Shown one piece after another: positions 1 through 64,000 of a stretch of 64,000 nucleotides of DNA (position 1 is its first letter; each line of letters starts with the position of its first letter). The stretch covers positions 8,267 to 72,266 of the forward strand of contig CAYITD010000005.1 in the NCBI GenBank assembly GCA_964366325.1. The letters are read 5' to 3'. Origin of the DNA: Candidatus Woesearchaeota archaeon (GTDB lineage Archaea > Nanobdellota > Nanobdellia > Pacearchaeales > GW2011-AR1). The position numbers were made by a program, and so were the translations under genes. The notes below the pieces were generated by a model, which worked only from the letters and a program-made list of their open reading frames with translations, was not told the origin of the DNA and ran no database searches.

Positions 1-16
1 ATAACCAAGAATAATT

Positions 17-283
17 TTATTGAATTCTGTAAACATCTGATGGTGTAAATCTTCTGTAAGTCATTCCTTGTTCTGTTTCATCTGCCAAATAGATTTTTCC
101 ATCTGTAGTAACTAAATCTGCAATGTTATCCCTATCGATTCTTTGAAAAGATGGTTGAGACATATTTGTCTGTGGATTATAAAAAAGAGGTCCTAAAAAT
201 AGCCCTAATAATATGCCTAATCCCCAAGCTTTATCTGCTTCTATCTGCCTTATTGGTTGGTCTTCATATCTGTTACTTTTCAT
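17..283 (-). CDS. hypothetical small protein with one hydrophobic segment
   Basis: 88-aa ORF with hydrophobic stretch WGLGILLGLFLGPLF; no family motif recognised. Confidence 0.3.
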   Translation of the reverse strand: MKSNRYEDQPIRQIEADKAWGLGILLGLFLGPLFYNPQTNMSQPSFQRIDRDNIADLVTTDGKIYLADETEQGMTYRRFTPSDVYRIQ

Positions 284-441
284 AAAAATCCTACAAATTT
301 TGCCATTAAAAACATTTGCTTTTTAAAAAAAGAGAGCATTAACTTCCTAACCTTTCATTTCAGATAGTTTTAAATACTGGCTTTTTTCTCTTAAATTAGC
401 AAGTCCGTGGACTTGAGTAAAGTAAATGCAGGAGGAATAAA

Positions 442-702
442 GTGAGCACGAAGATATATGTTGGCAATCTGCCTTTTAGTTTTGACAGTAACAGCCTAAA
501 AGACCTTTTTATGGAATTTGGAAGCGTTACAGAAGCAGTTGTCATATCGGATAAATATTCTGGTAGATCAAAGGGATTTGGATTTGTTACATTTGAAAGC
601 AAAGAAGCTGCTGAAAAAGCAGTTGCTGAAATGAACGAAAAAGAAGTCCAAGGCAGAGCTCTTAAAGTGAGCGAAGCTAGACCAATGAATTCTGACAGAT
701 AG
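442..702 (+). CDS. RRM-type RNA-binding protein
   Basis: RNP-2 IYVGNL and RNP-1 KGFGFVTF motifs; GTG start preceded by GGAGG at 431-435. Confidence 0.85.
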   Translation: MSTKIYVGNLPFSFDSNSLKDLFMEFGSVTEAVVISDKYSGRSKGFGFVTFESKEAAEKAVAEMNEKEVQGRALKVSEARPMNSDR

Positions 703-886
703 TTAGATAGATAATAAAAGAAGGATATTTTTATTTTAGTTTTTTACATTATAGTTTTCTAGAGAAAAAGGAAAAAACAACAGCTTTAAAAAGCATCAAA
801 TCTCTTGATTTATAGGAATTTGATTAATTTCGTGTATAGGAATAGCAAGTCTATTTCTGATCGAGTGTTTGAATTTTAAAAATAAA

Positions 887-2302
887 ATGAATGAAGAAAG
901 CTTCAATGAGTTAGGATTGGGAGAAAACCTACTGAAAGTTATAGAAGAAATGAGGTTTACCGAACCTACTGAAATACAGAAGAAGGCCGTTCCTTTGGTT
1001 TTAAAAGATAAAGATGTTATCGGAAATTCTGCCACGGGATCTGGGAAAACTTTGGCGTTTAGTGCAGGTATAATTGAAAATTCTAAAAGAGGCTTGGGTG
1101 TTCAGGCTTTGATTTTGACTCCTACTAGAGAACTTGCAGACCAAGTAGCGCACTCAATAAAACAGTTCGCTAAATATTATAGGCTTAACATTGAAGAGGT
1201 TTATGGAGGGGTTTCCATGGGTCCTCAGATAAGAAAAGTGGAGCACGCGGACATAGTTGTTGGCACTCCTGGAAGAATTTTGGATCATATAGAGAAAAGA
1301 ACACTTAATTTGTCTAAATTGAAAACTCTTGTTTTGGATGAAGCTGATAGAATGGTAGATATGGGTTTTCTTCCTGATGTTGAAAAAATAATAAACTCTT
1401 GTCCAAAAGAAAGACAGACTCTTTTGTTTTCTGCAACTATCTCTCAGGACATAAATTACATTTCTAAAAAATATATGAAAAGCCCTGTTTTTGTTGGTGT
1501 TGAAACTTATGTTGATGCTTCAAAACTTAAACAAATTTATTATGATATTCCTTTAAATCAGAAGTTTTCATTATTGGTTCACTTATTAAAAAAGGAAAGA
1601 CCTGGACTGGTAATGGTATTTTGTAACACAAGAAGAAATGCCGATATTGTAACGAGGAATTTGTTTAGATATGGACTGAAAGCTGTGGCAATTCATGGTG
1701 GTTTGGAGCAAAATAGAAGGAGTAATATCATGAAAGAATTTCATGCTCAAAGCATAGGTATTTTAGTTTGTACGGATGTTGCAGCTCGTGGCCTAGATAT
1801 AAAGAATGTTTCGCACATTTACAATTATGATTTGCCTATGAATAGCGCAGATTATATACATAGAATAGGAAGAACAGCCAGAGCTGGAAAAGAAGGAGAA
1901 GCTATAAGTTTGGTTTCTAATAGAGATTATGAGAACTTTGGAAAAATCAAGATGGATGATTCTTTAAAGATAAATGATGAAAAGCTTCCTGAGTTTGAAC
2001 AACTAACGCCTAACTTTTCTAAAGAAGCTGATGAAAGAAGAGGTTCTGGAGGCGGAGGAAGATTTGGAGGGAATAGAAGTTTTGGTGGAAGATCTGGAGG
2101 AAGTGGTGGTAGATTCGGTGGTGGATCAAGAGGAGGATCTTCAGGACCTAGAAGGTTTGGAGGAAATAGAGAAGGTTCAAGTAGGGGCGGAGGAAGATTT
2201 GGAGGATCAAGAGATGGAGGATCTTCTGGTTCAGGTAGGTTTGGTGGAGAACGAAGGGGTGGAGAAAGAAGAAGTTTTGGTGGAAGAAGATTTTCTAGAT
2301 AG
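887..2302 (+). CDS. DEAD-box ATP-dependent RNA helicase with C-terminal RGG/RFGG repeat tail
   Basis: Q-motif region TEPTEIQ, motif I ATGSGKT, PTRELA, VLDEADRM, SAT, HRIGRTARAG; tail of repeated GGRFGG; start moved to ATG 887 (MNEESFNELGL). Confidence 0.9.
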   Translation: MNEESFNELGLGENLLKVIEEMRFTEPTEIQKKAVPLVLKDKDVIGNSATGSGKTLAFSAGIIENSKRGLGVQALILTPTRELADQVAHSIKQFAKYYRLNIEEVYGGVSMGPQIRKVEHADIVVGTPGRILDHIEKRTLNLSKLKTLVLDEADRMVDMGFLPDVEKIINSCPKERQTLLFSATISQDINYISKKYMKSPVFVGVETYVDASKLKQIYYDIPLNQKFSLLVHLLKKERPGLVMVFCNTRRNADIVTRNLFRYGLKAVAIHGGLEQNRRSNIMKEFHAQSIGILVCTDVAARGLDIKNVSHIYNYDLPMNSADYIHRIGRTARAGKEGEAISLVSNRDYENFGKIKMDDSLKINDEKLPEFEQLTPNFSKEADERRGSGGGGRFGGNRSFGGRSGGSGGRFGGGSRGGSSGPRRFGGNREGSSRGGGRFGGSRDGGSSGSGRFGGERRGGERRSFGGRRFSR

Positions 2303-2314
2303 ATAATTACATAA

Positions 2315-2692
2315 TCATAGTTTACTAATGAAAGGATTGTACGCTCTTTTTCTTTCTTTATCAATTTCACTTTGTAATCTTGCTACCTCTTGCCTGTAAG
2401 TCTTGCCTTCATCAAAAGACACACTATCTATAACTTTTAGATTGACGTCTCTTTCAGCTTTTAACTTAATAACATTATTATAATGATATCCAAAATTAGA
2501 GCCATATAAAATTCCAAGAGATAAACCAGAAAAACCAAATAATATCACTCCTGAAATTAACATTTTCCTAAAACGCCCTTCTATTCTATCAAGAGACTGT
2601 TCATATTCTCTGTGATCTTGAAAGGCTCTATCAAGTGCGGTTTCTACTTCTCTACTTAAAACTTCAACGCCAACAGAGGAAACACCCATCAA
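2315..2692 (-). CDS. hypothetical membrane protein
   Basis: 125-aa ORF with one TM-like segment ISGVILFGFSGLSLGILYG. Confidence 0.35.
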   Translation of the reverse strand: MMGVSSVGVEVLSREVETALDRAFQDHREYEQSLDRIEGRFRKMLISGVILFGFSGLSLGILYGSNFGYHYNNVIKLKAERDVNLKVIDSVSFDEGKTYRQEVARLQSEIDKERKRAYNPFISKL

Positions 2693-2756
2693 GAAAATAT
2701 TAGCCTAATGTATTTATGCTTTTCTGCACTATAATATCAGCAACTTGACATAAGTT

Positions 2757-2818
2757 AAAAAATAAAAATCCCAATCACAGCTTGCTGTGCGGTATTAACT
2801 CAGTTCGATCAATAAATT
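2757..2818 (+). repeat. intergenic hairpin repeat family, short form (copy A)
   Basis: A-tract, hairpin CACAG-CTTG-CTGTG (2776-2789), then GGTATTAACTCAGTTCGATCAATAAA shared with copies at 6.6, 43.2 and 46.3 kb. Confidence 0.7.
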
Positions 2819-2827
2819 AGATGAGTT

Positions 2828-3046
2828 TTATCCTTCTATACCTAATCTTATGATTGGCACACAGCCTTCAAAGATATCAGACAACATTTGATTTATGTTC
2901 CAAGACCATTGTGGCCAAGCAAGAGTACAGCCTGGATCAATTGAGCCAGGATTTCCTGAACCATCGCCGTTAGAACCGGCGAATACGCTTGAGATTGAAA
3001 CGCTCAGCATTAAAACCAATGCCACCAATAAAAATAACTTTTTCAT
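2828..3046 (-). CDS. small secreted protein (signal peptide)
   Basis: MKKLFLLVALVLMLSVSISSVFA signal-like N-terminus; 72 aa. Confidence 0.45.
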   Translation of the reverse strand: MKKLFLLVALVLMLSVSISSVFAGSNGDGSGNPGSIDPGCTLAWPQWSWNINQMLSDIFEGCVPIIRLGIEG

Positions 3047-3131
3047 TTTACCTCCTGTAAAATTTAGTTACTTTGAGCAGGTTTTTATTATATTTATACT
3101 TTTATGTGTTCTATTCTTCACAGCTTTTTAT

Positions 3132-3482
3132 CTAAGAATTGTATAAGCGCCTTGTTTGTTCTAAATTACGCAAAGCGTACTGTGAATGTTCTTTTTCTTC
3201 CCTAGGAAGAAAGCACCTAGCTATTTTTCTACTGTCATGACCTATATCTAAAAATCCTATGCTTGCTCCTCTTGCTAAGTCGCTTGGACTTAAACTTTTT
3301 TTATCAACATCAATTATCGTACCATCTCTTATAATGTATGTGAAACTTAAGCTTCCTGTAAGTCCACCTCTATGAGTTACGTATTGATCTAAGTTTAGGC
3401 CTTTTAAAAATCTTAAATTTTGCTCTGCTACTGTTTCACCAGTCCTGCTATCTACTTCTTCTAAATCTGTCTCTAAACGCAT
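3132..3482 (-). CDS. hypothetical protein (orphan)
   Basis: 116-aa ORF; TATA-like CTTATAAG about 25 nt upstream of ATG; no motif recognised. Confidence 0.4.
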   Translation of the reverse strand: MRLETDLEEVDSRTGETVAEQNLRFLKGLNLDQYVTHRGGLTGSLSFTYIIRDGTIIDVDKKSLSPSDLARGASIGFLDIGHDSRKIARCFLPREEKEHSQYALRNLEQTRRLYNS

Positions 3483-3576
3483 AAAAATAGGGATATTTTA
3501 GTACTTATAAGTCTTATCTTTTATCTTAGAAGTATAGCACAATAAAACTTTTAACTTGTTAAAAAAGCTCAAACTT

Positions 3577-4491
3577 ATGAAACAGAGAACGGTAGGAAGA
3601 AGCCTTGAATATACTGGAATTGAATTTTATGGCGGTTGTGAAGTAAGAGTTCTTATAGAGCCTGCTGAGGAAGATAGTAGAATTGTTTTTGAAAGCAATA
3701 AAGGTTCTGTTCGAGCTGATATTAACTTAGCTAGACAATCGAAAAGCTCTATCATGTTGGAAGATGGAAAAACAAGAGTGATTCATGTTGAACATATTTT
3801 AGCTACATTATACGCCTATGGTATTGATAACGCTCGTGTAAGATTGGAAAGAATTCCTAGTGGAAGTTATAGTTTATTAGATAAACTAGGCATTGCTACT
3901 GACATTGCTGTTGTTCCAGTTTCACAAGATCGAGAACTAACTCTTTGCAAAAAACTTGACGAAGCTGGGTACGAAGAACAAGGAAAAGAGAGAAAATCGT
4001 TATATCTCCAAGAACCAATTATTTCAGAAAAATTATCTTTTGAAAAAATAGAAAGGGGTTTGATAATTTCTGCAAAAACTGATTATCCTATTCCTGGAGA
4101 ACAGAAAGTTGAATTTGAAATAAATTCTCAAAATTACAGAGATGAATTGGCAAGATCAAGAATGTATGTAAAACACTTACCTAGGGGAATCCCTAAAAAA
4201 ATTGGAAGTTTTCTTGCATGCTTTGCTTATCCTCAATTTGGAATTGGCCATGGTTTTACCCCTGAAACTGTTTTTCTTCCAGTAAAAAATGCAAAAGAAT
4301 GGACAAGACAAGAACTCATGTTTGCTGAAATTGCTAGACATAGTATAGTTGACCGTCTAGGGGCAATTGCCCTATTACCTGGAAGACTAGAAGGAGTTAA
4401 AGTTTCTGCCTATAGGAGTGGACATCAAAATGATATAAATTTCTTAAGAGATTATGTCGCGCCTAAACTTATAAATACTTATTCAAGTTAG
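3577..4491 (+). CDS. LpxC-like UDP-3-O-acyl-GlcNAc deacetylase family protein
   Basis: N-terminus MKQRTVGRS.. parallels E. coli LpxC MIKQRTLKR; HVEHILATLYAYGIDN (E-H pair), RHSIVDRLG (H-x3-D), YRSGHQ; start set to ATG 3577. Confidence 0.75.
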   Translation: MKQRTVGRSLEYTGIEFYGGCEVRVLIEPAEEDSRIVFESNKGSVRADINLARQSKSSIMLEDGKTRVIHVEHILATLYAYGIDNARVRLERIPSGSYSLLDKLGIATDIAVVPVSQDRELTLCKKLDEAGYEEQGKERKSLYLQEPIISEKLSFEKIERGLIISAKTDYPIPGEQKVEFEINSQNYRDELARSRMYVKHLPRGIPKKIGSFLACFAYPQFGIGHGFTPETVFLPVKNAKEWTRQELMFAEIARHSIVDRLGAIALLPGRLEGVKVSAYRSGHQNDINFLRDYVAPKLINTYSS

Positions 4492-4522
4492 CATCTATTA
4501 ATGGAGTGATTAAAGGTTCTGA

Positions 4523-5347
4523 TTACCTTAGAATCTCTCTGTATTCTTGGACTACATCGAATGAGAACTTATTAACGCCTTCAACTGTCTTTTCGTGTTT
4601 TAAGGAATCTAGGATAACTGATAATGGAGCTGTAACGATGTCAGCGCCTACTAAAGCACACTCCCTAAATTGTCTTGCGTTTCTTATGCTGGCTGCTAAG
4701 ACTTGAGTTTTTATTTCGTATTTTTTGAATATTTGCACAATTTTAGAGACTAGATTAACTCCTGAAATTATTCCGTTATCTTCTAAACTTTTCCCTTTCA
4801 CTTTTGTTGGTTCAAAACCAGAAAAGTAATCTGTTTTCTGAAACTTCATTTTTGCTTTTTCTCTTAACATATCATCAATTCTTCCAGCGAAAGGGCTAAC
4901 TATTGCGGCTCCTGCTTTTGCAGCCATTAATGCCTGTTCTGGCGTAAAAATTAGTGTACAGTTTACTGGGATCCCTTCTCTTGAAAAATAGTTTATCGCT
5001 TTTAATCCTTCAAAGTCATTTTCTCCTCTTGAGGTGGCTGTGTTTATAGGTATTTTAATAAAAACATTTTTTGCCACTCTATTGAATTTTTTATATAAAA
5101 CCAGACCTTCTTTAATCATCTGTTCATAATTTGTTGAAGCAACTTCCAAGCTAACTGATTTTCCTTTTCCAACGGTTTCTAATATCTTGGATATGTAAAG
5201 AAACATATCAATTTTATTCCCATTAAAATTTTGTTCCTCTACTGCTGATTTAATCAAAGAAGGATTTGTTGTAACTCCATCTAATATTCCAATTTTAGAA
5301 AGAAAAATTATTTCTTCGATCTTTGCACTGTCAATAAATATTTTCAT
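4523..5347 (-). CDS. tal: transaldolase / fructose-6-phosphate aldolase family (long variant)
   Basis: MKIFIDSA..GVTTNPSLI, Schiff-base region FIKIP, VNCTLIFTPEQALMAAKAGAAIVSPFAGRIDD. Confidence 0.85.
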   Translation of the reverse strand: MKIFIDSAKIEEIIFLSKIGILDGVTTNPSLIKSAVEEQNFNGNKIDMFLYISKILETVGKGKSVSLEVASTNYEQMIKEGLVLYKKFNRVAKNVFIKIPINTATSRGENDFEGLKAINYFSREGIPVNCTLIFTPEQALMAAKAGAAIVSPFAGRIDDMLREKAKMKFQKTDYFSGFEPTKVKGKSLEDNGIISGVNLVSKIVQIFKKYEIKTQVLAASIRNARQFRECALVGADIVTAPLSVILDSLKHEKTVEGVNKFSFDVVQEYREILR

Positions 5348-5434
5348 CTTGCCTCTTTTATATTTTATTAGAGCAAATGAATTATTTAAATCTGTTGAGT
5401 TCGCAAAATTTAAATTTTTATATATTTTACAAAA

Positions 5435-6235
5435 TTATTTTTTATCTTCTAGAATTTTGTAAACTGAAACTCGGTCTGGATACCAAATAAGAAACTCAAA
5501 ATCTCCTTGTTCATTCATCCTTGATAGTGGCATGCCTAAATGCCCAGATTTTACACGCCCTACAACCAAAGGGTTGTCTGGATCAAAGGTATTATCCTTA
5601 TGATTTAGAATATAATTTTGGTAGAGTGTTAGATAATCTTGATCTAGGTCTATACGTCCTGTTGAATTAGAGTAAAATACAATCTCGGCTGGATTTTCAC
5701 CTTTATCAACTATAGGCAGAGAGCCATATTCTTTAAAACTTGCTTTTCCAACTTCTACTAAATTAAAACTTGGGCTTCTAATTAGTTTATGCCATTTGGT
5801 TGGATGTCTTGTTTTATATTTTTCATCTCTTGTTTCATAAACTTGGCTAACCTTATTTTCCTTATGATTCCCTTTTTGGATATCGCTAAAAATACCTAAT
5901 GACCCAGCACCTATTAATATAAGTGCAATTAGACCTCCCAATAATCCTGAACCTTCTGAACTCCCAGCAGAACTACTAGATGAGAAAGTTATAGGGGAAC
6001 TTGAATCTTCACTATCATCGCTGGTTGATTGTCTAGAACTTTCGTTTTTTGTTTGCCTGTGATTTTCACCATAAGTATATCCTTTATCAAATAGAACATC
6101 ATAGTCTGTCATAAGAGATTTAATCTGAATGTCCTGAGCAATGTCTCTTCCAAAATTTCCTTCTAAGCCGGCCTTAACACCTGCCTCATAAATTTCATCA
6201 TTTCTTGTTTTTACCATTTTGATTATCCTACTCAA
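5435..6235 (-). CDS. hypothetical single-pass membrane protein with Ser-rich linker
   Basis: 266-aa ORF; SSSSSAGSSEGS linker followed by TM LLGGLIALILIGAGSLGIF. Confidence 0.4.
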   Translation of the reverse strand: MSRIIKMVKTRNDEIYEAGVKAGLEGNFGRDIAQDIQIKSLMTDYDVLFDKGYTYGENHRQTKNESSRQSTSDDSEDSSSPITFSSSSSAGSSEGSGLLGGLIALILIGAGSLGIFSDIQKGNHKENKVSQVYETRDEKYKTRHPTKWHKLIRSPSFNLVEVGKASFKEYGSLPIVDKGENPAEIVFYSNSTGRIDLDQDYLTLYQNYILNHKDNTFDPDNPLVVGRVKSGHLGMPLSRMNEQGDFEFLIWYPDRVSVYKILEDKK

Positions 6236-6365
6236 ACCTTTACAATTTGAATCCTACTTATCTGAACGCTGACGACAATACACGTGAAACTTGGTTTCCC
6301 GGCAACTTCCATTCTCACGAATGAAAGTGATTCTAACCTTACAGGTGAATCCTGTAAAACATGAA

Positions 6366-6448
6366 CGCCAAGGACAGGATTCGAACCTGTGCTCCCAGAG
6401 GGAATCGGTTTTCAAGACCGACGCTTTGGACCACTCAGCCACCTTGGC
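6366..6448 (-). tRNA. tRNA-Ser (UGA anticodon), long variable arm
   Basis: Minus-strand GCCAAGG..CCTTGGC acceptor, anticodon loop CTTGAAA, long variable arm, T-arm ACAGGTTCGAATCCTGT; TATA-like CTTTATAAG about 25-30 nt upstream. Confidence 0.9.
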
Positions 6449-6546
6449 ATATGGAACAAAATTAATAATGACTTATAAAGCTTTAGAATTTGCTATTTTA
6501 CTGACTGTTTGTTCTATTAATAAGATTACAAAAGTCTTTAGGGATT

Positions 6547-6795
6547 AAAAATAAAAATCCTAAACACAGCAAGCTGTGGGGCATTTTTAAGCCTCAAACT
6601 GAGACTGTCGAAACAAGCTGCAGAGTGTTAAACTCAGTTCGAACAATAAAGAAATTTCCTAAACCTTCGCTATCCCCACAGCAAGCTGATGGAGTATTAC
6701 GCTCGGTTTCTAGATGGAAATTTCTAATTGCCAAATTGACGGCACAGCTCTGCTGTGGTGTATTGAACCCAATTTGACAATAAAAAAATAAATTT
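6547..6795 (+). repeat. intergenic hairpin repeat family, composite four-module copy (copy B)
   Basis: Four hairpin+tail modules; 25-nt core ATTTTTAAGCCTCAAACTGAGACTG at 6583-6607; collinear with copies D/E (first half) and copy F (second half). Confidence 0.75.
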
Positions 6796-7078
6796 ATCCG
6801 AAAAGAGCACTAAGACCTGCCGCGCTTTCACTTGGCTTTTCTTCTTCTTTCTTCTCAACTTTCTTTGCGTCTGCTGGAGCAGCTGCAGGAGCTGAAGCCA
6901 TGATACTTGCGTTTTCAAGTTCTTTAGAGATATCAACACCGTGTAGACTTGCTACTAAAACTTTTATTTTAGATTCGTCTGGATGTGTTCCTGTTGCTGA
7001 GATAACTTTCTTTAGGCTGTCTTCATTTACAGGATGCCCTAACTTATGCAAAAGCAAAGCTGCGTATATATATTCCAT
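6794..7078 (-). CDS. rpl12: 50S ribosomal stalk protein P1 (L12)
   Basis: [11 protein letters not shown].. N-domain, Ala/Pro/Lys/Glu hinge, conserved tail AAGLSALFG. Confidence 0.95.
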
Positions 7079-7546
7079 TTATTTTGTCCTCCTTTCATCG
7101 TAATGGTGAACATAAAAGCGATTTGATAAAGCCTGACCTGTAGATGATGTTGCGTCCAATAGTTCAACCATTAGATGCGGGACAACTTGTAACCCTCTAT
7201 CTACTCTTAAACCTTGGGTTCTAAGCGTTGATTTAATTGCCTCATATCCACCACATAGCGTTCTATAAAATCTGTCCAACTCTCTTCGTGCTTGAAATAA
7301 GTCTCCTTTATCTGCTTGGCGTTGAATACTTTCAACTTGTCTGCTGAAATAGTCCATGTCCACACCAATTGCACTAAAATCTATTGCTAATCCAAGGTCT
7401 ATCATTTCACCCATTTGTTTTGGACTCAACTCATTGAAATGTCCATCCCTTATGTTTCTATCTAACGCTCTACTTCTTAATTCTAAAGTTTCTTCATCTA
7501 AATCTTGTTCTTCAACTTGAAGCATTTTCACTTCCTCCAGAGGCAT
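7079..7546 (-). CDS. hypothetical protein embedded in the stalk operon
   Basis: 155-aa ORF; its start overlaps the P0 3' end by 35 nt and its TAA abuts the P1 ATG (TAAATG); no motif recognised. Confidence 0.5.
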   Translation of the reverse strand: MPLEEVKMLQVEEQDLDEETLELRSRALDRNIRDGHFNELSPKQMGEMIDLGLAIDFSAIGVDMDYFSRQVESIQRQADKGDLFQARRELDRFYRTLCGGYEAIKSTLRTQGLRVDRGLQVVPHLMVELLDATSSTGQALSNRFYVHHYDERRTK

Positions 7547-8330
7547 TTATTTTACTCTCCAAGACCTTCTCATGCATCGATGCTTTGGAAATTAAAAATG
7601 AGATTGTTTCTTTTGTTGCATAACCTAGATGTATTGCGAAACCGAGAGATTTTGAAATTGAGTGTTTAAGTTCATCAAATACTCCTTTCTTATCTATCTT
7701 TATTTCTTCATAAACCATGTCAGATTTTGAATCGTAGGAAAATAATGGAATGAAACCGACTTTCATAGGATTTATTTTTAATTTACTCATGACGCTTGCT
7801 ACGTTCTCTTTTATTGCTTCACCTTTCTTTACTATAGTTGCACCAATTTTAACAGCTAATTTCCCTCCTTCAACCGCTACTTTCAAACCAACAGAGGATA
7901 ATTCTGAAATTGCTGGACCTGGAATCAACTCTGTAGGGCCAGATTCAACATTGATATCTTCAGGAGCAATATCTCCTGCTTTAGCTTTTGTAGAACTTTG
8001 ACTTTCCGTAAGCAATGCAGATAATTCGAAAGTGTCTATATCTGAGAATATTAAAGCGCAATCTGATTTAACTTTTTCCTTGAATTGCTGCAACATGCCT
8101 TTCTCTGATAAAGTTATTGCTCTTAAAAGAATTGATTTTTTAATTACCATAATATCAGCACGACCTCTTAAATCACTCTTAATTTTTTGAAACTGTGAAG
8201 CTGGAAGACCTTTTGTTGAAGCCACTAAAATAGTTCTGCTATGTTTTAACTTTTTTAATATTTCATCTACCTGCGCCTTTTTAAATTCTGGAACGGGCTT
8301 TATTCTTTCTTTTGGAGATTGTTTTTTCAT
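7512..8330 (-). CDS. rpl10: 50S ribosomal stalk protein P0 (L10), short form without C-terminal tail
   Basis: PEFKKAQVDEILKKL..ILVASTKGLPASQFQKIKSDLR typical P0 N-domain; ends ..INASGGSENASS. Confidence 0.9.
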   Translation of the reverse strand: MKKQSPKERIKPVPEFKKAQVDEILKKLKHSRTILVASTKGLPASQFQKIKSDLRGRADIMVIKKSILLRAITLSEKGMLQQFKEKVKSDCALIFSDIDTFELSALLTESQSSTKAKAGDIAPEDINVESGPTELIPGPAISELSSVGLKVAVEGGKLAVKIGATIVKKGEAIKENVASVMSKLKINPMKVGFIPLFSYDSKSDMVYEEIKIDKKGVFDELKHSISKSLGFAIHLGYATKETISFLISKASMHEKVLESKINASGGSENASS

Positions 8331-8947
8331 TATATTACCTCGATCTTTATCGGTTTACTCATCGTGAGCTTTATCATTACATTTCTTACATTTTCTCTTT
8401 TCTTAGGCAAAGCGTTTTCTATTGCTTTATAGACAGCCAAGATATTTTCTTCTATATCTGCGTCTTTTGATGTTTCTTTTCCTACTATTAATTTCAAACT
8501 TGCTTCCTTTAATCTTATCTTAAGAGATTTTGATATTTTGTCTAAACTTTCCTTTATGTTTTTATCATCCTCGTGCATAATAACTCCTAATTGAGGAGAC
8601 GGCATTTTTCCTGCTGGTCCTAGAATTTTACCAAAAACAGTTGCAACCTTTCCCATTAATGGAGCGCTTGCAATAAAATAGTCGTATCTCTTTACTAGAT
8701 TTTTCAATTCTTTTTTATCTTTATATCTTTGAAATTCAGGCTCTGTGATTGTTTCAACAAGAGTTGATTTCTTTGTAAGAAAACCGCAAACTTTTTTTTC
8801 TTTGAATTTATGAGGAAGAGTAACTACTGTGTTTACTTGGTCTCTCTTTGGATCTATTTTTTTAAGATTTACAATTAAATCTATGCTTTGATCAAACTTT
8901 TTCTTCTCTAAGCTTCTTAATTCTTTTAGTGCTTCTTGAATCTTCAT
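8330..8947 (-). CDS. rpl1: 50S ribosomal protein L1
   Basis: KFDQSIDLIVNLK.., LGPAGKMPSP; position in L11-L1-P0-P1 order; 1-nt overlap with P0 start. Confidence 0.9.
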   Translation of the reverse strand: MKIQEALKELRSLEKKKFDQSIDLIVNLKKIDPKRDQVNTVVTLPHKFKEKKVCGFLTKKSTLVETITEPEFQRYKDKKELKNLVKRYDYFIASAPLMGKVATVFGKILGPAGKMPSPQLGVIMHEDDKNIKESLDKISKSLKIRLKEASLKLIVGKETSKDADIEENILAVYKAIENALPKKRENVRNVMIKLTMSKPIKIEVI

Positions 8948-9066
8948 TTTTATCTCCTACACTATGACCTCTAACCCTAGATATGTTTGAGGGATGTAGT
9001 TTAACGATATTTTTAGTTGGATTGAAGCTTTTTAAAGGTTTTTGTTTTGAGGGGTTTGTAAAAAAG

Positions 9067-9396
9067 TCAAAAGATTAAATCTAACAAGACCCAACAAGTT
9101 AAGCAGATTATCCAAACCACCACATAAGAAAAAATTAGAAAAGTTAGACTATCAAGAAAAAGATTTCCTTCGTATTTTTTCTGTTTTATCTCTAAATGTA
9201 TTGTTGTGGCTATTAAACTACCAGCTATTGAGAGAACGAGAACAAAGAAAGTTTCTCTTCCTATGAAATAAGACATTCCAAGAAATTCCTTGAATGTGTA
9301 AGCATCATGGATAAACTTCACCCACACAAAAGAGAAGAAAAACACCAAGAATAAACCTGCTAAATTAAACCTCCAAATTTTTCTATAGTCTGCCAT
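9067..9396 (-). CDS. hypothetical polytopic membrane protein
   Basis: 109-aa ORF with 3 hydrophobic segments; lies between L11 and L1. Confidence 0.4.
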   Translation of the reverse strand: MADYRKIWRFNLAGLFLVFFFSFVWVKFIHDAYTFKEFLGMSYFIGRETFFVLVLSIAGSLIATTIHLEIKQKKYEGNLFLDSLTFLIFSYVVVWIICLTCWVLLDLIF

Positions 9397-9539
9397 CTTA
9401 ATCTATATTTTCCTTCACCTGAATTTATTTCTTGTATCTTTAAGATAAAATAATATATAGATTTTTGCATTAAAATTTTTAAAGATTGAAAACAAAAAAT
9501 CACAATAATTCTTAAATAGTAAAGATTTGAGGAATTTTA

Positions 9540-9842
9540 ATGGTCACATTGACTACTAGAAGCGGAACCAATTATGAACTAGTTGAAAGGGATGGAAACA
9601 GATACGTTAGTTCTAGTTTAGATGGAGAGACTAGAGAATACAAAGTTCTTGGTTTCTACGACCCTAGCAAAGCAAACGTTGAGAAAGATGAAGAAGGATT
9701 TATTGTTAAGATTAGTGATTTGTCAAAACATCTAGGACCTAAACCAAGAGTAGGATCAAAACTTGTTGCTAAGCTTGAGGCTGAAGATGAATCTGCAAGA
9801 CCTTATTTAATAACTGGTACCATAGTAGACATAAAAAAATAA
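9540..9842 (+). CDS. hypothetical protein (orphan)
   Basis: 100-aa ORF, opposite strand inside the ribosomal cluster; no motif recognised. Confidence 0.35.
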   Translation: MVTLTTRSGTNYELVERDGNRYVSSSLDGETREYKVLGFYDPSKANVEKDEEGFIVKISDLSKHLGPKPRVGSKLVAKLEAEDESARPYLITGTIVDIKK

Positions 9843-9884
9843 ATTATATTTTTAATTAATTTTAAAAGAAAATTGCGATACTAA

Positions 9885-10640
9885 TTATTTCTTCTTGGCG
9901 TCTTTTTTAGCAGGCTCTTTCTTTGCAGGTTCTTTTTTACCTGCTTCTTTCTTAGCATCTGGAGCCGCGGTTCCTGCGGCTGGAGCTCCTGCGACAGGCG
10001 TTGCTCCTGGAGCTGTTGTTCCTGCAACTGTTGCTTCTGCAGCTTTGGCAGCTTCTTCAGCGGCTTTGGCTTCTTCAGCAGCTTTCTTCTTCTTTTCTTG
10101 TTCTGATTTGATTTTTGCGAAATATTCATCAAGAACTTTTTTCTTTTCAAGAGAAGGTTGAGTTCTTTCTTCGTTAATTTCTGAGTCATATACTCCAGAA
10201 TCTATTTCTATTTCTATTTCCTGAGGAGTTTTGCTTTCTACTAAAACACCCATTGAAACGCAGGTACCAACTACTAATTTAAGTGCTGCCTTCAATGTTC
10301 TTGTAGGTAATGAAGATTGTTTTGCTTTAGCTACACCTATTAAAGTTTCTATTGAAGAATTAGCAATTCTTACCCTATTAGGTTCTCCTGAGCCTTTTTC
10401 TAAACCTAATTCTTTCTTTATCATTTCAGCAACAGGTGGAGAAAATACTTCTATTTTGTAAGTTTTAGTTTTAGAATCAACGTCTATTTCTATAGGAACT
10501 TTAACTCCTCTGAAACCCTCTGTTTTTTTATTTACATCCTCTATAAGTTTACTTAAATTAATCCCCATTGGACCTAGCTGTTGAGCTACTGCTGGACCTG
10601 GTTTCATAGAACCGCCATCAACTATAAATTTCACTTTCAT
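9885..10640 (-). CDS. rpl11: 50S ribosomal protein L11 with long Ala/Lys/Glu/Pro-rich C-terminal extension
   Basis: MKVKFIVDGGSMKPGPAVAQQLGPMGINL, VFSPPVAEMIKKE; start set to ATG 10640; about 90 extra C-terminal residues. Confidence 0.9.
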   Translation of the reverse strand: MKVKFIVDGGSMKPGPAVAQQLGPMGINLSKLIEDVNKKTEGFRGVKVPIEIDVDSKTKTYKIEVFSPPVAEMIKKELGLEKGSGEPNRVRIANSSIETLIGVAKAKQSSLPTRTLKAALKLVVGTCVSMGVLVESKTPQEIEIEIDSGVYDSEINEERTQPSLEKKKVLDEYFAKIKSEQEKKKKAAEEAKAAEEAAKAAEATVAGTTAPGATPVAGAPAAGTAAPDAKKEAGKKEPAKKEPAKKDAKKK

Positions 10641-11121
10641 CTTCGTTCTCCGTATTTTGTTGCTCTTCAGCCTCTTTTTCTTCTTTTTCACGCCTTATAA
10701 CCTTTACGTTATCTATCTTTACAGTAACTGGGATAGGTACTGAAGCTCCAAGCAAGGAAACTACAGCTTCTCCCTTCTGTTTATCTAAACGAGTTACTTT
10801 TGCTCTTTCTCCTTTGAAGGTTTGTCCTATGATCTCGACGATATCTCCTACTTCGATATTTATTTCTTCAATCTTAGGTTCTAACATGCTTTGTATTTCA
10901 GCATATTCTAGAGTTTTTCCTATAATGCCTTTTACATATGGTAAATTAAATGCTGCTTCTTCAGCTGAATCTCTGTCAAGTGCTTCAAGAATAACGTACC
11001 CTTTAAGACCATGAGGTTTAACCAAGGAGAAAACATTTAGAGATTTCTTTCTTGCTCTCTGTGCTATCATTTCTATAGCTTTTTCTTCTTTATTCGTCGT
11101 TACTTTTATGATAAATATCAT
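10618..11121 (-). CDS. nusG: transcription elongation factor Spt5/NusG
   Basis: NGN-like N-domain, KOW region GDIVEIIGQTFKGERAKV; directly upstream of L11 with 23-nt overlap. Confidence 0.85.
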   Translation of the reverse strand: MIFIIKVTTNKEEKAIEMIAQRARKKSLNVFSLVKPHGLKGYVILEALDRDSAEEAAFNLPYVKGIIGKTLEYAEIQSMLEPKIEEINIEVGDIVEIIGQTFKGERAKVTRLDKQKGEAVVSLLGASVPIPVTVKIDNVKVIRREKEEKEAEEQQNTENEDESEIYS

Positions 11122-11202
11122 CTTGCTTAGGCTCCGCTACCTCTTGATCTAAAGAAGTAGATCTAAAATATTGTAAATTTGTCTATTTAAAGGTTTTCTT
11201 TT

Positions 11203-12084
11203 TCAATATTTATAATTTCCTAAATCTATAATACTCAAATGTGGATTGTAATGCCCCATTTGAGTTCCGTAATAATCTACATTGAATTTACGTCCTTTTA
11301 ATTTTGTTATAACTACGTCATGCGATTCACCTGTCAGCTCAGACTCACGTCTGGAAGTTAAAAGATCAGAAGGATTTTCGAAAAAACCTTCTTCTGGAAA
11401 ATCAAAAGAACCTGTAAGATATTCAGACCCAGAAGGACCAGCATATTTACTGCAGTCTTCAGAAGTTGCGTGAAGATGAAATCTGGCTAAGTGAGGTATA
11501 TGAACAAAATGCCCTCTTCTCCAAGAATAAGCTTTTACCTTGTTGTGGATTGAAGAAACTTTTACTAAATCTAAAAAACCCTCGACAAATCTAAGATAAC
11601 CTCCAACTTCCTCTGCTTCCCCTACTAACGTATTTTCATCTATTAATTCTCCTACTCGATTAACAAATTTTTTATTTCTTAAAGTGCCCAACATAATTTT
11701 TACCCTTAGGAGTTGAAGAGGTTTAGCTCGATAAATGTCAGAAGGTCTACCTTCTTCCATTCCTGTTCTATAAGAATGTTCTAACTTTCCTAAAACTTTT
11801 TCTAAATTTCCACGTTCATCTTGAAGAGAATTTATATCTTCAACGCTATATGTTCTTGATAAATTTTTTGCTAAGTCAAATAAGTTCTGTATTGGGTAAG
11901 GCTGTTTTGGATCAAACATGGAACATTCTGCGCACGGTTCTGGAGAAGAAAAATGAATTGTAACACCGTTGGATAGATAATTTTGTGTTTTACTCCACAA
12001 TCTTAACAAACTTTCTTTAAGGGCTTCTTCTTGACTCTGTCTCTTTGTTTCTCTTCTTTCTTTAAATGATCTGATAATTCCCAT
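11203..12084 (-). CDS. hypothetical protein with JAB/MPN-like metalloprotease motifs in the C-terminal half
   Basis: AEEVGGYL (E-x2-GG-x-L) followed by FHLHATS..AGPSGSE (H-x-H ... S-x-x-E), a relaxed JAMM pattern. Confidence 0.35.
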   Translation of the reverse strand: MGIIRSFKERRETKRQSQEEALKESLLRLWSKTQNYLSNGVTIHFSSPEPCAECSMFDPKQPYPIQNLFDLAKNLSRTYSVEDINSLQDERGNLEKVLGKLEHSYRTGMEEGRPSDIYRAKPLQLLRVKIMLGTLRNKKFVNRVGELIDENTLVGEAEEVGGYLRFVEGFLDLVKVSSIHNKVKAYSWRRGHFVHIPHLARFHLHATSEDCSKYAGPSGSEYLTGSFDFPEEGFFENPSDLLTSRRESELTGESHDVVITKLKGRKFNVDYYGTQMGHYNPHLSIIDLGNYKY

Positions 12085-12179
12085 AATTTTTTATATTTGA
12101 AAGGAATTTAAACCTTTCTACTTATAACTACTTATAAGTTACATTATTTATTATGTTAGAAAGATAATTATAAAAGCAA

Positions 12180-12398
12180 TTGATAGCTTATTGTGGAATG
12201 ACTGAATGTGTAAACTTGACTGATATCATTGGTGCAAGAGTTTTTTATCCTGAACCTATTAGTGAAGGAGAACGAAGAAGTTTCTTGGATGCTGTTGATA
12301 GCGAAATGAGAAGATTGGGATGGGATGAACTAAATAAGAGAACTGCTGATTCAGAAAGATTGACTGGAGAAGATTATCAAACCTATGTTAATTATTAA
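12180..12398 (+). CDS. hypothetical small protein
   Basis: 72-aa ORF (TTG start; alternative ATG at 12198). Confidence 0.3.
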   Translation: MIAYCGMTECVNLTDIIGARVFYPEPISEGERRSFLDAVDSEMRRLGWDELNKRTADSERLTGEDYQTYVNY

Positions 12399-12405
12399 GA
12401 AGAGA

Positions 12406-12729
12406 CTATTTACCGCTGTCTATGATTCCTAGGATTCCGCCGATTATTGCCAAAACATCAAATGTTAAGATTCCAAGAACTAGACCTAAAATTCCGCCAT
12501 TCTTTACTCTCTTTGAATCTTTCATTAAGTGCGCAGAATATAATTTTAGCAGACCTGAAGCTAAGCAGAGTATTGTAAGGATTGTAAAGAGAACAATGTA
12601 AAATCCTATTGGGCCTCTGTCCTCAGAGACTATAGCAAAAAGAAAGAAAAAAACTAACAAAAACAAAGTGCCGACTAAATTAAGAATCCCACTTATTAAG
12701 AGTAAAATTGATCCCGTCTTAGATTGCAT
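12406..12729 (-). CDS. hypothetical membrane protein
   Basis: 107 aa, three to four TM segments, Gly-rich GGILGLVLGIL..IIGGILGII. Confidence 0.45.
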   Translation of the reverse strand: MQSKTGSILLLISGILNLVGTLFLLVFFFLFAIVSEDRGPIGFYIVLFTILTILCLASGLLKLYSAHLMKDSKRVKNGGILGLVLGILTFDVLAIIGGILGIIDSGK

Positions 12730-12766
12730 ATGTTATCTAATAAAATCTAATTTAAAAAACTTTGTT

Positions 12767-13207
12767 TTATAATCTTTCTAAGTATTCTTTTATTCTCTCG
12801 ATCGTCTGCGGGACAATAAAAGCCTCTACTTTATTTTTGAAAATTTCAGGTAGTGGGGCAAATTCTGACAAACGGTATTTATTTTCTTTTTTATCAACAA
12901 ACATTATGTCTCGCAATCTTTTAAGCTGTCTTCTTATATTTGACTCCGCTAATCCTTTATTGTCTAAAGAATTTTGTTTTCTTAATTCTTCTATTTTGTC
13001 TCTTATCTCAAAAGAAGAAAGCCAGACAGATTGTTTTCTAGAGTCTTCTAGAATAAGGAACAAATCCACTATTATGTCTCTTGAATCTCCTGGCTGCAGC
13101 AAACCAAGACTTAAACACACTTTCCTTACCAAATCTCTTTTCGAAGAATCATAAGGTTTTTCGTACCTTCTTAGAGTTATTTCCATTAAAGGAAGATCTT
13201 TCACCAT
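12767..13207 (-). CDS. predicted winged-helix DNA-binding protein
   Basis: 146 aa; helix-rich pattern ..SRDIIVDLFLIL.., RRQLKRLRDIMFVDKKENKYRLSEF resembles wing/recognition helix; weak call. Confidence 0.35.
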   Translation of the reverse strand: MVKDLPLMEITLRRYEKPYDSSKRDLVRKVCLSLGLLQPGDSRDIIVDLFLILEDSRKQSVWLSSFEIRDKIEELRKQNSLDNKGLAESNIRRQLKRLRDIMFVDKKENKYRLSEFAPLPEIFKNKVEAFIVPQTIERIKEYLERL

Positions 13208-13257
13208 TCGCTTTGGAGAACAGCAATTATTATAAATCTAATGTTTCTTTTTTCTCT
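13208..13257. promoter_or_regulatory. 50-nt bidirectional promoter spacer with central TATA-like box
   Basis: ATGs at 13207(-) and 13258(+) are 51 nt apart; ATTATTATAAAT at 13226-13237 is centred. Confidence 0.5.
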
Positions 13258-13614
13258 ATGAATTTGGTGGTTTTAATTGGTGAAGACAAAGAAAGTTATG
13301 GGCAGGTAACTGCTTTATTGAATAGAACAGATGCTGAAAAAATTGTTCTTTTGAAAAATAAAAAGGCTGATAGTTTTCCTCAGAATGAAAAATGTAAAAT
13401 AATTGAGATAGACTCTTCAAAAGACTTACTTTCCTTAAAGGATGATATGAAGGAAAAATTAAAGGAAGAAATATCTAAGGAGTTTGAAGTTTCTTTATCT
13501 ATAGCTTCTGGGACTGGGAAGGAACATATGGCTCTTATTTCTGCTTTACTTTCAATCCCCGTTGGTGTGAGGTTTGTGGTTTTCACAAAAAATGGAATAG
13601 AATTTACAAATTGA
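13258..13614 (+). CDS. small Rossmann-like protein with CARF-like G-T-G-K-x-x-M motif
   Basis: MNLVVLIGED (beta1), EKIVLL (beta2), VSLSIASGTGKEHMALISALL; internal ATG chosen because the upstream part of the ORF overlaps the divergent gene. Confidence 0.35.
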   Translation: MNLVVLIGEDKESYGQVTALLNRTDAEKIVLLKNKKADSFPQNEKCKIIEIDSSKDLLSLKDDMKEKLKEEISKEFEVSLSIASGTGKEHMALISALLSIPVGVRFVVFTKNGIEFTN

Positions 13615-13689
13615 AATCTTGTTAATTACATTTTAAAATATCTGCGTTTGGGATTGAGTTATAATTATGCAGACTTGGTTAAAACAATA

Positions 13690-15081
13690 TTAGAAAAAAG
13701 AAAAAGCCCATTTCAACATAAGAATAACTAAAAGAGCCAGCATAAACCATGTCGCAAATGAATAAGCTCTGGAGGCTATTTTCTCTTTCTTTGTTATGCC
13801 TAAAACAGTAAGATAGAAGAATTTCCCTCCGTCTAGAATCCCTAAAGGAAGCATGTTAAACAAAGCTACTAGAAAATTGATTACAACAATCCACCATAAC
13901 AGATAATAAATGAACCAACCAAATTCTCCAATTGAAGAAGAATAAAAGATACCAGGTTTTTTCACTTTTGCAAGTGTGAGGGTATATACTTTTCCAATAA
14001 ATCCTCTGCTTTGACCATCTATAAAACCTACTCCTAAAAATGCTTTACCTTCTCTTTCCCCTAATTCTATATCATAAGTTTTTATTTCATTTACTACTTC
14101 TGTTCCAGGATTTGTAACGGCTGTTTTTATTCTTATTTTATCATTAGGTTTGTGAGCCAATAATATTCTTTGTAAGTCTTCCTTGCTTTGTATTTTTTCC
14201 CCATCTATTTCCATTATTGGACCTTTGAGATTTGATTTAAACGCAGGAGAATCATCGTAAGCATATATCAATGGAAGTTTATTTTTTATTGAATTTTCTA
14301 ACGAACTGGAATCCACGAAATAATTTTTACCATTAAATTCTAACTTTGCAAATTTTTCGTAAGAACTATTCCAGATTATTTTTGCTTCGCCCAGATCTAT
14401 TGGTGTTACCGCATAACTGTTGAAGTTTACTCCTGCAGGCATGAAGGAAAATTTGAAGAATAAAATTATAATTGCTCCAAAAAGTATTGTCATTAAAAGA
14501 TTCGCAAAAGTTCCGGCTGCTAAAATTGACATGTGCGGCAATTTTTTTGTTTTTTCTAATTGTTTTTCATCTGGTTCTACAAAAGCGCCCAATATAGGCC
14601 CCAAAAAGGCAAAACCAGTAGATTTTATCTTTAATTTGTGAAGCCTAGCAAAAATTCCATGAGAAAACTCGTGGGTTATTCCCACTATTGCTAAGGCTAT
14701 TAAAAAGTAAGTGAAATACAATGGAGGGAAAAAGGATTCTAAGCCAAAAATTTTGGGAAAGTATGGGATCAAGGGAGCAATAGGCGGCGCTCTAATGACA
14801 GAAGCTATAGGTAATTTCAAATAAAGATAAGTTGATTGAATAAAAAAATAAATTCCACCAAACATAAGACAGAAGCCAGATAGAATAACAACATACTGCA
14901 ATGGTCTTAAAATTTTTTTGTATTTTTCTGCGAATTTATCTATAAACTTTATTCCAAATTGTGTCCTATACAAAAATAAAATTCCTTGTCTGCTTAAATT
15001 GTGTTTTCTCGTTGAAAGAAACACAATTACGAATATAATAAAAGCTGTTAAAAACGCTAAATCGTAGTTTTGGAATTCCAT
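13690..15081 (-). CDS. site-2 protease (M50) family membrane metalloprotease with PDZ-like insert
   Basis: HEFSHGIFAR (HExxH), NMLPLGILDGG (NxxPxxxxDG), multiple TM segments. Confidence 0.85.
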   Translation of the reverse strand: MEFQNYDLAFLTAFIIFVIVFLSTRKHNLSRQGILFLYRTQFGIKFIDKFAEKYKKILRPLQYVVILSGFCLMFGGIYFFIQSTYLYLKLPIASVIRAPPIAPLIPYFPKIFGLESFFPPLYFTYFLIALAIVGITHEFSHGIFARLHKLKIKSTGFAFLGPILGAFVEPDEKQLEKTKKLPHMSILAAGTFANLLMTILFGAIIILFFKFSFMPAGVNFNSYAVTPIDLGEAKIIWNSSYEKFAKLEFNGKNYFVDSSSLENSIKNKLPLIYAYDDSPAFKSNLKGPIMEIDGEKIQSKEDLQRILLAHKPNDKIRIKTAVTNPGTEVVNEIKTYDIELGEREGKAFLGVGFIDGQSRGFIGKVYTLTLAKVKKPGIFYSSSIGEFGWFIYYLLWWIVVINFLVALFNMLPLGILDGGKFFYLTVLGITKKEKIASRAYSFATWFMLALLVILMLKWAFSFF

Positions 15082-15087
15082 TTCACC

Positions 15088-15255
15088 TTATTTCTTTTTT
15101 CTAATTGGTCTAAAAGACCGACTATTACATCTGACGCACTTAACTTTACCTGCGATTATTCTTACTGCTTGTGATCTTATCTTCTTTGAACAGTTTCTAC
15201 AAACGAAAACGTCTGCAAACATTCTCTTCTGTGCTGCTGGTAATTTTGTTCCCAT
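15088..15255 (-). CDS. rpl40e: 50S ribosomal protein L40e
   Basis: 55-aa ORF below the ORF-track cutoff: MGTKLPAAQKRMFADVFVCRNCSKK..KCVRCNSRSFRPIRKKK; C-x2-C ... C-x2-C zinc ribbon and basic tail typical of L40e. Confidence 0.7.
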   Translation of the reverse strand: MGTKLPAAQKRMFADVFVCRNCSKKIRSQAVRIIAGKVKCVRCNSRSFRPIRKKK

Positions 15256-15257
15256 AT

Positions 15258-15647
15258 TTAGTATACCCTCATTATAACTTTTTTACCTTCGATGTCCCAA
15301 TATTCTACTTGCTTCTCAACTTCTATCTGGTCTTTGAGTTCAGTCATAAATGGAACGTCAATTGTTTCATAATTCTCAAGATCCATTATTGAAGCTGCTG
15401 TTTCTGACACGCTTAAAACCTGAGCTCTTCTTTTCTCTACATTTGGAACGTCAAATCTTTCTCCACCTGGAACTGTGATTATTTTCTTTTTTCCGCTGAA
15501 AACTCCGGTTGCCTCAATTCTACATTTGCTGGCTCCGTGTTTTCCTGTCTTGCTTATATCGTTTGATCTAACCGAATACGGTTCTCCATCAGAGAGAATT
15601 ATTGTACCTGGTTTGGCCGACGTTGCATCGATTATTCTTAAAACCAT
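15258..15647 (-). CDS. eif5a: translation initiation factor 5A (aIF5A)
   Basis: Hypusine loop SKTGKHGASK; OB-fold C-domain. Confidence 0.92.
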   Translation of the reverse strand: MVLRIIDATSAKPGTIILSDGEPYSVRSNDISKTGKHGASKCRIEATGVFSGKKKIITVPGGERFDVPNVEKRRAQVLSVSETAASIMDLENYETIDVPFMTELKDQIEVEKQVEYWDIEGKKVIMRVY

Positions 15648-15697
15648 GTTTCTCCTTCACAAGAAATGTTTATAAAACTTACTAATTAACAGAATTC
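15648..15697. promoter_or_regulatory. 50-nt bidirectional promoter spacer with central TATA box
   Basis: ATGs at 15647(-) and 15698(+) are 51 nt apart; TTTATAAAA at 15669-15677 is centred. Confidence 0.55.
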
Positions 15698-16381
15698 ATG
15701 CAAATTGAGACCGCTAAGAAAAAAAATTTTATTGAAATTAAGTATACAGGCTATGCAAACGGTGAAGTTTTTGATTCTAATATTGAAGAAGATGTGAAAA
15801 AACTTCATGAAAATGCTAAAGCTGAAAAGAGCGTGATTGTTGTTGGAGAGGGAATGGTTGTTCCTGGACTTGATAAAAATCTTGAAGGAAAAGAAATAGG
15901 AAAAGAATATGAAATAATTGTGCCTTTCAAAGAAGGTTTTGGTGAAAGAAAAAGAGAGTTGATAAAAACTATTCCTTTAAGCGCTTTCAAAGGAAAAGAA
16001 GTTATGCCTAGAGTAGGTATGGTTCTTGCATTGGATCAATATTTAGCCAAGGTAATTGCGATTTCTGGCGCTAGAGTTGTTGCTGATTTAAATAACCCTT
16101 TGGCGGGAAAAGATCTTAAATATAAAATAAAAATAGTAAGAAAAGTTGAAGATGATAAAGAAAAGGCTGAAGCATATTTTAAGTTTTTTCTAGGAGTTTC
16201 TCCTGATACAGAGTCTAGGGAAAAAGAGATAGTTGTTAAGTTGCCTAAAAATCTTGAAAAGCTTATTGATTTGCACAAAATAAAATTTAAAGAATTGGTT
16301 GGTAAAGATCTGACTTTTGAAGAAAAAAAGGAAGAAAAATATAACCATGAACATGGGAAAGAACACGAACATAAACATTGA
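15698..16381 (+). CDS. FKBP-type peptidyl-prolyl isomerase (SlyD-like) with His-rich tail
   Basis: IEIKYTGYANGEVFDSN, insert-in-flap region, C-terminal HEHGKEHEHKH. Confidence 0.85.
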   Translation: MQIETAKKKNFIEIKYTGYANGEVFDSNIEEDVKKLHENAKAEKSVIVVGEGMVVPGLDKNLEGKEIGKEYEIIVPFKEGFGERKRELIKTIPLSAFKGKEVMPRVGMVLALDQYLAKVIAISGARVVADLNNPLAGKDLKYKIKIVRKVEDDKEKAEAYFKFFLGVSPDTESREKEIVVKLPKNLEKLIDLHKIKFKELVGKDLTFEEKKEEKYNHEHGKEHEHKH

Positions 16382-16396
16382 TCTTAATGCGATAAT

Positions 16397-16406
16397 GTTT
16401 ATAAAT
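16397..16406 (+). promoter_or_regulatory. TATA box of ftsZ
   Basis: GTTTATAAAT centred about 25 nt upstream of ATG 16427. Confidence 0.45.
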
Positions 16407-16426
16407 TGCTAAAACGTGGCTATTTA

Positions 16427-17518
16427 ATGCCTGTAACATATTACGAAAAAGAGGCTTCCAAATCCCAATCGATAGATGAAGAACTTGAATCTTTGTTGCA
16501 ACAACAATCTGCAAAAGTTAAAGTTATCGGATGTGGAGGAGGTGGAGGCAATTCTGTTTCAAGAATGAAAGAGATTGGTATAAAGGGATGTGAAATCATT
16601 GCCATAAATACTGATGCACAAGATCTTCTTTATACTAATGTTGATACTAAAATCTTAATTGGAAAAGAGCTAACTGGAGGTTTGGGAGCTGGAAGCAATC
16701 CAAGAATAGGAGAACAGGCGGCTAAGGAATCAGAGAAGGAAATTAAAGGAAAGATTGGAAATGCTGATTTGGTTTTTATCACCTGCGGTTTAGGTGGTGG
16801 GACAGGAACTGGTTCTGCCCCTGTTGTAGCTGAAATTGCAAAAAAGGCCGGAGCTTTGACTATAGGGGTTGTGACGCTTCCTTTTACTGTTGAAGGACAA
16901 AAAAGGATTGAGAACGCACAACATGGATTGGAGAAGTTGGCTTCTGTTGCTGATACTTTGATTGTAATTCCTAATGATAAACTTTTGGAAATAGCCCCTG
17001 AATTGCCCATCCATACTGCTTTCAAAGTTGCAGATGAAATTTTAACTAATAGCGTCAAAGGAATAACTGAATTAATAACTAAAGCTGGACTTGTTAATTT
17101 AGATTTTGCTGATGTTAAGGCTGTAATGCTTAATGGAGGAGTTTCATTAATAGGAATAGGTGAGTCTAACTCTCAGAATAGAGCACTGGAAGCTGTTGAA
17201 AGAGCAATAAACAATCCTTTGCTTGATGTTGATATATCTGGAGCGACTGGAGCTTTAGTTAATATCGTTGGTGGAAGTGATATGTCCTTAGATGAATATA
17301 AAAAAGTCATGGAAGTTATTGGAGGAAGAATTGCACCTGATGCGAAGATAATTTCTGGAGCGCAGATTTCTGCAGACATGGAGAAATCTATTAAGGTTTT
17401 ACTTATTGTTACGGGAGTAAAAAGTTCTCAAATCCTTGGTTCTACAGACTTTGCAAACAAGACTGATTCTTCTTTGGAAGATGAATTAGGTATTAAGTTT
17501 GTTAAGGAAGAAGAGTAG
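16427..17518 (+). CDS. ftsZ: cell division GTPase FtsZ
   Basis: GCGGGGGNSV, tubulin signature GLGGGTGTGSAPVVAEIAK; start set to ATG 16427. Confidence 0.95.
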   Translation: MPVTYYEKEASKSQSIDEELESLLQQQSAKVKVIGCGGGGGNSVSRMKEIGIKGCEIIAINTDAQDLLYTNVDTKILIGKELTGGLGAGSNPRIGEQAAKESEKEIKGKIGNADLVFITCGLGGGTGTGSAPVVAEIAKKAGALTIGVVTLPFTVEGQKRIENAQHGLEKLASVADTLIVIPNDKLLEIAPELPIHTAFKVADEILTNSVKGITELITKAGLVNLDFADVKAVMLNGGVSLIGIGESNSQNRALEAVERAINNPLLDVDISGATGALVNIVGGSDMSLDEYKKVMEVIGGRIAPDAKIISGAQISADMEKSIKVLLIVTGVKSSQILGSTDFANKTDSSLEDELGIKFVKEEE

Positions 17519-17691
17519 GCTTTAGTTAAAACGATGAAAAAAATCTGAAAAATTAATTATTTATTTCTTTCATATATTCTTGGTACTTTTCTCTTTCTAC
17601 TATATTTTTTGATGCTTCAATAGAATATATCAAAATTCCGCTGTATAATTTTCTTTCTTCTGGATTCTCAATAGCTCGATCTGAAAATAAT

Positions 17692-17886
17692 TTATAAAAA
17701 CCAACCATTTTCCTCTGATATTAAACTTTCAAGAGAATTATAACCTCTAAAAAAATCATGACCTTCAACACTTCTTGCAAAGCTTAATAACTCATCTGCT
17801 TTTTCTAAAACATCTTGAGTACTAACCCTTCCAAAATGTTCTCTCAATTCTTCAATAAGTCTTTCTTCCCCATCTTTTAAACTCAT
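17692..17886 (-). CDS. hypothetical small acidic protein
   Basis: 64-aa ORF sharing the palindromic TATA with secE. Confidence 0.35.
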   Translation of the reverse strand: MSLKDGEERLIEELREHFGRVSTQDVLEKADELLSFARSVEGHDFFRGYNSLESLISEENGWFL

Positions 17887-17936
17887 TTTAGGCTAAAGAA
17901 ACAAACTTTTATAAAACCTCCTTTTTTATCTAAGTA
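17887..17936. promoter_or_regulatory. 50-nt bidirectional promoter spacer with perfectly palindromic central TATA
   Basis: ATGs at 17886(-) and 17937(+) are 51 nt apart; TTTTATAAAA at 17907-17916 sits exactly at the midpoint. Confidence 0.55.
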
Positions 17937-18125
17937 ATGGAATATTTAATGAGATTCAAGTCTTTTGTATTGCAGTGTAAGAGAGTATGGCATATTTTGA
18001 AGAAACCTAGTGCTGAAGAGTTTAAAACTGTCTCGAAGGTTTCTGCTTTGGGTCTTCTTACGCTTGGTTTAATTGGTTTTGTTATAGCTGATATCGTCAA
18101 GTTTATATCTGGAATATTTTCTTAG
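17937..18125 (+). CDS. secE: protein translocase subunit SecE (Sec61 gamma)
   Basis: 62 aa, KRVWHILKKPSAEEF then a single C-terminal TM; follows ftsZ as in many archaea. Confidence 0.7.
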   Translation: MEYLMRFKSFVLQCKRVWHILKKPSAEEFKTVSKVSALGLLTLGLIGFVIADIVKFISGIFS

Positions 18126-18170
18126 TTTGACGGGGAAGGTTTTTATACTCTTTTTTATAAGTTTTCGTGA

Positions 18171-18244
18171 GGGGCTATGGTCTAGCTTGGTTATGATCCG
18201 AGCTTTGGGAGCTCGTGACCCCGGTTCAAATCCGGGTAGCCCCA
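18171..18244 (+). tRNA. tRNA-Pro (UGG anticodon)
   Basis: GGGGCTA..TAGCCCC acceptor, anticodon arm CGAGC-TTTGGGA-GCTCG, T-arm CCGGTTCAAATCCGG. Confidence 0.9.
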
Positions 18245-18283
18245 TATAGAATAATTTAAAAAGCATATGAAATAGGTTTGTTT

Positions 18284-18511
18284 ATGGGAGCGAAGAAGAA
18301 AAAAATAAAGGCTGCTGGAAGATTTGGAGCAGGATATGGGAAAAATGTTAGGGATAGATTTAATGCTGTCGAGGCTCAACAAAGAAGACTTCAACCTTCT
18401 CCGTTTCACCCAACTGGGAAAGCAAAAAGACTCTCTTCTGGAATTTGGAAATGTATAAAGACGGGAAGAGTTTTTGCCGGCCATGCTTATTTCTTAGCGC
18501 CGAGAAAGTAA
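18284..18511 (+). CDS. rpl37ae: 50S ribosomal protein L37Ae (L43e), zinc-ribbon cysteines mostly lost
   Basis: AAGRFGAGYGKNVR, RLSSGIWKC..GRVFAGHAY match the L37Ae pattern; expected CxxC pairs replaced (SPFH, CIKT). Confidence 0.75.
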   Translation: MGAKKKKIKAAGRFGAGYGKNVRDRFNAVEAQQRRLQPSPFHPTGKAKRLSSGIWKCIKTGRVFAGHAYFLAPRK

Positions 18512-18560
18512 TTTTATACTTTTAATTATTTAATAAAGAGATTGCCTAAAAATTCTTTAT

Positions 18561-18606
18561 CCAAATCACACCAAGCTGCGAGGTATTTAACCCAAATAGT
18601 AATAAC
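18561..18606 (+). repeat. intergenic hairpin repeat family, short form (copy C)
   Basis: CACACCAAGCTGCGAG hairpin-like segment then GTATTTAACCCAAATAGTAATAA, matching module 4 of copy B (GTGTATTGAACCCAATTTGACAATAA). Confidence 0.55.
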
Positions 18607-18630
18607 TATACAATAGTTACACTATAGAAA

Positions 18631-18640
18631 GGTTTAAATA
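18631..18640 (+). promoter_or_regulatory. TATA box of the M15 peptidase gene
   Basis: GGTTTAAATA centred about 25 nt upstream of ATG 18662. Confidence 0.45.
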
Positions 18641-18661
18641 TTGTTTTTGTTGCGGGCTTTT

Positions 18662-19309
18662 ATGAATAATTTAATTGATAGAAGGGACGCGCTGAAAATA
18701 TTCTTTGGAACTTTAATTGCTCCATATTTGATGAATGTAGCTGAAGCTGGGACTAAACAAAAAAGAACTTTAAAAGTTGGAAGACTTGAACTTGAAGTTG
18801 TTCAACCTGAAGATGCTGGAATTCCACAAGAATATATGGATCCTAACAAAACTAGAAGTAAATTGGTTTATGTACCTGAGGAAAGATTAAGTGAAAAAGT
18901 TTCTGATAGTTTTACACTTGGAGAGTTCGCAATTATTAGAAATCCAGGATATAATAAGGGAAAACTAATACCTGTTAGCCACGTTAATAAAAACACATAC
19001 CATCGATTTATAAGAATGGATCCAAAAATTGTAGACGATATGCAAAAACTAAGAGACACTTTTGGGAGTTCTTTAACGGTCATATGCCCTTTTAGAAATT
19101 TGACTTATAATGCTAAATGTGGTGGTGAATTGGACAGCAGACACAAATCTGGACAGGCTGTTGACATAACTCCTTCAAATGGAAAAAGTTTGAAAGAATT
19201 ATACAGGCTTGCAGATGAACAATTTGCAAATGGCGGTTTAGGATACTATTCTAGACAGAAGTTTATCCATGTAGATGTTAGAGGATTTAGAGCTAGATGG
19301 ACTAGATAA
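18662..19309 (+). CDS. peptidase M15 / DUF882 (YcbK/MepK-like) with Tat-type signal
   Basis: DRRDALKIFFGTLIAPYLMNVAEA signal; SRHKSGQAVDI (H-x3-G-x-A-x-D) and FIHVDVRG zinc-ligand motifs. Confidence 0.65.
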   Translation: MNNLIDRRDALKIFFGTLIAPYLMNVAEAGTKQKRTLKVGRLELEVVQPEDAGIPQEYMDPNKTRSKLVYVPEERLSEKVSDSFTLGEFAIIRNPGYNKGKLIPVSHVNKNTYHRFIRMDPKIVDDMQKLRDTFGSSLTVICPFRNLTYNAKCGGELDSRHKSGQAVDITPSNGKSLKELYRLADEQFANGGLGYYSRQKFIHVDVRGFRARWTR

Positions 19310-20417
19310 AATCCTTAATTTTTGATCTTGCTTGCTCTTTCTTTTTCTGATGCTCTTTCAAAAAGAAATTTATTTTTTCGATTGCTATGCCTTTTAGTTC
19401 AGATGTGAGCATCTTTCCAGATTTGTAATCGTTGTAAATCTTTTGCAGAACTTTATCATCTTCTTCGAAAAGGAAACGAAGATACTGGAATGAAACATCT
19501 ATGTCTGGATTTCCTCCGAGTTTTCTGTGTTCCTCTAATGTATCTCTTCCTCCTGAGAAAGCATATTTCTTTATCTTTGTCTCGACTTCTTTTGAAGAAT
19601 CAGCTAGAGAGATAAATGAAGTTGGGTCGGAAGAAGACATTTTTCCTCCTTTTAATCCTGGAATAAATTTATTGTATGTTGAACTCACTTGAATAAAATC
19701 GAAATCCTTTATTCTTTGGGAAAGATCACGAGCAAGTCTTAAGTGTGGATCCTGATCTATTCCTACCGGAACAACTACTGGAATTTTCCCTTCAAATTCT
19801 TTTAATTGTGAATGTAGAATATCTGATGCTTGTAATAAGGAAGAAATCATTTTGCCTGGAGAAATTTCTCCGTAAACTGCTTTGAACTCGTTGAAAGTTG
19901 CATGTCTTGCTAATAGATTTTGCAATCTGTAATAGGCATTTGACTTTTCTGAGTTTTTTGATCTATTACTTTGAAAGTAAATTTCGCAGTTTTCTTTTTT
20001 TAATCCTAAAGCTAGATAATTTGAGATGTATTCCTCAAATGCTATTTTTTTGCTTTCTTCTAAAGATTGGGATCGTGCATTGTAGGCTTCTATGTCAGCA
20101 ACTGCTATGTAAACTTTAGCTCCTAAACTCTGATAGAAAATCATTTGTTTTGCAATTATTGCGTGTCCTATATGGAATCTTCCGGTTGGCATTAAGCCTG
20201 TAAGCATTACAAATTTCTTCTTTTTTTCAACACATTCAAGTATTCTTTCAAAATCTCTGTGTGCGAATATTATTCCCCTTCTGAAAAGCAAGTTGTCTTG
20301 GAATTGTTTAGGGAGTTTAGATGCAAGAAGTTTTATCCCAAACTCTTTTACCAATCTTTCGTAATTGACTTCTCCAACAACCTCCCAAGGATTTAGAGAA
20401 AATTCCTCTTTATTCAT
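19302..20417 (-). CDS. trpS: tryptophanyl-tRNA synthetase (archaeal/eukaryotic type)
   Basis: NPWEV..NYERLVKEFG, HIGH-type FHIGHAI, KMSSS, AFSGGRDTLEEHRKLGGNPDIDVSFQYLRFLFEEDD. Confidence 0.9.
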   Translation of the reverse strand: MNKEEFSLNPWEVVGEVNYERLVKEFGIKLLASKLPKQFQDNLLFRRGIIFAHRDFERILECVEKKKKFVMLTGLMPTGRFHIGHAIIAKQMIFYQSLGAKVYIAVADIEAYNARSQSLEESKKIAFEEYISNYLALGLKKENCEIYFQSNRSKNSEKSNAYYRLQNLLARHATFNEFKAVYGEISPGKMISSLLQASDILHSQLKEFEGKIPVVVPVGIDQDPHLRLARDLSQRIKDFDFIQVSSTYNKFIPGLKGGKMSSSDPTSFISLADSSKEVETKIKKYAFSGGRDTLEEHRKLGGNPDIDVSFQYLRFLFEEDDKVLQKIYNDYKSGKMLTSELKGIAIEKINFFLKEHQKKKEQARSKIKDFI

Positions 20418-20421
20418 AGCA

Positions 20422-20700
20422 TTAATTGATTTTCAGATATTTAAATATTGGTTTGTTTTGCAAATTTTTGACAGCAAAAAGAATTGTCAATACAATTAGG
20501 ATAATTGCTAGTATGGAGATTATTAGAGTAAAAACTCCAAACCATAAAGGCCAGTAGCACCATATTCCTCCTATTGATGAACATAATTTATTTAGACCAT
20601 ATATTTTAAAACCAAAAATTAAAAAAATTATTGTCCCAATTATAATACTTAATGCTAGTATGGCTAAAATAATCAAAAATAATTTTTTTAATTTTTCCAT
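20422..20700 (-). CDS. hypothetical membrane protein
   Basis: 92 aa, three TM segments. Confidence 0.4.
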   Translation of the reverse strand: MEKLKKLFLIILAILALSIIIGTIIFLIFGFKIYGLNKLCSSIGGIWCYWPLWFGVFTLIISILAIILIVLTILFAVKNLQNKPIFKYLKIN

Positions 20701-20797
20701 TGTTATATTAACAATGAATAATCAATCTATTAAAATTCATCTTTTGTAAACTTCTTAACCTTTCAAGATATTAGGCAGAAAATATAGAATCTTAAAA

Positions 20798-20947
20798 CTA
20801 TTCAACAACTCTCTCACAAGAAGAACATCTCCACCAAATCGATTCAACATCTGCTTTGCTTTCTTCATCTCTTTCTTTTTTATACAGGGGAACGATGTCT
20901 GAACCGCAGTCTTTGCATTTTGGAAAATTGCTCAATGATAGTTGCAT
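20798..20947 (-). CDS. small zinc-ribbon protein
   Basis: CKDCGS ... CSSCERV; start moved to ATG 20947, which has AATTATAAAC about 25 nt upstream. Confidence 0.45.
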   Translation of the reverse strand: MQLSLSNFPKCKDCGSDIVPLYKKERDEESKADVESIWWRCSSCERVVE

Positions 20948-21052
20948 TTCCTTTTTGTATTCTCTTTTGTTTATAATTCTTGTGTTGTTAAGTAAAATTC
21001 TATTGTTTCGAGCAATCAACAAATTTATATATTAAAAAAATCACAGATAAAC

Positions 21053-23056
21053 ATGATTAAAAGAGGAAAGGGTGCTATATTATTTATTTTATTGATGTTT
21101 CTTATAGGAAACGTTGGTGCGGAAATTCTCATAAAACAAACTGAACCTATTTATAATGTTGGAGATAAGTTTGATGTTAGCATTGTTTTATTGTCTCAGA
21201 GTGAGAGAAATGAATTTGTGAATGCTGATTTAATTTGTTCCAACACTGAAGTTGATTTGTTGAAGAGCCCTTATTTTGTTGAAGCAGGTGTGCAGAAAGA
21301 TATACCTCTGACTACTAAATTAAGCCAGAGTTTAATAGGGAATGCGCGAGGAGATTGTTATCTTGATGTTAGGTTTGGAGATGAAGAAGCAAAAAGTCAA
21401 AAGTTTGAGATTTCTGATGATGTGGACGTTACATTTGAACTGGGTAATCTGCTTTTGAATCCAGGAGATAATGTTAATGTAAAAGGAAAAGCCAAGAAGG
21501 TGAATGGCAAGCCTCTCAATGGCTTTTTGGAAGCTGAAGTAGAAGAAATCGATTTTAAAGTTTCAGGACTTGTTAATGCTGGGGAATTTAATTTTAATTT
21601 CACTATCCCTCAAAAAGCATCTTCTGGCACATATAAGATACAGGCAAAAGCATATGAGAAAAATGAGAAAAATGAGATTATAAATCAAGGTACGGCGGAA
21701 TCTACAATAAAAGTTAAACAGATTATGAAAGAAATTGGAATAGCTTTAAACACTCAGGCCATAAAACCTTCGAATGAATTGAAGTATACTGTACTAATAA
21801 GTGATCAGGCTGATGAGAATGTTGAGGCTGATGTGGGAGTAGTTATTTATGGTCCGAACGATTTTGTCCTTGATAAGAATGTTGTTAGAACTGGACAAGC
21901 CCAAAGCATCTTGATAGGAAATAATTATGCCCCAGGCGAGTGGAGGATTGATGCTAAATTAGATGGTCTGGAAATGGTGAAAAGTTTTTTAGTAGAAGAA
22001 TATGAGAATGCTTCTTTTGAATTGGAGAATCAAACTCTGATTATAACTAATGTTGGAAATGTTCCTTATTCTGGCCCTGTGAAGATAAGCATAGGAACTA
22101 TAAATGAGATTAAAGAAATTGAAAATCTTCCTATTGGAGAGTCTAAGAAGTTTAAGTTGTTGGCTCCTGCTGGAAGTTATAAAATAAGTATCGATGATGG
22201 TTTAATAAAGCAAGAACTTGGAGAAGTTTCTTTGATAGGAAAGGCCGTATCTGTGAATGATTTCTCTAATGTAGTGAGTGAAAATTGGTTGGTCTGGATA
22301 TGGGTTATACTAATAATTGCTATCGCGATTACTGTATTTGTTCTTTATAGAAGAGTATCTAAGGAAAAAATATTAGCTGGAGGTAAATTTTCGTTTAAAG
22401 AATTCTTTGCCTCTTTGTTTAAAAGAAAAGGGAAACCTGCTGACTTAACGGCGTCTACTAGTAAAAGCTTTGCGGAGGCTGATAGTGCTAACATAAACAA
22501 GGGAGAGAGACAGGAAGCTAACGTAGTAGTATTGAAAGTTAAAAATTTGAACGTTCTTCAAGAATCACATCCTGAAGGTGTTAAGCTAATTGATAGTTTG
22601 TTATCTAAGGCTAAGGAGGGCGGAGCTAAAGTTTACTCTGATGAAAACCATAGAATCGTTGTTTTGACGCCGGCATTAACTAGAGAAAAAGATAATAATC
22701 TGAGATCTTTACATATGGCTGAGGGTATGGCCCGAAGATTAAGAGAACACAATAGAAGATACTCTTTAAAGATAGAGTTTGGAATAGGTGTTAGTGGTGG
22801 TAGTTTAATAGTTGAGTCAAGTGGTGATAAGTTCAAGTTCATAAGTGTAGATAATACAATTACATCAGCTAAGAAGATATCTGAAATAGCGAGTGGCGAA
22901 GTATTAATGACTGAAACTGTGCATAGAAGTGTTGTAGGGAAAATAAAAACTTCTAAGATTCAAGATAAGAACCTATGGAAAATTGAGAAAATAAATGATA
23001 GGGCCGAGCATGAAGAATTTATCAGTAAGTTTAAGCAAAGGCAGAAGATAAGATAA
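21053..23056 (+). CDS. single-pass receptor-like protein: signal peptide, repeated extracellular beta-rich region, TM, cytoplasmic degenerate class III nucleotidyl-cyclase-like domain
   Basis: TM WLVWIWVILIIAIAITVFVLY; C-terminal VVVLKVKNLNVL .. GGAKVYSDENHRIVVL .. LKIEFGIGVSGGSLIVES .. FISVDNTITSAKKISEIASGEVLMTETVHRSV follows the cyclase homology domain pattern, but the metal-binding Asp positions are substituted. Confidence 0.5.
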   Translation: MIKRGKGAILFILLMFLIGNVGAEILIKQTEPIYNVGDKFDVSIVLLSQSERNEFVNADLICSNTEVDLLKSPYFVEAGVQKDIPLTTKLSQSLIGNARGDCYLDVRFGDEEAKSQKFEISDDVDVTFELGNLLLNPGDNVNVKGKAKKVNGKPLNGFLEAEVEEIDFKVSGLVNAGEFNFNFTIPQKASSGTYKIQAKAYEKNEKNEIINQGTAESTIKVKQIMKEIGIALNTQAIKPSNELKYTVLISDQADENVEADVGVVIYGPNDFVLDKNVVRTGQAQSILIGNNYAPGEWRIDAKLDGLEMVKSFLVEEYENASFELENQTLIITNVGNVPYSGPVKISIGTINEIKEIENLPIGESKKFKLLAPAGSYKISIDDGLIKQELGEVSLIGKAVSVNDFSNVVSENWLVWIWVILIIAIAITVFVLYRRVSKEKILAGGKFSFKEFFASLFKRKGKPADLTASTSKSFAEADSANINKGERQEANVVVLKVKNLNVLQESHPEGVKLIDSLLSKAKEGGAKVYSDENHRIVVLTPALTREKDNNLRSLHMAEGMARRLREHNRRYSLKIEFGIGVSGGSLIVESSGDKFKFISVDNTITSAKKISEIASGEVLMTETVHRSVVGKIKTSKIQDKNLWKIEKINDRAEHEEFISKFKQRQKIR

Positions 23057-23184
23057 ATTTTGGAATTGGAAAAGTTTCTTCAGTTGAATTTTAGCGCCGG
23101 ATCAAGCATGTTAAGAAATTCATTTTTTGGAGTTCCCTATGGTGAGAGAAAACAAATATACCATTCCGTTGAATTAAAATGTTA

Positions 23185-23556
23185 TCAGATTTTTATCAAC
23201 TTTCCTGAATCCATGTAATATCCCTTGTGACCCAAATCTGATTGTATTAAATTATTTATTATTTTTATTTCCTTATATAACTCCTTATCTTTTGCAGTGT
23301 GTACTAAGTGAGCTTTGAGACATGCTTGGCAGCAACAATAATTTGCTTCTTTTGTTTCTAGAGAACAAGAATACTCTGCTAATGAATTTCTCTTTGTGAA
23401 CTTTTTCATTTCAGCTAAAATACAATCTGAAAGACTCTTTAGTGCATTAAGCGAACTGATCTTCGCCCAAGGCAGGACGTTAAATAGAGAACGGATCTTA
23501 CTCTCTCTTGAAATCCCTTCACCTTTGCTTTTCCTATAATCTTTTTTTAGTATCAT
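23185..23556 (-). CDS. hypothetical Cys-rich protein
   Basis: 123-aa ORF with CSLETKEANYCCCQACLKAH cluster. Confidence 0.3.
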   Translation of the reverse strand: MILKKDYRKSKGEGISRESKIRSLFNVLPWAKISSLNALKSLSDCILAEMKKFTKRNSLAEYSCSLETKEANYCCCQACLKAHLVHTAKDKELYKEIKIINNLIQSDLGHKGYYMDSGKLIKI

Positions 23557-23700
23557 TTTGAAAAATTCAAGAAACCAAGAATATAAGGTTTCTTAATAAG
23601 TAATAGAGATAGCAATCTCTAAGAAAGAAATAGAGCTGATCTTACTTTTACGAAACTCGTGAACATACATTAATTATGAAGGCATATCTAGTATATATAT

Positions 23701-24381
23701 TTATGTTTCCATTATTATTTTGTCTGGATCGGCCCCTAGAATTCTTAGGAAATGCTGTGTTTCACCTACAAGCCTTATTGGGCCGCAAATGTAAAAATAT
23801 TGATTAAAATCTTTGATGTTTTCTTTCAGAAAAGTTAAGTCTATCCTTTTGTTCATGTAATTTGGTAGACTCTCCCTTGTAAGAGTATGTATTAAATTTA
23901 AAGAATTTTCCTGAAGATTGTTAAGTTCTTCTTTTAGAAATATGTCTTTTTCTGTTTTGTTTGAGAAAATTAGAGTGTTTTCTTTTAGACTTTTTTTATT
24001 TTTTAACTCTCTTAAAATTGATAAAAATGGAACGATTCCTGTACCTCCCGCTATGAAAACTCCTGAATCTTTGAAACTTATTGAACCTAAAGGATCTGAG
24101 ATAAAGATAGAGCTGTTTTTTGACAATGAAAGAAGAGAGAATGTGAATCCCTTCCTTTCTTCGTAAATTTTGATTATGAATTCTAGGAAGGTGTCTGAAT
24201 TTGTTGAGGCTATGCTGAAAGGTCTTCTTGTTTCTTCATTAAGCGAAAGATAAGCCAATTGCCCTTCTTTGAATGAGTAATTAACTGGTTTTTCCAGTTT
24301 GAGACTTAGAACGTTATAGTTTAACTTATTTATCTCAACTATTTTAGATCTATACATCCAGTTTCTTAATGTTTGAAGCAT
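23701..24381 (-). CDS. FNR-like FAD/NAD(P)-binding oxidoreductase
   Basis: RRPFSIAS (RxYS-type FAD motif), FIAGGTGIVPFLSILR (NAD-binding GGTGI.P). Confidence 0.65.
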   Translation of the reverse strand: MLQTLRNWMYRSKIVEINKLNYNVLSLKLEKPVNYSFKEGQLAYLSLNEETRRPFSIASTNSDTFLEFIIKIYEERKGFTFSLLSLSKNSSIFISDPLGSISFKDSGVFIAGGTGIVPFLSILRELKNKKSLKENTLIFSNKTEKDIFLKEELNNLQENSLNLIHTLTRESLPNYMNKRIDLTFLKENIKDFNQYFYICGPIRLVGETQHFLRILGADPDKIIMET

Positions 24382-24483
24382 TAAAATTTATCGTTAGTGT
24401 GTTTTCATCTAATGGTATATACTTCTATTATGTATAAAAAAACAACTAAAACTTTAAATATCCATATCTCTCTCAACAAAATT

Positions 24484-25659
24484 ATGGCTGATAAAAAAGA
24501 GAAGGTAGAAGAAAACGTCGAAGAGGTTGAAAAGGTTGAAGGAGAGGGTGGTGGAAATGCTTTAGTTATGATTGGTATTGTGATTGTTGCTTTAATAATT
24601 CTTGTTTATGCTTATACATCTATAACTGGAAACGCTATTTTTGGTTTTGATGGTTTTGGCAGTAATGAAGTTAGAATAGGTTTCATGGGTCCACTAACTG
24701 GAGATGCTGCTAGTTACGGACACGCTATAAAGAGAGGAGTTGAAATGGCTCTCAAGGATTCTAAATTACAAAATGTTAAAATAATATATGAAGATACTAG
24801 GTGCGATGGTGAAGAAGCCGTTAGTGCTATAAACAAACTAATTAATATTGATAAGGTTTCTGCTATCATTGGAGATGTTTGTTCTGGAGCCACTTTGGCA
24901 GTTGCGCCGATTGCTGAACAAAACAAAGTTGTTATGATTTCTGCTAGTTCTACGAGTCCTGAGATAACAAATGCAGGAGAGTATATATTTAGAACTATAC
25001 CTAGTGATACACATCAAGGTAAATTTGGTGCGGAGTTAGTTTATGACTTGGGCTTAAGAAACTTGTCTATATTGTATGGAAATGAAGAATATGGTGTTGG
25101 TTTCGAAGGTGTTTTGAAGGAAAACTTTGAAAGTTTGGGAGGTCTCGTTGTTGCTGAGGAGTCTTTTGAGAGAGGATCAACAGATTTGAGAACTCAGTTA
25201 ACGAAAATAAGAAAAGCAAGACCTGAGGCTATATACATAATAAGTAATTCTCCTGATAGTAGCGTTGCTGCCTTAAAACAGATAAAACAGATGGGAATTA
25301 AAGCTAAAGTTTTTGGCTCTGAAGGTCTTAAAGGCCCTGAAATTGCTGCGACCAAAGTTGCTGAAAACTTGACAATCACTTCTGTCTCTGCTGGAACTCC
25401 AGCTTTTGTTGAGCAGTATATGAGAGAACATGGACTAGCTATACAACCTTTTGCGCCACAGGCTTATGACTCCTTTAATGCACTTGCAAAAGCTATTCAG
25501 AATGGAGCTAGAACTGGTTCTGAGATAAAACTACAGTTAGACAACTTGAAGTTTAGTGGTGTATCTGGAGATATCGAGTTTGATTCCAATGGAGATGTTT
25601 CAGGAAGTTACCAAGTTTATAGATTAGTTAATGGTACTTTTGTTTTAGCTGACTATTAA
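24484..25659 (+). CDS. livK: ABC transporter substrate-binding protein, branched-chain amino acid (LivK/LivJ) type, membrane anchored
   Basis: N-terminal TM anchor, IGFMGPLTGDAASYG, CSGATLAVAPIAEQNKVVMIS; first gene of the livKHMGF order. Confidence 0.8.
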   Translation: MADKKEKVEENVEEVEKVEGEGGGNALVMIGIVIVALIILVYAYTSITGNAIFGFDGFGSNEVRIGFMGPLTGDAASYGHAIKRGVEMALKDSKLQNVKIIYEDTRCDGEEAVSAINKLINIDKVSAIIGDVCSGATLAVAPIAEQNKVVMISASSTSPEITNAGEYIFRTIPSDTHQGKFGAELVYDLGLRNLSILYGNEEYGVGFEGVLKENFESLGGLVVAEESFERGSTDLRTQLTKIRKARPEAIYIISNSPDSSVAALKQIKQMGIKAKVFGSEGLKGPEIAATKVAENLTITSVSAGTPAFVEQYMREHGLAIQPFAPQAYDSFNALAKAIQNGARTGSEIKLQLDNLKFSGVSGDIEFDSNGDVSGSYQVYRLVNGTFVLADY

Positions 25660-25690
25660 GCAGAGGACTTTGAGTTTATAGGTGTTTGAA

Positions 25691-26572
25691 ATGTCGTCTT
25701 TGTTACTTCAACTAACATTAAATGGTTTGGTAGCTGGATCTATATACTCTTTGGTTGCTTCTGGGTTTTCATTAATTTATAGCACAAACAGATTCATGCA
25801 TTTTGCCCATGGAGTAATCGTTATCTTAGCGGGTTACATCCTGTTCTCTTTTTATTCTCTAATCGGGTTTAGTTTTTATTATTCTGTTTTGTCTACATTG
25901 ATTTATTCCAGTTTTATAGGGTTTTTGATAAATAAAACAATTTATTCACCCTTGCAAAAGAAGAAGACGAGCAGTGTCATTCTTTTGATAGCTTCTATAT
26001 CTTTGTTAATCTTGTTTCAAAATTTAATTCAACTTTTCTTTGGCGCTGGCGTTAAAGATATTGATTATATAGACATACAGAAAGGGTTAGAGTTTTATGA
26101 GGCGACAATAACTCAATTGCAAATAATTACAATAATCATTTCTTCTATACTGTGTGTTGGATTATTTATTTTTATGAAGAAAACTTCTCTTGGAAAAGAA
26201 ATGCGGGCTGTGTCTAATAATAAAGAGCTTGCTGATATCGTGGGAATCAATAGCTCTAAAGTTAAAGACTTATCTTTTTTTATTGGCTCTTTTTTAGCTG
26301 GACTTGCAGGTATTCTTATTTCTCTTGAACAAAACGTTAGCCCTTCTATGGGTACAAATCTGATAATAAAGGGGTTTACAGGGGCAGTCATAGGAGGCAT
26401 CTCTTCTGTGCCAGCTTCTATATTTGGCTCTTATATTATTGGATTGGTTGAAAATTTAGGAATAGCTTTTTTACCTTCAGGGTTTAAAGAAGCTATATCT
26501 TTCTTTTTGCTCTTTATTTTCCTTTTATTTAGACCTGAAGGACTTGCAAGCTTAAGGCGGAGAGTGAAATGA
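25691..26572 (+). CDS. livH: branched-chain amino acid ABC permease LivH
   Basis: LQLTLNGLVAGSIYSLVASGFSLIY..FMHFAHG typical LivH N-terminus; polytopic. Confidence 0.8.
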   Translation: MSSLLLQLTLNGLVAGSIYSLVASGFSLIYSTNRFMHFAHGVIVILAGYILFSFYSLIGFSFYYSVLSTLIYSSFIGFLINKTIYSPLQKKKTSSVILLIASISLLILFQNLIQLFFGAGVKDIDYIDIQKGLEFYEATITQLQIITIIISSILCVGLFIFMKKTSLGKEMRAVSNNKELADIVGINSSKVKDLSFFIGSFLAGLAGILISLEQNVSPSMGTNLIIKGFTGAVIGGISSVPASIFGSYIIGLVENLGIAFLPSGFKEAISFFLLFIFLLFRPEGLASLRRRVK

Positions 26573-27441
26573 TTTTTGAATACCTAATACATATTCTAAT
26601 TCTTGTAGGGATCTATACAATTCTTGCTTTAAGTTTAAATCTTGCTTTGGGCTACTCTGGGTTGCTTAATTTAGCCCATGTCTCTCTATTTGGGATAGGA
26701 GCCTACACGTCTGTTCTTTTGAATATGCAGGGTTTTCCTTTCGTATTGTCCATAATTGCTTCTGGAATTGTGTCTGCTTTATTTGGATTTATACTTGTAT
26801 TTTCAACAAAAAAGTTAAAGGGAGATTATTATGCTTTAGCTTCTTTGGGTTTTGCATTTGTTGTTTATTCTTTATTATTAAATCTTATCAGTATAACTAG
26901 GGGACCACTGGGAATATCTGGAATTCCAAGACCTAGTATATTTAGTTTCGTAATAAATGATAATTTCACCTATCTAATTTTTGTTTTGTTATTTCTTTTG
27001 ATAACACTTATTTTATTTAGTAAGGTAGTAAGGTCTCCATTTGGAAAACTGCTTGAAGCTATGAGAGATGACGAACTTAGTCTGAGAATATTGGGAAAAA
27101 ACACTTATCGCTTAAAATATAAGTCTATGTCAATTTCTGCTTTTTTTGCAGGTCTCGCAGGTAGTTTGTTTGCGCATTATATAGGATACATAGATCCTAA
27201 TATGTTTTATATTAATGAAATCATTTTGATAATTAGTATTGTTATTGTGGGTGGGGTAGCTTCCCTTAGAGGGTCTGTTGTTGCGACGGTTATTATAATT
27301 TTTCTCTCTGAATTATTGAGATTTATACATTTACCTAGTTCTATTGTTGGACCGGGAAGACAGATAATATATTCTATAATTTTACTTTTGATACTTATGA
27401 AAAAACCTAGAGGATTATTTGGGAGGATTGACTTAGAATGA
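26569..27441 (+). CDS. livM: branched-chain amino acid ABC permease LivM
   Basis: GYSGLLNLAHVSLFGIGAYT pattern; polytopic; 4-nt overlaps with both neighbours. Confidence 0.8.
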   Translation: MIFEYLIHILILVGIYTILALSLNLALGYSGLLNLAHVSLFGIGAYTSVLLNMQGFPFVLSIIASGIVSALFGFILVFSTKKLKGDYYALASLGFAFVVYSLLLNLISITRGPLGISGIPRPSIFSFVINDNFTYLIFVLLFLLITLILFSKVVRSPFGKLLEAMRDDELSLRILGKNTYRLKYKSMSISAFFAGLAGSLFAHYIGYIDPNMFYINEIILIISIVIVGGVASLRGSVVATVIIIFLSELLRFIHLPSSIVGPGRQIIYSIILLLILMKKPRGLFGRIDLE

Positions 27442-28175
27442 TCAATGTAAAAAACTTATCTAAAAGTTTTGGAGGAATAAAAGCTTTGGACAATGTAACT
27501 TTGAACATAAATGAGGGAAAAATAACTGCAATAATAGGGCCAAATGGGAGCGGTAAAACTACTTTATTTAACGTTATTTCTAGGATAATAAAGGAAGATT
27601 CTGGAGAGGTAATTTTAAATGGGAAAAACTTATGCAAAATAAAAGATTATGAGGCTTCAAACGAAGGCCTTTCAAGAACTTTTCAGGATGTAAAACTGTT
27701 TAAAAATTTGACAATAAAAGATCATATGAATATTGTTTTAAGAAAAGATAATGAAAAGATAATGAAAAGTCTTTTTGGAAAGAAAGAAGATAATACTAGG
27801 ATTATACAGGAAATACTTGATGTTGTTGGACTAGAAAAAGATATGAAAACAATAGTTAGTGAATTAAGCTATGGGCAAAGAAAACTGCTCGACTTTGCAA
27901 TCGCTCTTGCAAAAAAGCATACTATAATCATGCTTGATGAACCAGTTGCTGGAATAAATCCTGCACTAAGGACTCAAATGAAAAAGACATTAAAGAATTT
28001 GAGAAGAAAGGGAGAAACGATCGCCTTAATAGAACATGATATGAACTTTGTTATGGGTCTAGCAGATTATGTTTATGTTCTTGATTATGGGAACATAATT
28101 GCAGAAGGGAAACCTAAGAAAATTCAAAAAAATAAAAAAGTTTTGGAAGCTTATCTTGGAGGTGGAAATGCTTGA
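27438..28175 (+). CDS. livG: ABC ATPase LivG
   Basis: Walker A GPNGSGKTT, signature-like LSYGQRKLL, Walker B IIMLDEPVAG. Confidence 0.85.
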   Translation: MINVKNLSKSFGGIKALDNVTLNINEGKITAIIGPNGSGKTTLFNVISRIIKEDSGEVILNGKNLCKIKDYEASNEGLSRTFQDVKLFKNLTIKDHMNIVLRKDNEKIMKSLFGKKEDNTRIIQEILDVVGLEKDMKTIVSELSYGQRKLLDFAIALAKKHTIIMLDEPVAGINPALRTQMKKTLKNLRRKGETIALIEHDMNFVMGLADYVYVLDYGNIIAEGKPKKIQKNKKVLEAYLGGGNA

Positions 28176-28881
28176 AATAAAGAACTTGCATTCTGGATAT
28201 AATGGTCTAGAAGTTTTAAAAGGAGTTAGTATATCTTTAAAGAAAAAAGAGATTGTTGCATTAATTGGACCAAATGGCGCGGGCAAAAGCACGGTGATTA
28301 AATCTATATTTAATTTAACTGACATAACTGGTGGACACATCGTATTTGATAAAAAAAGTTTGATTGGAATGAAAAGTTATGAACTTATAAAAGAAGGAAT
28401 ATGCTATGTAAATCAGGGAAGGACCGTCTTTGGAAATTTGACGATAAAAGAAAACTTAGAAATTGGGACAAAACACTATAAAGATTCTAAAAAGATCAAG
28501 GAACTGTTAGAAAAAGTTTATGAAAAATTTCCTGTGTTAAAAGAAAGGGAAAAAGATTATGCCTCTGTTTTAAGCGGAGGACAACAACAAATGCTTGTTC
28601 TTGGGAGAGTGCTTATGCAAAAATCTAAAATCCTTTTGTTAGACGAACCTTCTCTTGGTTTGTCTCCCATTTTGCAGAAAGAAATATTCTCAACTATAAA
28701 AAAACTGCGAGATGAAGAAGGATTGTCTGTGCTTATTGTTGAACAAAACGCCAGAAAAGCTATTGAAATAGCAGATAGGACTTATCTTTTGGAAGATGGA
28801 AAAATAGTTTTAGAAGGAAGCGGAAGAAAGTTTTTGAATAATAAGAAGATCAAACAGGTTTATCTTGGCGGGAGATATTAG
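28168..28881 (+). CDS. livF: ABC ATPase LivF
   Basis: GPNGAGKST, LSGGQQQML, LLLDEPSLGLSP; start set to ATG 28168, overlapping the livG stop. Confidence 0.85.
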   Translation: MLEIKNLHSGYNGLEVLKGVSISLKKKEIVALIGPNGAGKSTVIKSIFNLTDITGGHIVFDKKSLIGMKSYELIKEGICYVNQGRTVFGNLTIKENLEIGTKHYKDSKKIKELLEKVYEKFPVLKEREKDYASVLSGGQQQMLVLGRVLMQKSKILLLDEPSLGLSPILQKEIFSTIKKLRDEEGLSVLIVEQNARKAIEIADRTYLLEDGKIVLEGSGRKFLNNKKIKQVYLGGRY

Positions 28882-28883
28882 AT

Positions 28884-29666
28884 TTATTTTATTCTTAGCA
28901 GAGGAAAATCAGAGATTTTTATATCAATCTTATCTCCCTTTTTTATGTTGAATTCTCTAATTGAATCTATTGCTAGAATGAATTCAGATTCTGGAATTAT
29001 TGATATTTGATCTCCTTCTTCTATGTTGTGTTTTAACAAATGAAACTTGTGTAAATTTCTAATGAATGGTTCTCTAACTATCATCTTTATGTGCTTTACT
29101 TCTGGAGAAAACTTTTCTCCTCCTGCTGACTTAAACCAAGCTGTCGAACCTGTTCCGGTTGAGAAAATCAATCCGGAGGAATATTGATTTTCTTCGATAT
29201 TGATTCCTTTTCCATTATATTTTATTAAATATTTTGATATTAAGTAAGCCCTATTACTTGCTATAAATACTTCATTTAAAGCGATAGGAGTTTGTTTTTT
29301 ACCATTTATTGAAACTTCTATTCTTTCTAATCTTTCTATCTTAAATTTTTGCTCTGCAATCTCATCTAGTTTTTCTGTTATATTATCTAAATGAGTTGTT
29401 GTAATTGCTCCTTCGCTTGTTTTTGGAGATGAATTCACAGCCAATAATTTTTGTGTTGTTAAAAAATGTGAAGATGAAAGAGCCGTGCCATCGCCACCTA
29501 CTGAAATAACAAATTCAAATTCTCTCACATTCTCTTCTTTTAGAGTGTTTTTCCAAGCGTGTGAAAAAATGAATCTTTCATCTTTAAGAAAATTAAATTT
29601 ATTTAAGTTCTTATAATCCTCTTTGTTTTTGAAAACAACTAGAGCTTTTATTTTAGTTTCTTTCAT
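28884..29666 (-). CDS. nadK: NAD kinase
   Basis: ISVGGDGTAL (GGDG motif), STGTGSTAWFKSAGG. Confidence 0.85.
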   Translation of the reverse strand: MKETKIKALVVFKNKEDYKNLNKFNFLKDERFIFSHAWKNTLKEENVREFEFVISVGGDGTALSSSHFLTTQKLLAVNSSPKTSEGAITTTHLDNITEKLDEIAEQKFKIERLERIEVSINGKKQTPIALNEVFIASNRAYLISKYLIKYNGKGINIEENQYSSGLIFSTGTGSTAWFKSAGGEKFSPEVKHIKMIVREPFIRNLHKFHLLKHNIEEGDQISIIPESEFILAIDSIREFNIKKGDKIDIKISDFPLLRIK

Positions 29667-29836
29667 TATAGTATTATATAGAAAGGTCTTTTAAAATTTA
29701 TTGGGAGTTTTGAAATAACTTAAAAGACATTCAAAATCATCTATAAAGGTTTAAATTTAGTAACTATATAATAACAAAAACCAAAGAATTAAATACTCAT
29801 TTTGAGGGTTAAAAAAGAAGGAGAATTAGAAATAAA

Positions 29837-30610
29837 ATGACCTCAACATTATATGAAGATCTGAGAAATGTGCAAATTGAACCAAAAGCATATCGCGCAG
29901 ATTATGTAAGATTAAGCGATTTTTATGATAATGTAGGCGAAGATTCTAAAAGATTGTTAGGTGAGATAGAGGAAAGAGAAATTAAAGGCTTAAAAAAGAG
30001 AATTATAGAGAGATACGCAAATAGGCATCAGAGTATATCTAATATTTTGGACGGAAAATCGACATTCTACTCATTAGGATTACCAATAATTGAGCATGCA
30101 AAAGAAGTTGAAGAAAAGTATAGTGATAGGAAATTTGGACTTGTTAAAAAAAATGAGTTTCTTGGAATAGATCCAAGATCATCTAATGAGGTTCAAGAAG
30201 CAGTTCAATATCTTATAAGAGAAGAAATTATTAATCCTAATAATTACTTTAGATCACAGCTAATTTTACCTCAATTTATAAGAGGATTAATACAAAAATG
30301 GAATACAACCCATAAGCCTACTGGTGTATTTGGTTTTCTTGGCCTAATAGGAAAACCTATATTGGCTGGAGTAGTTAGTGGATATATTGGATATCAACAT
30401 TATGAGTTTAAAGGAGCTTTAATAGGAGGATTGACTGGATATCTTTTAGGCGGAATATCAGCTGTAGGAACTATAGGACTAGAAGATTCCAACCTAGAAA
30501 AACTTTCTAAACAAATAAAGTCTTTTGAAAATGCTATAAACTTTTTAGATTCAGAAGTAAGGGAACAATTTCCTGTGAAGTCTAAATTAAGAATTGTTGA
30601 TGTTGCATAA
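29837..30610 (+). CDS. hypothetical protein with C-terminal glycine-zipper membrane segments
   Basis: 257 aa; GFLGLIGKPILAGVVSGYIG and LIGGLTGYLLGGISAVGTIG. Confidence 0.4.
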   Translation: MTSTLYEDLRNVQIEPKAYRADYVRLSDFYDNVGEDSKRLLGEIEEREIKGLKKRIIERYANRHQSISNILDGKSTFYSLGLPIIEHAKEVEEKYSDRKFGLVKKNEFLGIDPRSSNEVQEAVQYLIREEIINPNNYFRSQLILPQFIRGLIQKWNTTHKPTGVFGFLGLIGKPILAGVVSGYIGYQHYEFKGALIGGLTGYLLGGISAVGTIGLEDSNLEKLSKQIKSFENAINFLDSEVREQFPVKSKLRIVDVA

Positions 30611-30634
30611 TATTTAGAAAAATAAATATATGTT

Positions 30635-30940
30635 TTAAAATTTATTGAATCCAAATTTTTTCAGATCTATAGATTTTCCATTGATTTCTACTCCTTCTTC
30701 TTTTAGAAGTTTTATTTTATTATTTAATCCTGTGGCGAAGCCCCCTAATTTTCCGTTTGAGTTTATAACTCTATGACATGGAACTTGAGGAGCGTAAGGA
30801 TTTTTGTTCATTGCGTTTCCTACTGCTCTATAAGCTTTTGTGTTTAATGCTAAAGCCAGAGATTTATAGGTTGTAACTTTCCCTATCGGAACTTTTCTTA
30901 AGAGAGTGTAACAACGCTCGTTGAATGATTTTTTTGGCAT
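30635..30940 (-). CDS. ogt: methylated-DNA--protein-cysteine methyltransferase (single-domain Ogt/MGMT)
   Basis: Active-site VPCHRVI, helix-turn-helix TTYKSLA. Confidence 0.85.
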   Translation of the reverse strand: MPKKSFNERCYTLLRKVPIGKVTTYKSLALALNTKAYRAVGNAMNKNPYAPQVPCHRVINSNGKLGGFATGLNNKIKLLKEEGVEINGKSIDLKKFGFNKF

Positions 30941-30990
30941 ATTTTAATTATTACATAAATAGTTATAAACCTTACTTTATGAAAAGTTCA
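30941..30990. promoter_or_regulatory. 50-nt bidirectional promoter spacer with central TATA box
   Basis: ATGs at 30940(-) and 30991(+) are 51 nt apart; TTATAAA at 30963-30969 is centred. Confidence 0.5.
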
Positions 30991-31362
30991 ATGACGAGTC
31001 ATGTAGTTAGAGCAATTATTAGTTGTGGAAATGATATTCTTCTTGGAAAAAGGAGAGATTTACCAAGTGAATGGGACATTCCTGCAAGAAATGTGGTTAA
31101 AGGAGAGTCGTATGATGATGCTCTTAAGATATGTGTGAAGGAGCAAACAGGAATTGATATAACTATTGGCTCTTATCTTGGCGGTGGCAAGATTAATGGT
31201 GGTCGGGCTGCTAGATGGTATGAATGTTTTGCAAAGGCTAAGAATGGTACTCCCCATGGTGAATTAGAAGAAATAATTTGGGTCCCAAAGAATAAAGTTA
31301 TTGTACAATGTGGTGAAATGGTAACTTCTCTCTGGTCAAAATCAATTAGAGAGTATTTTTGA
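30991..31362 (+). CDS. NUDIX-like hydrolase (degenerate Nudix box)
   Basis: VKGESYDDALKICVKEQTGI resembles Gx5Ex7REuxEExGu with substitutions; start chosen by promoter geometry (alternative ATG 30979). Confidence 0.4.
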   Translation: MTSHVVRAIISCGNDILLGKRRDLPSEWDIPARNVVKGESYDDALKICVKEQTGIDITIGSYLGGGKINGGRAARWYECFAKAKNGTPHGELEEIIWVPKNKVIVQCGEMVTSLWSKSIREYF

Positions 31363-31394
31363 TAGAGGAATTAGACTTATTTTATTTATGAAAC

Positions 31395-31754
31395 TCATCC
31401 TTTTGCTATTTCTTCTAAAAGTCTACTTTCTAATTCTTTAACTGAAAACCTGTTCTTTCTTACTGCTACTTTGTTGCCTATTTCATAAACTTTTTTACGT
31501 ACTTCTTCTGGAGAAGGTTTATCTCTAATTTTAGCTTCCTCGATAGTAATAGAACCAAAAAACCATTCTGATCCAAACTTACCTGTAACTTTTTGTCTAT
31601 TTACAATAACTGGCCTTAAACTGTTAGGTTTGATATAACCTAAATAAACTGTATAGTGATGAGATCCATCAGAATATACATTAAAAGCGCTATCGCTCAT
31701 GCCTGCTTTTCCTATAACCTCTTGATTTAAATAACAGCTAATAAGATTACTCAT
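31395..31754 (-). CDS. hypothetical protein (orphan)
   Basis: 119-aa ORF, no motif recognised. Confidence 0.35.
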   Translation of the reverse strand: MSNLISCYLNQEVIGKAGMSDSAFNVYSDGSHHYTVYLGYIKPNSLRPVIVNRQKVTGKFGSEWFFGSITIEEAKIRDKPSPEEVRKKVYEIGNKVAVRKNRFSVKELESRLLEEIAKG

Positions 31755-31820
31755 TGCCTTAGTTAATTTAAACTATTTAAAAATATACTTGTTTTTTGAT
31801 GATTGTTTTCAACAAATCAA

Positions 31821-34271
31821 TTATTGAATATTACTCGCTGGATCTCTAGGTAGTCTTGTCGGAATTGGTCCGCCTTGTGGAGAAGAAGTACAATATCCAT
31901 CTGTGCACCAAGTGTTACAAGACTGGACTTTTGAATTAGCTATAGTTTCATTTCTTACTGCATCCCAGTCACAGATATATTCTTTTACCATAGTTGTGTT
32001 GAAGCATGAATCTTGAACATTTATTCTATATGCTTCAACGTTTACTATGCCTTTTCTATATGGTTTGTCTCCTCCATCGCTGTCTGTGCAAATTGCTTTG
32101 CATATGCTTGGCTGTCCAGAGCATTCAAAATAACTTTGAATCTGACATGTTGAAGAACAGCCATCTCCGCTATCTAAATTTCCATCGTCGCATCCCTCAG
32201 TCAATTCAATTATATTGTTCCCACACCACGGTTGCTCAAAACAGTATAAATGTGCTAAATTATCACAACGCTTATCATTGTATTGAATAGTCCATTTATA
32301 GTTTATTCTCTCCCATAATCCAAATTCTCCAAACCCCAAATAATGTCCATATGGACCACGCCAATTATAACAATTATAATCGTAATATGAGTCCCCTTGC
32401 GATGATGTGCCTGTCCAAACAGAATCATAAATGCTGTCAATTAGACTATTGTTATATTCTGTTATATTTATAGGATGATCTATATTTCCATCAGTTAAAT
32501 CATGCCAGTTTTTAGCTATGATCTTATTGTTTATGGTTCTATAATCATGCAAATTGCTTTTATAAAATCTTGAGTTGACATCATCGGTTGAATTGCTCAA
32601 CCATGCTTTCCATTTAGAAGAATTCGAAAAACCTGCAGATTTTGCTAAATCATCGCAAATGGCATCCCCAGCTTCTAAACCTCTAAAGATTTGATAAGTT
32701 AAACTGCCGTTATATAGATCAGAAGTTACGAAAACTTTATAAAACGGCCCCCCACAATCGCATCCATCATTTGGATTTGTGTTTCCATCGTCGCATTCCT
32801 CACTTGGAGTTTGTATTATGTTATCTCCACATTTTCCTCCTGTAAAATTTTGATTCATACATAAAGAATTGCAAATTAGACACGTTTCTTCATAAAGATT
32901 ACAGGTCTCAGTTATATTATTTCCATCGTCACATTGTTCACCTTGATCTATTATATTATTTCCACAAACTACTGGTCCTGGAGTTTCATACTCCATGGCA
33001 GTCATTAGCACTGAGTCTATAAATGTTGGAAAAGTTGCCAATATTGTAGTGGAATTTGTTCCCATTTTAAACCCGCGAAGTTTTTTGTTGTTTGCTAGAA
33101 TCACTTCTTTTAACCCATCGTTATCGTAATCTCCAAAATCCGCATCCCAAATGTCTCCTGTCACTTCCGTCATGAAAGTCATATTCCAAGAATTAGATAT
33201 TGGATTCCATTCAAGCAATATAGCTCTACCAGGAAAAAGCGGATCACCCGAGCCTTCCCAACCTCCCGCAACAATATCTGGCTGCAGATCTTCATCAAAG
33301 TATCCAACAGCTAAACCATCTAAGCTCCCTACGATAGGAGCAATAACGCCATCTATCCAACTACCATTAATTTTATCCAGAACATAAATATCAGAGCCAC
33401 CTCTAATAATTTCATTATCGCCATCTCCATCAGCATCCCCAATAATCATGCGATCGCCACAATGCTGTAGTTGCGTAGGAGATATTGCATCCTCAGAAGT
33501 CCAACCTGAATCTGTCTTTCTATAGAGCATAACAGGACAACGTTGAGCCAACCGTCCGTAAGTCACAATTTCGTTCTTACCATCATCATCAACATCTTCG
33601 ATTTTGACATCCTGAATAGATTCTCTACTATTTGTTGATACAAAGGTTTCTGACCAATTTCCATTTTGATATTTATAAAGGCGCACCTTAGATCTATCTG
33701 GAATGTTTTCTCCTTCAAGTCCTACTATAATTTCGTTTCTACCATCGTTATCAGCGTCGCCAACATCTAACGCCTCTATGTGATTTGGTAGCACCCCGCT
33801 TACAATCTGTTGAGTTAGGCTATTTGTAGCATAATAGAAACGGAACACACGTAGTTGTGGTGCAGAAGCTCCATCTAGACCAACAACAATTTCTTTTTTA
33901 TTATCATTATCAACATCACCTACAGCTAAGGCTTCAATTCTCGTAGGTAAATCGGCTTGCGCAATAGTCACATAAGAGCCAGTGCTATTGCGTTGGAGTA
34001 TGCGAAGCTCGTTGGTAGTAGAAAAAAGAGCCACTACAATGTAATTCCTATTTTGCTCAGGAGAAAACGATATGCTATTATCTTCTATATTTTTACCTGT
34101 TTGAGCTTCTTCATTATATTTGTTATCAACATCAATAATATCTGAAAAAATAGTCGCGATCAAAACAGCAAGTGTTAATACGACCAAAGAAAAAACTATC
34201 TTGCTTTGCGGACTTTCAAGAATAAGTTTGTTATTCTTTGTATGGAATCCTCTTTTTCTATTTTTCACCAT
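31821..34271 (-). CDS. large surface protein: N-terminal anchor, FG-GAP/VCBS-like beta-propeller repeats, Cys-rich CxxxC-DDGN repeats, C-type-lectin/DUF1554-like module
   Basis: Repeated GDVDNDNKKEIVVG, GDADNDGRNEIIVG, EDVDDDGKNEIV, GDADGDGDNEII, GDYDNDGLKEVIL; CGNNIIDQGEQCDDGNN, CGDNIIQTPSEECDDGNTNPNDGCD, CGNNIIELTEGCDDGNLDSGDGCSSTCQ; FVTSDLYNGSL..GDAICDDLAKSAGF..WKAWLS..CDNLAHLYCFEQ. Confidence 0.7.
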   Translation of the reverse strand: MVKNRKRGFHTKNNKLILESPQSKIVFSLVVLTLAVLIATIFSDIIDVDNKYNEEAQTGKNIEDNSISFSPEQNRNYIVVALFSTTNELRILQRNSTGSYVTIAQADLPTRIEALAVGDVDNDNKKEIVVGLDGASAPQLRVFRFYYATNSLTQQIVSGVLPNHIEALDVGDADNDGRNEIIVGLEGENIPDRSKVRLYKYQNGNWSETFVSTNSRESIQDVKIEDVDDDGKNEIVTYGRLAQRCPVMLYRKTDSGWTSEDAISPTQLQHCGDRMIIGDADGDGDNEIIRGGSDIYVLDKINGSWIDGVIAPIVGSLDGLAVGYFDEDLQPDIVAGGWEGSGDPLFPGRAILLEWNPISNSWNMTFMTEVTGDIWDADFGDYDNDGLKEVILANNKKLRGFKMGTNSTTILATFPTFIDSVLMTAMEYETPGPVVCGNNIIDQGEQCDDGNNITETCNLYEETCLICNSLCMNQNFTGGKCGDNIIQTPSEECDDGNTNPNDGCDCGGPFYKVFVTSDLYNGSLTYQIFRGLEAGDAICDDLAKSAGFSNSSKWKAWLSNSTDDVNSRFYKSNLHDYRTINNKIIAKNWHDLTDGNIDHPINITEYNNSLIDSIYDSVWTGTSSQGDSYYDYNCYNWRGPYGHYLGFGEFGLWERINYKWTIQYNDKRCDNLAHLYCFEQPWCGNNIIELTEGCDDGNLDSGDGCSSTCQIQSYFECSGQPSICKAICTDSDGGDKPYRKGIVNVEAYRINVQDSCFNTTMVKEYICDWDAVRNETIANSKVQSCNTWCTDGYCTSSPQGGPIPTRLPRDPASNIQ

Positions 34272-34321
34272 GCGATACACTATTACTTATTGAAATAAAC
34301 TATGGAGCATATATAAATATT

Positions 34322-34638
34322 TCATCTAATTATAATTCCCTTCTTTTTAGCTTCTCTAACTATACTAACCATTTTGGAAAGTCTTTTGAATTCTTCAGGA
34401 GTATAACATAAAAAATCTACTGGTAAATCAATGTCCCACTCCAAATAAAGCGGTGGCGCTCTTTCTAAATTGTTTTTGCCTTTAAATTTTCAACCATAAT
34501 TAAATCTACATCGCTTTCAGCCCTTACCTTCTCTTGCTCTGCTCTTGAACCAAATAAAACCATTTTTTCTATTTTGTGCTTATTTTCTACTTTTTTCTTA
34601 AATCTTTTCAAATTTTTTATAAGTATTTTTCTGTCCAT
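34322..34638 (-). pseudogene. frameshifted minimal nucleotidyltransferase (MNT-type) gene
   Basis: MDRK..MVLFGSRAEQEKVRAESDVDLIMV then a TAG at 34465; the shifted frame continues ERAPPLYLEWDIDLPVDFLCYTPEEFKRL..; the break lies in an A-rich run. Confidence 0.6.
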
Positions 34639-34649
34639 TTAAAGACCTC

Positions 34650-34745
34650 CTATGCAACAACTAAAGAAAAAATTATCTTACTTCTTGTGCTTTCAAGAAT
34701 AAATCTGTTGTTCTTTGTATGTAACCTTCTCTTTTTATTTTTCAT
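34650..34745 (-). pseudogene. 31-codon remnant paralogous to the 5' end of the 31821-34271 surface protein gene
   Basis: MKNKKRRLHTKNNRFILESTRSKIIFSLVVA* versus MVKNRKRGFHTKNNKLILESPQSKIVFSLVV; nucleotide blocks CTTTCAAGAATAA and TTCTTTGTATG are identical. Confidence 0.6.
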
Positions 34746-35009
34746 AATCTAGAGCTTATGATCTACAAGAATCGAACGTTTTTAATTGCATCCTCTTAAA
34801 ACCTTTTCTGTCTAAATGTCAGAGGCCAATACGAATCCCTTTTTATCAACAAACTCTTTGGTTATAGCTTCCTTTTATACCTAATTTTGTCGGTTTCCAT
34901 CTTACAAAATTGTGCCAATTATGTCAACTAGTATCCGACACTTTTTTGGTTATTTAGATACTCTTTAAACAATATTTTCTATTTAATATATAATTGGGTT
35001 GCTTGATTT

Positions 35010-35915
35010 TCACATTCTCTCAAGAATTCTAATTCTTTCATTTATGTCTGGATGCGTTGCAAAAAGACCTGTGATTTTTTTCTTGAAGGGATCGGAGATA
35101 AAAAGAGGAGCCATGGCTTTGGGAGTTTCATGTTTCTTTTTTTCTGGGATAGAATGTTCGTGTTTTATTTTTATCAAAGCGTTCTTTAGACCTGGGGGAT
35201 ACCTGGTAAATTTTACTGCTGTTGCATCTGCTGTAAATTCTCTCTTTCTTGAAATTGCTAATGACACAAGATTTGCTAATAAAGGGGCTAAAATGGAAGC
35301 TAAGACTGCTAAGACAAGCAAAATAGCTCCACCTTTGCCTTCTCTATTGTCTGAATGTGAAAACCAAAGACTACGAAGGAACATTTCACCTAATATTGAT
35401 ATTAAACCTATGATGACTGCAACTAGAGTCATGAATCTTATGTCATAATTAGCTATGTGGGACATCTCATGTGCAATTACTCCTTCAAGTTCTTCTTTAT
35501 TTAGCTTTTCTAAACAACCAGTTGAAGCGCAGATAACCGCATTTTTGGGATCTCTACCTGATGCAAAGGCGTTTATTTGATTTGAATCCATAACATAAAG
35601 CTTTGGCATTGGAAGACCTGAAGCTAGAGACATGTTTTCTGCTGCTCTGAAGAAGTTTTTATGTGAAGAAAGGGAGGCAGGTTTAGCGCCTACGGAAGCT
35701 ATTGCTATTTTTGCAGAATTATAATAGCTAAATAAAATATAACCTATTGAAAATATTATTGAAAAAATCATTATTATGAAAAAGTATGAAGGGTCTATTG
35801 CTAAGGAGATTATTGTACCTAATATTAAAAAGAAAATGAATATTAATCCAATTAGAACAAAGGATTTTAATTTATTCCTAGCTATTTGATCCTGAAAAGT
35901 TAATCTTTCAACCAT
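35010..35915 (-). CDS. htpX: HtpX-like M48 membrane zinc protease
   Basis: HEMSHIANYD (HExxH), TM pairs at the N-terminus and middle, C-terminal ATHPDINERI. Confidence 0.88.
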   Translation of the reverse strand: MVERLTFQDQIARNKLKSFVLIGLIFIFFLILGTIISLAIDPSYFFIIMIFSIIFSIGYILFSYYNSAKIAIASVGAKPASLSSHKNFFRAAENMSLASGLPMPKLYVMDSNQINAFASGRDPKNAVICASTGCLEKLNKEELEGVIAHEMSHIANYDIRFMTLVAVIIGLISILGEMFLRSLWFSHSDNREGKGGAILLVLAVLASILAPLLANLVSLAISRKREFTADATAVKFTRYPPGLKNALIKIKHEHSIPEKKKHETPKAMAPLFISDPFKKKITGLFATHPDINERIRILERM

Positions 35916-35954
35916 TTTATTTTTTAGAAAAACAGACTTTTAAAACTTGTGAAA

Positions 35955-36170
35955 CTATTCAATATTACCTAAAGCTGAGTCTATTCCTGAGAAGACTTCA
36001 TCTGAAGTATTAAGAGAATTATCTTCTAGAGAACTTGGTTGCGTGTTCTGGCCAGAACCTTCTAACTGATTGTTTTGTTCTTGTATGGTTTCTTTATTAA
36101 CGCTCTTGAGATAAACACTTATCCCTACTATTAATAAAATCAAGACTATTATAATTAAAAGTTTCTTCAT
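35955..36170 (-). CDS. small anchored/secreted protein
   Basis: MKKLLIIIVLILLIVGISVYL; ATGA overlap with the stop of the upstream gene. Confidence 0.4.
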   Translation of the reverse strand: MKKLLIIIVLILLIVGISVYLKSVNKETIQEQNNQLEGSGQNTQPSSLEDNSLNTSDEVFSGIDSALGNIE

Positions 36171-36943
36171 ATTATAGAAGACCTCCACATCAGCCTTAGT
36201 TCTTGCATCATTGTCCTTATTTCCTCTTTTGTCTTTCCAGACAATACTGCTTGTTTTATCTCTACGATTTTATCAATTAAGGAAGTAGATTCATCTGCAG
36301 TTATTTTACCTAATTCATTAGCCTTCTCTACTCTTTCCTGTAAATCATATAACATCAACACAACTAAATTTCTGGTTTTGTTTCCTCTGTCTTCTGTTTC
36401 ATTAGTTATCTTCTCTTTAACAAATCCAGAAACTCTTCTAAAGCAAGCATTTTTTTCCTTGTCTTTTAGTTCGAAACAACCAGCGCTTTCCTCATATAAT
36501 CTCTTACATGCCTGAGGGCTTGCTGCTCTTAAACAACCTTCAGGTATTAAGTTTACTTTGGGAACATACTCTTTACCAAGAGCGAGTCTGCATTTTATTC
36601 TGTCTTTTCTTTCACTTAAATCATCACAACTTTTCCTTAAAGTTTTTAGTCTTTCTTTGTATTCCACTTTTAATCTTTCTTTTATCCTTTCCCCTACATT
36701 ACCAGTCTCAAGTTCGTCTGAGGAATCGTCATCTAATTCATCCTCATCCTCGAGATCATCTGAATCAGATGAACTAACAACACTGTTATTTGTCGTTGTG
36801 TTTGTAATTGAAGAATTTGCTCTTATGACTATGTCTGAACCAGAACTGCCTCCGTCACTTGATCCTGCTGAATTAACAAGAGATAATGAGAAAATGAAAA
36901 CTAAGCTTAAAACAAATAAAAGCACACCTACTTTTCTTTCCAT
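36167..36943 (-). CDS. secreted Ser/Asp-rich Cys-containing protein
   Basis: Signal peptide VLLFVLSLVFIFSLSLVNSA, acidic DSDDLEDEDELDDDSSDE tract, 8 Cys in the central part. Confidence 0.45.
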   Translation of the reverse strand: MERKVGVLLFVLSLVFIFSLSLVNSAGSSDGGSSGSDIVIRANSSITNTTTNNSVVSSSDSDDLEDEDELDDDSSDELETGNVGERIKERLKVEYKERLKTLRKSCDDLSERKDRIKCRLALGKEYVPKVNLIPEGCLRAASPQACKRLYEESAGCFELKDKEKNACFRRVSGFVKEKITNETEDRGNKTRNLVVLMLYDLQERVEKANELGKITADESTSLIDKIVEIKQAVLSGKTKEEIRTMMQELRLMWRSSII

Positions 36944-36987
36944 ATATTTTCTAGGAGAAAACCATTTAAAAACATGTCGTTTGGAGA

Positions 36988-37563
36988 TCAGAAATTAACT
37001 TTGGGGACTGCTCTTGATTCTTCCGGTATTTTTAGATATTGCTTTTCCTTTTTGCCATAAACTCCTGCAAATAAATTACCTGGAAAAGATTCGCACATAT
37101 TGTTGAATGTTAAGATTGAATCGTTATAATACTGTCTGGAATACGCAATTCTTTCCTCTATCGAAGCTAACTCTTGCTGCAACTGAAGAAAGTTTTCATT
37201 AGCTTTTAATTGAGGATAATTTTCTGCAATTGCAAACACTGATTTCAAAGCATCCTGAAGCTCAGCTCCAGCCTTCATTTTCCCAGGAAGATTTTTTGCA
37301 GATAATAGATGTTTTCTTGCTTCTGTAACTTCTTTCATTACTTCCTTTTCATGTTTTACATAACCTTTAACTGTGTTTATTAAATTAGGAACTAAATCTG
37401 CACGTTTTCTTAGTTGGACATCAATTTGAGACAGAGAATTGTCTACTCTATTTTCCATTACAACGAAACGGTTGTAATAAAAGATAAACATGGTCAAGAC
37501 TAAGATTATTAGTGCAATTAAGAACCATAATACAAATAACATATTGGTGTTAATGAAATTCAT
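36988..37563 (-). CDS. lemA: LemA family protein
   Basis: N-terminal TM, YNRFVVMENRVDNSLSQIDVQLRKRADLVPNLINTVKGY, AENYPQLKANENF. Confidence 0.85.
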   Translation of the reverse strand: MNFINTNMLFVLWFLIALIILVLTMFIFYYNRFVVMENRVDNSLSQIDVQLRKRADLVPNLINTVKGYVKHEKEVMKEVTEARKHLLSAKNLPGKMKAGAELQDALKSVFAIAENYPQLKANENFLQLQQELASIEERIAYSRQYYNDSILTFNNMCESFPGNLFAGVYGKKEKQYLKIPEESRAVPKVNF

Positions 37564-37582
37564 TTTATAAAACTTTCTTTAT

Positions 37583-37936
37583 TTACGCTTGTAACCTGCT
37601 TCTCGAAGAATCTATTTTTTCCCTTAATTCCTCTTTTGGAGGATAAGTAAACCTGCTATCGATCGTGTTTAAATAAACTATTTCAGGACCACTTGGTTCA
37701 AATTGGAGAAAATATAATAAAACTGAAAGTCTCCTTAGAGATTTTTCAGGATCATTTGGAGTTCCAGTTGTGCCATAAACTAACCCTCGTCCTACTGCAC
37801 TTATATAATCCGCAGCAGAAACAGACGAACCGTATTCGAGAACTTGATGAAGAATGTCTGCTAAGTTTTTAGTAGATCCTCTTTCCCCGACTTTTAGCTT
37901 GATTCTTTCTCCTAAAGAACTTAGTGTTAAAGTCAT
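37583..37936 (-). CDS. hypothetical protein (orphan)
   Basis: 117-aa ORF, no motif recognised. Confidence 0.35.
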   Translation of the reverse strand: MTLTLSSLGERIKLKVGERGSTKNLADILHQVLEYGSSVSAADYISAVGRGLVYGTTGTPNDPEKSLRRLSVLLYFLQFEPSGPEIVYLNTIDSRFTYPPKEELREKIDSSRSRLQA

Positions 37937-38004
37937 AAAATTTTAAGATTGAAAACACTATATAAAGATTTATAATGCATAGGAAATATGTTTAAAATAA
38001 TAAG

Positions 38005-38121
38005 ATGGATAAGAGAAAAAAACTTTTGTTGACTTTTGTTTTTATTATAATTTTAATAGCTTCTATGTATTTTTTTACTGATTGGTTTTCTAAGTATACT
38101 GGTTATTTTTTAAGAGATTGA
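38005..38121 (+). CDS. possible 38-aa membrane peptide
   Basis: MDKRKKLLLTFVFIIILIASMYFFTDWFSKYTGYFLRD; below the ORF-track cutoff; basic N-terminus plus one TM. Confidence 0.25.
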   Translation: MDKRKKLLLTFVFIIILIASMYFFTDWFSKYTGYFLRD

Positions 38122-38172
38122 AAAGTTCTGCAAGGGAAATAGGGTATAAATGTTTAAATAGTATTTATTTTA

Positions 38173-38547
38173 GTGAAATTTATGTTGAGATGGGTTGCGA
38201 ATAGATTAGCTGGAAGAAGAAAGACAATAGATGAACAAGTAGAAAATACTTATCGAGCTGTCAGTATTATTGGATCGTTACCTGCGGATTTTAGTATAGG
38301 TATTGCTACTAGGGATATTGCTACTAACCATGCTTCTCCTAAAGAAGTGATTGATTATTTGAGGGAGACACTTAGAGATACGGCAGGTTATGCTAACACT
38401 GGATCACATACAGTATATGTTGGTGAAACGGATGAAAAGCACTATATGGCGCTTTCTTCATCTAGAGTAATTGGTGTTTTTGGCGGAGAAAAATACTTAG
38501 ATCAACCTCATAATAGAGTTGAATTAGAATTTGTTGTTAAAAAATAA
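38173..38547 (+). CDS. hypothetical protein (orphan)
   Basis: 124-aa ORF (GTG start; ATG at 38182); GGTATAAATG about 28 nt upstream. Confidence 0.35.
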   Translation: MKFMLRWVANRLAGRRKTIDEQVENTYRAVSIIGSLPADFSIGIATRDIATNHASPKEVIDYLRETLRDTAGYANTGSHTVYVGETDEKHYMALSSSRVIGVFGGEKYLDQPHNRVELEFVVKK

Positions 38548-38615
38548 AAAAAAGAAATTAGAAATTTATTCCCACAAAAACATAAATTTAAAAACCTTAT
38601 TTAAGACTTTAGGAT

Positions 38616-38813
38616 ATGATAATTCCGGTTAGATGTATGGGATGTGGAAAGCCTATTGGGCATTTGTGGGAAGACTATAAGAGAAGAGTTGACTCTGGTG
38701 AAGATGCGAAGAAAGTTCTTGATGAATTAGGTTTGGAAAGGTATTGTTGCAGAGCCACTTTATTGGGACATGCAGATATGCTTCCTGAAATTACAAAGTT
38801 CAAAAAAGCTTAA
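38616..38813 (+). CDS. rpoN: DNA-directed RNA polymerase subunit N (Rpo10)
   Basis: MIIPVRCMGCGKPIG..YCCRATLLGH zinc-bundle pattern. Confidence 0.92.
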   Translation: MIIPVRCMGCGKPIGHLWEDYKRRVDSGEDAKKVLDELGLERYCCRATLLGHADMLPEITKFKKA

Positions 38814-39033
38814 TGCACTTTCTTTAAACAAAAATGTAAGTTTTTGATTGGCCAAGAAAACTTTGTTCTGTTTATGTACTGAAGTCAACAAGATGTGAAA
38901 AACTAAGAGATTATCAGTTAAAAAACCCTAAGTCTTCCATTAGTGAAAACTTAATAAATTGTATTATTGAATCCAGATAAGACATAATGAGGTTTATCAT
39001 TTTAGGTTTTTAAAAATTTAGAAGAATCAAAAC

Positions 39034-40317
39034 TTAAGCTTTTGGTTTTATCTCTATGCATACGCCAGCAGCTACGGTTGAACCAGCATCTCTTATTGCA
39101 AATCTTGACATATGTGGATTCACAGCTTGAGTTTCTAAAACGAGATTTCCTATTGGCTTTAGTCTAACCTTTGCAACTTCTCCGTTCTTCAAAAAGTCTG
39201 GATTTGGAGTTTTTGTTCCATCTGGACTTGTCTTTTCTATTAATTCGATAAACTGGCATGGAACTTGAGCAGTATGGACATGGAAAACTGGAGTATATCC
39301 CTTAGCTATAACGGTAGGATGTGAAATAACTGCTATTTGTGCAACGAATTCATCGACTACTTTTGGTTGATCCTTGATATCACAAAGAACGTCCCCTCTC
39401 GCAACATCTTTCTTTCCTATTCCTCTAATGTTAACTCCAACGTTGTCTCCTGGTTCAGCTTCGCTAAGAACTTCGTGGTGCATTTCTATTGTTTTTACTT
39501 CACCCTCTATTCCTTTTCCTGTTCTTCCAGGTAAAATTATAATCTTTTGATTTTGCCTCATAATACCAGTTTCTATTTTTCCAACTGGAACTGTTCCTAT
39601 ACCTTTAATTTCATAAGCGTCTTGAATTGGCATTCTCAAAGGTAAATTGGTAGGTTTCTCAGGCAACTTAAATAAATCAAGTTGTTCTAACAAAGTAGGT
39701 CCCTTATACCAAGACATTTTGTCGGACTTCTTTGAAAGATTTTCCCCTTTGAATCCAGAAATAGGAATGTAAGCCATTTCATCAACCTTGTATCCTGCTT
39801 GCTTCAACACGGCTTTAACATCGTTAACAACTCTCTTGTATTCATCTTCTTTATATTCTACAGTATCCATCTTATTAATTAGAACAGCTACATCGTTAAC
39901 ACCCATAGTTTTTAACAACCAAACGTGTTCTTTGGTTTGTGGTTGAACTCCCGCACCTGAACCTGCAGCAACGACAAGGAAAGCAGCGTCGGCCTGACTA
40001 GCTCCAGTAATCATGTTTTTAATGAAGTCTCTGTGACCAGGAGCATCTATAATTGTAACTTCATATTTATTAGTGATTAATTTTTCATAAGAAAGATCTA
40101 TTGTAACTCCTCTTTCTCTTTCTTCTTTGAATCTGTCCATGTAATAAGCAAATTCAAATCCAACTTTCCCATGTTTCTGAGCTTCTTCCTTTAACTTATC
40201 TAGCTTCTGCTGGGTCAAGTTACCTGCTTGAAACATTAAGTGACCTATAGTTGTACTCTTACCGTGATCTACGTGACCAACGAAAGCAACGTTAATTATT
40301 GGTTTTGTTTTTGCCAT
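39034..40317 (-). CDS. tuf: translation elongation factor 1-alpha
   Basis: GHVDHGKST, DAPGHRDF, NKMD, full three-domain length 427 aa. Confidence 0.97.
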   Translation of the reverse strand: MAKTKPIINVAFVGHVDHGKSTTIGHLMFQAGNLTQQKLDKLKEEAQKHGKVGFEFAYYMDRFKEERERGVTIDLSYEKLITNKYEVTIIDAPGHRDFIKNMITGASQADAAFLVVAAGSGAGVQPQTKEHVWLLKTMGVNDVAVLINKMDTVEYKEDEYKRVVNDVKAVLKQAGYKVDEMAYIPISGFKGENLSKKSDKMSWYKGPTLLEQLDLFKLPEKPTNLPLRMPIQDAYEIKGIGTVPVGKIETGIMRQNQKIIILPGRTGKGIEGEVKTIEMHHEVLSEAEPGDNVGVNIRGIGKKDVARGDVLCDIKDQPKVVDEFVAQIAVISHPTVIAKGYTPVFHVHTAQVPCQFIELIEKTSPDGTKTPNPDFLKNGEVAKVRLKPIGNLVLETQAVNPHMSRFAIRDAGSTVAAGVCIEIKPKA

Positions 40318-40437
40318 TTTAGCCTTGTAATATGAGGTTATTTTACTCTATATTTAAACTTTTCGTTTTTGTAAAATTATAACTCCGTCGAGAAATTAAT
40401 TTGTGGACTATTGAAGTGTAAAGAGAAATAAAAAAGA

Positions 40438-40624
40438 CATAGCCTCGCCAGCTCACGAGATTGCAATCTCGGATCCTCTAACATTTAACATGTTTGGAGT
40501 GATTCAAACCTTCCAGGTTCGAAGAGATAGCCTCGCCAGTCTGAAGAAATCTAACAATTAATTTCTTGGCACTGTCGATGCTAATTTTATCTCGTTTCAC
40601 TCGATAATAACATAGCCTCGCCAG
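40438..40624. repeat. three direct copies of the tRNA-Gln 3' end (ATAGCCTCGCCAG), about 85-89 nt apart
   Basis: Identical 13-mer at 40439-40451, 40527-40539 and 40612-40624 (the last is the acceptor/T-stem end of tRNA-Gln); perfect 16-nt palindrome CGAGATTGCAATCTCG inside the first spacer. Confidence 0.75.
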
Positions 40625-40712
40625 GATTCGAACCTGGGTCATGGGAGTTCTCTTACAGCACTAAAGCACATTAACCAGAGTCCCATATCCTAGACCGCTA
40701 GACGACAAGGCT
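40613..40712 (-). tRNA. tRNA-Gln (CUG anticodon) with 27-nt intron at 37/38
   Basis: A1-U72 acceptor AGCCTTG/CGAGGCT, anticodon stem TGGGA/TCCCA, loop CTCTGG^..^C; intron at 40648-40674; 4-bp helix CTCT/AGAG flanked by 3-nt bulges; T-arm CCAGGTTCGAATCCTGG. Confidence 0.8.
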
Positions 40713-40764
40713 ATGCAATGGTGAAAATAAATTTAGTTTTAAATGTTTTTGTTTGAAGGCAAAA

Positions 40765-42480
40765 TCAATCTTTCTCATGAATAATATCGTGATGTCCCTG
40801 TTTTCTTCTGGCTTTAAGTTCTTCAATATTCTTCAGTCCTTCACGGACGAAGTTTTCCTTGGCAAAGAGGTTTTCTTCTATTAAATTTGAAGTATAAGTT
40901 CCTCCAAGGAAATGTGGAAGAACAACATAAGTTGCTCCTGAGCTATAAAGCTTCAAAGCATCTTCAATTCCATGAGATACTGCGATTATTATTGCTTCTT
41001 TGTTTACTGCGTGAATCTTTTTTACTAATAGTATATTTGTTTCAAAATCTGGAATAGTAGAAACTATCATCTTTGCATTTCTTAATGGCAAGTCTTGCAA
41101 CAATTCAATATCTTCTGCATCCCCATATTGACAATTTATTCCTGATTTTGCCAAGTTCAAAATAATTTCTGGATTGTTATCAACAATTAAGAATCTTTTT
41201 TTTATATTTTTGAAAGATTTAACTAAACTGTAACCTATCCTATTATATCCGAAAAGGAGTATGTCATAATCTTCCCCCCTATAGAACTTACCTTCATCCT
41301 TCTTTAATCCCTTGCGTTCAAAACAATTAAGATAGGGGGCGAAAAAATGATATAGTTTATTTCCATATGGAACAAAATAAGCTGAACCTCCCATGGTTAT
41401 TAGTCCTATCAAAGTCATTATAGAAAGTATCTCTGGAGAAAGATGATTTAATTTTATACCTAGAGTTATGAGTATAAATGAAAATTCACTTATCTGAGAG
41501 ACAGTCAGACCTGCAAGAAAACCGTTTCTTTTTGTGTATCCTAAACGACCCATTAAAAACATAACAATTATTGGATTTCCTATAAATATCAAGAGCGAGA
41601 AGATTATTATTGGAATGTGCATTCCAGATAGTGAAGAAAAAGAAAGCTGAGAACCTAGAAGTATGAAAAACAACAAAAGGAAGAAGTCACGAAGGGGCTT
41701 CATTCTAGAGCCTATTTCATATCTAAACGGGGAAATAGACAAAGAAATTCCTGCCAACAAAGCACCTATTTCCATTGAGAAACCTATGTAGTCAAAGAAA
41801 CTACCTAGTGCAAATGCCCAGCCTATTGAGAACAGCAACAAAAGCTCTTGATTCTTCGCAACCTTCCTTGTTATTCGCGGTAATATATAAAAACTTATCA
41901 AAAACAAAATTATAATGGATCCTGCGCCTATACTAAACTTTTCAAATGCGAAAGAAGAAAAACTTCCTGAGTTGGAAAGCGAAGAAACAAACATTAAAAT
42001 CAAAATTGCAATTATATCTTGTACTATTAAGAAGCCTATTGAGATTTTACCATAAAGAGTAGAGATATCTCCCTTATCTGATAACAATTTCATGATAATT
42101 ATTGTTGAACTAAATGAAATTGCTAAAGCTATGTAGGCTGAAGTTATCCAGTTGAAATGTAAAAACAGTCCTATAAAAAAACCTAAAATAAAAGTGAAAA
42201 TTATCTGACCTACACCTGTAATTAAGGAGACTAAGCCTACTTCTTTAATGACTTTCGGGTCTAAATTTAAACCAACCATGAACATTAAAACTGCGACACC
42301 CATTTGTGCAAAAGTAGATATTTGATTTACGTCCCCTAATAAGTTAAGAAAGTGTGGACTTACTATTACTCCAGCCAATATGTAAGCGACAATCAATGGC
42401 TGTTTTAATAAACGAATTATTGAAGAAACTAAAAATGCAACTATGATTATCAAACTCAAACTGATAAATGTTGATTCCAT
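40765..42480 (-). CDS. Kef-type (CPA2) cation:proton antiporter with C-terminal RCK/TrkA-N domain
   Basis: About 12 TM N-terminal part; ILLFGYNRIGYSLV Rossmann-like start of the RCK domain. Confidence 0.85.
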   Translation of the reverse strand: MESTFISLSLIIIVAFLVSSIIRLLKQPLIVAYILAGVIVSPHFLNLLGDVNQISTFAQMGVAVLMFMVGLNLDPKVIKEVGLVSLITGVGQIIFTFILGFFIGLFLHFNWITSAYIALAISFSSTIIIMKLLSDKGDISTLYGKISIGFLIVQDIIAILILMFVSSLSNSGSFSSFAFEKFSIGAGSIIILFLISFYILPRITRKVAKNQELLLLFSIGWAFALGSFFDYIGFSMEIGALLAGISLSISPFRYEIGSRMKPLRDFFLLLFFILLGSQLSFSSLSGMHIPIIIFSLLIFIGNPIIVMFLMGRLGYTKRNGFLAGLTVSQISEFSFILITLGIKLNHLSPEILSIMTLIGLITMGGSAYFVPYGNKLYHFFAPYLNCFERKGLKKDEGKFYRGEDYDILLFGYNRIGYSLVKSFKNIKKRFLIVDNNPEIILNLAKSGINCQYGDAEDIELLQDLPLRNAKMIVSTIPDFETNILLVKKIHAVNKEAIIIAVSHGIEDALKLYSSGATYVVLPHFLGGTYTSNLIEENLFAKENFVREGLKNIEELKARRKQGHHDIIHEKD

Positions 42481-42596
42481 TCTTCACCTCTTTTTAATAC
42501 AAGAAAGAAGCATATTTAAAGTTTAACGATAAATCCTTTGTTGAGACAAATAGAAGCGTTTTTATATTTAATCATCTCTAGATTTATTGAGGAAAG

Positions 42597-42911
42597 ATGA
42601 ATTGGATAATAGTTGCGGGTATCGTAGTTGTATTGTATGTGTTATTTATGTTTAAAATGAACAACTTTAGAACTAAAGTTGCTTTTATATTTATATTTCT
42701 CGGGGTTTGTTTTGTTTTGATGACAGCTTATTATGTTCTTTCTGATAATAAACCTGATTTGTCAAATATAGATGGATGGACACAAAGCGGTAAAGTGTAC
42801 TTTTCATGGCTTACTAATGCTTTTAGCAGCGCTTTTAAAGTAACTGGCGATGCAATAAAAGAAATTGGAGGAAATGTAGCGAAAAACTCTACAAATATTA
42901 CGAGAAAATGA
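42597..42911 (+). CDS. hypothetical membrane protein
   Basis: 104 aa, two TM segments; ATGA overlap with the next ORF. Confidence 0.4.
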   Translation: MNWIIVAGIVVVLYVLFMFKMNNFRTKVAFIFIFLGVCFVLMTAYYVLSDNKPDLSNIDGWTQSGKVYFSWLTNAFSSAFKVTGDAIKEIGGNVAKNSTNITRK

Positions 42912-43165
42912 AGATAGGAATATTTATAGTTAAATTTGTTTTTATTGGCATGTTGTTCATAGTTAGTACGGAGAATCTTTATATGAAAAATGCTGAAGAT
43001 AGAGCAACTTTTGCTGGCCAGGTTTATAATTGGGTAGGGGAACTTTTCTCACACGTTTGGCAGATAACTGGTTTCGTTGTAAACTCTGAATGGTTGCCTA
43101 AAGATATGAATGAAAGTAAAAGCTCTTTTGAAGATAGTTTGAAAATTACAAGCAAACTATCTTGA
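42908..43165 (+). CDS. hypothetical membrane protein
   Basis: 85 aa, N-terminal TM. Confidence 0.35.
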   Translation: MKIGIFIVKFVFIGMLFIVSTENLYMKNAEDRATFAGQVYNWVGELFSHVWQITGFVVNSEWLPKDMNESKSSFEDSLKITSKLS

Positions 43166-43203
43166 TCGGAGTGATCTATAGATAATCCTGTTTTGCGTGA
43201 CAT

Positions 43204-43305
43204 AATAAAAATCCCAACCTCAGCAAGCTGTGGGGTATTTTTAAGCCTCAAACTGAGACTGATCGTGGAAGCTGCGGAGTATTAATTCAGTTCGAGCAAT
43301 CAACA
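43204..43305 (+). repeat. intergenic hairpin repeat family, two-module copy (copy D)
   Basis: AAAAATCCCAACCTCAGCAAGCTGTGGGGTATTTTT hairpin, 25-nt core at 43237-43261, then GTGGAAGCTGCGGAGTATTAATTCAGTTCGAGCAATCA. Confidence 0.8.
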
Positions 43306-43402
43306 GAATTGTCTATAACAAAGTTTTTTATATATGGAAAATGAACTTATTTTATGCCTCTATAGCTCAATGACACAAAATATATAAAGTTTCTAATTAT
43401 TT

Positions 43403-44425
43403 ATGCCTATGAGAGTAAAATTTAGAGAAGAAGTTGATCGAAAAAAGTTTTTTGAGTTGTTGAAAACTGGACTCAATAGTAACTGGAAGAATATAAGGAA
43501 AAAGTTTAATGTACCAAAATCTACCTTTGAAAAATACAAAAATGGTAAACTGCTTATTTCAGATGATTTATTTGAAAAATTATTAATTTATGTAGATGAA
43601 AATAAAAAAAAGTCTATAAAAGAAAGTATAGAAAATTTACCAGATAATTTCGGACAAATTAAGGGTGGTAAAAAAGCATATGTTATAAATTTTGAAAAAT
43701 TTAAGGAAGGTAGAAAAATAAGAAGTAAATCTGGAGAAAAATTAAATAAACAGTATAGAAATTTGTTTAAGGGCTTTGACTTAAAACCAGAGGTTTGTGA
43801 ACTAATTGGTGCTTTCATAGGCGATGGTTGTTTTAATGTTTATAAAAATAAAGTTTATCATATAGAGTTTTCTGGAAATTTTGGACTGGATATAGAATAT
43901 TATCAAGAAAGAATTATTCCGATAATTGAATCAATCATAGAATATATAAATCCACATATTTACAAACCGAAAACAAAAAATAATGCATTAAGAGTTGTAT
44001 TTTATTCCAAAAAACTTTTTTACTTCCTTAAAGAAATTGTTGGTTTTATTCCAGGAAAAAAGACATTCACTGTTGCAATACCTGAAAAAATTATGAATAA
44101 TGAAGAATTAATGAGATCTACAATAAGAGGAATATTTGACACAGACGGAACAATTTTCTTGGATAGAAGAAAAAGCTATAAAAAGCCATACCCTAGAATT
44201 TCTTTACAAACGGTAAGTAAGAACCTTTATGGGCAGTTAGAAAACTATCTGAGTGAAAAATTCAGTCTTTATACATACTTTAATGAAAAAAGGCATGTTT
44301 ATATAATAGAAATTTATGGTATCAATCAGCTGAGAAAGTGGATGTCTCTTATAGGTTTCTCGAATAAAAGACATCTTGATAAAGTTGCCCTAGTAGCTCA
44401 GTCGGTAAGAGCGCAACATTGGTAA
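43403..44425 (+). CDS. double-motif LAGLIDADG homing-endonuclease-like protein
   Basis: LIGAFIGDGCF and IRGIFDTDGTIF motifs; the ORF runs 39 nt into tRNA-Thr and stops at a TAA in its anticodon loop. Confidence 0.75.
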   Translation: MPMRVKFREEVDRKKFFELLKTGLNSNWKNIRKKFNVPKSTFEKYKNGKLLISDDLFEKLLIYVDENKKKSIKESIENLPDNFGQIKGGKKAYVINFEKFKEGRKIRSKSGEKLNKQYRNLFKGFDLKPEVCELIGAFIGDGCFNVYKNKVYHIEFSGNFGLDIEYYQERIIPIIESIIEYINPHIYKPKTKNNALRVVFYSKKLFYFLKEIVGFIPGKKTFTVAIPEKIMNNEELMRSTIRGIFDTDGTIFLDRRKSYKKPYPRISLQTVSKNLYGQLENYLSEKFSLYTYFNEKRHVYIIEIYGINQLRKWMSLIGFSNKRHLDKVALVAQSVRAQHW

Positions 44426-44460
44426 TGTTGAGGTCGGGGGTTCAAGTCCCCCCTGGGGCT
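44387..44460 (+). tRNA. tRNA-Thr (GGU anticodon)
   Basis: GCCCTAG/CTGGGGC acceptor, D-arm GCTCAGTCGGTAAGAGC, anticodon arm CAACA-TTGGTAA-TGTTG, T-arm GGGGGTTCAAGTCCCCC. Confidence 0.9.
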
Positions 44461-44533
44461 TTGTGTTTAATGATAGTTTAGTTTCATTCTCGGTAGAGGC
44501 TTATTGTTACTTTAAAGTTATAATAATAAAAAG

Positions 44534-44543
44534 GTTTATATAG
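44534..44543 (+). promoter_or_regulatory. TATA box of the 44564 ORF
   Basis: GGTTTATATA centred about 25 nt upstream of the ATG. Confidence 0.45.
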
Positions 44544-44563
44544 AAGACGTAACGAATTAGTTT

Positions 44564-45199
44564 ATGGTTGACAAGAATAAAAAACTAGAAGATTTAGGAT
44601 ATTTTATAGCTCATGCTTTCCATCATGCAGTTTCGGGACAAAGCGAGAGCCCGAGATTTAGAGAGTTTTATAGGAGAACAACCAAAATGCTTTGGGATGA
44701 AAGAGGGAACCCAGAATATAGAGTATTAAATGAAGAAAGAATAGACTTATTAAGAAATTTGTTAGGTATATCAAATTGGGAGGGACCACAGAGTTTAGAA
44801 ATACAGAATATAGTTCAAGGAAACTCAAAAGGGTGGAGATTTTTAGTTAAGTCTCATTTATTAATACCAAATTTAGAAGATGAGGTTGAGGCAGGATTAT
44901 TGACCGATATCGTGAACGCATCAAGGAGAGAGCTAGAAGGAATACATTTGAACTTTGGCTATTTTGACTCTAAGGATTTAAAGGATTTGGAAAAATCTGG
45001 ATATGCACTTGGCGAAACATTCAAACCAAATTGGCATAGTTTAGTGCCAGTAAATGAAGAGAAAGCCAAAATAGAACGCTGTCAAAAAGATCTCATTACA
45101 GACTCTTTATATGCTATCGGGTTCGCTTTTCCAGAATTTGCAAGTGCCATAACATACTCCGATGTTCACCCAGTTTTTAGCGATAGGATGATTAAATAA
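44564..45199 (+). CDS. hypothetical protein (orphan, island gene)
   Basis: 211-aa ORF with its own promoter; no motif recognised. Confidence 0.4.
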   Translation: MVDKNKKLEDLGYFIAHAFHHAVSGQSESPRFREFYRRTTKMLWDERGNPEYRVLNEERIDLLRNLLGISNWEGPQSLEIQNIVQGNSKGWRFLVKSHLLIPNLEDEVEAGLLTDIVNASRRELEGIHLNFGYFDSKDLKDLEKSGYALGETFKPNWHSLVPVNEEKAKIERCQKDLITDSLYAIGFAFPEFASAITYSDVHPVFSDRMIK

Positions 45200-45239
45200 G
45201 AGTCGAAAACTATTTAACTTCAGATTTATTAAGAAAAGC

Positions 45240-45443
45240 ATGGAACAAGAAGTGAAAATAAATGCTCATGAAATTATGTCAAAATTAGCAAGACTACAAT
45301 TAGATATAAATTATATAAAAGAACACATGGAAGATTTGGCTCTTTCTGAGGAAGACTTGGAAGCAGTTGAAGAATATGAAAAGGAAAAGAAATCTGGGAA
45401 ACTCATTTCCCATAAAGATCTTAAGAAAGAACTAAATTTATAA
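45240..45443 (+). CDS. putative antitoxin of the RelE-like toxin
   Basis: 67-aa acidic helical protein; its stop overlaps the toxin ATG by 1 nt. Confidence 0.45.
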   Translation: MEQEVKINAHEIMSKLARLQLDINYIKEHMEDLALSEEDLEAVEEYEKEKKSGKLISHKDLKKELNL

Positions 45444-45694
45444 TGCTAGAAGTAAAATATTCGAATCAAGCATCTAAATTTCTAAAGAAAATTTATAAGG
45501 AATTAGCAAACCGTATATTTGACGAAATAGAAGCGCTTCAGCAGAATCCTTTTCCACAAAACATGAAAAGAGTTGAAGGTAAGAAATTATTTAGAGTGAG
45601 AGTCGGAGATTATAGAATTCTTTACGAAATTGACAATCAGAACAATCTACTAGGCATAGTTAAAATAGACAAAAGAGAAAGAGTTTATGATTGA
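45443..45694 (+). CDS. relE: RelE/ParE-family toxin
   Basis: 83 aa; FRVRVGDYRILYEIDNQNNLLGIVKIDKRERVY typical RelE C-terminal pattern. Confidence 0.7.
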   Translation: MLEVKYSNQASKFLKKIYKELANRIFDEIEALQQNPFPQNMKRVEGKKLFRVRVGDYRILYEIDNQNNLLGIVKIDKRERVYD

Positions 45695-45807
45695 TTTATA
45701 TTCTTAGCGGAGACTTCAAACCTTAGCTATAGAGAACTTTGCAAAATTGCTAAGAGTTCTCTAACAAGAACATAAATTATTAAAAAGTGATTTGTCTAAA
45801 GCAGGAA

Positions 45808-46287
45808 ATGGCATTTGCAGATATTTGGACAGATTTGTTACATCCTTACACTTTCAGGGTACAGAGGAACGAGAGAGAAGTTTTTTACACTCCTTTAGAT
45901 AGCAAGTTGCGTATTCCTTCTGCTTCTTTTGCAAAACAAGGATTGTGTATTGGTTCCAAAAGGCCAAATGATAAGAGGGAGCTTGAGGATTATTGTCCTG
46001 TTAAGAGTTTTACAGAATGGCCAACTGTTGAAAGTCGAGGATTTATGACTGCGGATTTTTCCATTGGTAGAAGGATCAAAACATTGGAGGGATTATCTGC
46101 AAGAGCTCTTAGAGCCCCAACATTTTCTCATAAGATACTTCAATTAAGCAAGGAAGAGGTTGATCAATTTACCGAGCGAGCGTATGTAGATTTTGAAAAT
46201 AGGATCGCTGGACTTGGACTTCAAACAGAAAGAGATAAGATGTTCTTTAGATTCTACTTTGTAAGTCCAGATCATAGGCCAGATTGA
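45808..46287 (+). CDS. hypothetical protein (orphan, island gene)
   Basis: ORF from ATG 45808 (MAFADIW..); no motif recognised. Confidence 0.35.
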   Translation: MAFADIWTDLLHPYTFRVQRNEREVFYTPLDSKLRIPSASFAKQGLCIGSKRPNDKRELEDYCPVKSFTEWPTVESRGFMTADFSIGRRIKTLEGLSARALRAPTFSHKILQLSKEEVDQFTERAYVDFENRIAGLGLQTERDKMFFRFYFVSPDHRPD

Positions 46288-46388
46288 TAAAAATACCCTA
46301 CAGCTGCTGTGTTTGGTATTTTTAAGCCTCAAACTGAGACTGATTGTGGCAAGTTGCGAAGTATTAACTCAGTTCGAGCGATAAAATA
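46288..46388 (+). repeat. intergenic hairpin repeat family, two-module copy (copy E)
   Basis: AAAAATACC..CTACAGCTGCTGTG..GGTATTTTT long hairpin, 25-nt core at 46318-46342, then GTGGCAAGTTGCGAAGTATTAACTCAGTTCGAGCGATAAA. Confidence 0.8.
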
Positions 46389-46465
46389 TTTTTTCGGATT
46401 TTAAAAAATTAATTCATATTCTAAAGAATAGCATTCTTTTTAACCTTGAGATATAGAGAAATTTA

Positions 46466-47431
46466 ATGGGAAAAGAGAGGGTGATAAGTCCTAAATTTAG
46501 AGAAGTGCCTACTGGACCTGTAGAAAGCAGAGGAGATGCCGCACAGCGTCGCTTTGTCGCTGGGGGAAATACATCACATCTTTACTCACATGTTTACAAA
46601 TCTATTTTTGGAGGTAGAGTTGCTCAACTTGACAACGGTTATACTACTGTCAGTATGCCTTGGGATGAAACTAGATATTTTAGACCTGATATTGTTAAGG
46701 ACACAAAAAATGGTAAAAAATATACTGAAATTAAGGCTGTTTCAACGCGAACTTCACAACCACACTGTTCTATTCCACAATTTGAAGATTATGCCTTCTT
46801 TTTGCTGTATGGTTTAGCAATAGGAGACTCTTCTCCTTCTGTAGACTACGCCCTTTTTCGCTACGGAGACAGAAACCTTACAGGTCAACACAGTCTTAGT
46901 AATGACTCACTTGCTTCAAAACTGGCTAATGAAACTAGAGACTTAGTAGTTCTCCCTTCTAATTTGGCTATGTTTTTATTTTTAAATATGAGACAGAAAA
47001 TTTACAATCAAAGTTCTTCTGCTAGCACTATAAATCAGAGAGCTTATTGGGATGTTCGCTCATCTGATTTAAATTTGCTTCATAATCACTCGCCTCTGGA
47101 TGCAATAGAAAAGATTATGGCTCACAGTCTAAATATGACTCAAACTACTAGGAGAAATAAAAATGCTATGATAGATAATTTATTTTTAGACAGACTTTCT
47201 GTAGAGAGAAAAAAATCGCCAGAAATTTCACTTGGTAGGAAACAAAGATTGAAAACTTTCCCTATAACTAGGTATAAGCTATCAGCAAGAGATCAAAAAG
47301 AATGGAACGACCATTTTCTTAGAGAACATGAAAGAATCTTAGGATCTTTGGGAGTTAGGGACTTATATGCTGAAATTGGAGAAGAAGTTGAACAAGTTGA
47401 TTTTAATGGGTGCGGGGAAGTGCCTTTCTAA
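46466..47431 (+). CDS. hypothetical protein with PD-(D/E)xK nuclease-like motif
   Basis: YFRPDIVKDTKNGKKYTEIKAVS fits a (P)D ... E-x-K core; the remaining 200 aa are unassigned. Confidence 0.3.
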   Translation: MGKERVISPKFREVPTGPVESRGDAAQRRFVAGGNTSHLYSHVYKSIFGGRVAQLDNGYTTVSMPWDETRYFRPDIVKDTKNGKKYTEIKAVSTRTSQPHCSIPQFEDYAFFLLYGLAIGDSSPSVDYALFRYGDRNLTGQHSLSNDSLASKLANETRDLVVLPSNLAMFLFLNMRQKIYNQSSSASTINQRAYWDVRSSDLNLLHNHSPLDAIEKIMAHSLNMTQTTRRNKNAMIDNLFLDRLSVERKKSPEISLGRKQRLKTFPITRYKLSARDQKEWNDHFLREHERILGSLGVRDLYAEIGEEVEQVDFNGCGEVPF

Positions 47432-47504
47432 ATGAGAATTGAAGCCATATCTGATGCTGAAATTGTTCAAAATCTAACCTATTTATGCCTTATGCTAAAA
47501 CTTG

Positions 47505-48482
47505 TTAAATAGAACTGAGAGGAAAGAAAACAAGCTGTCCTTGTCTTCTGCGTGAGTCTGTTTTAACACCATTTATTTCTACAAGATATCTGCCTGTTTC
47601 TTTATCTTCTGGCGTGTTTCCTGCACAATTTTCGAACAAAGGACATTCCATCTGGCAATGTGAATAATCGTTTCGTGCACAACCTTTCGAACCTATTACC
47701 CAAAGAACTGCATCAAGAATATGCGGGTCAAGTTTATTTTTTTTACATATTTCTCTGTAAGCCCTCTCAAGAGTTCGTACATATGATTCATCTCTGTAAA
47801 TCTCTGCATTTGTTGGAGTAACTGCTTCACAATTTATTGGAATTCTTCCTTTGTGTATATCTACTTTTAAGAAGGCATTTTCTGGATCAATTGGACTCGC
47901 TAATTTCCTATCTATCATGTAAATAATAAATAAATTTGCAATTCCAGTTCCTATTCCTTTAAACTCCATTAGTCTTGCTCTTGCTTGATCTATATTTTTA
48001 TGTTCAATTAATTTACGTGGATCGCCTTGATAATTATCGACTAAGTGTTTGGCATTAAATGAGAATCTTTTTGCTGGGTTTTCTTCTCCATTGCCTTGCA
48101 AATTGAACTGAAAATCTTGACGAAGAATCGTTTCTATTTCTGTTTCTTTTTGTTCTGCGACTTTTTGGGGATCAAAAATCCAACTTTTCCTGGGATTGTG
48201 CCAAACTTTATGAGCATTTCTTGTTATTACGTCGCTTAGATTCATTCTTTCAAAAAACACACAAGTCCAAAGATATTGTGTCGCTAATCTTTGCTCTTTC
48301 GGTTCATCTGTTTGAGGAAGATTTTCTAGTTCTTTAGGAATATTCCATTGTGGTAAAAAACGTCTTATTCCTTTTGAAAAAATACCTCTTTCTTTAGTCG
48401 CATCTTCATATGCTTTAAGGCAAATTGCCTCTAGCTTAGCTTCATCAAGAACAAAATCAAACTTACGCTCTTCTTTAGCCAT
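47505..48482 (-). CDS. HhH-GPD superfamily DNA glycosylase-like protein with C-terminal Cys cluster
   Basis: FKGIGTGIANLFIIYM (helix-hairpin-helix), LKVDIHKGRI (catalytic-Asp region as in VDTHV), C-x7-C-x3-C-x5-C cluster CARNDYSHCQMECPLFENC. Confidence 0.5.
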   Translation of the reverse strand: MAKEERKFDFVLDEAKLEAICLKAYEDATKERGIFSKGIRRFLPQWNIPKELENLPQTDEPKEQRLATQYLWTCVFFERMNLSDVITRNAHKVWHNPRKSWIFDPQKVAEQKETEIETILRQDFQFNLQGNGEENPAKRFSFNAKHLVDNYQGDPRKLIEHKNIDQARARLMEFKGIGTGIANLFIIYMIDRKLASPIDPENAFLKVDIHKGRIPINCEAVTPTNAEIYRDESYVRTLERAYREICKKNKLDPHILDAVLWVIGSKGCARNDYSHCQMECPLFENCAGNTPEDKETGRYLVEINGVKTDSRRRQGQLVFFPLSSI

Positions 48483-48629
48483 TATTTTGTTCTATAAGAG
48501 AGTTATAAAAACTTTGTTGCATTGATTTGATCATTTTGAATACTTATTGATGCTTCGAGCCATTCATCGATTGAAAAATAGGTATAGATTCCGCTTGTGT
48601 TTGATAGAAATTCTAAACTATATTTATTT

Positions 48630-49259
48630 TTATTTTTTTCTTTTATGTCTTAGATATTCTACTAAAGGAGGTATAAAAGAAGCAATTATAATTAAGAAAA
48701 TGAATAGAGTTAATCGCTCTTCCACAAAAGCAAAGCCTCCAAAGAAAAAACCAGAGAAAACAAAAAGAGCGACCCAAGCAAAACCACTTATAATATTGAA
48801 GCCTAAAAATCTTGTATAATTCATTTTTCCAACACCTGCTACGAATGGGGCAAAGGTCCTTATTATTGGGATAAAACGAGCAAATATGATTGTTTTTCCT
48901 CCGTGTGTTTTATAAAATTGCTTTGTTTTTTCTAAGTATTCCTGTTTGAAAAACCTACTTTTTGAAAATACTCTCTCGCCGAAAAAGCTGCCAAACCAAT
49001 AATTAAGAGTATCTCCTAATATTGCTGCTAAAGAAAGAATAAGAAAAATAAAGAAAACGTCGAGTAAACCTTGAGCTGCAAAGGCTCCTGCAACAAAAAG
49101 TAGGGAGTCTCCAGGAAGAAAAGGTGTGAAAACAAAACCAGTTTCTAGGAAAATTATTACAAATAAAATTAGATATGTCAAAGAACCGAAATTTGTTATT
49201 ATTTCGCTAAGATATTTGTCAAAGTGTAAAATAAATTCTATAAAAAAGCTTAAACCCAT
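48630..49259 (-). CDS. dedA: DedA family membrane protein
   Basis: FLETGFVFTPFLPGDSLLFVAGAFA, KTHGGKTIIFARFIPIIRTFAPFVAG. Confidence 0.85.
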   Translation of the reverse strand: MGLSFFIEFILHFDKYLSEIITNFGSLTYLILFVIIFLETGFVFTPFLPGDSLLFVAGAFAAQGLLDVFFIFLILSLAAILGDTLNYWFGSFFGERVFSKSRFFKQEYLEKTKQFYKTHGGKTIIFARFIPIIRTFAPFVAGVGKMNYTRFLGFNIISGFAWVALFVFSGFFFGGFAFVEERLTLFIFLIIIASFIPPLVEYLRHKRKK

Positions 49260-49309
49260 TTAGATAGTTTTTCAATCATGTTTAAATATTTATTTATACT
49301 GGCAAAGTG
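49260..49309. promoter_or_regulatory. 50-nt bidirectional promoter spacer with central TATA box
   Basis: ATGs at 49259(-) and 49310(+) are 51 nt apart; TTTAAATA at 49281-49288 sits exactly at the midpoint. Confidence 0.55.
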
Positions 49310-50086
49310 ATGAAAAGACAGCCCATAGTTGCTTTAGCTCAAATAAGATATTTTGAAAGCGAAAATAATAATCTTGAAAAGATAAAAGAATATATTAGAC
49401 TGGCTAAAAAGAAAAGAGCAGATATTATTTGTTTCCCTGAATCTTGTGTGCATAAAACAAAGGTTCTTGATTTTGATAATGAAATGGTTAATGAAATAAA
49501 AAAGGAATGCTGCAAGAATAAAATATGGTGCATTATAAACGATTCAATGAAAATTAAAGGCGAGAAATACAATGCTTCAATAATTATTAATAGAGAAGGA
49601 AAAATTGTTGGAGAATACAGAAAGATGAATTTATATGGCGATGGAGAAGATTTTCGTTCTGGTAAAAAAGTTAAAGTTTTTAAAACGGATTTCGCTAAAA
49701 TAGGAATAGCTATATGTTGGGATCTAGCTTTTCCTGAGCTTTTTAGAAAAATGAAAAAATTAGGAACCCAGATTGTTTTCTGTCCTTCTCAATGGAAATA
49801 TGAATTATGTGCCCATGAAGGAAATAAATATGAAAATAAACATAAGGATGGGGAAAGAGCCCTTCTTGAATCTTTAATAAGATCAAGAGCATTTGAAAAC
49901 TTGTTCTATGTAGCTTTAATAAATCCAATACTCAAAGACAAAGATCAAGTAAATTACTCTGCAATTGTTTCTCCTCATAAAATACTTGCACAAATAAATG
50001 AAAAAGAAGGGCTTATCACAGCAAAAATAGACCTTAGTAAGATAGAGAAGCTACATAAGATTTACAATCCTAAGAAAGTTATTTAG
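49310..50086 (+). CDS. carbon-nitrogen hydrolase (nitrilase superfamily)
   Basis: E-K-C triad context: ICFPES, YRKMNLY, IGIAICWDLAFPE. Confidence 0.8.
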   Translation: MKRQPIVALAQIRYFESENNNLEKIKEYIRLAKKKRADIICFPESCVHKTKVLDFDNEMVNEIKKECCKNKIWCIINDSMKIKGEKYNASIIINREGKIVGEYRKMNLYGDGEDFRSGKKVKVFKTDFAKIGIAICWDLAFPELFRKMKKLGTQIVFCPSQWKYELCAHEGNKYENKHKDGERALLESLIRSRAFENLFYVALINPILKDKDQVNYSAIVSPHKILAQINEKEGLITAKIDLSKIEKLHKIYNPKKVI

Positions 50087-50258
50087 GTTGAGTAATCTTA
50101 TGTGTGCACCCTTAGGGTTAAATCTCTTATATAAACCGATAATTAATGAGGTTTTGACGATATGCTTCACCAGAGAATATGACTAAACAGTTTAACGCTC
50201 TAAAAGAGAGTTGAATCTATGAATAAGGTTTATAATCTTGGTTTTTTACTTTTCTATT

Positions 50259-50864
50259 ATGAAAAAAATAATTAATTATTACAAAAAATCTTTTGAGATA
50301 CTAAATAAAAATAAAAAATTGATATTTCTCTTGTTTATTCTTTATTTTTTGATACTGTTTATAGGTTTAGCCTATAACTGGAGCACTTATAAAAATCCTT
50401 TCAGCTCAGATGATTCTCAAACAGCTTTTAATGATTGGTGGAAAGCGAATATGTTAAGAAATACTTTCCAGGCAAATTTTTTCTATCTTTTTTTCCATAA
50501 TGTTCTAGCAGGTGGTTTTCGCATTATTTCTGGAATATTCTTTTCTATAATCCCTATAGGTTCGATTGTAGATGATGCTTTGAGTAATTCCTATACTTTA
50601 GTATCAGAAGTGATTGAAAGAGGTTTTTTAAGCTGGTTCTGTAAGTTTATTCCTCATTCTATTTTTGAAATTCCGGCACTAATTATTTCTTCCGCATTAG
50701 GTGTGTCAATTTTTTTTTCAGTTTTGAAAAAGAAACAAAGATTTACAAATTTAAAAAATTCCTTTAAAGATGCATTTATCGTATTTGTTTTTATCATTTT
50801 ACCTCTACTTTTGATTGCTGCAGTAATTGAATCATTTTTAATAATGATATTTAATTATTGGTAG
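50259..50864 (+). CDS. SpoIIM/DUF95-like membrane protein
   Basis: FFHNVLAGGFRIISG and IPHSIFEIPALIISSALG patterns; GGTTTATAAT about 26 nt upstream of ATG 50259. Confidence 0.55.
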   Translation: MKKIINYYKKSFEILNKNKKLIFLLFILYFLILFIGLAYNWSTYKNPFSSDDSQTAFNDWWKANMLRNTFQANFFYLFFHNVLAGGFRIISGIFFSIIPIGSIVDDALSNSYTLVSEVIERGFLSWFCKFIPHSIFEIPALIISSALGVSIFFSVLKKKQRFTNLKNSFKDAFIVFVFIILPLLLIAAVIESFLIMIFNYW

Positions 50865-51010
50865 AATATATTGGTGTACGGGACTAATAATATAATTTGT
50901 AACCTTCTTGTGCATACAGGTTATCACATTTTTATCATAAAAAGTGCAATACTAATCCGAGGGGCGTTTACCCTCCAAATCAATAAATTTCTATAAAATA
51001 TCACAACTTC

Positions 51011-51856
51011 TTATATCTTTGATTCCAGAAGTTTGAAAACATGTTCTACGATAACTTCTCTTTGATTTTCAAAGAAATCTAAACCTGGCTGAGCATTTAT
51101 TTCTAAAACAAACCAACTATCTCCTTTTTTCAATAAATCTATCCCACAGACATTTATTCCAGAAAACTTAATTAATTTTTTTATTATTGGTTTTAAATTT
51201 TTATCAACTTTGAATTTCCCGATGTTATGTGCGTAAACTCCTGTCGCTTTCCAGCTATTACTTTTTTTTATCGCGGTCTGCACTATTTTTTGTCCAACTG
51301 TTGTAACTCTGTAACTTGATGAAGGAATAAACTCCTGCGCGATTATTGGAAACCTTTCTGAGCTTTTTTTCCAAAATTTATTTATTATTTTTATTGCTTC
51401 TTTTGGATTATCTGCTTTTTCAACATAATTGCCTGTTGTACCGTAGACTCTTTTAACAATAACTGGCCAATAATTGAAATCGATCAGCTCTTTCTTTATC
51501 AAGTTTAAGTCTTCCGATAAAAGAATAGTTTGAGGAACAGGAAGCTTATGCTCTCTACATTTTAAATAAAACATCCACTTATCTTCCGTATAATAAAATG
51601 TCTTTGATGAATCTATGACTTTTTTTCCTAGCTCTTCAATTGTTTTCACAATCTCCAAAGCAAAATCTTCAGCGCTATTATTGTAAAATATATCACAGTT
51701 TTTTACTTTTTCTTCTAATTCTTTTTCTTCCAAACCCTGAAGAAGATTTATCATTATTAGATTAACTTTTCTTTTTTTGGCTATCTTGATAAAAGCCTTT
51801 TCATCTTTAGTTAACTTTTTATCAGAATATATATATCCGATAGTCTTATTTTTCAT
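51011..51856 (-). CDS. ATP-grasp ligase (RimK-like)
   Basis: WPVIVKRVYGTTGNYV, IAQEFIP, FVLEINAQPGL. Confidence 0.7.
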   Translation of the reverse strand: MKNKTIGYIYSDKKLTKDEKAFIKIAKKRKVNLIMINLLQGLEEKELEEKVKNCDIFYNNSAEDFALEIVKTIEELGKKVIDSSKTFYYTEDKWMFYLKCREHKLPVPQTILLSEDLNLIKKELIDFNYWPVIVKRVYGTTGNYVEKADNPKEAIKIINKFWKKSSERFPIIAQEFIPSSSYRVTTVGQKIVQTAIKKSNSWKATGVYAHNIGKFKVDKNLKPIIKKLIKFSGINVCGIDLLKKGDSWFVLEINAQPGLDFFENQREVIVEHVFKLLESKI

Positions 51857-51906
51857 AATATGAAATAGAAAGATATATATTTAAGTTTAGTTCTTTTTGT
51901 AATCAG
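51857..51906. promoter_or_regulatory. 50-nt bidirectional promoter spacer with central TATA-like box
   Basis: ATGs at 51856(-) and 51907(+) are 51 nt apart; ATATATATTTA lies around 51873-51883. Confidence 0.5.
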
Positions 51907-52599
51907 ATGAAAAAGCCTTATATAAGGAAGTTTAGAGATGTTGGAGCATTTAGTGTTTGGATAGTTGATGGGAAATATGTGAGAAGCTATATAGATGAAG
52001 AGTTCACAAACTTCGGTCAACACTTTAGATTCAAATTCATTCCTAAGAATGAATTTTGGATTGACAAAGAGAATTCTGGAGATGAAAGCAGATTTTTTAT
52101 AGATCACCTGCTCTTAGAGAATAGTTTAATGAAATCTGGAGTAAAATATAAAAAAGCGATAGAGACTGCTGACCTTAAAGAAAAAAAAGAGAGATCTAAA
52201 AGTTCATTTTACAAAAGAAATGTTAAACTTGAAAGAAAACACGATAAGAAATTAATAAAGAGAATTCATAAAAGCTTGTTGAGAAGATATAGTAATGAAC
52301 GAATTAAAGTTTGGGTTGTAAATGGGGAATTAGTAAGAGATTTGTTTTTTATTGATTTTACAGAGGGAGGACATGATAAAGTTTACAAATTTGTTCCTAT
52401 GAATGAAATTTGGATCGATGACGATCTTTCTAAGGAAGAATTAAAGTTTGTTTTGCTACATGAATTACATGAAAGGAACCTTATGTCTAAAGGTGAAAAA
52501 TATGAAAAGGCGCATTATTCCGCCAGTGAAATTGAATATCATTGCAGACATCATCCAAAAGAAATTGATAAAAAATTGAAAGAAGAGATGTTGAAGTAA
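51907..52599 (+). CDS. hypothetical protein made of two homologous halves, the second with an HExxH motif
   Basis: VWIVDGKYVRSYIDEEFTNFGQH..FIPKNEFWID..HLLLENSLMKSGVKYKKA versus VWVVNGELVRDLFFIDFTEGGHD..FVPMNEIWID..LLHELHERNLMSKGEKYEKA. Confidence 0.45.
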   Translation: MKKPYIRKFRDVGAFSVWIVDGKYVRSYIDEEFTNFGQHFRFKFIPKNEFWIDKENSGDESRFFIDHLLLENSLMKSGVKYKKAIETADLKEKKERSKSSFYKRNVKLERKHDKKLIKRIHKSLLRRYSNERIKVWVVNGELVRDLFFIDFTEGGHDKVYKFVPMNEIWIDDDLSKEELKFVLLHELHERNLMSKGEKYEKAHYSASEIEYHCRHHPKEIDKKLKEEMLK

Positions 52600-52604
52600 A
52601 AGGT

Positions 52605-52657
52605 GGACTCGGCATGCCGCTACGCCGAGTCCTTTCATCTCAGCCATTCAGAGATGA
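52605..52657 (+). terminator. two consecutive hairpins, the first GC-rich, downstream of the 51907-52599 ORF
   Basis: GGACTCGGC-10 nt-GCCGAGTCC (52605-52632) followed by TTT; TCATCTC-9 nt-GAGATGA (52635-52657). Confidence 0.4.
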
Positions 52658-52712
52658 ATATGACAAGGTTTATATATTGCTTAATGTATTGATAAATGTT
52701 TTGTATTAAAAG

Positions 52713-55700
52713 ATGGTGAATCGTAAGGTCAATTTCGCTTTGTCCGCTTGTTGTTTTTTACTCTTTGTTGCGTTGATTAGTTTTTCTTCTGCTTTAGATG
52801 CTAATTTTAGTATTGTTGGGAACCCTAAAGCTTTCATTAATTTAAAAGAAAATAACACTTTTAATTTTACTGTGGGTGCTATGAGCGAGAACATCAGTCA
52901 AATAAAAATAACCTATATAACTTCTTTGAGCGGTTCTGAAATATATACTTACGTAAATGGAACCAACGGGACTGGCGCGGTAAGTGTTTTCTTTAATGAT
53001 ACTACTAACTATAGCGGAGGCGTTTCGAGGACTTATACATTTGTTTTTGGTAACACCAGCTCTGCTGGAATCGTTGGAAATGGTTCGACAAAAAATTTTT
53101 GGATAACAATTAGTGCGCCTAGGGCTATACAAAGCGCCCCTAATGTAGTTATTAATGCCACAGGTTTATCTGGAAATACAAATTCAACATCATTTCAGCT
53201 TTATTCTGCATTTGCATTTAGTGGATATGTGCTAAATGAAACTGGATGTTCTACATGCTGGCAGAATGGAACTAATGTTAGTATCTATGGAATTACTAAT
53301 TCCCCAGGTGGAATGGGGCCGCCTACTTCGGTCTTTCTTTCTGATTCTATAACTAATGAAAGTGGTTACTTTAGAATATCTCAGGTGAATAATTCTGGTG
53401 GCTTCAATGGTTTTAAACTTAAAATGATAGTTTACAATGCAACGAACGTGGCTACTAAAGTTGGCTCAATAATGCCAGAATTTCCTTCATTCATGTTTTA
53501 TGGAGGAGGAAGTGGAGAGACTGGAGAGTTTGATATGTCTCTCAATGGAGCTACTTTCTATCTTCAGCAGGCCGCAACAATAAATCTTTACGCGCATAAT
53601 GGCTCGATTCCAGTTAATTTTGGATATGAACTTGTTGATCAAGTTTTGGGATTTCCTATTGAGAGCAATGTTCAGGGAAGAGTAAATAGTACGAGTGTAG
53701 TTGTTCCAGCAAATAGAGCATATACTGTCTCTCAATACAGAATGTTTTCACCTCCTGGATCTACCTTTGGATATGTGATGAGTTCTATTTGTCAAGGAAC
53801 TGACTTCATGAATAGTACAGATTGTCCTACTCCTCCAAAATCTATTTCTACAGGATCTTTAAGTGGCGGACAAATATACAATGTCAATCAAAGTCTTGTT
53901 GTTAGAAAGGCGTATGTTCATGGATGCATAAATCCGGCTGATGGATCAAACAATACTGGAATTAATTTGACGGCTATATCTATAAAAATGTTGCCTTGGA
54001 CATCCGCTTCTGGAAGTTTTGTACCTCCGAGGAGCGGAGATGATGGGACAATAAATATTTCTTCACCTAACCAATTCAATAAAAGTTACCCTGGTTGTTT
54101 GGCCTATTATAATATTTCTTTATTGAATAACACAGGATATATGCTTGAGATGTACGCAAAAAATTCTTCCAATGAAGCTGGAAATCCAGGCAATGCTAAT
54201 AACCTCGCAGGTTTTAAAAATCTCACTTCTCTTGACGGTCTTCAAGTTAATATTACGCTTTATAAATTGGTTGGAAACTACTTCGCTGGTTCTGTGAGTG
54301 GTTTGCCTGTCAACACTTCCGCCATGAAGATAAATATTGTTAATTCTACAGGAGGGCCTATAACTACCCAGGTCAGCGCTAATGTGAAAGTAAAAAACAC
54401 TAATGCAGGCATAGGCACTGTTTACTATATGATTGATTCTTCATCTATAACAAACGGTACGTTTTACCTTCCAGTCCTTAACAACTCAAATTATGCTAAG
54501 GTAATGGTTTTTTCTAATAACGGACCTCCAAAAGAAACGAGCATCAATTTGAGTGCTGCTGAAACTAACGTTACTGTAAAGTCTATGAATGGTAATGACA
54601 AGGGATTTAGAAAGCTCCAGTCAAATGGCAGTTTAGATGTTTTGAACGCCACTTCAACTTCCATAAAGTTGAGGTTCTTAAGTGCAAGTCAAACTGGTTG
54701 CGATGTTCCTAATATTCCTGACAATAGTAGTTGTGTAATAACTACTATGGACGCTAATAACTTTAACCCTTTGAAGGCCATGCTGGCTGGGAAGGTGAAT
54801 ATGGAAATAAAAATAGCAAGTACTAATACTTCTTTGATATTCCATAATTATGATATGATGTCTGCAAAGCAACCGCCTATGGATTCTATTATGGATGAAA
54901 ATGCAAGCTCTAGAAAGACTTCATCTGGCTTGGCATCTGTGCAGGATCAATGGAACTTCGGCAGCTTTGCTCCACCTGATTCATATTCAAATGTAACCAT
55001 AACTATGCCTTATTCAGATACATCATCCTCTACTAACTATATTAATGACTCTAAGGAAATAAATGTTTCTTTAGGTGCTTTATATGATGAGAATAATAGA
55101 GTTGTTTGGAATGTCACTAGGGGAGATACTTCGTCTAATTTAACGGACGAGTTTATTGATTATAACAATACATTCTATAATGGTTTGCTTTTAACTGGAG
55201 GGGTAGTTTGTGGAAATTACACGAACCAGACTTGTTTTGTGAACACTTCTGCGAACTATATAAGTATGAAAGTGCCTCATTTTTCTACAGTTGGCGCCGT
55301 TGTCTTGGGGGCATCTACTTTGTCGAGTTCAACTACTGCTTCAACTACTACATCCACCGGTGGCTCTTCTTCTGGTAGTAGCGTTGTCAGTACTTTCTGG
55401 AAAAATACATACAGCTATGATACAAAGGAATTGATGGAGAGCCTCCCGCTTAGTAGAGAATTAAAAAAAGCAAGTAGGATTAAAGTTAAGATAAGCAATG
55501 AAGCCCACTACGTCGGTATTGCTTCAATTAATCAAATGCAAGTTACAATAAATGTGTCTAGCAAACCGCAGGAAGCTACTTTGATTTTGGGAGAGGAGAA
55601 GAAATTTGAGGTTAATGAGGATGATTATTATGATCTAAAAGTCAAGTTAAATAGTATACAGAATGGCAGCGCCAATATAACGATTACTGGAATTCATGAG

Positions 55701-55946
55701 CAGTTAATTAAACAAAATGACGCAAAAGATAAAAATAATGCGACCATAACAGGAAGTTCGGTTGACGTGGATGGAGAACAGGAAATTGCCAGTTCTCCGT
55801 TGTCTGAAAAAAAATATGGAACTGTTATTTTGATATCTGTAATCTTACTTGTCGTTGCATTGGTCTCTTTTATATGGTATTTTGTAGATAAAAAGAATAA
55901 AAACCGGTATGGTAAAAAAGGATTTTATAGTTTTGTTTTCTTCTAA
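52713..55946 (+). CDS. giant surface (S-layer-like) glycoprotein with signal peptide and C-terminal TM anchor
   Basis: Signal ACCFLLFVALISFSSA; roughly fifty N-x-S/T sequons by eye; Ser/Thr linker SSSTTASTTTSTGGSSSGSS; C-terminal TM VILISVILLVVALVSFIWYF plus a basic tail. Confidence 0.55.
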   Translation: MVNRKVNFALSACCFLLFVALISFSSALDANFSIVGNPKAFINLKENNTFNFTVGAMSENISQIKITYITSLSGSEIYTYVNGTNGTGAVSVFFNDTTNYSGGVSRTYTFVFGNTSSAGIVGNGSTKNFWITISAPRAIQSAPNVVINATGLSGNTNSTSFQLYSAFAFSGYVLNETGCSTCWQNGTNVSIYGITNSPGGMGPPTSVFLSDSITNESGYFRISQVNNSGGFNGFKLKMIVYNATNVATKVGSIMPEFPSFMFYGGGSGETGEFDMSLNGATFYLQQAATINLYAHNGSIPVNFGYELVDQVLGFPIESNVQGRVNSTSVVVPANRAYTVSQYRMFSPPGSTFGYVMSSICQGTDFMNSTDCPTPPKSISTGSLSGGQIYNVNQSLVVRKAYVHGCINPADGSNNTGINLTAISIKMLPWTSASGSFVPPRSGDDGTINISSPNQFNKSYPGCLAYYNISLLNNTGYMLEMYAKNSSNEAGNPGNANNLAGFKNLTSLDGLQVNITLYKLVGNYFAGSVSGLPVNTSAMKINIVNSTGGPITTQVSANVKVKNTNAGIGTVYYMIDSSSITNGTFYLPVLNNSNYAKVMVFSNNGPPKETSINLSAAETNVTVKSMNGNDKGFRKLQSNGSLDVLNATSTSIKLRFLSASQTGCDVPNIPDNSSCVITTMDANNFNPLKAMLAGKVNMEIKIASTNTSLIFHNYDMMSAKQPPMDSIMDENASSRKTSSGLASVQDQWNFGSFAPPDSYSNVTITMPYSDTSSSTNYINDSKEINVSLGALYDENNRVVWNVTRGDTSSNLTDEFIDYNNTFYNGLLLTGGVVCGNYTNQTCFVNTSANYISMKVPHFSTVGAVVLGASTLSSSTTASTTTSTGGSSSGSSVVSTFWKNTYSYDTKELMESLPLSRELKKASRIKVKISNEAHYVGIASINQMQVTINVSSKPQEATLILGEEKKFEVNEDDYYDLKVKLNSIQNGSANITITGIHEQLIKQNDAKDKNNATITGSSVDVDGEQEIASSPLSEKKYGTVILISVILLVVALVSFIWYFVDKKNKNRYGKKGFYSFVFF

Positions 55947-55947
55947 T

Positions 55948-56256
55948 TTAGAATAAATCAACAAAGGTTCTGCAGAAACGTTCTTTTGCTATTTTTAGAC
56001 CTTTAGTGCCTTCAGCAGTTAAAGAATAATAAATTGATTTTCCTTCTTTCTTTTCTTTTATTAAACCGGCTTCTTTTAATGATTTTAAAGCAGGGTAAAC
56101 GGTTCCAGGGCTTGGTTTCTCTCCTTTTCTCTTTTCAATCTCTTTCGCAAGGTCTTGCCCAGACATTTCTTTTTTTGAAACAAGGAATAAAATAAGGAAA
56201 GAGAGAAAACCGCGCATATCACAGCAATAACTATCTGGACATTTTTCTTTTGACAT
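55948..56256 (-). CDS. padR: PadR-family transcriptional regulator
   Basis: LSFLILFLVSKKEMSGQDLAKEIE..PSPGTVYPALKSLKEAGLI..YYSLTAEG. Confidence 0.8.
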   Translation of the reverse strand: MSKEKCPDSYCCDMRGFLSFLILFLVSKKEMSGQDLAKEIEKRKGEKPSPGTVYPALKSLKEAGLIKEKKEGKSIYYSLTAEGTKGLKIAKERFCRTFVDLF

Positions 56257-56328
56257 TTTATTATTGGGTGACCGATATATTTAAATACTTGTATTGTTCT
56301 TATATCGCATGACCGATACTAATATGAA

Positions 56329-56457
56329 GAAATTTCCTGAAAATCTCTATGTAAACCGCAGCAAGTTGTTGGATATTTTGCGATTTTCCAATGCGGAAAT
56401 TTCTAATTACCATTTGGCCGATGCAAACATCGGAGTGTTAAGCTCAAATGGCAATGA
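56329..56457 (+). repeat. intergenic hairpin repeat family, copy F (collinear with modules 3-4 of copy B)
   Basis: Shared GAAATTTCCT (56329-56338), GGAAATTTCTAATT (56395-56408), hairpin CCGATG-CAAA-CATCGG, tail AGTGTTAAGCTCAAATGGCAATGAAAG. Confidence 0.65.
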
Positions 56458-56639
56458 AAGGAGGTGGATGTAAAATGGAGTGTTATGGATATTCTGGAGG
56501 AAGCTGTGGCTCTGGTCGAACAATGAGAGGTTTTCTTACAAAGGAAGAAAAGATACAAATGTTAAAAGATTACAAGGAAAGCCTTGATAAAGAGTCTAAA
56601 GGAGTAGGGGAGAGAATTTCTGAGATTGAAGATGAGTAA
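56448..56639 (+). CDS. small Gly/Cys-rich N-terminus plus coiled-coil protein
   Basis: 63-aa ORF; alternative ATG 56475 is preceded by AAGGAGG; architecture reminiscent of DUF5320-type proteins, weak call. Confidence 0.35.
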   Translation: MAMKGGGCKMECYGYSGGSCGSGRTMRGFLTKEEKIQMLKDYKESLDKESKGVGERISEIEDE

Positions 56640-56711
56640 ATCCTCTTTTTATTTTTTTGTTTTATTTTTATTTATAGGGAAATTTATAAAGATTGATCTT
56701 GTTATTATTTT

Positions 56712-57266
56712 ATGCAATCTTTAAAGATAAAAAAGAAAACAGGAATGTTTTTAATAGCTGTTTTGGTTGTTTTAATTATGGCTGTTGTATTGATTCAGAA
56801 ACAAGGAGAAAAGGCTAAAGTGGTTGTTTTGGAAACTAACTATGGGAAAATAGAAATCGCGTTGGCTAAAGACATGCCTATAACTGCTGGAAATTTTGAG
56901 AAACTTGTAACTGGAGGCTTTTACGATGGTTTGGTTTTTCATAGAGTTATAGAAGGATTTATGATACAAGGTGGAGATCCTAAAGGAGACGGCACTGGAG
57001 GACCTGGCTACACAATTCAGGATGAATTTTCTGATAATAATCATAATTTGAGGGGAACCATATCCATGGCTAATGCTGGACCAAATACTGGAGGAAGTCA
57101 GTTTTTCATTAATGTAAACGATAATGTGTTTTTAGATAGAAAGCATCCTGTCTTTGGAAAAGTTGTAAAAGGTATGGATGTAGTTGATAAAATTGTAAAT
57201 GCAAAAACAGATTCTAATGATAGGCCTATTGAAGAAATTAAAATAATTAGAGCGAAAGTTTTGTGA
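56712..57266 (+). CDS. ppiB: cyclophilin-type peptidyl-prolyl isomerase with N-terminal anchor
   Basis: FHRVIEGFMIQGGDP, GTISMANAGPNTGGSQFFI, HPVFGKVV. Confidence 0.9.
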   Translation: MQSLKIKKKTGMFLIAVLVVLIMAVVLIQKQGEKAKVVVLETNYGKIEIALAKDMPITAGNFEKLVTGGFYDGLVFHRVIEGFMIQGGDPKGDGTGGPGYTIQDEFSDNNHNLRGTISMANAGPNTGGSQFFINVNDNVFLDRKHPVFGKVVKGMDVVDKIVNAKTDSNDRPIEEIKIIRAKVL

Positions 57267-57277
57267 TTAATTTTAAA

Positions 57278-58342
57278 TTATCTCTTTCCTTGTAATCTCT
57301 TGATAGCTTCTTCTCCAAGTCTTTCTTTCTTCAAGTAAAAGCTATCTTTGAACTCTTTCCAATATCTTTCTCTATCGTAGTGCATTAGCGCTATGAAAGT
57401 AATAATCATTGTGATTAAAGCACCTAGGCCAGCTAGAGCCATATCTTTAATTGCATCAAATTCATCCCCCTGTGTGCCTAAATAAGCAATTCCAAGGTCT
57501 CCTCCGAATATGACTGCTGTTAACCATTCTATTATTTCGTATATTGCACTTAATGCCAAAACAAATTCTATAGGGAGATACAAAGACCAAAACCCTTTAA
57601 CTTTGCTAATTCTGATAAATGTCTCTCTGATTGCGTAAACCATTAAAAATCCAAAGCAAAAATGAACTACCCTATCATAATGATTTCTCCCTAAGGCTAA
57701 GAAATCTTTTAACCAATAACCAAATGGAACTTCTGCATAAGTGTAATGTGAACCTATTATGTTCAAGACCATAAACACAAACATTAGGCCATATGAAAGT
57801 CTAGAATATTTGAACCATCTATGTGTTAGATATAAAATAATTAGGAAAGTTAAATTTATTATATTTTCAAGTATCCAATCGTTAAAATATTTTACATTGA
57901 ATGCTAGGATCAGCCATATCCAAAGGAAAAGAATAAACAAGAGCAAATGATAACTATCTTTTTTCTTCATTTTTATGAAAACATGATTGAAAAATATTGA
58001 AACTAAAAGTGAAATGATAAAAATAGTCCAAGGTCCGAGAACAAGATTTATTACAATTGGGGAATTCCAAACATATTTGCTACCAAAACTCACTGTCAAT
58101 GAAATAAAAGTCCAAAATCCGGCGTTTATTACTAAGAATAGATTTGCTAGTCCTTTTTTATGATAGGAATAGGTAATTGTTCCTAAAGTCAATATGCACA
58201 TTATTAATTTAGAAAAGAATCCTAGAGAATCAAATCTTTGCCCAAGGAAGAAATAAAGAAGAAGTATAAACATTAAGATAAAAAATAGAAGGAGAGGATT
58301 TGTCTTTTCTTTAAAAATAAAGTTCTTAACTCTTTTCGCCAC
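57278..58342 (-). CDS. polytopic membrane protein, C-terminal DUF2238/YjdF-like
   Basis: About 10 TM; YDRVVHFCFGFLMVYAIRETF and YEIIEWLTAVIFGGDLG patterns; GTG start. Confidence 0.45.
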   Translation of the reverse strand: MAKRVKNFIFKEKTNPLLLFFILMFILLLYFFLGQRFDSLGFFSKLIMCILTLGTITYSYHKKGLANLFLVINAGFWTFISLTVSFGSKYVWNSPIVINLVLGPWTIFIISLLVSIFFNHVFIKMKKKDSYHLLLFILFLWIWLILAFNVKYFNDWILENIINLTFLIILYLTHRWFKYSRLSYGLMFVFMVLNIIGSHYTYAEVPFGYWLKDFLALGRNHYDRVVHFCFGFLMVYAIRETFIRISKVKGFWSLYLPIEFVLALSAIYEIIEWLTAVIFGGDLGIAYLGTQGDEFDAIKDMALAGLGALITMIITFIALMHYDRERYWKEFKDSFYLKKERLGEEAIKRLQGKR

Positions 58343-58392
58343 ATTTTGAGAGCACTTTTTATTATTTAAAGTTTTCTTGATAAAATTGTTGT

Positions 58393-58491
58393 TTATTCTT
58401 TAGGCAACTTGCCTAAAATTCCTCTTTTTCTTTTCTTTGCTGGTTTCTTTTTGTTGTGCCCGAATCCAGAAGTTGCGTATTTACTTCTCAT
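58393..58491 (-). CDS. possible 32-aa highly basic peptide
   Basis: MRSKYATSGFGHNKKKPAKKRKRGILGKLPKE; GGTATATATT box about 25 nt upstream of the ATG; below the ORF-track cutoff. Confidence 0.3.
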   Translation of the reverse strand: MRSKYATSGFGHNKKKPAKKRKRGILGKLPKE

Positions 58492-58638
58492 ACCTAATTT
58501 AAAACTATGGAGAATATATACCTTCCGATAAAGAGGATTTTATAAAATTGCTCAAAATCTCTGATGATAAGTTTTAATTCTTAGAGTATAATATTTTACC
58601 ACAGAAATATATTTAAAGCGAAAAATAGGAAGAGAGAA

Positions 58639-59112
58639 ATGGCTGTAGCAAATAGATTTGAAGAAAATGAACATCTTGCAACTGGGTTGTTGGGGTTTCT
58701 TAGTGCTAATGGTGTACCAACTGATATGGACAAAATTTATAGGGTTGTTTCCGTGGTTGGAGAGGTAATAGCTAGATCTTTCGATATCCCTCGCTCTGAT
58801 ATACACCCTGAAAGTAATCTGACCAGAGATTTTGGAGCTACTAATGTTGAATGGCTAGACGTGTCTCATGAATTAGGAAAAAGACTAAGAATTGGAGATT
58901 TACAAGAAATAAAACCTGGAATTAGGCTGAACAATAATGATAGAACTTTGTATGTGGATTCTATAGACACAACAGAATACTTTGGCTTGTCTGTAAGAGC
59001 TATGGCTCCCCAGGATGTTGATAGACTCGGAAGGGAAAGATCTGGAAGGGCTTTTCTTGAAGGAACTAATGTACTGAGTTTAATGGTCTATGCTTATTCT
59101 AGAATGAGTTGA
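58639..59112 (+). CDS. hypothetical protein with acyl-carrier-protein-like segment lacking the Ser attachment site
   Basis: IARSFDIPRSDIHPESNLTRDFGATNVEWLDVSHELGKRLRI parallels the ACP pattern ..DLGxDSLDxVELVxxLE.. with DS replaced by TN. Confidence 0.3.
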   Translation: MAVANRFEENEHLATGLLGFLSANGVPTDMDKIYRVVSVVGEVIARSFDIPRSDIHPESNLTRDFGATNVEWLDVSHELGKRLRIGDLQEIKPGIRLNNNDRTLYVDSIDTTEYFGLSVRAMAPQDVDRLGRERSGRAFLEGTNVLSLMVYAYSRMS

Positions 59113-59151
59113 AAGGGAATAATTTTTAAACTCCTTAACTCAGAAAGGCTG

Positions 59152-61170
59152 ATGAACAAAATGAGGTTTGATGCCAGCGGTAAATTTGTTGGTATCGAGG
59201 GAAATGGAAGTATTATTGAGTTTAAGAATAGCCCTGAGAAGACTAATGGAGAGACATTAAAAACATCTGAAGAATTGGAATTTTTAAAGGAGATAAAAAA
59301 GGTTGATAATGTTTTCGATAACCCTTATTGGAGTTTATATGACTCTGAAAAAGAGCTGAAACCTTTAACCTTTTCAAATGAAAAAACGCAGGAAGACATT
59401 GTCAAAGAAATAGTTGGACATATAAAAGATGGAAGGAAAATTGTTCTTCTTAAAGGCGCGTGTGGAACTGGAAAGTCGGCTATTGCTCTGAATATTGCTA
59501 GAAACCTTGGAAAAAGTTGTATTATTGTTCCTATAAAAAGTCTGCAAAGGCAATATGAAAAAGATTATACTAACAAGAAATACCTATTAAAGAAAAATGG
59601 AACAAGAATGAAAATTGCAGTTATAACTGGAAGAGATAACCATGATTCAATAATTTATCCAGGAGTTTCTTGTGCTGACCCTTATTTGCCAGACACTATA
59701 AAATTAACTGAAAAAAACTATGAAAAAATAAAAGAGTATTACTTAGAGAACCCTTTAATTTCTAATAAGGCTCTGCCTAATATTAAAAATTTAAGAAGAA
59801 TGTCTATAGCTCCTGCTAATCCTTACTGGAGCCCTATATTTAATTCGGATATTGAACTTAATCAAATAAAAGATGCTAAAAAATACAAGTATGAAGGTAT
59901 AGGTGGAAAGCAATTTACTTTTTATCATAGAAAAAATGGATGCTCTTACTATGATCAGTATCTTGCTTATACTGAAGCAGATGTTATAATATTTAATTCT
60001 GCTAAATATCTTGCAGAAATGGCTTTGGAAAGAAAACCTATGAGTGAGGTAGATATTATTGATGAAGCTGATGACTTTCTTGATAGTTTGACAAATAGTT
60101 TTGAATTAAATCTAACAAGGCTTTCTGCTTCTTTGAAAAATTTGTATCCAGAAAAAGAAAGCGCTATAAAAGCAAAAGAAAAAATAGTGAATTTAGTAGA
60201 TTTAGAAGAGACAAATAAGAAAGCTCTAGGAATTGATGAGAATAAAATACATAAAATAGAAGAAACTAAAGTTATTGAAATTTTCAAAATATTATTGGAT
60301 AGTTTAGAATTGCAATCTGAAATTTTAATTGATGAAACAAATTATGCTAATAGTGTTCTTGAAGCTGTAGAGAATTTCAAAGAATCTTTCAAAGACACAT
60401 ATTTAACTTATAAAAAGGAAGAAGATAATCTTTATGTAAATATTGTCAATACTGATCTGGCAAAAAAATTTAATGAGATAGTAGAAAAAAACAAAGCAGT
60501 TATTTTAATGTCTGGGACTTTACACTCTGCAAGCGTTATGAAAAACATTTTTGGAGCTAAAGATTTCGCCACTGTTGAAGCTGAAACTTTAAACCAAGGA
60601 AATATAGAGATAGTTAGAACTGGCAAAGAGTTTGATTGTAGATATAGCAATTTTCAGAATGGAACCAATAATAGAGAAGATTATCTGCATGCTCTTTCAT
60701 ACGTTATTGAAAGATCTGTAAAACCTACATTAGTGCATGTCAATGCCTTTTCTGACCTGCCAACTCGCGAAGAAACAGAAAAATTTGATGTAGGAAATTT
60801 GAAGACAAAGGAAGAGCTGATTAAGGAGCAGTATGATGATAGAGATGGTAGAAAAATTCAAATGTTTAGAGATGGATTAGTTAACTCTTTATTCACTACA
60901 AAATGTTCAAGAGGGGTTGATTTTCCTGGAAAGATGTGTAATTCTGTGGTTTTTACTAAGTTTCCAAATCCTAACGTGCGAGATATTTTTTGGAGAATTT
61001 TAGAAAAGACAAAACCTGAATATTATTGGGATTTTTATAAAGATAAAGCTTGGAGAGAATTTTTACAAAGAATTTATAGAGCGGTTAGATTTAAGGAAGA
61101 TCACGTTTATGTTATGTCTCCTGATTTAAGAATATTGAAAGCTGTAAGAGAATTACAAGAGAAAAGCTGA
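59152..61170 (+). CDS. SF2 helicase, Rad3/XPD/DinG-like
   Basis: Walker A GACGTGKSAIAL, Walker B IIDEADDFLD, C-terminal TKCSRGVDFPG..VVFTKFPNPN; no obvious 4-Cys FeS cluster. Confidence 0.65.
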   Translation: MNKMRFDASGKFVGIEGNGSIIEFKNSPEKTNGETLKTSEELEFLKEIKKVDNVFDNPYWSLYDSEKELKPLTFSNEKTQEDIVKEIVGHIKDGRKIVLLKGACGTGKSAIALNIARNLGKSCIIVPIKSLQRQYEKDYTNKKYLLKKNGTRMKIAVITGRDNHDSIIYPGVSCADPYLPDTIKLTEKNYEKIKEYYLENPLISNKALPNIKNLRRMSIAPANPYWSPIFNSDIELNQIKDAKKYKYEGIGGKQFTFYHRKNGCSYYDQYLAYTEADVIIFNSAKYLAEMALERKPMSEVDIIDEADDFLDSLTNSFELNLTRLSASLKNLYPEKESAIKAKEKIVNLVDLEETNKKALGIDENKIHKIEETKVIEIFKILLDSLELQSEILIDETNYANSVLEAVENFKESFKDTYLTYKKEEDNLYVNIVNTDLAKKFNEIVEKNKAVILMSGTLHSASVMKNIFGAKDFATVEAETLNQGNIEIVRTGKEFDCRYSNFQNGTNNREDYLHALSYVIERSVKPTLVHVNAFSDLPTREETEKFDVGNLKTKEELIKEQYDDRDGRKIQMFRDGLVNSLFTTKCSRGVDFPGKMCNSVVFTKFPNPNVRDIFWRILEKTKPEYYWDFYKDKAWREFLQRIYRAVRFKEDHVYVMSPDLRILKAVRELQEKS

Positions 61171-61245
61171 TTTATTAGAAAGTTATTAGCCAATTTTTAC
61201 TGGAAATATAGTTTTTACATTGGTGGGAATACGGCATTAATAGAA

Positions 61246-61812
61246 TTAGTTTATTTTTGCTCTCTGGAGCGCATTAGTTACTTCCTCTAGATTACTACCG
61301 TCGTAGCGGATCACTTGTTCATGTTTAAAATCTCTATTTTCTTCATTTGTGGGCATGATTACTAAACCTCTATTTCTCCACTTGAGCCAACCTTCAATAT
61401 AAGATGGAAAATCATCTACCAAAACTCTCCCATAGACCTGGGACTTATCTCGCGTTATTGTAATATCCGCATCGTTTCCCAAATTTTTATCCACCCATTT
61501 TTTCTTCCCTGACCAAGAAAATGGATTTCTTCTCGGACCCTGCGTAAGAATTACTATTCTATAATCTAACTGTCTAGCAACTTTTAAAACGTCCCAGCCG
61601 AGTTGAAGTTTAGGTAAGTTTTCCCACCAGCTTTCTGTTGATCTTATTAAATCTGCACGATTCCTTATGTAATCAGGCGAACCGTCTCTTACTGGATGTT
61701 TGTACCTTTCTTCAACTGGGTTCCTTAATTTTTCTAAATCTTCAGATAATCTAGTATGATAATCGCAAAGAGTTCCATCAAGATCAAACAAGGCTATGTT
61801 TTCTGGCTTCAT
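61246..61812 (-). CDS. HAD-superfamily 5'(3')-deoxyribonucleotidase-like phosphatase
   Basis: LFDLDGTLCDY (DxDxT), ILTQGP, VLVDDFP; start set to ATG 61812. Confidence 0.55.
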   Translation of the reverse strand: MKPENIALFDLDGTLCDYHTRLSEDLEKLRNPVEERYKHPVRDGSPDYIRNRADLIRSTESWWENLPKLQLGWDVLKVARQLDYRIVILTQGPRRNPFSWSGKKKWVDKNLGNDADITITRDKSQVYGRVLVDDFPSYIEGWLKWRNRGLVIMPTNEENRDFKHEQVIRYDGSNLEEVTNALQRAKIN

Positions 61813-61920
61813 AATACCATAAAATAAATCCTTATTCTTTATAACAATTATTACACTCAAGAAGTTAAATAAATGATTAAATTAACACAAGTTATTTAAA
61901 TTAATTAATTAATTATCAAT

Positions 61921-62988
61921 ATGGATAAATTGCTTCTAAAACCCGCGATGTTTAAACCATCTTTTAATGATTGGGAGATTACTGGTGTTTTAAACCCTGG
62001 TGGAATTAGAATGCAGAATGGTAAAATTTGTTTATATGTTAGAGTTGCTGAGAAACCAAAACAAAACTCAAGCGGAAAATTGATGTGTCCAGTAATAGTT
62101 TCTAAGGATGAATATAAAGCCGAATCAGATTCATTTAATAAAAAAGAAATTAAGATTCAAAATGGGAATGTTTTATATTTGAAGAATTCTATTTGCAGGC
62201 TAACTAACATTTCACACTTTAGAAAAGTTATTTTGGAGGAGAATGGTTTTGAAGTTTCAGAGATTTCTGATAAACCTAATTTTATGGGAATTCCTGGGGA
62301 AAGTGAATATGGTGTTGAGGATTGCAGAATTGTAAAACTCGAAGGAAGATATTGCATGACTTATGTTGCTGTTTCTAAAGACAATGGAGTTTCTGTTGCA
62401 CTTGCAACATCTAAAGACTTAACTAACTGGGAAAGAAAAGGAATAATATTTCAAGAGCAGAACAAGGATGCTGTTCTTTTCCCCGAGAAAATAAAAGGCC
62501 TATATGTTGCTTTAAATCGGCCTGAAAGCCAATTTATTTTTAGCAGGCCTAGTATCTGGATTTCTTATTCTAAAGATCTTATTTATTGGGGAAGAGAGAA
62601 AACAATACTGAGAGTAAGAGAAAACTCTTGGGGAGATAAAAGAAACGGCGCTGGTGCACCTCCTTTGAAAACGAATAAGGGCTGGCTTTTGATTTATCAT
62701 GGTGTCGGAAAACTAAATGGAAAAGATGCTTATAGCACAGGCGCGGCTTTACTAGATTTAAAAAACCCTGAAAAAGTTATAGCTAGATCACCGAAAAATA
62801 AGCCTTTATTTTACCCAAAGTATGATTATGAAAAAAAAGGATTTTACAATAATGTTGTTTTTCCAACTGCGGCTATTTTTACTAAAGATAAAAAAGAAAT
62901 TTTGATTTATTCTGGTGCCGCTGATAGATATGTGAGTGTTAGGAAACTGAAAGTGAGCGAGATCTTGCAGCATCTCGAATACTACTAG
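61921..62988 (+). CDS. GH130-family glycoside phosphorylase/hydrolase (DUF377-type)
   Basis: VLNPGGI, GVEDCRIVKLEGRYCMTY, NKDAVLFPEKI, GAGAPPLKTNKGWLLIYHGV. Confidence 0.8.
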   Translation: MDKLLLKPAMFKPSFNDWEITGVLNPGGIRMQNGKICLYVRVAEKPKQNSSGKLMCPVIVSKDEYKAESDSFNKKEIKIQNGNVLYLKNSICRLTNISHFRKVILEENGFEVSEISDKPNFMGIPGESEYGVEDCRIVKLEGRYCMTYVAVSKDNGVSVALATSKDLTNWERKGIIFQEQNKDAVLFPEKIKGLYVALNRPESQFIFSRPSIWISYSKDLIYWGREKTILRVRENSWGDKRNGAGAPPLKTNKGWLLIYHGVGKLNGKDAYSTGAALLDLKNPEKVIARSPKNKPLFYPKYDYEKKGFYNNVVFPTAAIFTKDKKEILIYSGAADRYVSVRKLKVSEILQHLEYY

Positions 62989-63292
62989 CTTTTTGAAAAA
63001 TAAATCTGTATTTTTCATATGGGCTTTCAAAGCAAAGTCTTGCAGTACTTGCTATATTTTTTCCATAACCTATATTCCATATTTCTAAATCTGATCTTAA
63101 TCTGCACATTTCTGAAGGTTGCAAAGAGAATGAATCATGTAGTTCTTCGTCTAAAAAGTCAAAACGGACTATGTACCCTCCACCCCTTTGTGTGAATTGA
63201 CTAAGTTGAATTAAAAAGACTAAATTTCTGGTTGTTCTTTCTTCTATTTGTATTCTGTCATCTTTAAAAAAATCGTATCTGACTTTAGACAT
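62939..63292 (-). CDS. hypothetical protein (orphan), 3' end overlaps the GH130 3' end by 50 nt
   Basis: 117-aa ORF with ACTTATATATC about 22 nt upstream of the ATG. Confidence 0.3.
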   Translation of the reverse strand: MSKVRYDFFKDDRIQIEERTTRNLVFLIQLSQFTQRGGGYIVRFDFLDEELHDSFSLQPSEMCRLRSDLEIWNIGYGKNIASTARLCFESPYEKYRFIFQKASSIRDAARSRSLSVS

Positions 63293-63413
63293 TGAGATTT
63301 TAAGATATATAAGTTAAAAAGGATTATGTTAGTGAGATTGTTATAAAAAGTTAGGCTAAACAGATAGCGTTTACCACAATTATCTTTAAAAGTTTGCAAT
63401 ATGCTCTAAATAA

Positions 63414-64000
63414 ATGGGAAGAATGAAGAGAGGATTTTGTTTGGTGTCTCAGCAGATAAGAGATGAAATTATAGAAGGCAGGATTATTGTTGGAGATAGA
63501 AATTTATCTAGGACAGATAGTGGCGCTTTTATTGATTCTGATCTTGAAAGTAGAGTTCAGCCCTCTTCCTTTGAACCGACAATAGGAGATGAAATTTTTG
63601 TTTTGGATGTTGAGAGAAATGTTGTATTTGATTCTTTTAGAAGAAAAAAAGTTTACAGGAGCTTACTGGAAATACCCTCAAGACATAGAGAAAGAGTGGA
63701 TATAAGTGAAGGTTATGAAATGAAAATAGGATTTAACTATTTGGTCAGGCTTGAAGAAAAAGTTAGATTGGGTCCTGAAGAAATGATAAGGGCTTCTCCG
63801 AAAAGTAGCACAGGGAGGCTCTTTCCAACAGTTAGAATGATATCTGACAATGGATATCGAGCATTTGACGAAGTGCATAATAAACAATCTTTGGACAAGA
63901 TTCTAGAATTATGGTTGCTTATTCAGCCAACTGCTTTTAATTTAGTAGTTCACCCAGAACTGACTTTGAATCAATTAAGATTCTTTAGAGGTAGAAATGC
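63414..64000 (+). CDS. dcd: 2'-deoxycytidine 5'-triphosphate deaminase, long (DCD) form, 3' end outside the window
   Basis: Open frame to the window end, absent from the ORF track because it has no stop; VQPSSFEPTIGDE, ASPKSSTGRLFPTVRMISD, LTLNQLRFF. Confidence 0.65.
   Translation, partial: MGRMKRGFCLVSQQIRDEIIEGRIIVGDRNLSRTDSGAFIDSDLESRVQPSSFEPTIGDEIFVLDVERNVVFDSFRRKKVYRSLLEIPSRHRERVDISEGYEMKIGFNYLVRLEEKVRLGPEEMIRASPKSSTGRLFPTVRMISDNGYRAFDEVHNKQSLDKILELWLLIQPTAFNLVVHPELTLNQLRFFRGRN

Follow-up and report, generated by a model that had tools for sequence, protein, structure and literature searches.

REP/BIME sequences with their RAYT transposases and the pneumococcal BOX repeats are bacterial families of repeats; REPs combine a GTAG motif with a hairpin and are not known to leave a heptamer repeat. 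The TnpA transposase of IS200/IS605 and the REP-associated transposases act on folded hairpins in single-stranded DNA. PATEs of Haloquadratum walsbyi, which come from IS200/IS605-type transposons, are without terminal inverted repeats, carry a pair of similar palindromes close to their ends and also occur as 52-bp forms with the core deleted (PMC3119063). Rickettsia palindromic elements (RPEs) are short palindromic repeats found between genes and in frame within unrelated protein genes, where they contribute a peptide and leave the frame unbroken (PMC10969869). In an automated survey of archaea, a Woesearchaeal genome ranked with those densest in MITEs, at 105 cMITEs per Mb (PMC11602168).

Here we analysed a 64,000-nucleotide stretch of archaeal DNA (the window; G+C 33%), which encodes the archaeal ribosomal proteins L11, L1 and P0 as well as aEF-1α, FtsZ and others, and which is closest, within the genome collection, to Pacearchaeota and Woesearchaeota MAGs. 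An ORF at 3556–4491 (plus strand) has a clear LpxC (UDP-3-O-acyl-GlcNAc deacetylase) domain (E = 5e-28), which is unexpected in an archaeon. The window carries two repeats, termed alpha and beta, that form a new family within a known kind, the small non-autonomous mobile repeats. The elements are 68–127 nt long and without an ORF of their own, and their host is a groundwater DPANN archaeon of the Woesearchaeota/Nanoarchaeota type. The family is notable for its clean insertion footprints, its in-frame copies within archaeal proteins and the mismatch between hairpin-type ends and a flanking repeat.

Anatomy of the block between rpl12 and tRNA-Ser

The block at 6550–6785 consists of two two-module mobile elements in tandem, alpha and then beta on the plus strand, and is not one four-module element. 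Its parts and neighbours are listed below; loci outside the window carry L numbers.

6365–6449, minus strand: tRNA-Ser(tga), found by ARAGORN and Rfam; downstream neighbour of the repeat block on this strand
6450–6549, minus strand: non-repeat part of the rpl12/tRNA-Ser gap, from sequence reading and by-eye alignment to L150 and L147
6550–6556, plus strand: 5′ target heptamer AATAAAA, the same heptamer that flanks most alpha copies
6557–6644, plus strand: alpha body, modules 1 and 2, 88 nt (covariance model R1, 98.1 bits; folds; boundaries from a filled/empty comparison)
6645–6651, plus strand: middle heptamer AATAAAG at the alpha/beta junction (TATAAAG at the same junction in L135)
6652–6778, plus strand: beta body, modules 3 and 4, 127 nt (alignments with window copy E, L135 and L133; folds)
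6779–6785, plus strand: 3′ target heptamer AATAAAA, which belongs to the minus-strand T-run behind the rpl12 stop
6794–7078, minus strand: rpl12 (archaeal P1/L12), 94 aa, named from its translation and from orthologues in L146, L147 and L150

Each module is a short hairpin followed by RGYRTT and enclosed by an outer stem, and each element has two modules. In alpha, outer stem 1 pairs 6552–6561 with 6579–6589 and outer stem 2 pairs 6594–6603 with 6633–6642; in beta, outer stem 3 pairs 6650–6659 with 6716–6725 and outer stem 4 pairs 6731–6738 with 6770–6776. The original prediction had described four hairpin modules, and three of the hairpin cores were recovered (hairpin 1, 6565–6578; hairpin 3, 6676–6692; hairpin 4, 6743–6757), whereas hairpin 2 (~6609–6623) is eroded in the composite. 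Fold z-scores against shuffled sequences were −2.6, +0.23, −2.1 and −3.5 for modules 1 to 4. The motif RGTRTT, thought to follow every hairpin, is exact after two of the four (AGTGTT at 6624–6629 and AGTATT at 6693–6698), with GGCATT and GGTGTATT after the others. In module 1 the sequence at the position of this motif forms the outer stem's 3′ arm and is not a tail.

The predicted kinship with other copies in the window was confirmed. R1, a covariance model of alpha built from 19 unique copies of modules 1 and 2, gave 98 bits at 6.5 kb and 101 and 83 bits for the copies at 43.2 and 46.3 kb (E ~1e-17 to 1e-21), and modules 3 and 4 are collinear over their full length with 56324–56460 and with two copies from other contigs (L135 and L133). 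The two blocks reported as shared each occur exactly twice in the window, GAAATTTCCT at 6651–6660 and 56329–56338 and GGAAATTTCTAATT at 6716–6729 and 56395–56408; each forms one arm of the inverted repeat that makes up the outer stem of module 3. All this lies far beyond chance: a 24-nt core was present in 22 metagenome contigs, and in groundwater runs the contig depth over the alpha core and module 3 was 30–60 times the flanking depth.

The repeat had also been said to fill the entire gap between the two genes. We found that the composite takes up 236 of the 344 nt, and that 6450–6549 instead holds the TATA region of tRNA-Ser and the distal half of a terminator hairpin. A TATA-like box, TTTATAA (~6473–6480, minus strand), lies ~30 nt upstream of tRNA-Ser and, as read from the sequence, would be its promoter. 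Of the old rpl12 terminator hairpin, the distal half reads TTTTTAATCCCTAAAGA on the minus strand (~6535–6551), and the rpl12 stop codon at 6794–6796 is followed on that strand by TTTATTTTTTTATT. On the other side of rpl12, a 155-aa ORF without a Pfam match (7079–7546, minus strand) lies between it and rpl10/P0 (7512–8330) and overlaps the P0 end; since P0 abuts rpl12 directly in L146 and L150, this looks like an extra gene in the conserved ribosomal operon.

To see the state of the locus without the repeat, we compared it with the relatives L146, L147 and L150. All three keep the order rpl10–rpl12–tRNA-Ser(tga), with tRNA-Ser(tga) likewise after rpl12, and in all three the element is absent. 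After the rpl12 stop, L147 and L150 read CTCTTTGGATAA(G/AC)TTATTTTTT(T)ATTT(T)AATCCAAAGAG, and in both a hairpin whose loop is T-rich, CTCTTTGGATAAGTTTATTTTTTTATTTAATCCAAAGAG, contains the stop. On the window's minus strand, CGGATAAATTTATTTTTTTATT precedes and ATTTTTATTTTTAATCCCTAAAGAC follows the reverse-complemented composite. Because element-free relatives keep the hairpin with its T-rich loop and the composite lies inside that loop, the oligo-T run is ancestral. The idea that the end of module 4 supplies the oligo-T run after rpl12 is thus reversed, the run having been there first as the insertion target. No empty rpl12 site was seen in close relatives, the relatives compared having P0 protein 48–59% identical to that of the window, and contigs of the groundwater population all agree with the window.

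Insertion footprints and the target heptamer

The repeat family has been recently mobile, inserts in one fixed orientation and tolerates in-frame sites. The clearest case is a filled/empty pair in genes for a 517-aa Cys-rich protein, whose orthologues in L136 (filled, 5717–5798) and L151 (empty) are 94% identical. They differ by exactly 75 nt in frame, made up of a 68-nt body and a second AATAAAA: L151 reads AAG AATAAAA CTGAGG, and L136 reads AAG AATAAAA [68 nt ATCCC...TTTGAGC] AATAAAA CTGAGG. Two further proteins carry inserts of the same family. A GT-C-like membrane protein in L133 has a 26-aa insert from a 78-nt beta copy, absent in 15 of 15 aligned homologues, and an AbiEii-like protein in L137 has a 32-aa (96-nt) insert from a full alpha copy, absent in eight of eight (nearest 88% identical); nearly all of the 120 AbiEii-like homologues listed are ~32 aa shorter than the L137 protein. 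Joints that skip the element at the composite (copy B) and at copies C and D were sought in the groundwater runs, and none was seen. The filled/empty pair and the sharp target offer a starting point for finding the mover of hairpin elements in uncultured archaea.

The window holds six loci, which by rough extrapolation corresponds to ~90 loci per Mb in the host. Besides the composite these are:

2761–2817, plus strand: copy A, a one-hairpin form in which the 5′ end of alpha is fused at the hairpin to the 3′ tail (R1, 21.4 bits)
18533–18606, plus strand: copy F, decayed and beta-like, downstream of a small ORF (~18286–18510)
43204–43304, plus strand: copy C, alpha (R1, 101.2 bits), 39 nt past the stop of an 85-aa ORF (42908–43165)
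46286–46386, plus strand: copy D, alpha with module 1 flipped (R1, 83.3 bits) and GATAAAA on both sides
56324–56460, plus strand: copy E, beta alone, between a PadR gene and a 63-aa ORF on the plus strand

The R1 span of copy A is 2762–2814 (53 nt), with ~43 nt between its heptamers AATAAAA and AATAAAT. The 5′ heptamer of copy D overlaps the stop of the ORF at 45787–46287. Copy C lies upstream of a BRE/TATA-like sequence, AAAGTTTTTTATATA. The flanks of copy E are ATGAAG and AATGAAAG, the 3′ copy containing the ATG of the 63-aa ORF. Read by eye, the small ORF before copy F appears to encode an L37Ae-like ribosomal protein. The neighbours of copy E are a PadR-family gene (55948–56256, minus strand) and the Cys/Gly-rich 63-aa ORF (56448–56639); the flanking repeat, ATGAA(A)G, duplicates the start of this ORF, and the upstream ATG opens a 44-codon out-of-frame frame through the element. 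A LAGLIDADG_3 homing-endonuclease-like ORF (43403–44425) ends inside tRNA-Thr(ggt) (44387–44460), and just upstream of the ORF lies a tRNA-like 5′ fragment, GCCTCTATAGCTCAATG, at 43347–43363; in contigs of two groundwater runs 43369 is joined directly to 44432, one side of the joint covering just 21 nt. A link between the repeat and LAGLIDADG genes was considered and rejected, as LAGLIDADG_3 is in the ORF after copy C, not after copy D, and the neighbours elsewhere are unrelated.

The heptamer AATAAAA stands on both sides of most alpha copies, and it is present once in the empty L151 site and twice in the filled L136 site. Variants are common to both flanks in several copies (GATAAAA in D, GATAAA in L140 and ATGAA in E), as a target duplication predicts. 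In contrast, a subfamily ending in GAGCAGTGA (L125, L130, L134 and the first L136 copy) is without the 3′ heptamer. The shared variants support a true target duplication, whereas this subfamily, which does not fit a simple duplication model, supports a flanking repeat that is partly the element's own end. The heptamer is A-rich and contains TAA, which explains why alpha starts near stop codons: in ~13 of 19 alpha copies the stop of the co-oriented upstream gene lies 0–45 nt before the element start or inside it.

These footprints bear on how the composite arose. The four-module block had been proposed as a full-length master element with partial copies elsewhere; it would then move as one unit, and the two- and one-module copies would be truncated derivatives. 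A second alpha-then-beta pair in the same order does occur in an unrelated context next to MetRS (L135:3901–4166), so that movement of alpha and beta as one unit is conceivable, and the short forms clearly derive from internal deletion. However, comparison with an empty site or with homologues proves that alpha and beta each insert singly as a complete unit, bounded on its own and with a heptamer on either side (alpha in L136 against empty L151, alpha in the AbiEii-like gene of L137, and beta in the membrane-protein gene of L133). Furthermore, a heptamer copy sits exactly at the alpha/beta junction in both composites (TATAAAG in L135), and alpha and beta are related to each other with the same two-unit plan, which fits two elements better. 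We consider a master element very unlikely.

The other proposal, that modules accumulate stepwise at permissive sites, stood in part: the growth is stepwise and the permissive site is AATAAAA, but the unit is the two-module element rather than a single hairpin module. We therefore favour, with a probability of about 0.8, a tandem of two related non-autonomous elements of PATE/MITE/RPE-like type, built by stepwise insertion into a self-regenerating target. At rpl12 the hairpin behind the stop would have offered the target in its T-rich loop, which contains AATAAAA when read on the plus strand. One element would land first in this terminator-hairpin loop, leaving a heptamer on both sides as each insertion does, and one of these flanking copies would then take up the second element beside it. 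The outcome would be AATAAAA-alpha-AATAAAG-beta-AATAAAA. The rpl12 T-run and the tRNA-Ser promoter region appear to have been left intact, and the element is most likely selfish. A streamlined DPANN archaeon thus contains a family of tiny repeats without a transposase that is active or was so until recently. These repeats reshape the spacers beside core genes (rpl12 and tRNA-Ser) and add peptides of 25–32 residues to real proteins.

Family structure and readings as RNA or peptide

The whole collection comprises 19 unique alpha copies and four beta copies. Copies were gathered by an exact 24-mer, so that the conservation of the 24-nt core is an ascertainment effect; pattern searches were also used for beta. 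All metagenome contigs with the repeat come from 0.1–0.2 µm fractions of Hainich groundwater wells. Among the species representatives of the genome collection, the element was found in one Woesearchaeota MAG only (L119), in a copy identical to that of the Hainich contig L129. Nothing relevant was found in the viral contigs scanned, and a genome scan with a degenerate 17-mer returned chance matches only. Most copies are intergenic, and some 4 of the 25 unique ones fall within genes.

R1 matches beta at low score, placing module 4 against module 2 and module 3 against module 1 (in the composite, a weak match at 6714–6783). These weak matches of the alpha model mark beta as a diverged relative of alpha that shares its plan. 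Within an element, a stretch of ~21 nt consisting of a hairpin and RGTATT occurs twice as a direct repeat (hairpin 1 with GGTATT, hairpin 2 with AGTATT). Short forms, in which hairpin 1 is joined straight to the 3′ tail, were found in copy A and at L138:381–434, and variants without hairpin 2 in L134, L136 and L138. The short forms clearly arise by deletion between the two similar hairpins of the element.

The stems are kept through compensatory changes. In the outer stem of module 3 the window pairs GAAATTTCC/GGAAATTTC, L135 pairs GAGATTGC/GCAATCTC and L133 pairs AGAGATTT/AAATCTCT, and hairpin 4 is CACAGC/GCTGTG at 6.7 kb versus CCGATG/CATCGG at 56.4 kb; in the MAFFT alignment of the four beta copies the outer stem of module 4 is out of register. 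Such changes would also be expected of a structured RNA family, either 3′-UTR or terminator elements or small RNA genes, with the composite as a double terminator or insulator whose hairpins and internal U5 tract act at the RNA level. The position of alpha copies just past, or on, the stop of a co-oriented upstream gene agrees with this, as does module 1, where a GC-clamped hairpin is followed by TATTTTT and the opposite strand also has a T5 run. A promoter-like BRE/TATA of the next gene downstream of the element points the same way.

Several observations run against the RNA reading. Copies lie in frame in three protein genes and their presence differs between orthologues that are 94% identical. 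Orientation to the neighbours varies, copies A and B being antisense to both. The closeness to stop codons is explained by the TAA-containing target, and neither a conserved upstream promoter nor an Rfam match was found. In addition, the interior of module 1 is the reverse complement of the usual one in L127, L134 and window copy D, with CAAG or CTTG as loop, and stem mismatches showed no strand bias (28 G·U versus 21 A·C). Inverted interiors together with similar G·U and A·C counts are the behaviour of a DNA palindrome and lend no support to one transcribed strand. We judge a structured RNA family distinctly unlikely as the nature of the repeat; a secondary RNA role, such as terminating transcription as a side effect, may be compatible with mobility. 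A look for the locus in RNA runs found none that contains it. Beside the alpha copy of L127 is a gyrB gene (3178–5697, minus strand) with an intein (Intein_splicing domain, residues 440–639).

Three narrower RNA candidates were rejected. A riboswitch or 5′-leader does not fit, as the BRE/TATA-like box comes after the element, no gene follows copies A and B on the strand that they occupy, and Rfam returned nothing. A plus-strand RNA was suggested by hairpin 2 of C, D and L126, which looked rich in G·U pairs, but the full count is the 28 versus 21 given above. For H/ACA, C/D box and K-turn RNAs the required boxes are absent, judged from sequence alone. Across the window only tRNAs reached the Rfam gathering score, and in 6450–6800 the best match (E = 0.095) was far below it. 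One of the tRNAs, of 100 nt at 40613–40712 (minus strand; 48.8 bits), was missed by ARAGORN and is probably intron-bearing.

A peptide origin was weighed as well, in which the repeats would be remnants of a duplicated protein-coding module. All six stops of alpha are confined to one forward frame, which leaves the other two stop-free (P ~0.016 by shuffling), one frame of the composite stays open between 6505 and 6780, and the in-gene copies are translated. Yet a start codon is absent from intergenic copies, copies differ in frame through indels whose length is not divisible by three, conservation tracks base pairing rather than codons, and the peptide is absent from homologues of the host proteins, which makes this origin extremely unlikely. 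The two stop-free frames do lead ORF callers to extend downstream genes through intergenic copies: mechanical ORF calls gave extended N-termini to the genes downstream of the alpha copies of L119, L133, L139 and L142. Public gene calls may carry false N-terminal extensions at such copies. For annotation this means that in-gene copies are reported as ordinary protein sequence and that downstream ORFs are extended through intergenic copies.

Relation to described mobile elements

We searched for an enzyme that could move the elements. No transposase domain was found in the scanned window ORFs of at least 90 aa, nor beside copies in other contigs. Y1_Tnp and OrfB had no match in the scanned ORFs of the window and the fetched loci, where no related IS or full-length element with the same ends was found either. 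On the boundaries from the filled/empty pair, terminal inverted repeats are absent, the ends ATCCCAAT... and ...TTTGAGC not being complementary; inverted repeats bound individual modules only and not the whole element. In the stepwise model, a trans-acting enzyme would recognise the folded hairpin units, probably on single-stranded DNA.

The family resembles PATEs in having no terminal inverted repeats, two alike near-terminal palindromes in direct orientation, strictly oriented insertion beside a short specific sequence, and copies that far outnumber transposase genes. Core deletion between the palindromes yields forms of ~52 nt in PATEs, and copy A here has 53 nt. On the reverse strand, the distances from element end to hairpin (~23 and 8 nt) fit the long-left, short-right layout of IS200/IS605. 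However, PATEs and IS200/IS605 make no target duplication, whereas here a heptamer stands on both sides with variants common to both flanks; this argues against a classical IS200/IS605 derivative, and PATE membership is therefore not established. Furthermore, there is no sequence similarity to any described PATE, and no TnpA or TnpB gene was found in the ORFs searched.

MITEs share with the family a small, non-coding and multicopy nature, strong secondary structure and a short direct repeat on both sides, which here may be a duplication of the target. The whole element is without terminal inverted repeats, which argues against a classical MITE, and no parent insertion sequence was found for it in the window or the fetched loci. 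The likeness to RPEs lies in the three in-frame copies (75, 78 and 96 nt) in unrelated genes, absent from homologues, and in the two stop-free frames; in contrast to RPEs, the host is an archaeon rather than an alphaproteobacterium, the sequence is unrelated, and the elements are smaller and mostly intergenic. The REP/BIME and BOX families resemble ours in a conserved motif beside an imperfect palindrome (here AATAC and a hairpin on the reverse strand), in clustered mosaics and in a modular make-up with variable module content. Unlike REP/BIME, our family has the heptamer repeat, and no RAYT-like gene was seen.

An element recognised by its hairpins, without terminal inverted repeats and yet with a 7-bp A-rich target copy on both sides, may move by a mechanism outside the described classes. 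Internal complementarity to the target was found in alpha, where ATTTTT lies opposite AAAAAT, and in beta, where CT lies opposite AG of AATAAAG, which would suggest that the target is chosen by base pairing. The confinement of all stops to one frame may reflect selection for harmless in-frame residence. Taken together, movement by a mechanism outside the described classes, with target choice by base pairing and such selection, would be a rather unlikely combination. If the in-frame selection is true, the family would play in archaea the part of RPEs and would regularly supply new peptide loops to the small DPANN proteomes.

Other repetitive sequence was also noted in the window. An 88-nt direct repeat (34180–34267 and 34657–34744; 81% identical, spaced 477 nt) overlaps with one copy, 34180–34267, the 5′ end of a gene for an 819-aa FG-GAP repeat protein (31821–34280), the other copy lying upstream of the gene. 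A DEAD-box helicase encoded at 869–2302 (plus strand) has a repetitive Gly/Arg-rich C-terminal tail, with nucleotide repeats at 2047–2305.

Follow-up and report, generated by a model that had tools for sequence, protein, structure and literature searches.

The genes for the stalk proteins P0 and P1 form one of the most stable gene adjacencies in archaea. One of the closest described systems is the archaeal L1-P0(uL10)-P1 operon with its P0(P1)2(P1)2(P1)2 complex, as in the P. horikoshii stalk (PDB 3A1Y). The locus analyzed here lies in a window of 64,000 nt (the whole stretch of DNA that was analyzed) from a groundwater archaeon of the Pacearchaeota type (DPANN). It resembles that system in gene order, in the flanking genes and in the P1 tail. 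It differs from the P. horikoshii stalk in having an extra cistron, in a P0 without the third spine helix and the tail, and in that the extra protein is dissimilar to both P0 and P1.

A second comparison is with the overlapping gene pairs of Huber et al. (2019/2023; PMC6728339, PMC10666635). In these two papers, reporters in H. volcanii and E. coli give termination-reinitiation coupling for such overlaps, and overlaps of -4 and -1 couple translation in an archaeon and in a bacterium; an untranslated spacer of about 20 nt almost abolishes coupling in the second (PMC10666635). The present locus is similar in that stop and start codons meet or overlap at either end of the extra ORF, and in being an archaeal polycistronic mRNA in which the neighbours, P0 and P1, are subunits of one complex. 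It differs in that the overlaps are -14 or -35 and 0, rather than the classic -4 and -1, that coupling was measured there and is only predicted here from sequence anatomy, and that the product of the middle gene is not among the known subunits of the complex formed by its neighbours.

Price, Arkin and Alm reportedly set out in 2006 an operon 'life-cycle' view in which lineage-specific ORFan genes are inserted into existing operons. The gene that occupies the position between P0 and P1 in the window and in its relatives (the slot) is similar to such ORFans in being restricted, fast-evolving and dispensable, and in lying within a conserved, highly expressed operon. It differs in that one junction is occupied across the whole genus and in other genera, and in that the occupants form a loose family which is also found at other ribosomal-operon junctions.

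The features of the locus, by position in the window, are as follows.

8330..8947, minus strand: L1 gene (ribosomal protein L1), first cistron (Pfam Ribosomal_L1, E 5.8e-33)
7512..8330, minus strand: stalk protein P0 (uL10), 272 aa (Pfam L10 plus RL10P_insert)
7079..7546, minus strand: the window ORF, 155 aa from ATG 7546 or 148 aa from ATG 7525
7534..7538, minus strand: GGAGG Shine-Dalgarno-like site within the final P0 codons, 8 nt before ATG 7525
7358..7525, minus strand: N-terminal part of the window ORF, about 56 residues, helical, poorly predicted
7085..7357, minus strand: C-terminal domain of the window ORF (148-aa form, residues 57-147), modelled as a three-helix bundle
7265..7309, minus strand: motif KGDLFQARRELDRFY, residues 73-87 of the window ORF, aligned by MAFFT, hmmsearch and hhalign, none significantly
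7088..7093, minus strand: AGGAGG Shine-Dalgarno site of P1 within the final window-ORF codons, 9 nt before the P1 ATG
7081-7079, minus strand: TAA stop of the window ORF, followed directly by the P1 ATG at 7078-7076 (TAAATG)
6794..7078, minus strand: stalk protein P1, 94 aa (Pfam Ribosomal_60s), with the canonical ...GLSALFG tail
6782..6788, minus strand: T7 run, 6 nt past the P1 stop, read from the sequence
6365-6449: tRNA-Ser

The TAA of L1 overlaps the P0 ATG by 1 nt (TAATG), and this overlap, together with the junctions of the ORF, makes L1-P0-ORF-P1 one tightly packed unit. Archaeal transcription is terminated by oligo-T tracts, and the T7 run is likely the terminator that ends this operon. 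The P0 frame closes at 7512, with more stops beyond. The window ORF and P1 share a reading frame, in which the TAA is the sole separator. An earlier note, made from the letters of the window, had placed the start of the ORF 35 nt inside the 3' end of P0 and its TAA directly against the P1 ATG, and both placements agree with the coordinates above. The 35-nt overlap belongs to the start at ATG 7546, and a start at ATG 7525, used by the public gene call P0001 (148 aa), leaves an overlap of 14 nt. ATG 7525 is the likelier start because it has the GGAGG 8 nt upstream and the public gene call, and because its overlap is closer to the 4-11 nt of the relatives.

The window ORF is a genuine protein-coding gene. 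At the regional base composition, 148 open codons would arise by chance with a probability of 5e-6. With the genome's codon table, the in-frame score of the ORF was +0.286 per codon, and the two remaining phases scored -0.75 and -0.88; the long genes of the genome scored 0.345 +/- 0.065, P0 0.39, P1 0.46 and L1 0.34. Its GC3 was 0.25, vs. 0.24 for the genome, and the native GC3 and codon usage make it look native, and not recently imported. It had been described as less AT-rich than its surroundings, and this is so, though mildly (37.6% GC, vs. 33.6% for P0 and 41% for P1). The excess of GC sits at codon position 1 (0.52 vs. 0.42), and reflects a protein with much Arg, Asp, Glu and Leu and little Lys (R 10.8% vs. 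3.9% and K 2.7% vs. 8.7% in the proteome). The richness in Arg, Asp, Glu and His that had been seen by eye was found for the first three (R 10.8%, D 9.5%, E 8.1%), but not for His, which was ordinary (2.7%).

Judging by this anatomy, ribosomes that end P0 would restart at ATG 7525, 11 nt upstream of the P0 stop, with the help of the GGAGG, and ribosomes that end the window ORF would be released at the start of P1 (TAAATG, AGGAGG 9 nt upstream). With a handover at both ends, the window ORF would be part of the operon and still leave translation coupled from one gene to the next. A handover of ribosomes from P0 to the ORF and on to P1 would explain both why an insert is tolerated at this junction and why the insert has preserved its frame and its ends.

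P0 and P1 were used as anchors in 30 related loci, and the 19 other species of the genus considered here are those with P0 and P1 on one contig. The gap between P0 and P1 was filled by an ORF of 70-133 aa in 14 of these 19 species, one of the genus species having two slot ORFs. No slot ORF was found in the loci of other sampled genera (0/9), where P0 abuts P1 or bears an acidic extension. The start of the slot ORF overlapped the P0 stop by 4-11 nt in nearly all relatives (ATGA in 8 species and 8-11 nt in others; in L011 the start lies 1 nt after the stop), and a purine-rich, GGAGG-like sequence stood immediately before the slot-ORF ATG, also in nearly all of them. The stop of the slot ORF overlapped the P1 ATG by 1 nt (TAATG or TGATG) in 12 of the 14 species, and most relatives' slot ORFs end in purine-rich codons of the GAGG/GGA type before that ATG (KEEA, KEGQ, GGNA). 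A spacer of 58-67 nt before P1 was present in 3 species, after the slot ORF in L009 and L014 and after P0 in L016, which has no slot ORF; coupling to P1 is therefore not obligatory.

In a tree of L1 plus P0, the ORF-bearing loci fell within the genus clade (support 99/95), and the empty slots were nested among the occupied ones (L020 with L010, L016 with L014, and the pair L012+L013). The simplest history to fit this tree would be a single gain and, after it, three or more clean losses within the genus. Across the genus species, P0 was 55-68% identical to the P0 of the window. In the closest relative (G001, P0 68% identical), a contig break falls where P0 ends, and a P1 gene was not found elsewhere in the assembly. 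Of the reading in the earlier note, these points are borne out: the gene is genuine, it is packed into the stalk operon with coupling signals on either side, and it is lineage-specific. The question of whether this ORF is conserved between rpl10 and rpl12 in relatives had a divided answer, negative by sequence in 40 related genomes (tblastn, no match) and positive by position, with a counterpart in 14/19 species.

The slot ORFs were connected by a series of pairwise similarities (L018-L021, E 1e-27; L009-L019, E 3e-11; L015-L017a, E 6e-6; L005-L006, E 3e-4; L009-L021, E 0.002), and the occupants share less than 25% identity. Most have in common a motif where the second helix begins, approximately G-[DN]-[FY]-x2-A-x2-I-N-D-x2-Y, and in its fuller form A-x(3-5)-G-[DN]-[FYL]-x2-A-x2-[IV]-N-[DN]-x2-Y. 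This motif resembles, as far as the residues can tell, the helix-turn-helix packing motif of the TPR type. The L015/L017a subfamily had no significant similarity to the motif-bearing slot ORFs. Further members were sought with a slot-ORF profile in the sampled genomes of the order and family. Three other genera of the family had members at the P0-P1 junction (L050, L061, L063); others lay between L1 and P0 (G013), between L32e and L19e (G174, overlapping both neighbours) or away from ribosomal genes (L047; L048, as a tandem array; and L062, as a two-unit protein of 154 aa). Net charge of the family members lay between -17 and +5, and pI between 4.2 and 9.6.

No consistent curated family and no MIT match were found by Pfam scan among the 14 members of the slot-ORF alignment (A1). 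A UVR motif (Pfam PF02151) was considered and discarded: the match was confined to the ORF of L049 and was below threshold (18.5 vs. 21.5 bits, E 0.0017), and PF02151 matched neither the 14 A1 members nor the window ORF. A search of PDB sequences with the profile returned designed helical bundles and similar entries alone, at E 0.036 or worse. In their sequences, the slot ORFs are a loose, TPR/MIT-like motif family of restricted taxonomic range. For one relative, the PHROGs, PADLOC, NCBIfam and phage searches gave matches, and these were weak only. Members of the family are labelled Pacearchaeota or Nanoarchaeota in their sources.

By sequence, the window ORF itself is an orphan. A word-indexed search of 5.8 billion proteins matched it to itself alone, and HMMER, run on the full set of 1.84 billion cluster representatives, gave a truncated self copy (P0006) and a repeat artefact (P0007), with nothing more. 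P0007 (577 aa) was rejected as a homologue, being a GC-rich tandem-repeat artefact with seven matches to one short stretch. No family was found for the window ORF in Pfam with E up to 1, and no match in PHROGs, PADLOC, NCBIfam, phage records (tblastn) or a protein atlas; a viral, defence or curated-family origin was discarded on the blank results in PHROGs, PADLOC, NCBIfam and phage tblastn. No paralogue or paralogous DNA was found in its own genome. A frameshifted C-terminus of P0 and a decayed duplicate of P0 or P1 were likewise discarded, as P0, P1, L1 and L11 were not matched in any of the frames. The earlier note had called the gene an orphan without a ribosomal protein motif. The absence of the motif stands, with no Pfam match for the ORF where Pfam identifies L1, P0 and P1; orphan status stands by sequence, with large searches that return the ORF itself, and does not by position, since most relatives have a counterpart.

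The window ORF has the position of the slot family, between P0 and P1, with its start overlapping the P0 stop and its stop abutting the P1 start. With leave-one-out profiles (hmmsearch), it ranked 3rd and 9th among the 5268 ORFs of the genome (E 0.28 and 0.78, not significant). With hhalign against the family, P was 0.014-0.027 over 62 columns, with a probability of 2-3%, again not significant. MAFFT, hmmsearch and hhalign all aligned window residues ~68-144, with KGDLFQARRELDRFY placed onto the family motif, and none of the three did so significantly. In the window motif (A-D-K-G-D-L-F-Q-A-R-R-E-L-D-R-F-Y), the G, D, aromatic, A and Y are present; E-L replaces the I-N pair, and the spacing is off by one. 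The size of the ORF (148 or 155 aa) is outside the 70-133 aa of the single three-helix unit of the family, and none of the other slot ORFs had an equivalent of its N-terminal ~56 residues. A fusion of two units is unsupported, as the N-terminal half matches neither the family nor the C-terminal half, and a frameshifted family member was rejected, as the weak profile match comes from the actual frame only. All considered, it is quite probable that the window ORF descends from the slot family and has diverged much.

The pLDDT of the AlphaFold2 (AF2) model was 54 with a single sequence and 76.5 with the slot-ORF alignment A1, and this gain in confidence may reflect the helical pattern in the alignment only. 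Helices were predicted at residues 57-72, 76-103 and 114-147. With A1, pLDDT was 84-94 for residues 61-100, 78-89 for residues 121-148 and 53-81 for the N-terminal part. The best VIA-align match was the MIT-like domain of katanin p60 (5LB7_B; Z 9.8, rmsd 2.2, 78 aligned), followed by other MIT domains (NRBF-2, 2CRB, Z 9.1; MITD1, 4A5X, Z 7.8; ULK3, 4WZX, Z 7.7; rmsd 2.2-3.1). SNARE Habc domains and designed bundles scored like MIT, and such Z are common among unrelated helical bundles, below the level at which related bundles can be told from unrelated ones. Foldseek had no match at E 0.001 or better for the window model, and in the ESM Atlas the feature search gave no usable match and the shape search returned generic helical bundles only. 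The predicted C-terminal domain is similar to MIT domains and single-TPR-like bundles in that it superposes as a three-helix bundle, and differs from MIT domains in having no Pfam MIT (PF04212) or TPR match and in that peptide binding is not implied by the model. The window ORF is predicted to encode a small, soluble, all-helical protein with a species-specific N-terminus.

Taken together, these results favour, with some confidence, the reading that the window ORF is a genuine cistron of an L1-P0-ORF-P1 operon and encodes a dispensable, lineage-specific accessory protein, and not a core subunit of the stalk. In this genome, the window ORF would fill the slot that, in most species of this Pacearchaeota genus and in some neighbouring genera, carries a small gene for a helical protein that evolves very fast. 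The gene would keep its frame and its overlapping ends, with several clean deletions among the relatives, and its accessory product would ride on the strong, coupled expression of ribosomal operons. The three-helix module, if it is active at all, would probably act through protein-protein binding.

Selection on the slot gene was estimated from one informative pair, L018/L021 (P0 85% identical), which are species other than that of the window. For the slot ORF, dN was 0.31, dS 0.43 and dN/dS 0.73 (bootstrap 0.42-1.3), and dN/dS was 0.095 for P0 and 0.10 for P1; dN of the slot ORF was about four times that of P0 and P1. By region, dN/dS was 0.55-0.59 in the motif region and the C-terminal end, and 1.1 in the middle. 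Both indels between the two slot ORFs are in frame, of 4 codons each, and in a neutral simulation at the same divergence the frame stayed open in 1.3% of trials (P 0.013). In-frame indels and the rarity of open neutral trials indicate that the frame of the slot gene is clearly maintained. In the pair L009-L019, 30% identity (E 3e-11) remains despite pS of 0.8, and similarity that persists at saturated synonymous sites indicates some constraint at the protein level. The sequence of the slot protein is constrained weakly, and probably mainly for helix packing. On the dN/dS of this pair, evolution of the slot gene is nearly neutral.

The same figures bear on a serious rival explanation, judged unlikely, in which translation of the ORF matters and its product does not. 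Selection would then keep the frame and the overlaps that bridge the P0 stop to P1; how such a bridge arose is told, equally unlikely, as an ancestral insertion that split P0 from P1, after which only open bridging frames kept the coupling. A dN/dS indistinguishable from 1 (0.42-1.3), indels in frame and the absence of stops against the neutral expectation (P 0.013) are what this explanation calls for, as are the overlaps at both ends of the ORF in most species and the near loss of coupling with an untranslated spacer of ~20 nt in PMC10666635. It is weakened by the persistence of the shared motif, and of similarity at saturated synonymous sites (L009-L019), by the strong AGGAGG that P1 has of its own, and by the 58-67 nt spacers before P1 that are tolerated in L009, L014 and L016. 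Moreover, a clean deletion is possible and would be a simpler fix, and members of the family also occur outside operon junctions. An accessory protein with weak constraint on its sequence is preferred over a pure relay of ribosomes on these points.

A factor associated with the stalk, made in step with it and binding P0 or P1 (capping the short P0 spine or docking the P1 tail), was also considered, and has rather little probability. The P0 of the window aligns to P. horikoshii P0 (3A1Y_G) over residues 4-253 only; of the three P1-binding spine helices it has two, and the C-terminal acidic, factor-binding tail is missing. Such a truncated spine, the place of the ORF inside the stalk operon with an overlap on either side, and the repeated appearance of the family among ribosomal genes (four genera at P0-P1, G013 at L1-P0, G174 at L32e-L19e) speak for a stalk factor, and MIT-like bundles are peptide-binding modules. 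However, P0 ends near the same alignment position, and is tail-less, in every sampled relative of the order, with the ORF present or absent. As P0 is equally short with and without it, the slot ORF has neither caused nor compensates the shortening of P0. A dN about four times that of P0 and P1 with dN/dS of 0.73, a slot emptied at least three times inside the genus, and the occurrence of L047, L048 and L062 members in non-ribosomal contexts also count against a stalk factor. So do the spread of pI among members (4.2 to 9.6) and that of net charge (-17 to +5), the latter also arguing against a conserved binding surface or a contact with rRNA. No stalk motif was found in the window ORF: PF00428 (stalk P1/P2 and P0 tail) had no match, nor had any other Pfam family, and the C-terminus reads ...HHYDERRTK. 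A complex prediction with the window ORF, P0 186-272 and two P1 gave a score of 0.00; its controls were not run, and it weighs neither way. Beyond its address, nothing positive ties the window protein to the stalk. The earlier note had left the choice between a tolerated insertion and a stalk-associated factor, and the insertion fits better, the stalk factor being disfavoured by the dN/dS of 0.73, the three or more losses and the spread of charge.

A bolder version, which is improbable, has the slot proteins, the window protein among them, as an unrecognised accessory part of a remodelled DPANN stalk: an MIT/TPR-like three-helix module, produced together with P0 and P1, would dock on a stalk peptide such as the P1 tail or the short P0 spine and tune the recruitment of translation factors. 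If it were true, their fast evolution would represent lineage-specific tuning or conflict, and the members at L1-P0 and L32e-L19e would point to a wider role linked to the ribosome.

A de novo or separate origin of the window ORF, in which it replaced or pre-empted the usual slot gene and resembles the motif by chance, is improbable. Non-significant profile and hhalign matches, exhaustive protein searches that return the window ORF alone, a length 40-80 residues above that of typical slot ORFs and a unique N-terminal part are all in line with an independent origin, and the L015/L017a subfamily likewise is without significant similarity to the motif-bearing group. Against it stand a fully native codon usage and GC3, and the lack of any resemblance to phage records and to the phage, defence and NCBI family libraries; no paralogue or source was found in the genome itself, nor any similarity to P0, P1, L1 or L11. 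Three alignment methods put the same motif at the same helix, and slots occupied in 14/19 species make descent with rapid divergence the more parsimonious account. An accidental reading frame in non-coding DNA between P0 and P1, to which the lack of a homologue and of a known domain could be ascribed, is scarcely credible given the open-frame chance of 5e-6, the phase-specific, native codon usage, a start and a stop that fit both neighbours exactly with Shine-Dalgarno sites, and a gap-filling frame in 14 other species that reaches the P1 start in 12.

In one Pacearchaeota lineage, this junction and a few more in ribosomal operons repeatedly hold such a small, fast-evolving gene, which makes the lineage a natural test case for the survival of new or weakly constrained genes inside essential, coupled operons, and for whether the much-reduced ribosomes of DPANN bear lineage-specific accessory proteins. 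For annotation, slot ORFs should be called as genes of a taxonomically restricted family, and not as frameshifted pieces of P0. The practical outcome for the window is modest, namely a real hypothetical protein.

An identical ORF, which also speaks for a real gene, was present on a second contig from Hainich groundwater (L037), the only contig that is near-identical to the window at this locus, with 1 mismatch in 1548 nt, located in P1. The source of the near-identical contigs was Hainich groundwater well H51.

The gene for the stalk protein P0 was compared with loci L004-L031 from related genomes.

7512-8330, minus strand: P0 gene

When aligned to the Pyrococcus horikoshii P0 chain of the solved P0-P1 stalk complex (3A1Y_G), P0 of the window spanned residues 4-253. 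Of the three spine helices that bind P1 it retained only two, and a factor-binding tail was missing. The P0 C-terminus fell at approximately the same position in the sampled relatives across the order (loci L004-L031). Some relatives carried an acidic P0 extension, without an LFG-type end.

At positions 7076-7081, P1 and the orphan ORF between P0 and P1 shared their reading frame with TAA as the sole separator, so that read-through would yield an ORF-P1 fusion. In relatives, the gene occupying this slot and P1 were in different frames owing to a TAATG overlap, and the same-frame arrangement in the window is for that reason probably a coincidence.

Members of the small-helical family, the small, fast-evolving three-helix-type ORFs found mostly at the P0-P1 junction of relatives, also occurred in other ribosomal operon junctions (genomes G174 and G013) and outside the stalk operon (genomes G200 and G223).

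L049:1468-1761, minus strand: 97-aa member between L32e and L19e, G174
L051:1465-1791, plus strand: 108-aa member between L1 and P0, G013
L048:673-1809, plus strand: tandem array and downstream ORF, outside the stalk operon, G200
L062:1438-1902, minus strand: 154-aa family protein, outside the stalk operon, G223

The member in G174 shared 8 nt with L32e and 14 nt with L19e, and the L32e-L19e junction was a second site in ribosomal operons to host the family. The species of G013 had a further member between P0 and P1, so that its stalk operon held two slot genes. In the G200 array, three small helical ORFs overlapped one another; downstream of them lay a 245-aa ORF with the sequence HERAH, which matched the HExxH pattern. 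The protein in G223 contained the family motif in two copies.

Two features lay upstream of P0 in the window.

8948-9066, minus strand: 119-nt spacer before L1
9885-10691, minus strand: putative L11 ORF (268 aa), assigned by position

The spacer contained a TTTAAAAA-like box approximately 80 nt upstream of L1 and a GGAGAT site, and it may be the operon promoter and leader. The ORF at the L11 position had a long, P1-hinge-like, Ala/Pro/Lys-rich C-terminal extension.

Compared with a near-identical second contig from Hainich groundwater (L037), the window included a strain-variable patch adjoining a tRNA gene.

5398-6349 (L037:1548-2379): variable patch

Identity was 99.9% down to 6349, just beyond tRNA-Ser (6365-6449), past which approximately 830 nt of L037 were unrelated to approximately 950 nt of the window, the latter holding a 266-aa ORF (5435-6235). 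Beyond the patch, the match resumed at 90% identity.

What the first reader, a model, noticed from the sequence alone, without database searches (positions are those of the whole stretch)
17887..17936. Six divergent gene pairs share an identical 51-nt ATG-to-ATG spacing around a single central TATA box
Seen: divergent start codons lie exactly 51 nt apart at 13207/13258, 15647/15698, 17886/17937, 30940/30991, 49259/49310 and 51856/51907. Each 50-nt spacer has an A/T box at its midpoint: the perfect palindrome TTTTATAAAA at 17907-17916, TTTATAAAA at 15669-15677, TTTAAATA at 49281-49288, TTATAAA at 30963-30969. Unidirectional genes show the same TATA-centre-to-ATG distance of about 25-26 nt (ftsZ 16427, peptidase 18662, ORF 44564, ORF 50259). 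Established: archaeal TATA boxes sit about 26 nt upstream of the TSS, and leaderless mRNAs start at the ATG. Inference: one TBP site is used in both orientations to fire two leaderless transcripts. This rigid, quantised promoter module recurs six times in 64 kb. It also resolves start-codon choices (30991, 49310, 13258) and couples gene pairs such as aIF5A/FKBP, orphan/secE, ogt/Nudix-like, dedA/nitrilase and ATP-grasp/HExxH protein.
Basis: partly seen in the sequence, partly recalled or inferred. Interest (0 to 1): 0.75.

Follow-up and report, generated by a model that had tools for sequence, protein, structure and literature searches.

The report
Shared two-way TATA promoters, 51-nt spacing
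In this DPANN archaeal genome fragment, six back-to-back gene pairs have start codons exactly 51 nt apart around one palindromic TATA box with a TFB-recognition element on each side. This is a conserved, compact form of the already published archaeal bidirectional promoter, here apparently driving two leaderless mRNAs.

Summary
All six CAT-N50-ATG pairs are at the stated coordinates. A count that ignores start-codon choice gives 6 pairs at offset 51, against 0-2 at every other offset from 10 to 150 (Poisson P about 3e-7).

The window comes from a groundwater DPANN archaeon (Pace-/Woesearchaeota-like). In this lineage the 8-bp TATA box sits at -29..-22 from the ATG, with BRE adenines at -32/-33 and no Shine-Dalgarno motif, which implies leaderless mRNAs. 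If two such promoters share one box in mirror image, the ATGs must lie exactly 51 nt apart.

Shared promoters carry BRE-like signals on both sides. T at -19 is 83%, against 34% in one-way promoters. Their TATA boxes are also more often perfect palindromes (50% against 11%).

Two orthologous pairs keep the 51-52 nt spacing across dozens of genomes while the flanking spacer sequence diverges. Pairs that are not at about 51 are at 67 or more.

It is not new. Shared-TATA, BRE-TATA-BRE bidirectional promoters with start sites about 50-52 bp apart are published for Pyrococcus, Thermococcus and Haloferax. I rate this a new member of a known kind, of moderate interest, and useful for correcting start-codon calls in DPANN genomes.

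The parts
13208..13257 (.). 50-nt shared promoter spacer 1. The TATA 8-mer ATTATAAA is at 13229-13236, with BRE-like blocks on both sides.
   Evidence: The central TTATAAA is invariant and the length is conserved in 31 of 66 orthologous loci at d=51.
12767..13207 (-). Conserved DPANN protein of 146 aa with no Pfam family. It is the left gene of pair 1.
   Evidence: M1 aligns in 66 of 66 loci. A public gene call gives 146 aa.
13258..13614 (+). Conserved DPANN protein of 118 aa. It is the right gene of pair 1, and its start at 13258 is not the longest ORF start.
   Evidence: M1 aligns in 66 of 70 loci. A public gene call gives 118 aa.
15648..15697 (.). Shared promoter spacer 2. The palindromic TATA box TTTATAAA is at 15669-15676.
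   Evidence: In 45 loci where FKBP is the divergent neighbour of aIF5A, d=51 occurs 19 times and d=52 four times, with no values from 59 to 84.
15258..15647 (-). aIF5A, the left gene of pair 2.
   Evidence: Pfam IF5A-like_N and eIF-5a.
15698..16381 (+). FKBP-type peptidyl-prolyl isomerase, the right gene of pair 2.
   Evidence: Pfam FKBP_C and FKBP26_IF. A public gene call gives 227 aa.
17887..17936 (.). Shared promoter spacer 3. The palindromic TATA box TTTATAAA is at 17908-17915, within TTTTATAAAA at 17907-17916.
17692..17886 (-). Orphan ORF of 64 aa, the left gene of pair 3. It is specific to this lineage.
   Evidence: No tblastn hit in 80 related loci. In relatives the end of FtsZ abuts the SecE TATA box. 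It is called as a gene in public assemblies.
17937..18125 (+). SecE / Sec61-gamma (62 aa), the right gene of pair 3.
   Evidence: TIGR00327 scores 64.8 bits against a cutoff of 36.2. 51 of 60 orthologues have an ATG whose TATA box starts at -30 to -28, although the N-terminal length varies.
30941..30990 (.). Shared promoter spacer 4. The TATA box GTTATAAA is at 30962-30969.
   Evidence: A close relative (L168) has the same box and the same Ogt distance, with the NUDIX ATG one codon further away, giving d=54.
30635..30940 (-). Ogt-like methylguanine DNA methyltransferase (DNA_binding_1 domain), the left gene of pair 4.
   Evidence: Pfam PF01035, E = 1.8e-29.
30991..31362 (+). NUDIX-like hydrolase, the right gene of pair 4. 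The start is debated: 30991 from the promoter model and a homologue, 30979 from a public gene call, 30925 for the longest ORF.
49260..49309 (.). Shared promoter spacer 5. The TATA box TTTAAATA is at 49281-49288.
   Evidence: The closest relative, L081, keeps d=51 with the same box.
48630..49259 (-). DedA/VTT-domain membrane protein, the left gene of pair 5.
   Evidence: Pfam VTT_dom. A public gene call gives 209 aa.
49310..50086 (+). Carbon-nitrogen hydrolase (nitrilase superfamily), the right gene of pair 5. The start is the ATG at 49310, not the GTG at 49307.
   Evidence: Pfam CN_hydrolase. In L081 the preceding codon is TAT. A public gene call gives 258 aa.
51857..51906 (.). Shared promoter spacer 6. 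The TATA box TATTTAAG (reverse CTTAAATA) is at 51878-51885.
   Evidence: The closest relative, L170, keeps d=51.
51011..51856 (-). RimK-like ATP-grasp protein, the left gene of pair 6.
   Evidence: Pfam RimK and ATP-grasp_3. A public gene call gives 281 aa.
51907..52599 (+). Protein of 230 aa with no family assigned, containing an HELHE motif. It is the right gene of pair 6.
   Evidence: No hit in Pfam or NCBIfam. A public gene call gives 230 aa.

Best explanation
Each 50-nt spacer is a minimal bidirectional archaeal core promoter, with the layout BRE - palindromic TATA box - inverted BRE.

Shown from sequence:
- In this DPANN lineage the 8-bp TATA box lies at -29..-22 from the start codon.
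- The BRE adenines lie at -32/-33.
- There is no Shine-Dalgarno motif.

Inferred: transcription starts at or within a few nt of the A of the ATG, so the mRNAs are leaderless.

Because the box is a near-palindrome, the same 8 bp can occupy -29..-22 for a gene on each strand. That geometry fixes the two ATGs exactly 51 nt apart.

Also inferred: TBP binds the single box, and TFB reads whichever flanking BRE it engages, setting the direction of the pre-initiation complex. The two orientations are mutually exclusive at any moment, so the relative BRE strengths would divide initiation between the two genes.

Selection on this geometry would explain two observations. Orthologous pairs keep the spacer length while its sequence drifts. 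Pairs are found either at about 51 nt (one shared box) or at 67-85 nt or more (two boxes).
For: - The six pairs are exact.
- There is a unique peak at d=51 in the window (P = 3e-7), in 80 syntenic loci (15 pair families against a mean of 3.3), and in an unbiased set of 88 loci (8 against 2 or fewer).
- Anchored on 487 promoters, 91 have a divergent ORF of at least 80 aa at exactly d=51, 4 at d=50, 9 at d=52, and 3 or fewer at other offsets.
- TTTAWA starts at -29 in 19-21% of first-ATG ORFs in the window and the syntenic loci, and 12% in the second locus set.
- BRE is mirrored only in shared promoters: T at -19 is 83% against 34%. The 12 half-sites in the window have a mean BRE score of about 3.1. 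Forward promoters average 2.9, and the reverse side of one-way promoters averages -1.9.
- TATA boxes are perfect 8-mer palindromes in 50% of shared promoters and 11% of one-way promoters.
- SD-like motifs occur in 5% of genes with TATA at -29 and in 22% of other genes.
- Orthologue conservation: for pair 1, d=51 in 31 of 66 loci, d=50 or 52 in 9, none from 57 to 66, with the central TTATAAA invariant and the ATG-proximal 12 nt unconserved. For aIF5A/FKBP, d=51-52 in 23 of 45 loci, none from 59 to 84, even though the FKBP N-terminal length varies.
- When the orthologous pair is separated, 12 of 21 carry two TATA boxes of their own.
- Published precedent for the mechanism exists, including in vitro two-way transcription from one TATA box (PMC6640164; 10.1101/2020.01.31.928960). 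The median BRE distance of 33 bp from the start site in T. kodakarensis matches -32/-33 here.
Against: - No transcript 5' ends, TBP/TFB binding data or expression data exist for this uncultivated organism. Start-site position and two-way firing are inferred.
- Two half-sites (49259-L and 51856-R) have the TATA box in a register shifted by 2 nt and score poorly on the strict PWM, although this -27 register is a minor class genome-wide.
- One left gene (17886) is an orphan 64-aa ORF whose coding status is unproven.
- The NUDIX start (30991) is not the public gene call, and its close relative has d=54.
- In a broad DPANN sample the module is much rarer, at roughly 4% of promoters, than in this window. 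It is therefore one option among several, not a rule.
Confidence: 0.85

Rival explanations
1. The shared box is a passive by-product of genome compaction. Only one direction is a real promoter. The other gene is transcribed from elsewhere, or the reverse transcript is noise of the kind proposed for P. furiosus antisense RNAs.
For: Grünberger et al. interpret many two-way events as non-functional antisense RNAs. One left partner is an orphan ORF. The FtsZ promoter also has a symmetric TATA box facing the 3' end of FKBP, with only a dubious 62-aa ORF at d=49.
Against: Both flanks carry forward-grade BREs. Eleven of the twelve partners are conserved or family-assigned proteins. No alternative TATA box fits between the ATGs in a 50-nt spacer. 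The exact spacing is conserved in orthologues over 50-80% protein identity, which noise would not maintain.
Confidence: 0.08
2. The pattern is a chance or annotation artefact. An AT-rich genome has many ATG/CAT codons and TATA-like strings, and the reader picked start codons to obtain 51.
For: Three of the six '+' starts are not the longest ORF start. Public gene calls differ for SecE and NUDIX. Conserved internal ATGs can create false peaks, such as the d=62 peak inside FtsZ.
Against: Start-agnostic counts still give a unique peak at 51. Four pairs are reproduced by an independent gene caller. Orthologue N-termini align at M1. Internal-ATG controls show no TATA signal.
Confidence: 0.02
3. The fixed 51-nt spacing is set by something other than TBP/TFB geometry, for example a symmetric repressor or chromatin-protein site spanning the spacer, or two partly overlapping but distinct TATA boxes.
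For: The pair-1 spacers show conserved flanks (ACAACAAT.A / TCTAAT) beyond the TATA box. These could be a regulator site, and the 146-aa partner might be a DNA-binding protein, though this was not tested. Variants at d=50 and d=52 exist.
Against: The conserved flanks coincide with the BRE positions defined from 164 unrelated one-way promoter families. The spacing follows arithmetically from the one-way TATA-to-ATG distance. Unrelated gene pairs share only the BRE-TATA-BRE pattern.
Confidence: 0.05

Closest known systems
Archaeal bidirectional promoters with a shared TATA box (BRE-TATA-BRE): P. furiosus (Grünberger et al. 2019, PMC6640164); T. kodakarensis and H. volcanii (Warman et al., bioRxiv 10.1101/2020.01.31.928960)
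   Same: There is a single, near-symmetric TATA box midway between two divergent start points, with a BRE on each side in inverted orientation. Start points are about 49-52 bp apart, against 51 here. The explanation is symmetric TBP binding with TFB/BRE setting the direction.
   Different: The published cases were defined from mapped start sites, and in P. furiosus the analysis deliberately focused on the antisense or non-coding partners of head-to-tail genes. Here both products are protein-coding and apparently leaderless, so the start codons themselves are locked 51 nt apart. The arrangement is conserved across many DPANN genomes. No start-site data exist here.
Leaderless-type archaeal gene starts (GeneMarkS-2 'group D', promoter box about 26 nt upstream of the start codon; PMC6028130)
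   Same: A promoter box lies at a fixed distance of about 26 nt (box centre) from the start codon of the first gene in an operon. An SD-type RBS is found at other genes.
   Different: That work describes one-way starts and does not cover DPANN MAGs of this kind. It does not describe the mirror-image pairing.
Haloarchaeal gvp PA/PD divergent promoters (PMC2241852)
   Same: These are closely spaced, oppositely oriented archaeal promoters in a short intergenic region (abstract listed).
   Different: According to the abstract, these are two divergent promoters separated by 35 nt with activator (GvpE) sites upstream of the BRE. Here there is one shared TATA box. I read only the abstract.
Bacterial bidirectional promoters with overlapping -10 elements and start sites 18 bp apart (Warman et al.)
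   Same: The same principle applies: symmetry of the key core-promoter element gives divergent initiation at a quantised distance.
   Different: The machinery differs (sigma70 -10 hexamer against TBP/TFB), as does the spacing (18 against 51).

Membership tests
Archaeal bidirectional (shared-TATA) core promoter | A single TATA box at the midpoint between the two divergent start points, about 25-26 nt from each. | tested here: met
The central TTATAAA is invariant in 32 orthologous spacers.
Archaeal bidirectional (shared-TATA) core promoter | A BRE on both sides of the TATA box, in inverted orientation. | tested here: met
   In family-weighted profiles, A at -32 is 91% and the mirrored T at -19 is 83% in shared promoters, against 34% in one-way promoters. 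All 12 half-sites in the window score in the forward-BRE range.
Archaeal bidirectional (shared-TATA) core promoter | A symmetric or palindromic TATA sequence. | tested here: met
   Perfect 8-mer palindromes make up 50% of shared promoters and 11% of one-way promoters. For 6-mers the figures are 79% and 29%.
Archaeal bidirectional (shared-TATA) core promoter | Divergent primary transcription start sites about 49-52 bp apart. | not testable with these tools
   No RNA data are available. The start sites are inferred from ATG positions and the leaderless-type architecture. The published values are 49, about 50 and 52 bp.
Archaeal bidirectional (shared-TATA) core promoter | Transcription in both directions dependent on the one TBP site. 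| not testable with these tools
   This needs in vitro transcription or mutagenesis.
Leaderless archaeal mRNAs (group D gene starts) | A promoter box at a fixed distance of about 26 nt upstream of the start codon. | tested here: met
   TTTAWA starts at -29 in 21% of first-ATG ORFs in the window, 19% in set 1 and 12% in set 2, against 1% or fewer at nearly all other positions (a minor second register at -27: 4-10%) and about 0% at internal ATGs.
Leaderless archaeal mRNAs (group D gene starts) | No Shine-Dalgarno motif upstream of these starts, with SD present at other genes. | tested here: met
   SD-like 4-mers within -16..-4 occur in 5.4% against 21.9%, with a positional peak at -14..-9 only in the set lacking the TATA box.
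Leaderless archaeal mRNAs (group D gene starts) | The mRNA 5' end lies at, or within about 5 nt of, the start codon. | not testable with these tools
   No 5'-end data are available. A weak pyrimidine preference at -1 (64% Y) is consistent with an initiator at the A of the ATG.

The most novel reading that the evidence does not exclude
In streamlined DPANN genomes the 51-nt BRE-TATA-BRE cassette may be a selected unit of gene organisation, not a by-product. It would act as a divergent-gene equivalent of an operon, preserved with single-nucleotide precision across order-level divergence.

Leaderless translation needs only a 5'-terminal AUG. The mirror start site of any symmetric TATA box would therefore be a ready-made expression slot that can capture or give rise to new genes. 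The lineage-specific orphan ORF at 17692-17886, sitting exactly 51 nt from the ancient SecE start, would be an example.

Mutually exclusive pre-initiation complex orientation would then couple the two genes' expression levels and noise.
Probability: 0.2. Interest if true: 0.6.

Novelty: new member of a known kind. Interest (0 to 1): 0.4.

Why it matters
- It extends the shared-TATA bidirectional promoter, so far shown from start-site maps in Thermococcales and Haloferax, to uncultivated DPANN archaea.
- When both genes are leaderless, the promoter geometry becomes a hard, conserved constraint on genome sequence: ATG-to-ATG is 51, or else at least about 67.
- In practice, the rule 'TATA 8-mer at -29..-22' gives a simple way to correct start codons in DPANN MAGs. 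Public gene calls for SecE and the NUDIX gene appear to be wrong here.
- The rule can also be used to predict co-expressed divergent gene pairs such as aIF5A/FKBP.
- The pairs offer natural test cases for how TFB/BRE strength divides initiation between the two orientations of one TBP site.

Tried and rejected
- I first guessed Thaumarchaeota from the GC content. This was rejected because the aIF5A relatives are all DPANN MAGs.
- The extrapolated-M1 method failed for FKBP because its N-terminus varies. I replaced it with explicit ATG rules.
- Requiring in-frame stops inside the spacer was too strict and removed true pairs.
- The second-highest peak in set 1, at d=62, turned out to be conserved internal ATGs inside FtsZ coding sequence, not a promoter class.
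- I tested whether CAT at the mirror position is enriched or depleted when no long ORF follows it. It was neither: 7 short ORFs at d=51 against about 4 background. This gives no support for pervasive mirror micro-ORFs.
- Conservation searches for the NUDIX gene in the genome collection found nothing. The nitrilase search found only one locus. The Ogt loci never have the NUDIX neighbour.
- The left ORF at d=51 from SecE in L004 is only 25 aa and unrelated to the orphan.
- Literature searches found no description of DPANN promoters, and none of 51-nt ATG-to-ATG quantisation. H. volcanii and T. kodakarensis transcriptome papers do not discuss bidirectional promoters.
- A Rfam scan found only four tRNAs and no structured RNA in the spacers.

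Full report
**Observation.**
All six claimed pairs are present as written: CAT, 50 nt, ATG, with the A of the plus-strand ATG exactly 51 nt from the A of the minus-strand ATG. The quoted A/T boxes are at the quoted coordinates, and their centres fall within 0.5 nt of the spacer midpoints. The four one-way examples (ftsZ 16427, peptidase 18662, 44564, 50259) have TTTAWAWA at -29..-22, or -30..-23 for 50259.

**Test against chance.**
To avoid any bias from start-codon choice, I counted every CAT/ATG pair at every offset in which both codons open ORFs of at least 60 aa.
- Offset 51 has 6 pairs. All other offsets from 10 to 150 have 0-2.
- With lambda = 0.26, P(>=6) = 3e-7, or 5e-5 after correction for 141 bins.

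**Organism and source.**
The window has 33% GC. Its aIF5A finds only DPANN MAGs (Pacearchaeota, Woesearchaeota, 'Nanoarchaeota'), with a best identity of 79%. Identical proteins occur on Hainich groundwater (H43, 0.1 µm fraction) metagenome contigs.

**Gene identities.**
The partner of the ATP-grasp gene and both genes of pair 1 have no family assigned. The left gene of pair 3 is an orphan.

**Start codons.**
An independent public gene caller reproduces both starts of four pairs: 13207/13258, 15647/15698, 49259/49310 and 51856/51907.
- Start 13258: M1 aligns in 66 of 70 orthologous loci.
- Start 49310: the closest relative has TAT-ATG, so the GTG at 49307 is not conserved.
- SecE: the public call is 17949. 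However, 51 of 60 orthologues have an ATG whose TATA box starts at -30 to -28, even though their N-terminal lengths vary. The closest ones begin MELTAKLRSF or MDLTSKLKSF, like MEYLMRFKSF here.
- NUDIX: the public call is 30979. The only homologue (86% identity) starts MNHIVRAV, one codon from 30991, and the upstream ATG is a GTG there. The 22-aa extension from 30925 reads like translated AT-rich spacer.

**What sets the number 51.**
Across the window and 80 related loci, TTTAWA starts at -29 relative to the A of the ATG in about 20% of all first-ATG ORFs of at least 100 aa. It does so in 1% or fewer at nearly all other positions (a second register at -27 holds 4-10%), and almost never before internal ATGs. 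A second, independent locus set shows the same pattern.

The family-weighted one-way promoter profile (164 families) has these features:
- non-T at -36 and R at -35;
- A at -33 (75%) and A at -32 (88%);
- two free positions;
- TTTAWAWA at -29..-22.

The BRE position matches the median of 33 bp from the start site reported for T. kodakarensis. Genes with this box lack SD-like motifs (5.4%). Genes without it show an SD peak at -14..-9 (21.9%). This is the 'group D' leaderless architecture of GeneMarkS-2. If one 8-bp box occupies -29..-22 for a gene on each strand, then b-29 = a+22, so b-a = 51.

**Evidence that the box is used in both directions.**
- In one-way promoters the mirror positions of the BRE are at background: T at -19 is 34% and at -18 is 38%. 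In promoters with CAT at -53..-51 (24 protein families) the mirrored BRE is present: T at -19 is 83%, at -18 62%, Y at -16 87%, T at -15 67% and never A.
- All 12 half-promoters in the window have BRE scores in the forward range. Their mean is about 3.1. The forward mean is 2.9, and the mean for the reverse side of one-way promoters is -1.9.
- Shared boxes are perfect 8-mer palindromes in 50% of families, against 11% for one-way promoters.

**Conservation.**
- For the 146-aa/118-aa pair, with both M1 residues aligned in 66 genomes at 50-82% protein identity, d=51 occurs 31 times, d=50 four times and d=52 five times. Single cases occur at 48, 49, 54 and 56. None fall from 57 to 66, and the rest are 67 or more.
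- In the d=51 spacers the central TTATAAA is invariant, the BRE-position flanks are semi-conserved, and the roughly 12 nt next to each ATG are unconserved in sequence but fixed in length.
- Where the pair is separated, 12 of 21 loci show a separate TATA box at -29 for each gene.
- For aIF5A/FKBP (45 loci with FKBP as the neighbour), d=51 occurs 19 times and d=52 four times. None fall from 59 to 84, and 20 are at 85 or more, although the FKBP N-terminus varies by up to 9 residues.
- The closest relative MAG keeps d=51 for pairs 1, 5 and 6.
- Pair 4 is at d=54 in its only relative.
- Pair 3 is specific to this lineage. In relatives the FtsZ stop codon abuts the SecE TATA box. Here two orphan ORFs have been inserted, the first starting exactly at the mirror position.

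**Generality.**
- Family-collapsed counts in set 1 plus the window give 15 pair families at d=51, against a mean of 3.3 and a maximum of 8.
- In loci chosen for unrelated reasons (Ogt and ATP-grasp neighbourhoods; 88 loci, 1.33 Mb), anchored on 181 promoters, d=51 has 8 divergent ORFs of at least 80 aa. Every other d from 30 to 66 has 2 or fewer, and a broad hump starts at about 70.
- Raw start-agnostic counts in set 2 are weaker: 9 against 3.3, P = 0.007, and 7 of the 9 have a central TATA box.
- The module is therefore general in these DPANN lineages, but it accounts for only about 4% of promoters there. In the window it accounts for roughly 12 of about 40.

**Comparison with known systems.**
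The mechanism is published.
- Grünberger et al. 2019 describe BRE-TATA-BRE promoters in P. furiosus with antisense start sites about 50 bp upstream, and show in vitro that one TATA element gives two transcripts 49 bp apart.
- Warman et al. report divergent start sites predominantly 52 bp apart around a shared TTATAAA in T. kodakarensis, and similar results in H. volcanii.

I found no paper describing this in DPANN, and none describing the resulting 51-nt start-codon quantisation for leaderless coding pairs.

**Verdict.**
- This is a new member of a known kind.
- Interest is moderate. The result is what the known mechanism predicts, though unusually exact and strongly conserved, and it is useful for annotation.
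- The main open points are the actual 5' ends, whether both directions fire, and whether the orphan ORF is a real gene.

Noticed in passing
window 56256-56309: This may be a seventh shared-TATA pair. The 102-aa minus-strand gene starts at 56256, and a 54-aa plus-strand ORF starts at 56309 (d=53), around TATTTAAATA. A direct repeat GACCGATA flanks the box.
   Followed up: no
window 16378-16427: The ftsZ promoter box (GTTTATAAAT) is symmetric. A CAT at d=49 opens a 62-aa ORF antisense to the 3' end of FKBP. The ORF is probably spurious, but the site could produce antisense RNA.
   Followed up: no
window 17556-17886: Two orphan minus-strand ORFs (64 aa and 51 aa) lie between ftsZ and secE in this lineage only. 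In about 30 relatives the ftsZ stop codon directly abuts the secE TATA box.
   Followed up: partly
window 17937/17949 and 30979/30991: Public gene calls for SecE (58 aa) and NUDIX (127 aa) do not use the ATG that lies 29 nt from the start of the TATA box. Orthologue and homologue evidence favours the promoter-consistent starts. DPANN MAG annotations may carry systematic start errors of this kind.
   Followed up: partly
window 42468-42600: The divergent pair 42480(-)/42597(+), d=117, has short SD-containing leaders (GAGGTG and GAGG) and TATA boxes further upstream. Leadered, SD-led first genes therefore coexist with leaderless ones.
   Followed up: no
window 40613-40712 (-) and 18171-18244 (+): One tRNA hit spans 100 nt and may contain an intron. 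Another tRNA overlaps the 97-aa ORF at 18191-18484(-), which may therefore be spurious.
   Followed up: no
window 12767-13614 and L001-L080: The 146-aa/118-aa divergent pair has no Pfam family but is conserved as neighbours in 66 of 80 DPANN genomes. It appears to be a core DPANN gene pair of unknown function.
   Followed up: partly
loci L010-L079 (inside ftsZ): A false peak at d=62 in the raw histogram comes from conserved internal ATGs on both strands of ftsZ coding sequence. Raw counts over orthologous loci need family collapsing.
   Followed up: yes
window and loci, position +4: G at +4 (ATGG) occurs in about 60% of genes with TTTAWA at -29, against 40% of all first-ATG ORFs. This may be a sequence preference at leaderless starts.
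   Followed up: no

Follow-up and report, generated by a model that had tools for sequence, protein, structure and literature searches.

What are the hairpin-containing repeats that recur between the genes of this archaeon? The question is raised by the locus at 43204-43305 of the 64,000-nucleotide stretch of DNA analyzed here (the window), one of six related loci that, on a sequence-only reading, might encode a small structured RNA, be mobile elements of the REP/MITE kind or serve as binding sites for a protein. All six are present and read along the + strand (Table 1). The 25-mer ATTTTTAAGCCTCAAACTGAGACTG, said to be identical at three places, has exactly three occurrences (6583, 43237, and 46318, all on the + strand; 0/100 shuffles match), the tail of module 2 is matched at 2792, 43279, and 46361, and the pairing of CTCAAACTGAG with CTCAGTTCGAG at 10/11 positions is correct. 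Trained on 22 copies, a covariance model finds these six loci again, all on the + strand: 6547-6652, 43201-43305, and 46283-46387 with E-values of 1e-19 to 1e-22, 2758-2818 with an E-value of 2e-4, and, weakly, 6710-6786, 18549-18608, and 56333-56460 (E 0.25-5.6). Its minus-strand matches in the window are the palindromic hairpin 1, and no other extra loci appear. The locus at 56329-56457 joins the family via its similarity to 6651-6778, a second type of element, and remnant F is the weakest family member. Scanning the window for a GC-rich hairpin followed by GYRTT gives family sites at 2776, 6565, 6743, 43263, and 56418 on the + strand and none on the minus strand, along with three matches outside the family (8584, 44444, and 4171). 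A k-mer census of the window was too noisy in AT-rich DNA to be informative. The genes of the window are split about evenly between the strands, yet the six loci lie on one. The earlier statement that orientation is constant regardless of flanking gene direction holds for the strand but was overstated for the genes, since copies B and C follow co-oriented genes.

Table 1. Repeat copies and associated features in the window; scores are from the covariance model unless stated otherwise.
Feature	Position	Strand	Support	Composition and setting
Type-I copy B (locus under study)	43204-43297	+	111.9 bits, E 6e-22	Left box AATAAAA; hairpin 1 within stem TAAAAATCCC/GGTATTTTTA; 25-mer; stem 2 CTCAAACTGA/TCAGTTCGAG around hairpin 2 (43263-43277); end ...TTCGAGC
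Right (target-side) box of copy B	43298-43303			AATCAA
Outer palindrome, third repeat type	43177-43317	strandless		Arms 43177-43192 TATAGATAATCCTGTT and 43302-43317 AACAGAATTGTCTATA
Type-I copy C	46286-46379	+	98.2 bits	Begins at the TGA stop of ORF 45787-46287; hairpin-1 module inverted relative to most copies; GATAAA(A) flanks on both sides
Type-I copy A	6550-6644	+	115.7 bits	Left member of head-to-tail tandem
Box between copy A and type-II copy	6645-6650			AATAAA
Type-II element (modules 3+4)	6651-6778	+	Similarity to copy D	First half: outer stem GAAATTTCC/GGAAATTTC around hairpin CCACAGCAAGCTGATGG+AGTATT, then TAATTGCC; second half: arm CAAATTG, hairpin CACAGCTCTGCTGTG+GTGTATT, arm CAATTTG; downstream: AATAAAAAAAT, then stop codon of ribosomal P1 gene (minus strand)
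Type-II copy D	56329-56452	+		Between divergent PadR gene (55948-56256, minus) and downstream + genes; ATGAA on both sides; module-4 hairpin replaced by CCGATGCAAACATCGG, with matching arms CCATTTG/CAAATGG
Terminal-only (core-deleted) type-I copy E	2761-2810	+	E 2e-4	Left end and hairpin 1 fused to post-hairpin-2 tail (GGTATTAACTCAGTTCGATC), then AATAAA; between ORFs 2315-2692 (minus) and 2895-3146 (plus)
Degenerate terminal-only-like remnant F	18560-18599	+	E 1.7	Hairpin CACACCAAGCTGCGAG + GTATTTAACCCAAATAG

Two types of element make up the family. Type I consists of modules 1 and 2 and has a modal length of 96 nt (range 72-100 nt), whereas type II, modules 3 and 4, measures ~125 nt and follows the same logic with different arms; both are too short for a transposase gene. 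The left half of type I is laid out as AATAAAA-ATCCCAAn-[CACAGCAAGCTGTG]-GGGTATTTTT-AAGC-CTCAAACTGAG and the right half as ACTGrtC-[GCAGCAAGCTGC]-GGAGTATTGAA-CTCAGTTCGAG-C, followed by AATAAA. Each end of both types has a GC-rich hairpin (CRCAGC-WW/TCT-GCTGYG), and within an element these near-terminal hairpins resemble each other and point the same way (hairpin 1 CACAGCAAGCTGTG and hairpin 2 CGCAGCAAGCTGCG in type I, with equivalents in type II). Terminal inverted repeats are lacking: AATAAAAATCCC... and ...CTCAGTTCGAGC, the sequences at the two ends, are not reverse-complementary, and the inverted repeats present are the internal stems. Variants of the layout include copies in which the 36-nt hairpin-1 module is inverted (46286 in the window, L012, and L021; L numbers denote loci outside the window) and short forms that have lost hairpin 2 (L021, L023, and L025, with a degenerate hairpin 1 in the form that L023 has and L025 lacks at one site). 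The short form at 2757 had been read as a module-1 hairpin fused to a module-2/4 tail, and it is indeed such a fusion of hairpin 1 to the tail that follows hairpin 2 (2761-2810), a form that recurs at L025:377-438. Tandems in the order type I then type II occur at 6550-6778 in the window and in L022, and the nesting of copy B within an outer palindrome of a third type is repeated in L027. The 96-nt consensus is open in two sense frames and one antisense frame, which is weakly unusual (p ~0.03-0.05 by shuffling).

The host of the window is a DPANN archaeon, Woesearchaeota/Nanoarchaeota-like, from Hainich groundwater. The window encodes aEF1A, the ribosomal proteins P1 and P0, and FtsZ, includes a tRNA with a 30-nt intron, and has a GC content of 33%; one of its proteins (AABY10_03270) is listed at NCBI under "Nanoarchaeota archaeon". 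The repeats are not confined to it, as more than 20 further copies are found in related contigs. A scan of genome contigs for the repeat core recovered one true relative, a Woesearchaeota MAG (L002), besides three further matches, and a 20-mer scan of metagenomes recovered 26 loci, 25 of them from 0.1-um-filtered Hainich groundwater, with 22 distinct copies; the match from a first scan of viral contigs was a chance match. Several of the metagenome copies share one contig and one strand. Several related DPANN genomes thus carry the family in multiple copies, at about one locus per 10 kb. A census of miniature inverted-repeat elements places a Woesearchaeal genome among the MITE-richest archaea, with 105 MITEs per Mb, the elements themselves being uncharacterized (PMC11602168).

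Comparison of related genomes supports the conclusion that the repeats are mobile elements. The AbiEii-family ORF of L024 (260 aa) contains a full 96-nt copy in frame. The 119 other homologues among the matches listed (56-79% identity) are 189-247 aa long, mostly 226-230, and seven that were aligned lack exactly the 32 residues NKNPNHSTLWGIFKPQTETGRSKLRSIGLSSS that the copy adds to the L024 protein. The empty sites read GGATAT/CGAAAAGAG and the filled L024 site reads GGGTAT/AATAAAAATCCC...TTCGAGC/AATAAAGAG (slashes mark the junctions). A second case involves L023 and the near-identical L025, whose flanks are essentially identical, over ~800 nt on one side; a short-form copy of 75 nt is present only in L023, where it lies in frame and adds 25 aa to the protein. 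This insert lies between GAGAAAAAG and AATAAAAC, and the empty site reads GAGAAAAAG/AATAAAAC. Insertion polymorphism between related genomes had been proposed as a check of mobility, and together with the link to IS200 transposons described below it bears out the mobile-element candidate. Copies in frame with a downstream gene at its N-terminus (L002, L020, L026, and L030) were not counted as evidence because two of the three frames are open anyway. A search for loci orthologous to the window's own copies yielded little: same-strain contigs are identical, the flanking protein at 46466-47431 matches only itself and one 40% homologue, and ribosomal P0 has no relative above 70% identity.

The junctions are asymmetric. 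On the left, AATAAAA is present in 19/22 copies, while the right junction, scored in 20 copies, reads AATAAA in 10, an AGTGAA-like sequence in five, GATAAA in two, and AATCAA, AATAAG, and CAGAAA in one each. A constant left box combined with a variable ARTRAA right box favors an end borne by the element plus a target. In the two empty/filled pairs the empty site has a single box, AATAAA(A) in L025 or CGAAAA in L034/L036, and the filled site has AATAAA(A) on both sides. Boxes on both sides that would fit a 6-7 bp target duplication are seen at copies C and L028 (GATAAA), at copy D (ATGAA), and at both filled sites; as a general model duplication is the less probable one, right boxes such as AGTGAA mismatching the constant left AATAAAA.

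No transposase gene lies within the window. A Pfam survey of 107 ORFs of related loci identified one Y1_Tnp protein (L022:11881-12312, 143 aa, with HUH and Tyr motifs), which is an IS200/IS605 transposase equivalog (121.5 bits, cut-off 55) and gives no match to the RAYT model at E 0.001. The L022 stretch with this tnpA also carries three copies of the element, and its scaffold, Hain-H43 number 79, has further copies on another record. The hairpin CGCAGCTTGCTGCG lies ~36 nt upstream of the tnpA start codon and CGCAGCTCTGCTACG lies 19 nt past the stop. Across 204 kb, a regular expression for the hairpin matches only family copies and the left end of this IS. The left end agrees with the anti-canonical strand of a type-II copy at 28/32 (0/300 shuffles are as good) and with type I at 19/20, again better than any shuffle. 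The stretch that resembles the miniature elements spans only ~30 nt around the hairpin of the putative left end, and at the right end the resemblance is weak.

A degenerate scan of viral contigs revealed an independent, intact IS200 (L045), whose TnpA is 43% identical and likewise an IS200 equivalog. Both of its ends bear the same 14-nt hairpin; on the left the flank is GGGTTTAATTCCC and a TTTAAT box precedes the hairpin foot by 21 nt, and the right end reads ...GGGTAGTTCATT. The L022 and L045 elements have in common the hairpin and its 5' flank (GGGTTTAATNCCC), with the TTTAAT box 21-23 nt upstream, and both left ends match six miniature copies (minus strand) in a colinear alignment whose order is TTTATT/TTTAAT/TTCATT box, ~8 nt, (G)GGTTTAATACCC, hairpin. 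These similarities link the near-terminal palindromes of the repeats to the ends of IS200/IS605 transposons. In L022 the tnpA-sense strand of the IS and the top strand inferred for the miniature copies at that locus are opposite strands, an orientation that is not predicted by a simple lagging-strand rule.

Miniature archaeal elements of this kind have been described before. The PATEs (palindrome-associated transposable elements) of Haloquadratum walsbyi and other haloarchaea lack inverted terminal repeats, have near-terminal palindromes related to IS605-type transposons, cause no target duplication, show a longer distance from end to palindrome on the 5' than on the 3' side, and give rise to ~52 bp terminal-only forms via deletion between the palindromes (Dyall-Smith et al., 2011; PMC3119063). 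Like PATEs, the repeats lack terminal inverted repeats, are too short for a transposase, have near-terminal palindromes similar to each other and to those of the IS200/IS605 type, show strain-specific insertions, and occur in terminal-only versions of ~50 nt that fit deletion between the palindromes; the start-to-palindrome distance is here 21-22 nt on the 5' side versus ~15 nt on the 3' side of the top strand. The comparison is with the published description of the haloarchaeal PATEs. Unlike PATEs, the repeats have a DPANN host with 33% GC, come as two modular types in tandem, end in a sequence that mimics the target so that both junctions read AATAAA, cluster in sense orientation at stop codons, and lie in some cases in frame within ORFs; the linked transposon has tnpA only (IS200 group), with no IS1341-type tnpB. 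A limited literature search found no description of this sequence family, its DPANN host range, its two-type tandems, or its in-frame insertions. The sequence-only reading, which knew of no described family, was right about the sequence family itself, but the kind of element is described.

IS200/IS605 transposons insert 3' of a specific 4-5 nt target, carry a guide sequence 5' of the hairpin foot, and show an orientation bias linked to the lagging-strand template (PMC5027513). The repeats share with IS608, ISDra2, and IS200 subterminal hairpins, which in those transposons are recognized on one strand, and a bias of orientation to one strand (PMC5027513), and for the repeats, too, we propose that copies enter on the 3' side of a short specific target and leave it unduplicated. 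As in IS608, a conserved short sequence, here AATACYC, stands just 5' of each hairpin foot, at the position of the IS608 guide sequences. The hairpin and left flank that the L022 and L045 IS200 share with the miniature elements add to the resemblance. Unlike these transposons, the window copies encode nothing, and unlike IS608, which has TTAC and TCAA, the left and right cleavage boxes are apparently the same, TTTATT.

We consider the repeats to be PATE-type non-autonomous derivatives of IS200/IS605 transposons that keep only the two ends and are moved in trans by a Y1 transposase, a reading to which we give a probability of roughly 0.7. In the mechanism that we infer, an IS200-type Y1 (HUH) TnpA encoded elsewhere in the genome would recognize the hairpins on single-stranded DNA of the top strand, which would be the minus strand of the window. 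One cut would fall after a TTYAYT box that lies ~21-22 nt from the left-end hairpin on its 5' side, the other after the TTTTATT of the element itself, ~15 nt beyond the right-end hairpin on its 3' side, and the excised strand would be pasted 3' of another TTYAYT (ARTRAA on the + strand). Type I would thus read on the top strand TTYAYT(target)/GCTCGAACTGAGTTCAATACTC-[hairpin 2]-...-TTAAAAATACCC-[hairpin 1]-ATTGGGATTTTTATT/, and the predicted circle junction on the minus strand joins ...ATTGGGATTTTTATT to GCTCGAACTGAG.... Taking the + strand as the transposon top strand had rested on an 8-nt match to GAGCAGTG that is non-significant (127/500 shuffles), and this assignment was replaced. Recombination between the two hairpins would produce the short terminal-only forms. 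Because the end of the element mimics its target, both junctions would read AATAAA, giving an apparent "duplication", and a new copy could land directly behind an old one, giving head-to-tail tandems of type I then type II. The uniform strand may come from lagging-strand-template bias or from selection; both may contribute, a replication-strand preference of the kind usual in IS200/IS605 alongside selection that favors harmless insertion at stop codons.

The gene context of the repeats invites a different reading, in which they are dedicated cis-acting 3'-end elements kept by selection, hairpin 1 and U5 (with the upstream A-tract) acting as a bidirectional terminator or mRNA stabilizer and stem 2 being accessory. 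Archaeal termination at oligo-U tracts is established, and a consensus terminator scan flags both 43217-43236+ATTTTTAAGC and 43263-43277. In 10/20 independent copies the stop codon of a co-oriented ORF (at least 50 codons) falls at the element start or at most 10 nt upstream (it is the element's own TAA in three and lies up to 10 nt upstream in seven more), and in 17/22 copies it falls within ~46 nt. Copies between co-directional genes in related contigs are co-oriented with those genes by ~12 to 0, and stop-codon positions explain this co-orientation with upstream genes only partly. A GC-rich hairpin and T-tract just 3' of a co-oriented gene is therefore a pattern that these loci do present, but several copies break the location rule. 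Some lie within ORFs, others between divergent genes (2761 and 56329 in the window, L006, and L022), and the composite at 6547-6795 is the sole window locus anti-oriented to both of its neighbors, a tRNA-Ser and the P1 gene. Moreover, near-identical copies occupy unrelated loci and occur in different genomes, and their presence varies between near-identical strains. The terminator resemblance noted for module 1 stands as a pattern but not as the primary nature of the repeat, because copies also occur inside ORFs and between divergent genes; we regard a dedicated 3'-end element as improbable. Where they face upstream genes, the hairpin and T5 probably do end transcription as well, which would be a side effect or an exaptation and not what gave rise to the repeat. 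A family of small structured RNA genes transcribed from one strand (sRNA, or C/D or H/ACA guides) is very unlikely, and the earlier proposal of such an RNA found no support. Nested stem-hairpin units with a conserved GUAUU do recur, folding z-scores reach ~-3 to -4 for some copies, and on the minus strand stem-2 mismatches become G-U (21 versus 2 cells). However, 18 of these 21 G-U cells are one inherited position, the recurrent A-C mismatch of stem 2 likewise being a single inherited position, and counts of G-T versus A-C mismatches are mixed, with stem 2 favoring the minus strand and hairpin 2 the plus strand. Only tRNAs pass the Rfam gathering thresholds in the window, and permissive Rfam scans of 6500-6850 and 43150-43360 return only sub-threshold chance matches. 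In the type-I alignment, whose copies are highly similar, 89% of cells pair and every covariation measure equals that of shuffles; covariation lends no support to an RNA gene or to a dedicated terminator. Direct reading of the loci shows that the boxes and geometry of C/D-box or H/ACA guide RNAs and K-turns are absent, and ~100 copies per Mb in a ~1 Mb genome, some of them inside ORFs, are unlike RNA genes. The same direct reading led us to reject integron attC sites, DGR template/variable repeats, and BHB-type archaeal introns, whose motifs and pairing do not fit; TTTTTAAG was rejected as a TATA-box promoter since transcription would begin inside stem 2.

Mobility through another enzyme is also improbable, whether as REP/REPIN elements with RAYT, as TIR-type MITEs with a DDE transposase, or as cargo of the IS110-family (bridge-RNA) transposase present in L002. 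The REP/BIME of proteobacteria (RAYT) and the BOX elements of pneumococcus are intergenic modular hairpin repeats, often just downstream of genes, that can affect termination or mRNA stability. REPs are single palindromes of 20-40 nt with a 5' GTAG, arranged in inverted pairs and linked to RAYT (Y1 HUH), and we know of no transposase for BOX elements. The repeats resemble REPs in being hairpins with a conserved short flank, but their hairpins are direct rather than inverted, the flank is AATAC rather than GTAG, and the only Y1 protein found is an IS200 equivalog whose match to the RAYT model stays above E 0.001. The AATAAA(A) flanks at both filled sites could be taken as a target duplication; the lack of terminal inverted repeats and the asymmetric junctions, constant on the left and variable on the right, are unlike a TIR-type MITE and such a duplication. 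An IS110-family transposase fragment lies 1.7 kb from the L002 copy, but we saw no similarity between the IS110 flanks and the element. The least probable reading is a polar protein-binding site for chromosome organization or replication, which would impose a uniform orientation over tens of kb. Orientation is indeed uniform on each contig, at 6/6 loci in the window and at 4/4 and 3/3 loci on two other contigs, but it is largely shared with neighboring genes, and the elements are modular and 96-125 nt long, vary in presence between strains, and occur within ORFs; no candidate binding protein is known.

The in-frame copies recall the Rickettsia palindromic elements (RPE), reportedly described by Ogata et al. 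in 2000 as short palindromic repeats that lie in frame in genes as well as between them and add a hydrophilic peptide. To our knowledge RPE have no link to a transposase. The insertions in the AbiEii gene of L024 and in the L023 protein are comparable in behavior only, and in coding potential the likeness extends to the two open sense frames out of three and the modal length of 96 nt. The repeats differ from RPE in having an archaeal instead of a bacterial host (Rickettsia), and two in-ORF insertions are proven here. A tentative and rather unlikely extension of the PATE-type reading is that the element has been shaped to be harmless or even useful. Since its own end copies the ARTRAA target, a TAA stop would be regenerated when it lands on a stop codon; with two open sense frames and a master length of 96 nt, it would, on landing within a gene, add a hydrophilic loop and leave the protein unbroken; and the hairpin and U5 would supply a terminator. 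If this were true, the family would be an archaeal counterpart of RPE with a known transposase link, and, at ~100 copies per Mb, would contribute significantly to how proteins and 3' ends evolve in the ultra-small genomes of DPANN archaea.

The family provides a concrete, well-bounded example of miniature elements tied to IS200-type transposases, and its shared hairpin and TTYAYT box are a candidate substrate for a small HUH transposase. For annotation, it advises caution, as these loci should not be called sRNAs or terminators, and the repeats account for possible assembly breaks at particular spots in these organisms. Such elements can occupy in-frame positions inside archaeal proteins. DPANN genomes are very small and streamlined, and about one copy per 10 kb is therefore a notable load of selfish DNA.

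Two tRNA genes in the window adjoin variable or repeated sequence. On either side of positions 5399-6348, the sister contig L018 matches the window at 99.9% identity on one side and at approximately 90% on the other; in place of this stretch it carries a different segment of approximately 830 nt, with no alignment to the window stretch. Judged from this alignment, the stretch is an islet that differs between strains and abuts a tRNA gene. Two contigs of the window's own strain from other assemblies (L037 and L038, corresponding to window 6349-7896) both terminate shortly past the composite repeat at 6547-6795, L038 within tRNA-Ser and L037 approximately 200 nt beyond it. These assembly breaks may be caused by the repeats or by the neighboring variable islet. 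At the second gene, an intron-containing tRNA, the 3' end CTGGCGAGGCTAT recurs twice beyond the gene in the same orientation, with a spacing of approximately 87 nt. These repeats look like stacked attachment-site remnants, left by past integration of elements into the tRNA 3' end.

Several features lie close to the element copies themselves. Type-I copy B is nested inside a third type of palindromic repeat, with arms like TATAGAYAATTCTGTT and AACAGAATTGTCTATA. A type-I copy in the related locus L027 is likewise enclosed, and comparison of the coding flanks of L027 with the window proteins revealed no similarity. Related arms were also found near element copies in L017, L002, and L010. The interval between copies B and C holds a LAGLIDADG_3 ORF, which overlaps tRNA-Thr by 39 nt, and a ParE-toxin gene. 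Immediately past type-II copy D is GGAGGT, a strong Shine-Dalgarno-like site, and the small ORF beyond it begins MECYGYSGGSCGSG... and encodes a peptide rich in Cys and Gly. On L002, an element copy is located 1.7 kb downstream of an IS110-family transposase fragment, and no link between this fragment and the repeat was seen.

Coordinates of features in the window and, where a contig is named, in related contigs
Feature	Position	Strand	Details
Strain-variable islet	5399-6348		~950 nt; includes ORF 5435-6235; comparison with L018
tRNA-Ser	6365-6449	minus	adjoins islet
Direct repeats of tRNA 3' end	~40438-40450, ~40526-40538	minus	two extra copies
Intron-containing tRNA	40613-40712	minus	30-nt intron
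Third palindromic repeat, arms	43177-43192 / 43302-43317		
LAGLIDADG_3-domain ORF	43403-44425		340 aa
tRNA-Thr	44387-44460		
ParE-toxin gene	45443-45694		
GGAGGT site, then small ORF	56460-56520		
IS110-family RNA-guided (bridge-RNA) transposase, fragment	L002:58-753		Woesearchaeota MAG CAYHPN010000022
Intact IS200	L045:2852-3472		flanked by TACCCCGCAGCWWGCTGCGGGG(TA)
Two-hairpin PATE-like stretch	L046:5078-5141		end ...GGGGATTTTTATT

Viral contigs whose GC content ranges widely, from 35% to 64% (L044, L045, L046, L048, L049, and L051), share the hairpin TACCCCGCAGCWWGCTGCGGGG(TA), which also makes up the PATE-like stretch in L046. This hairpin seems to be a marker of a widespread IS200 subgroup.
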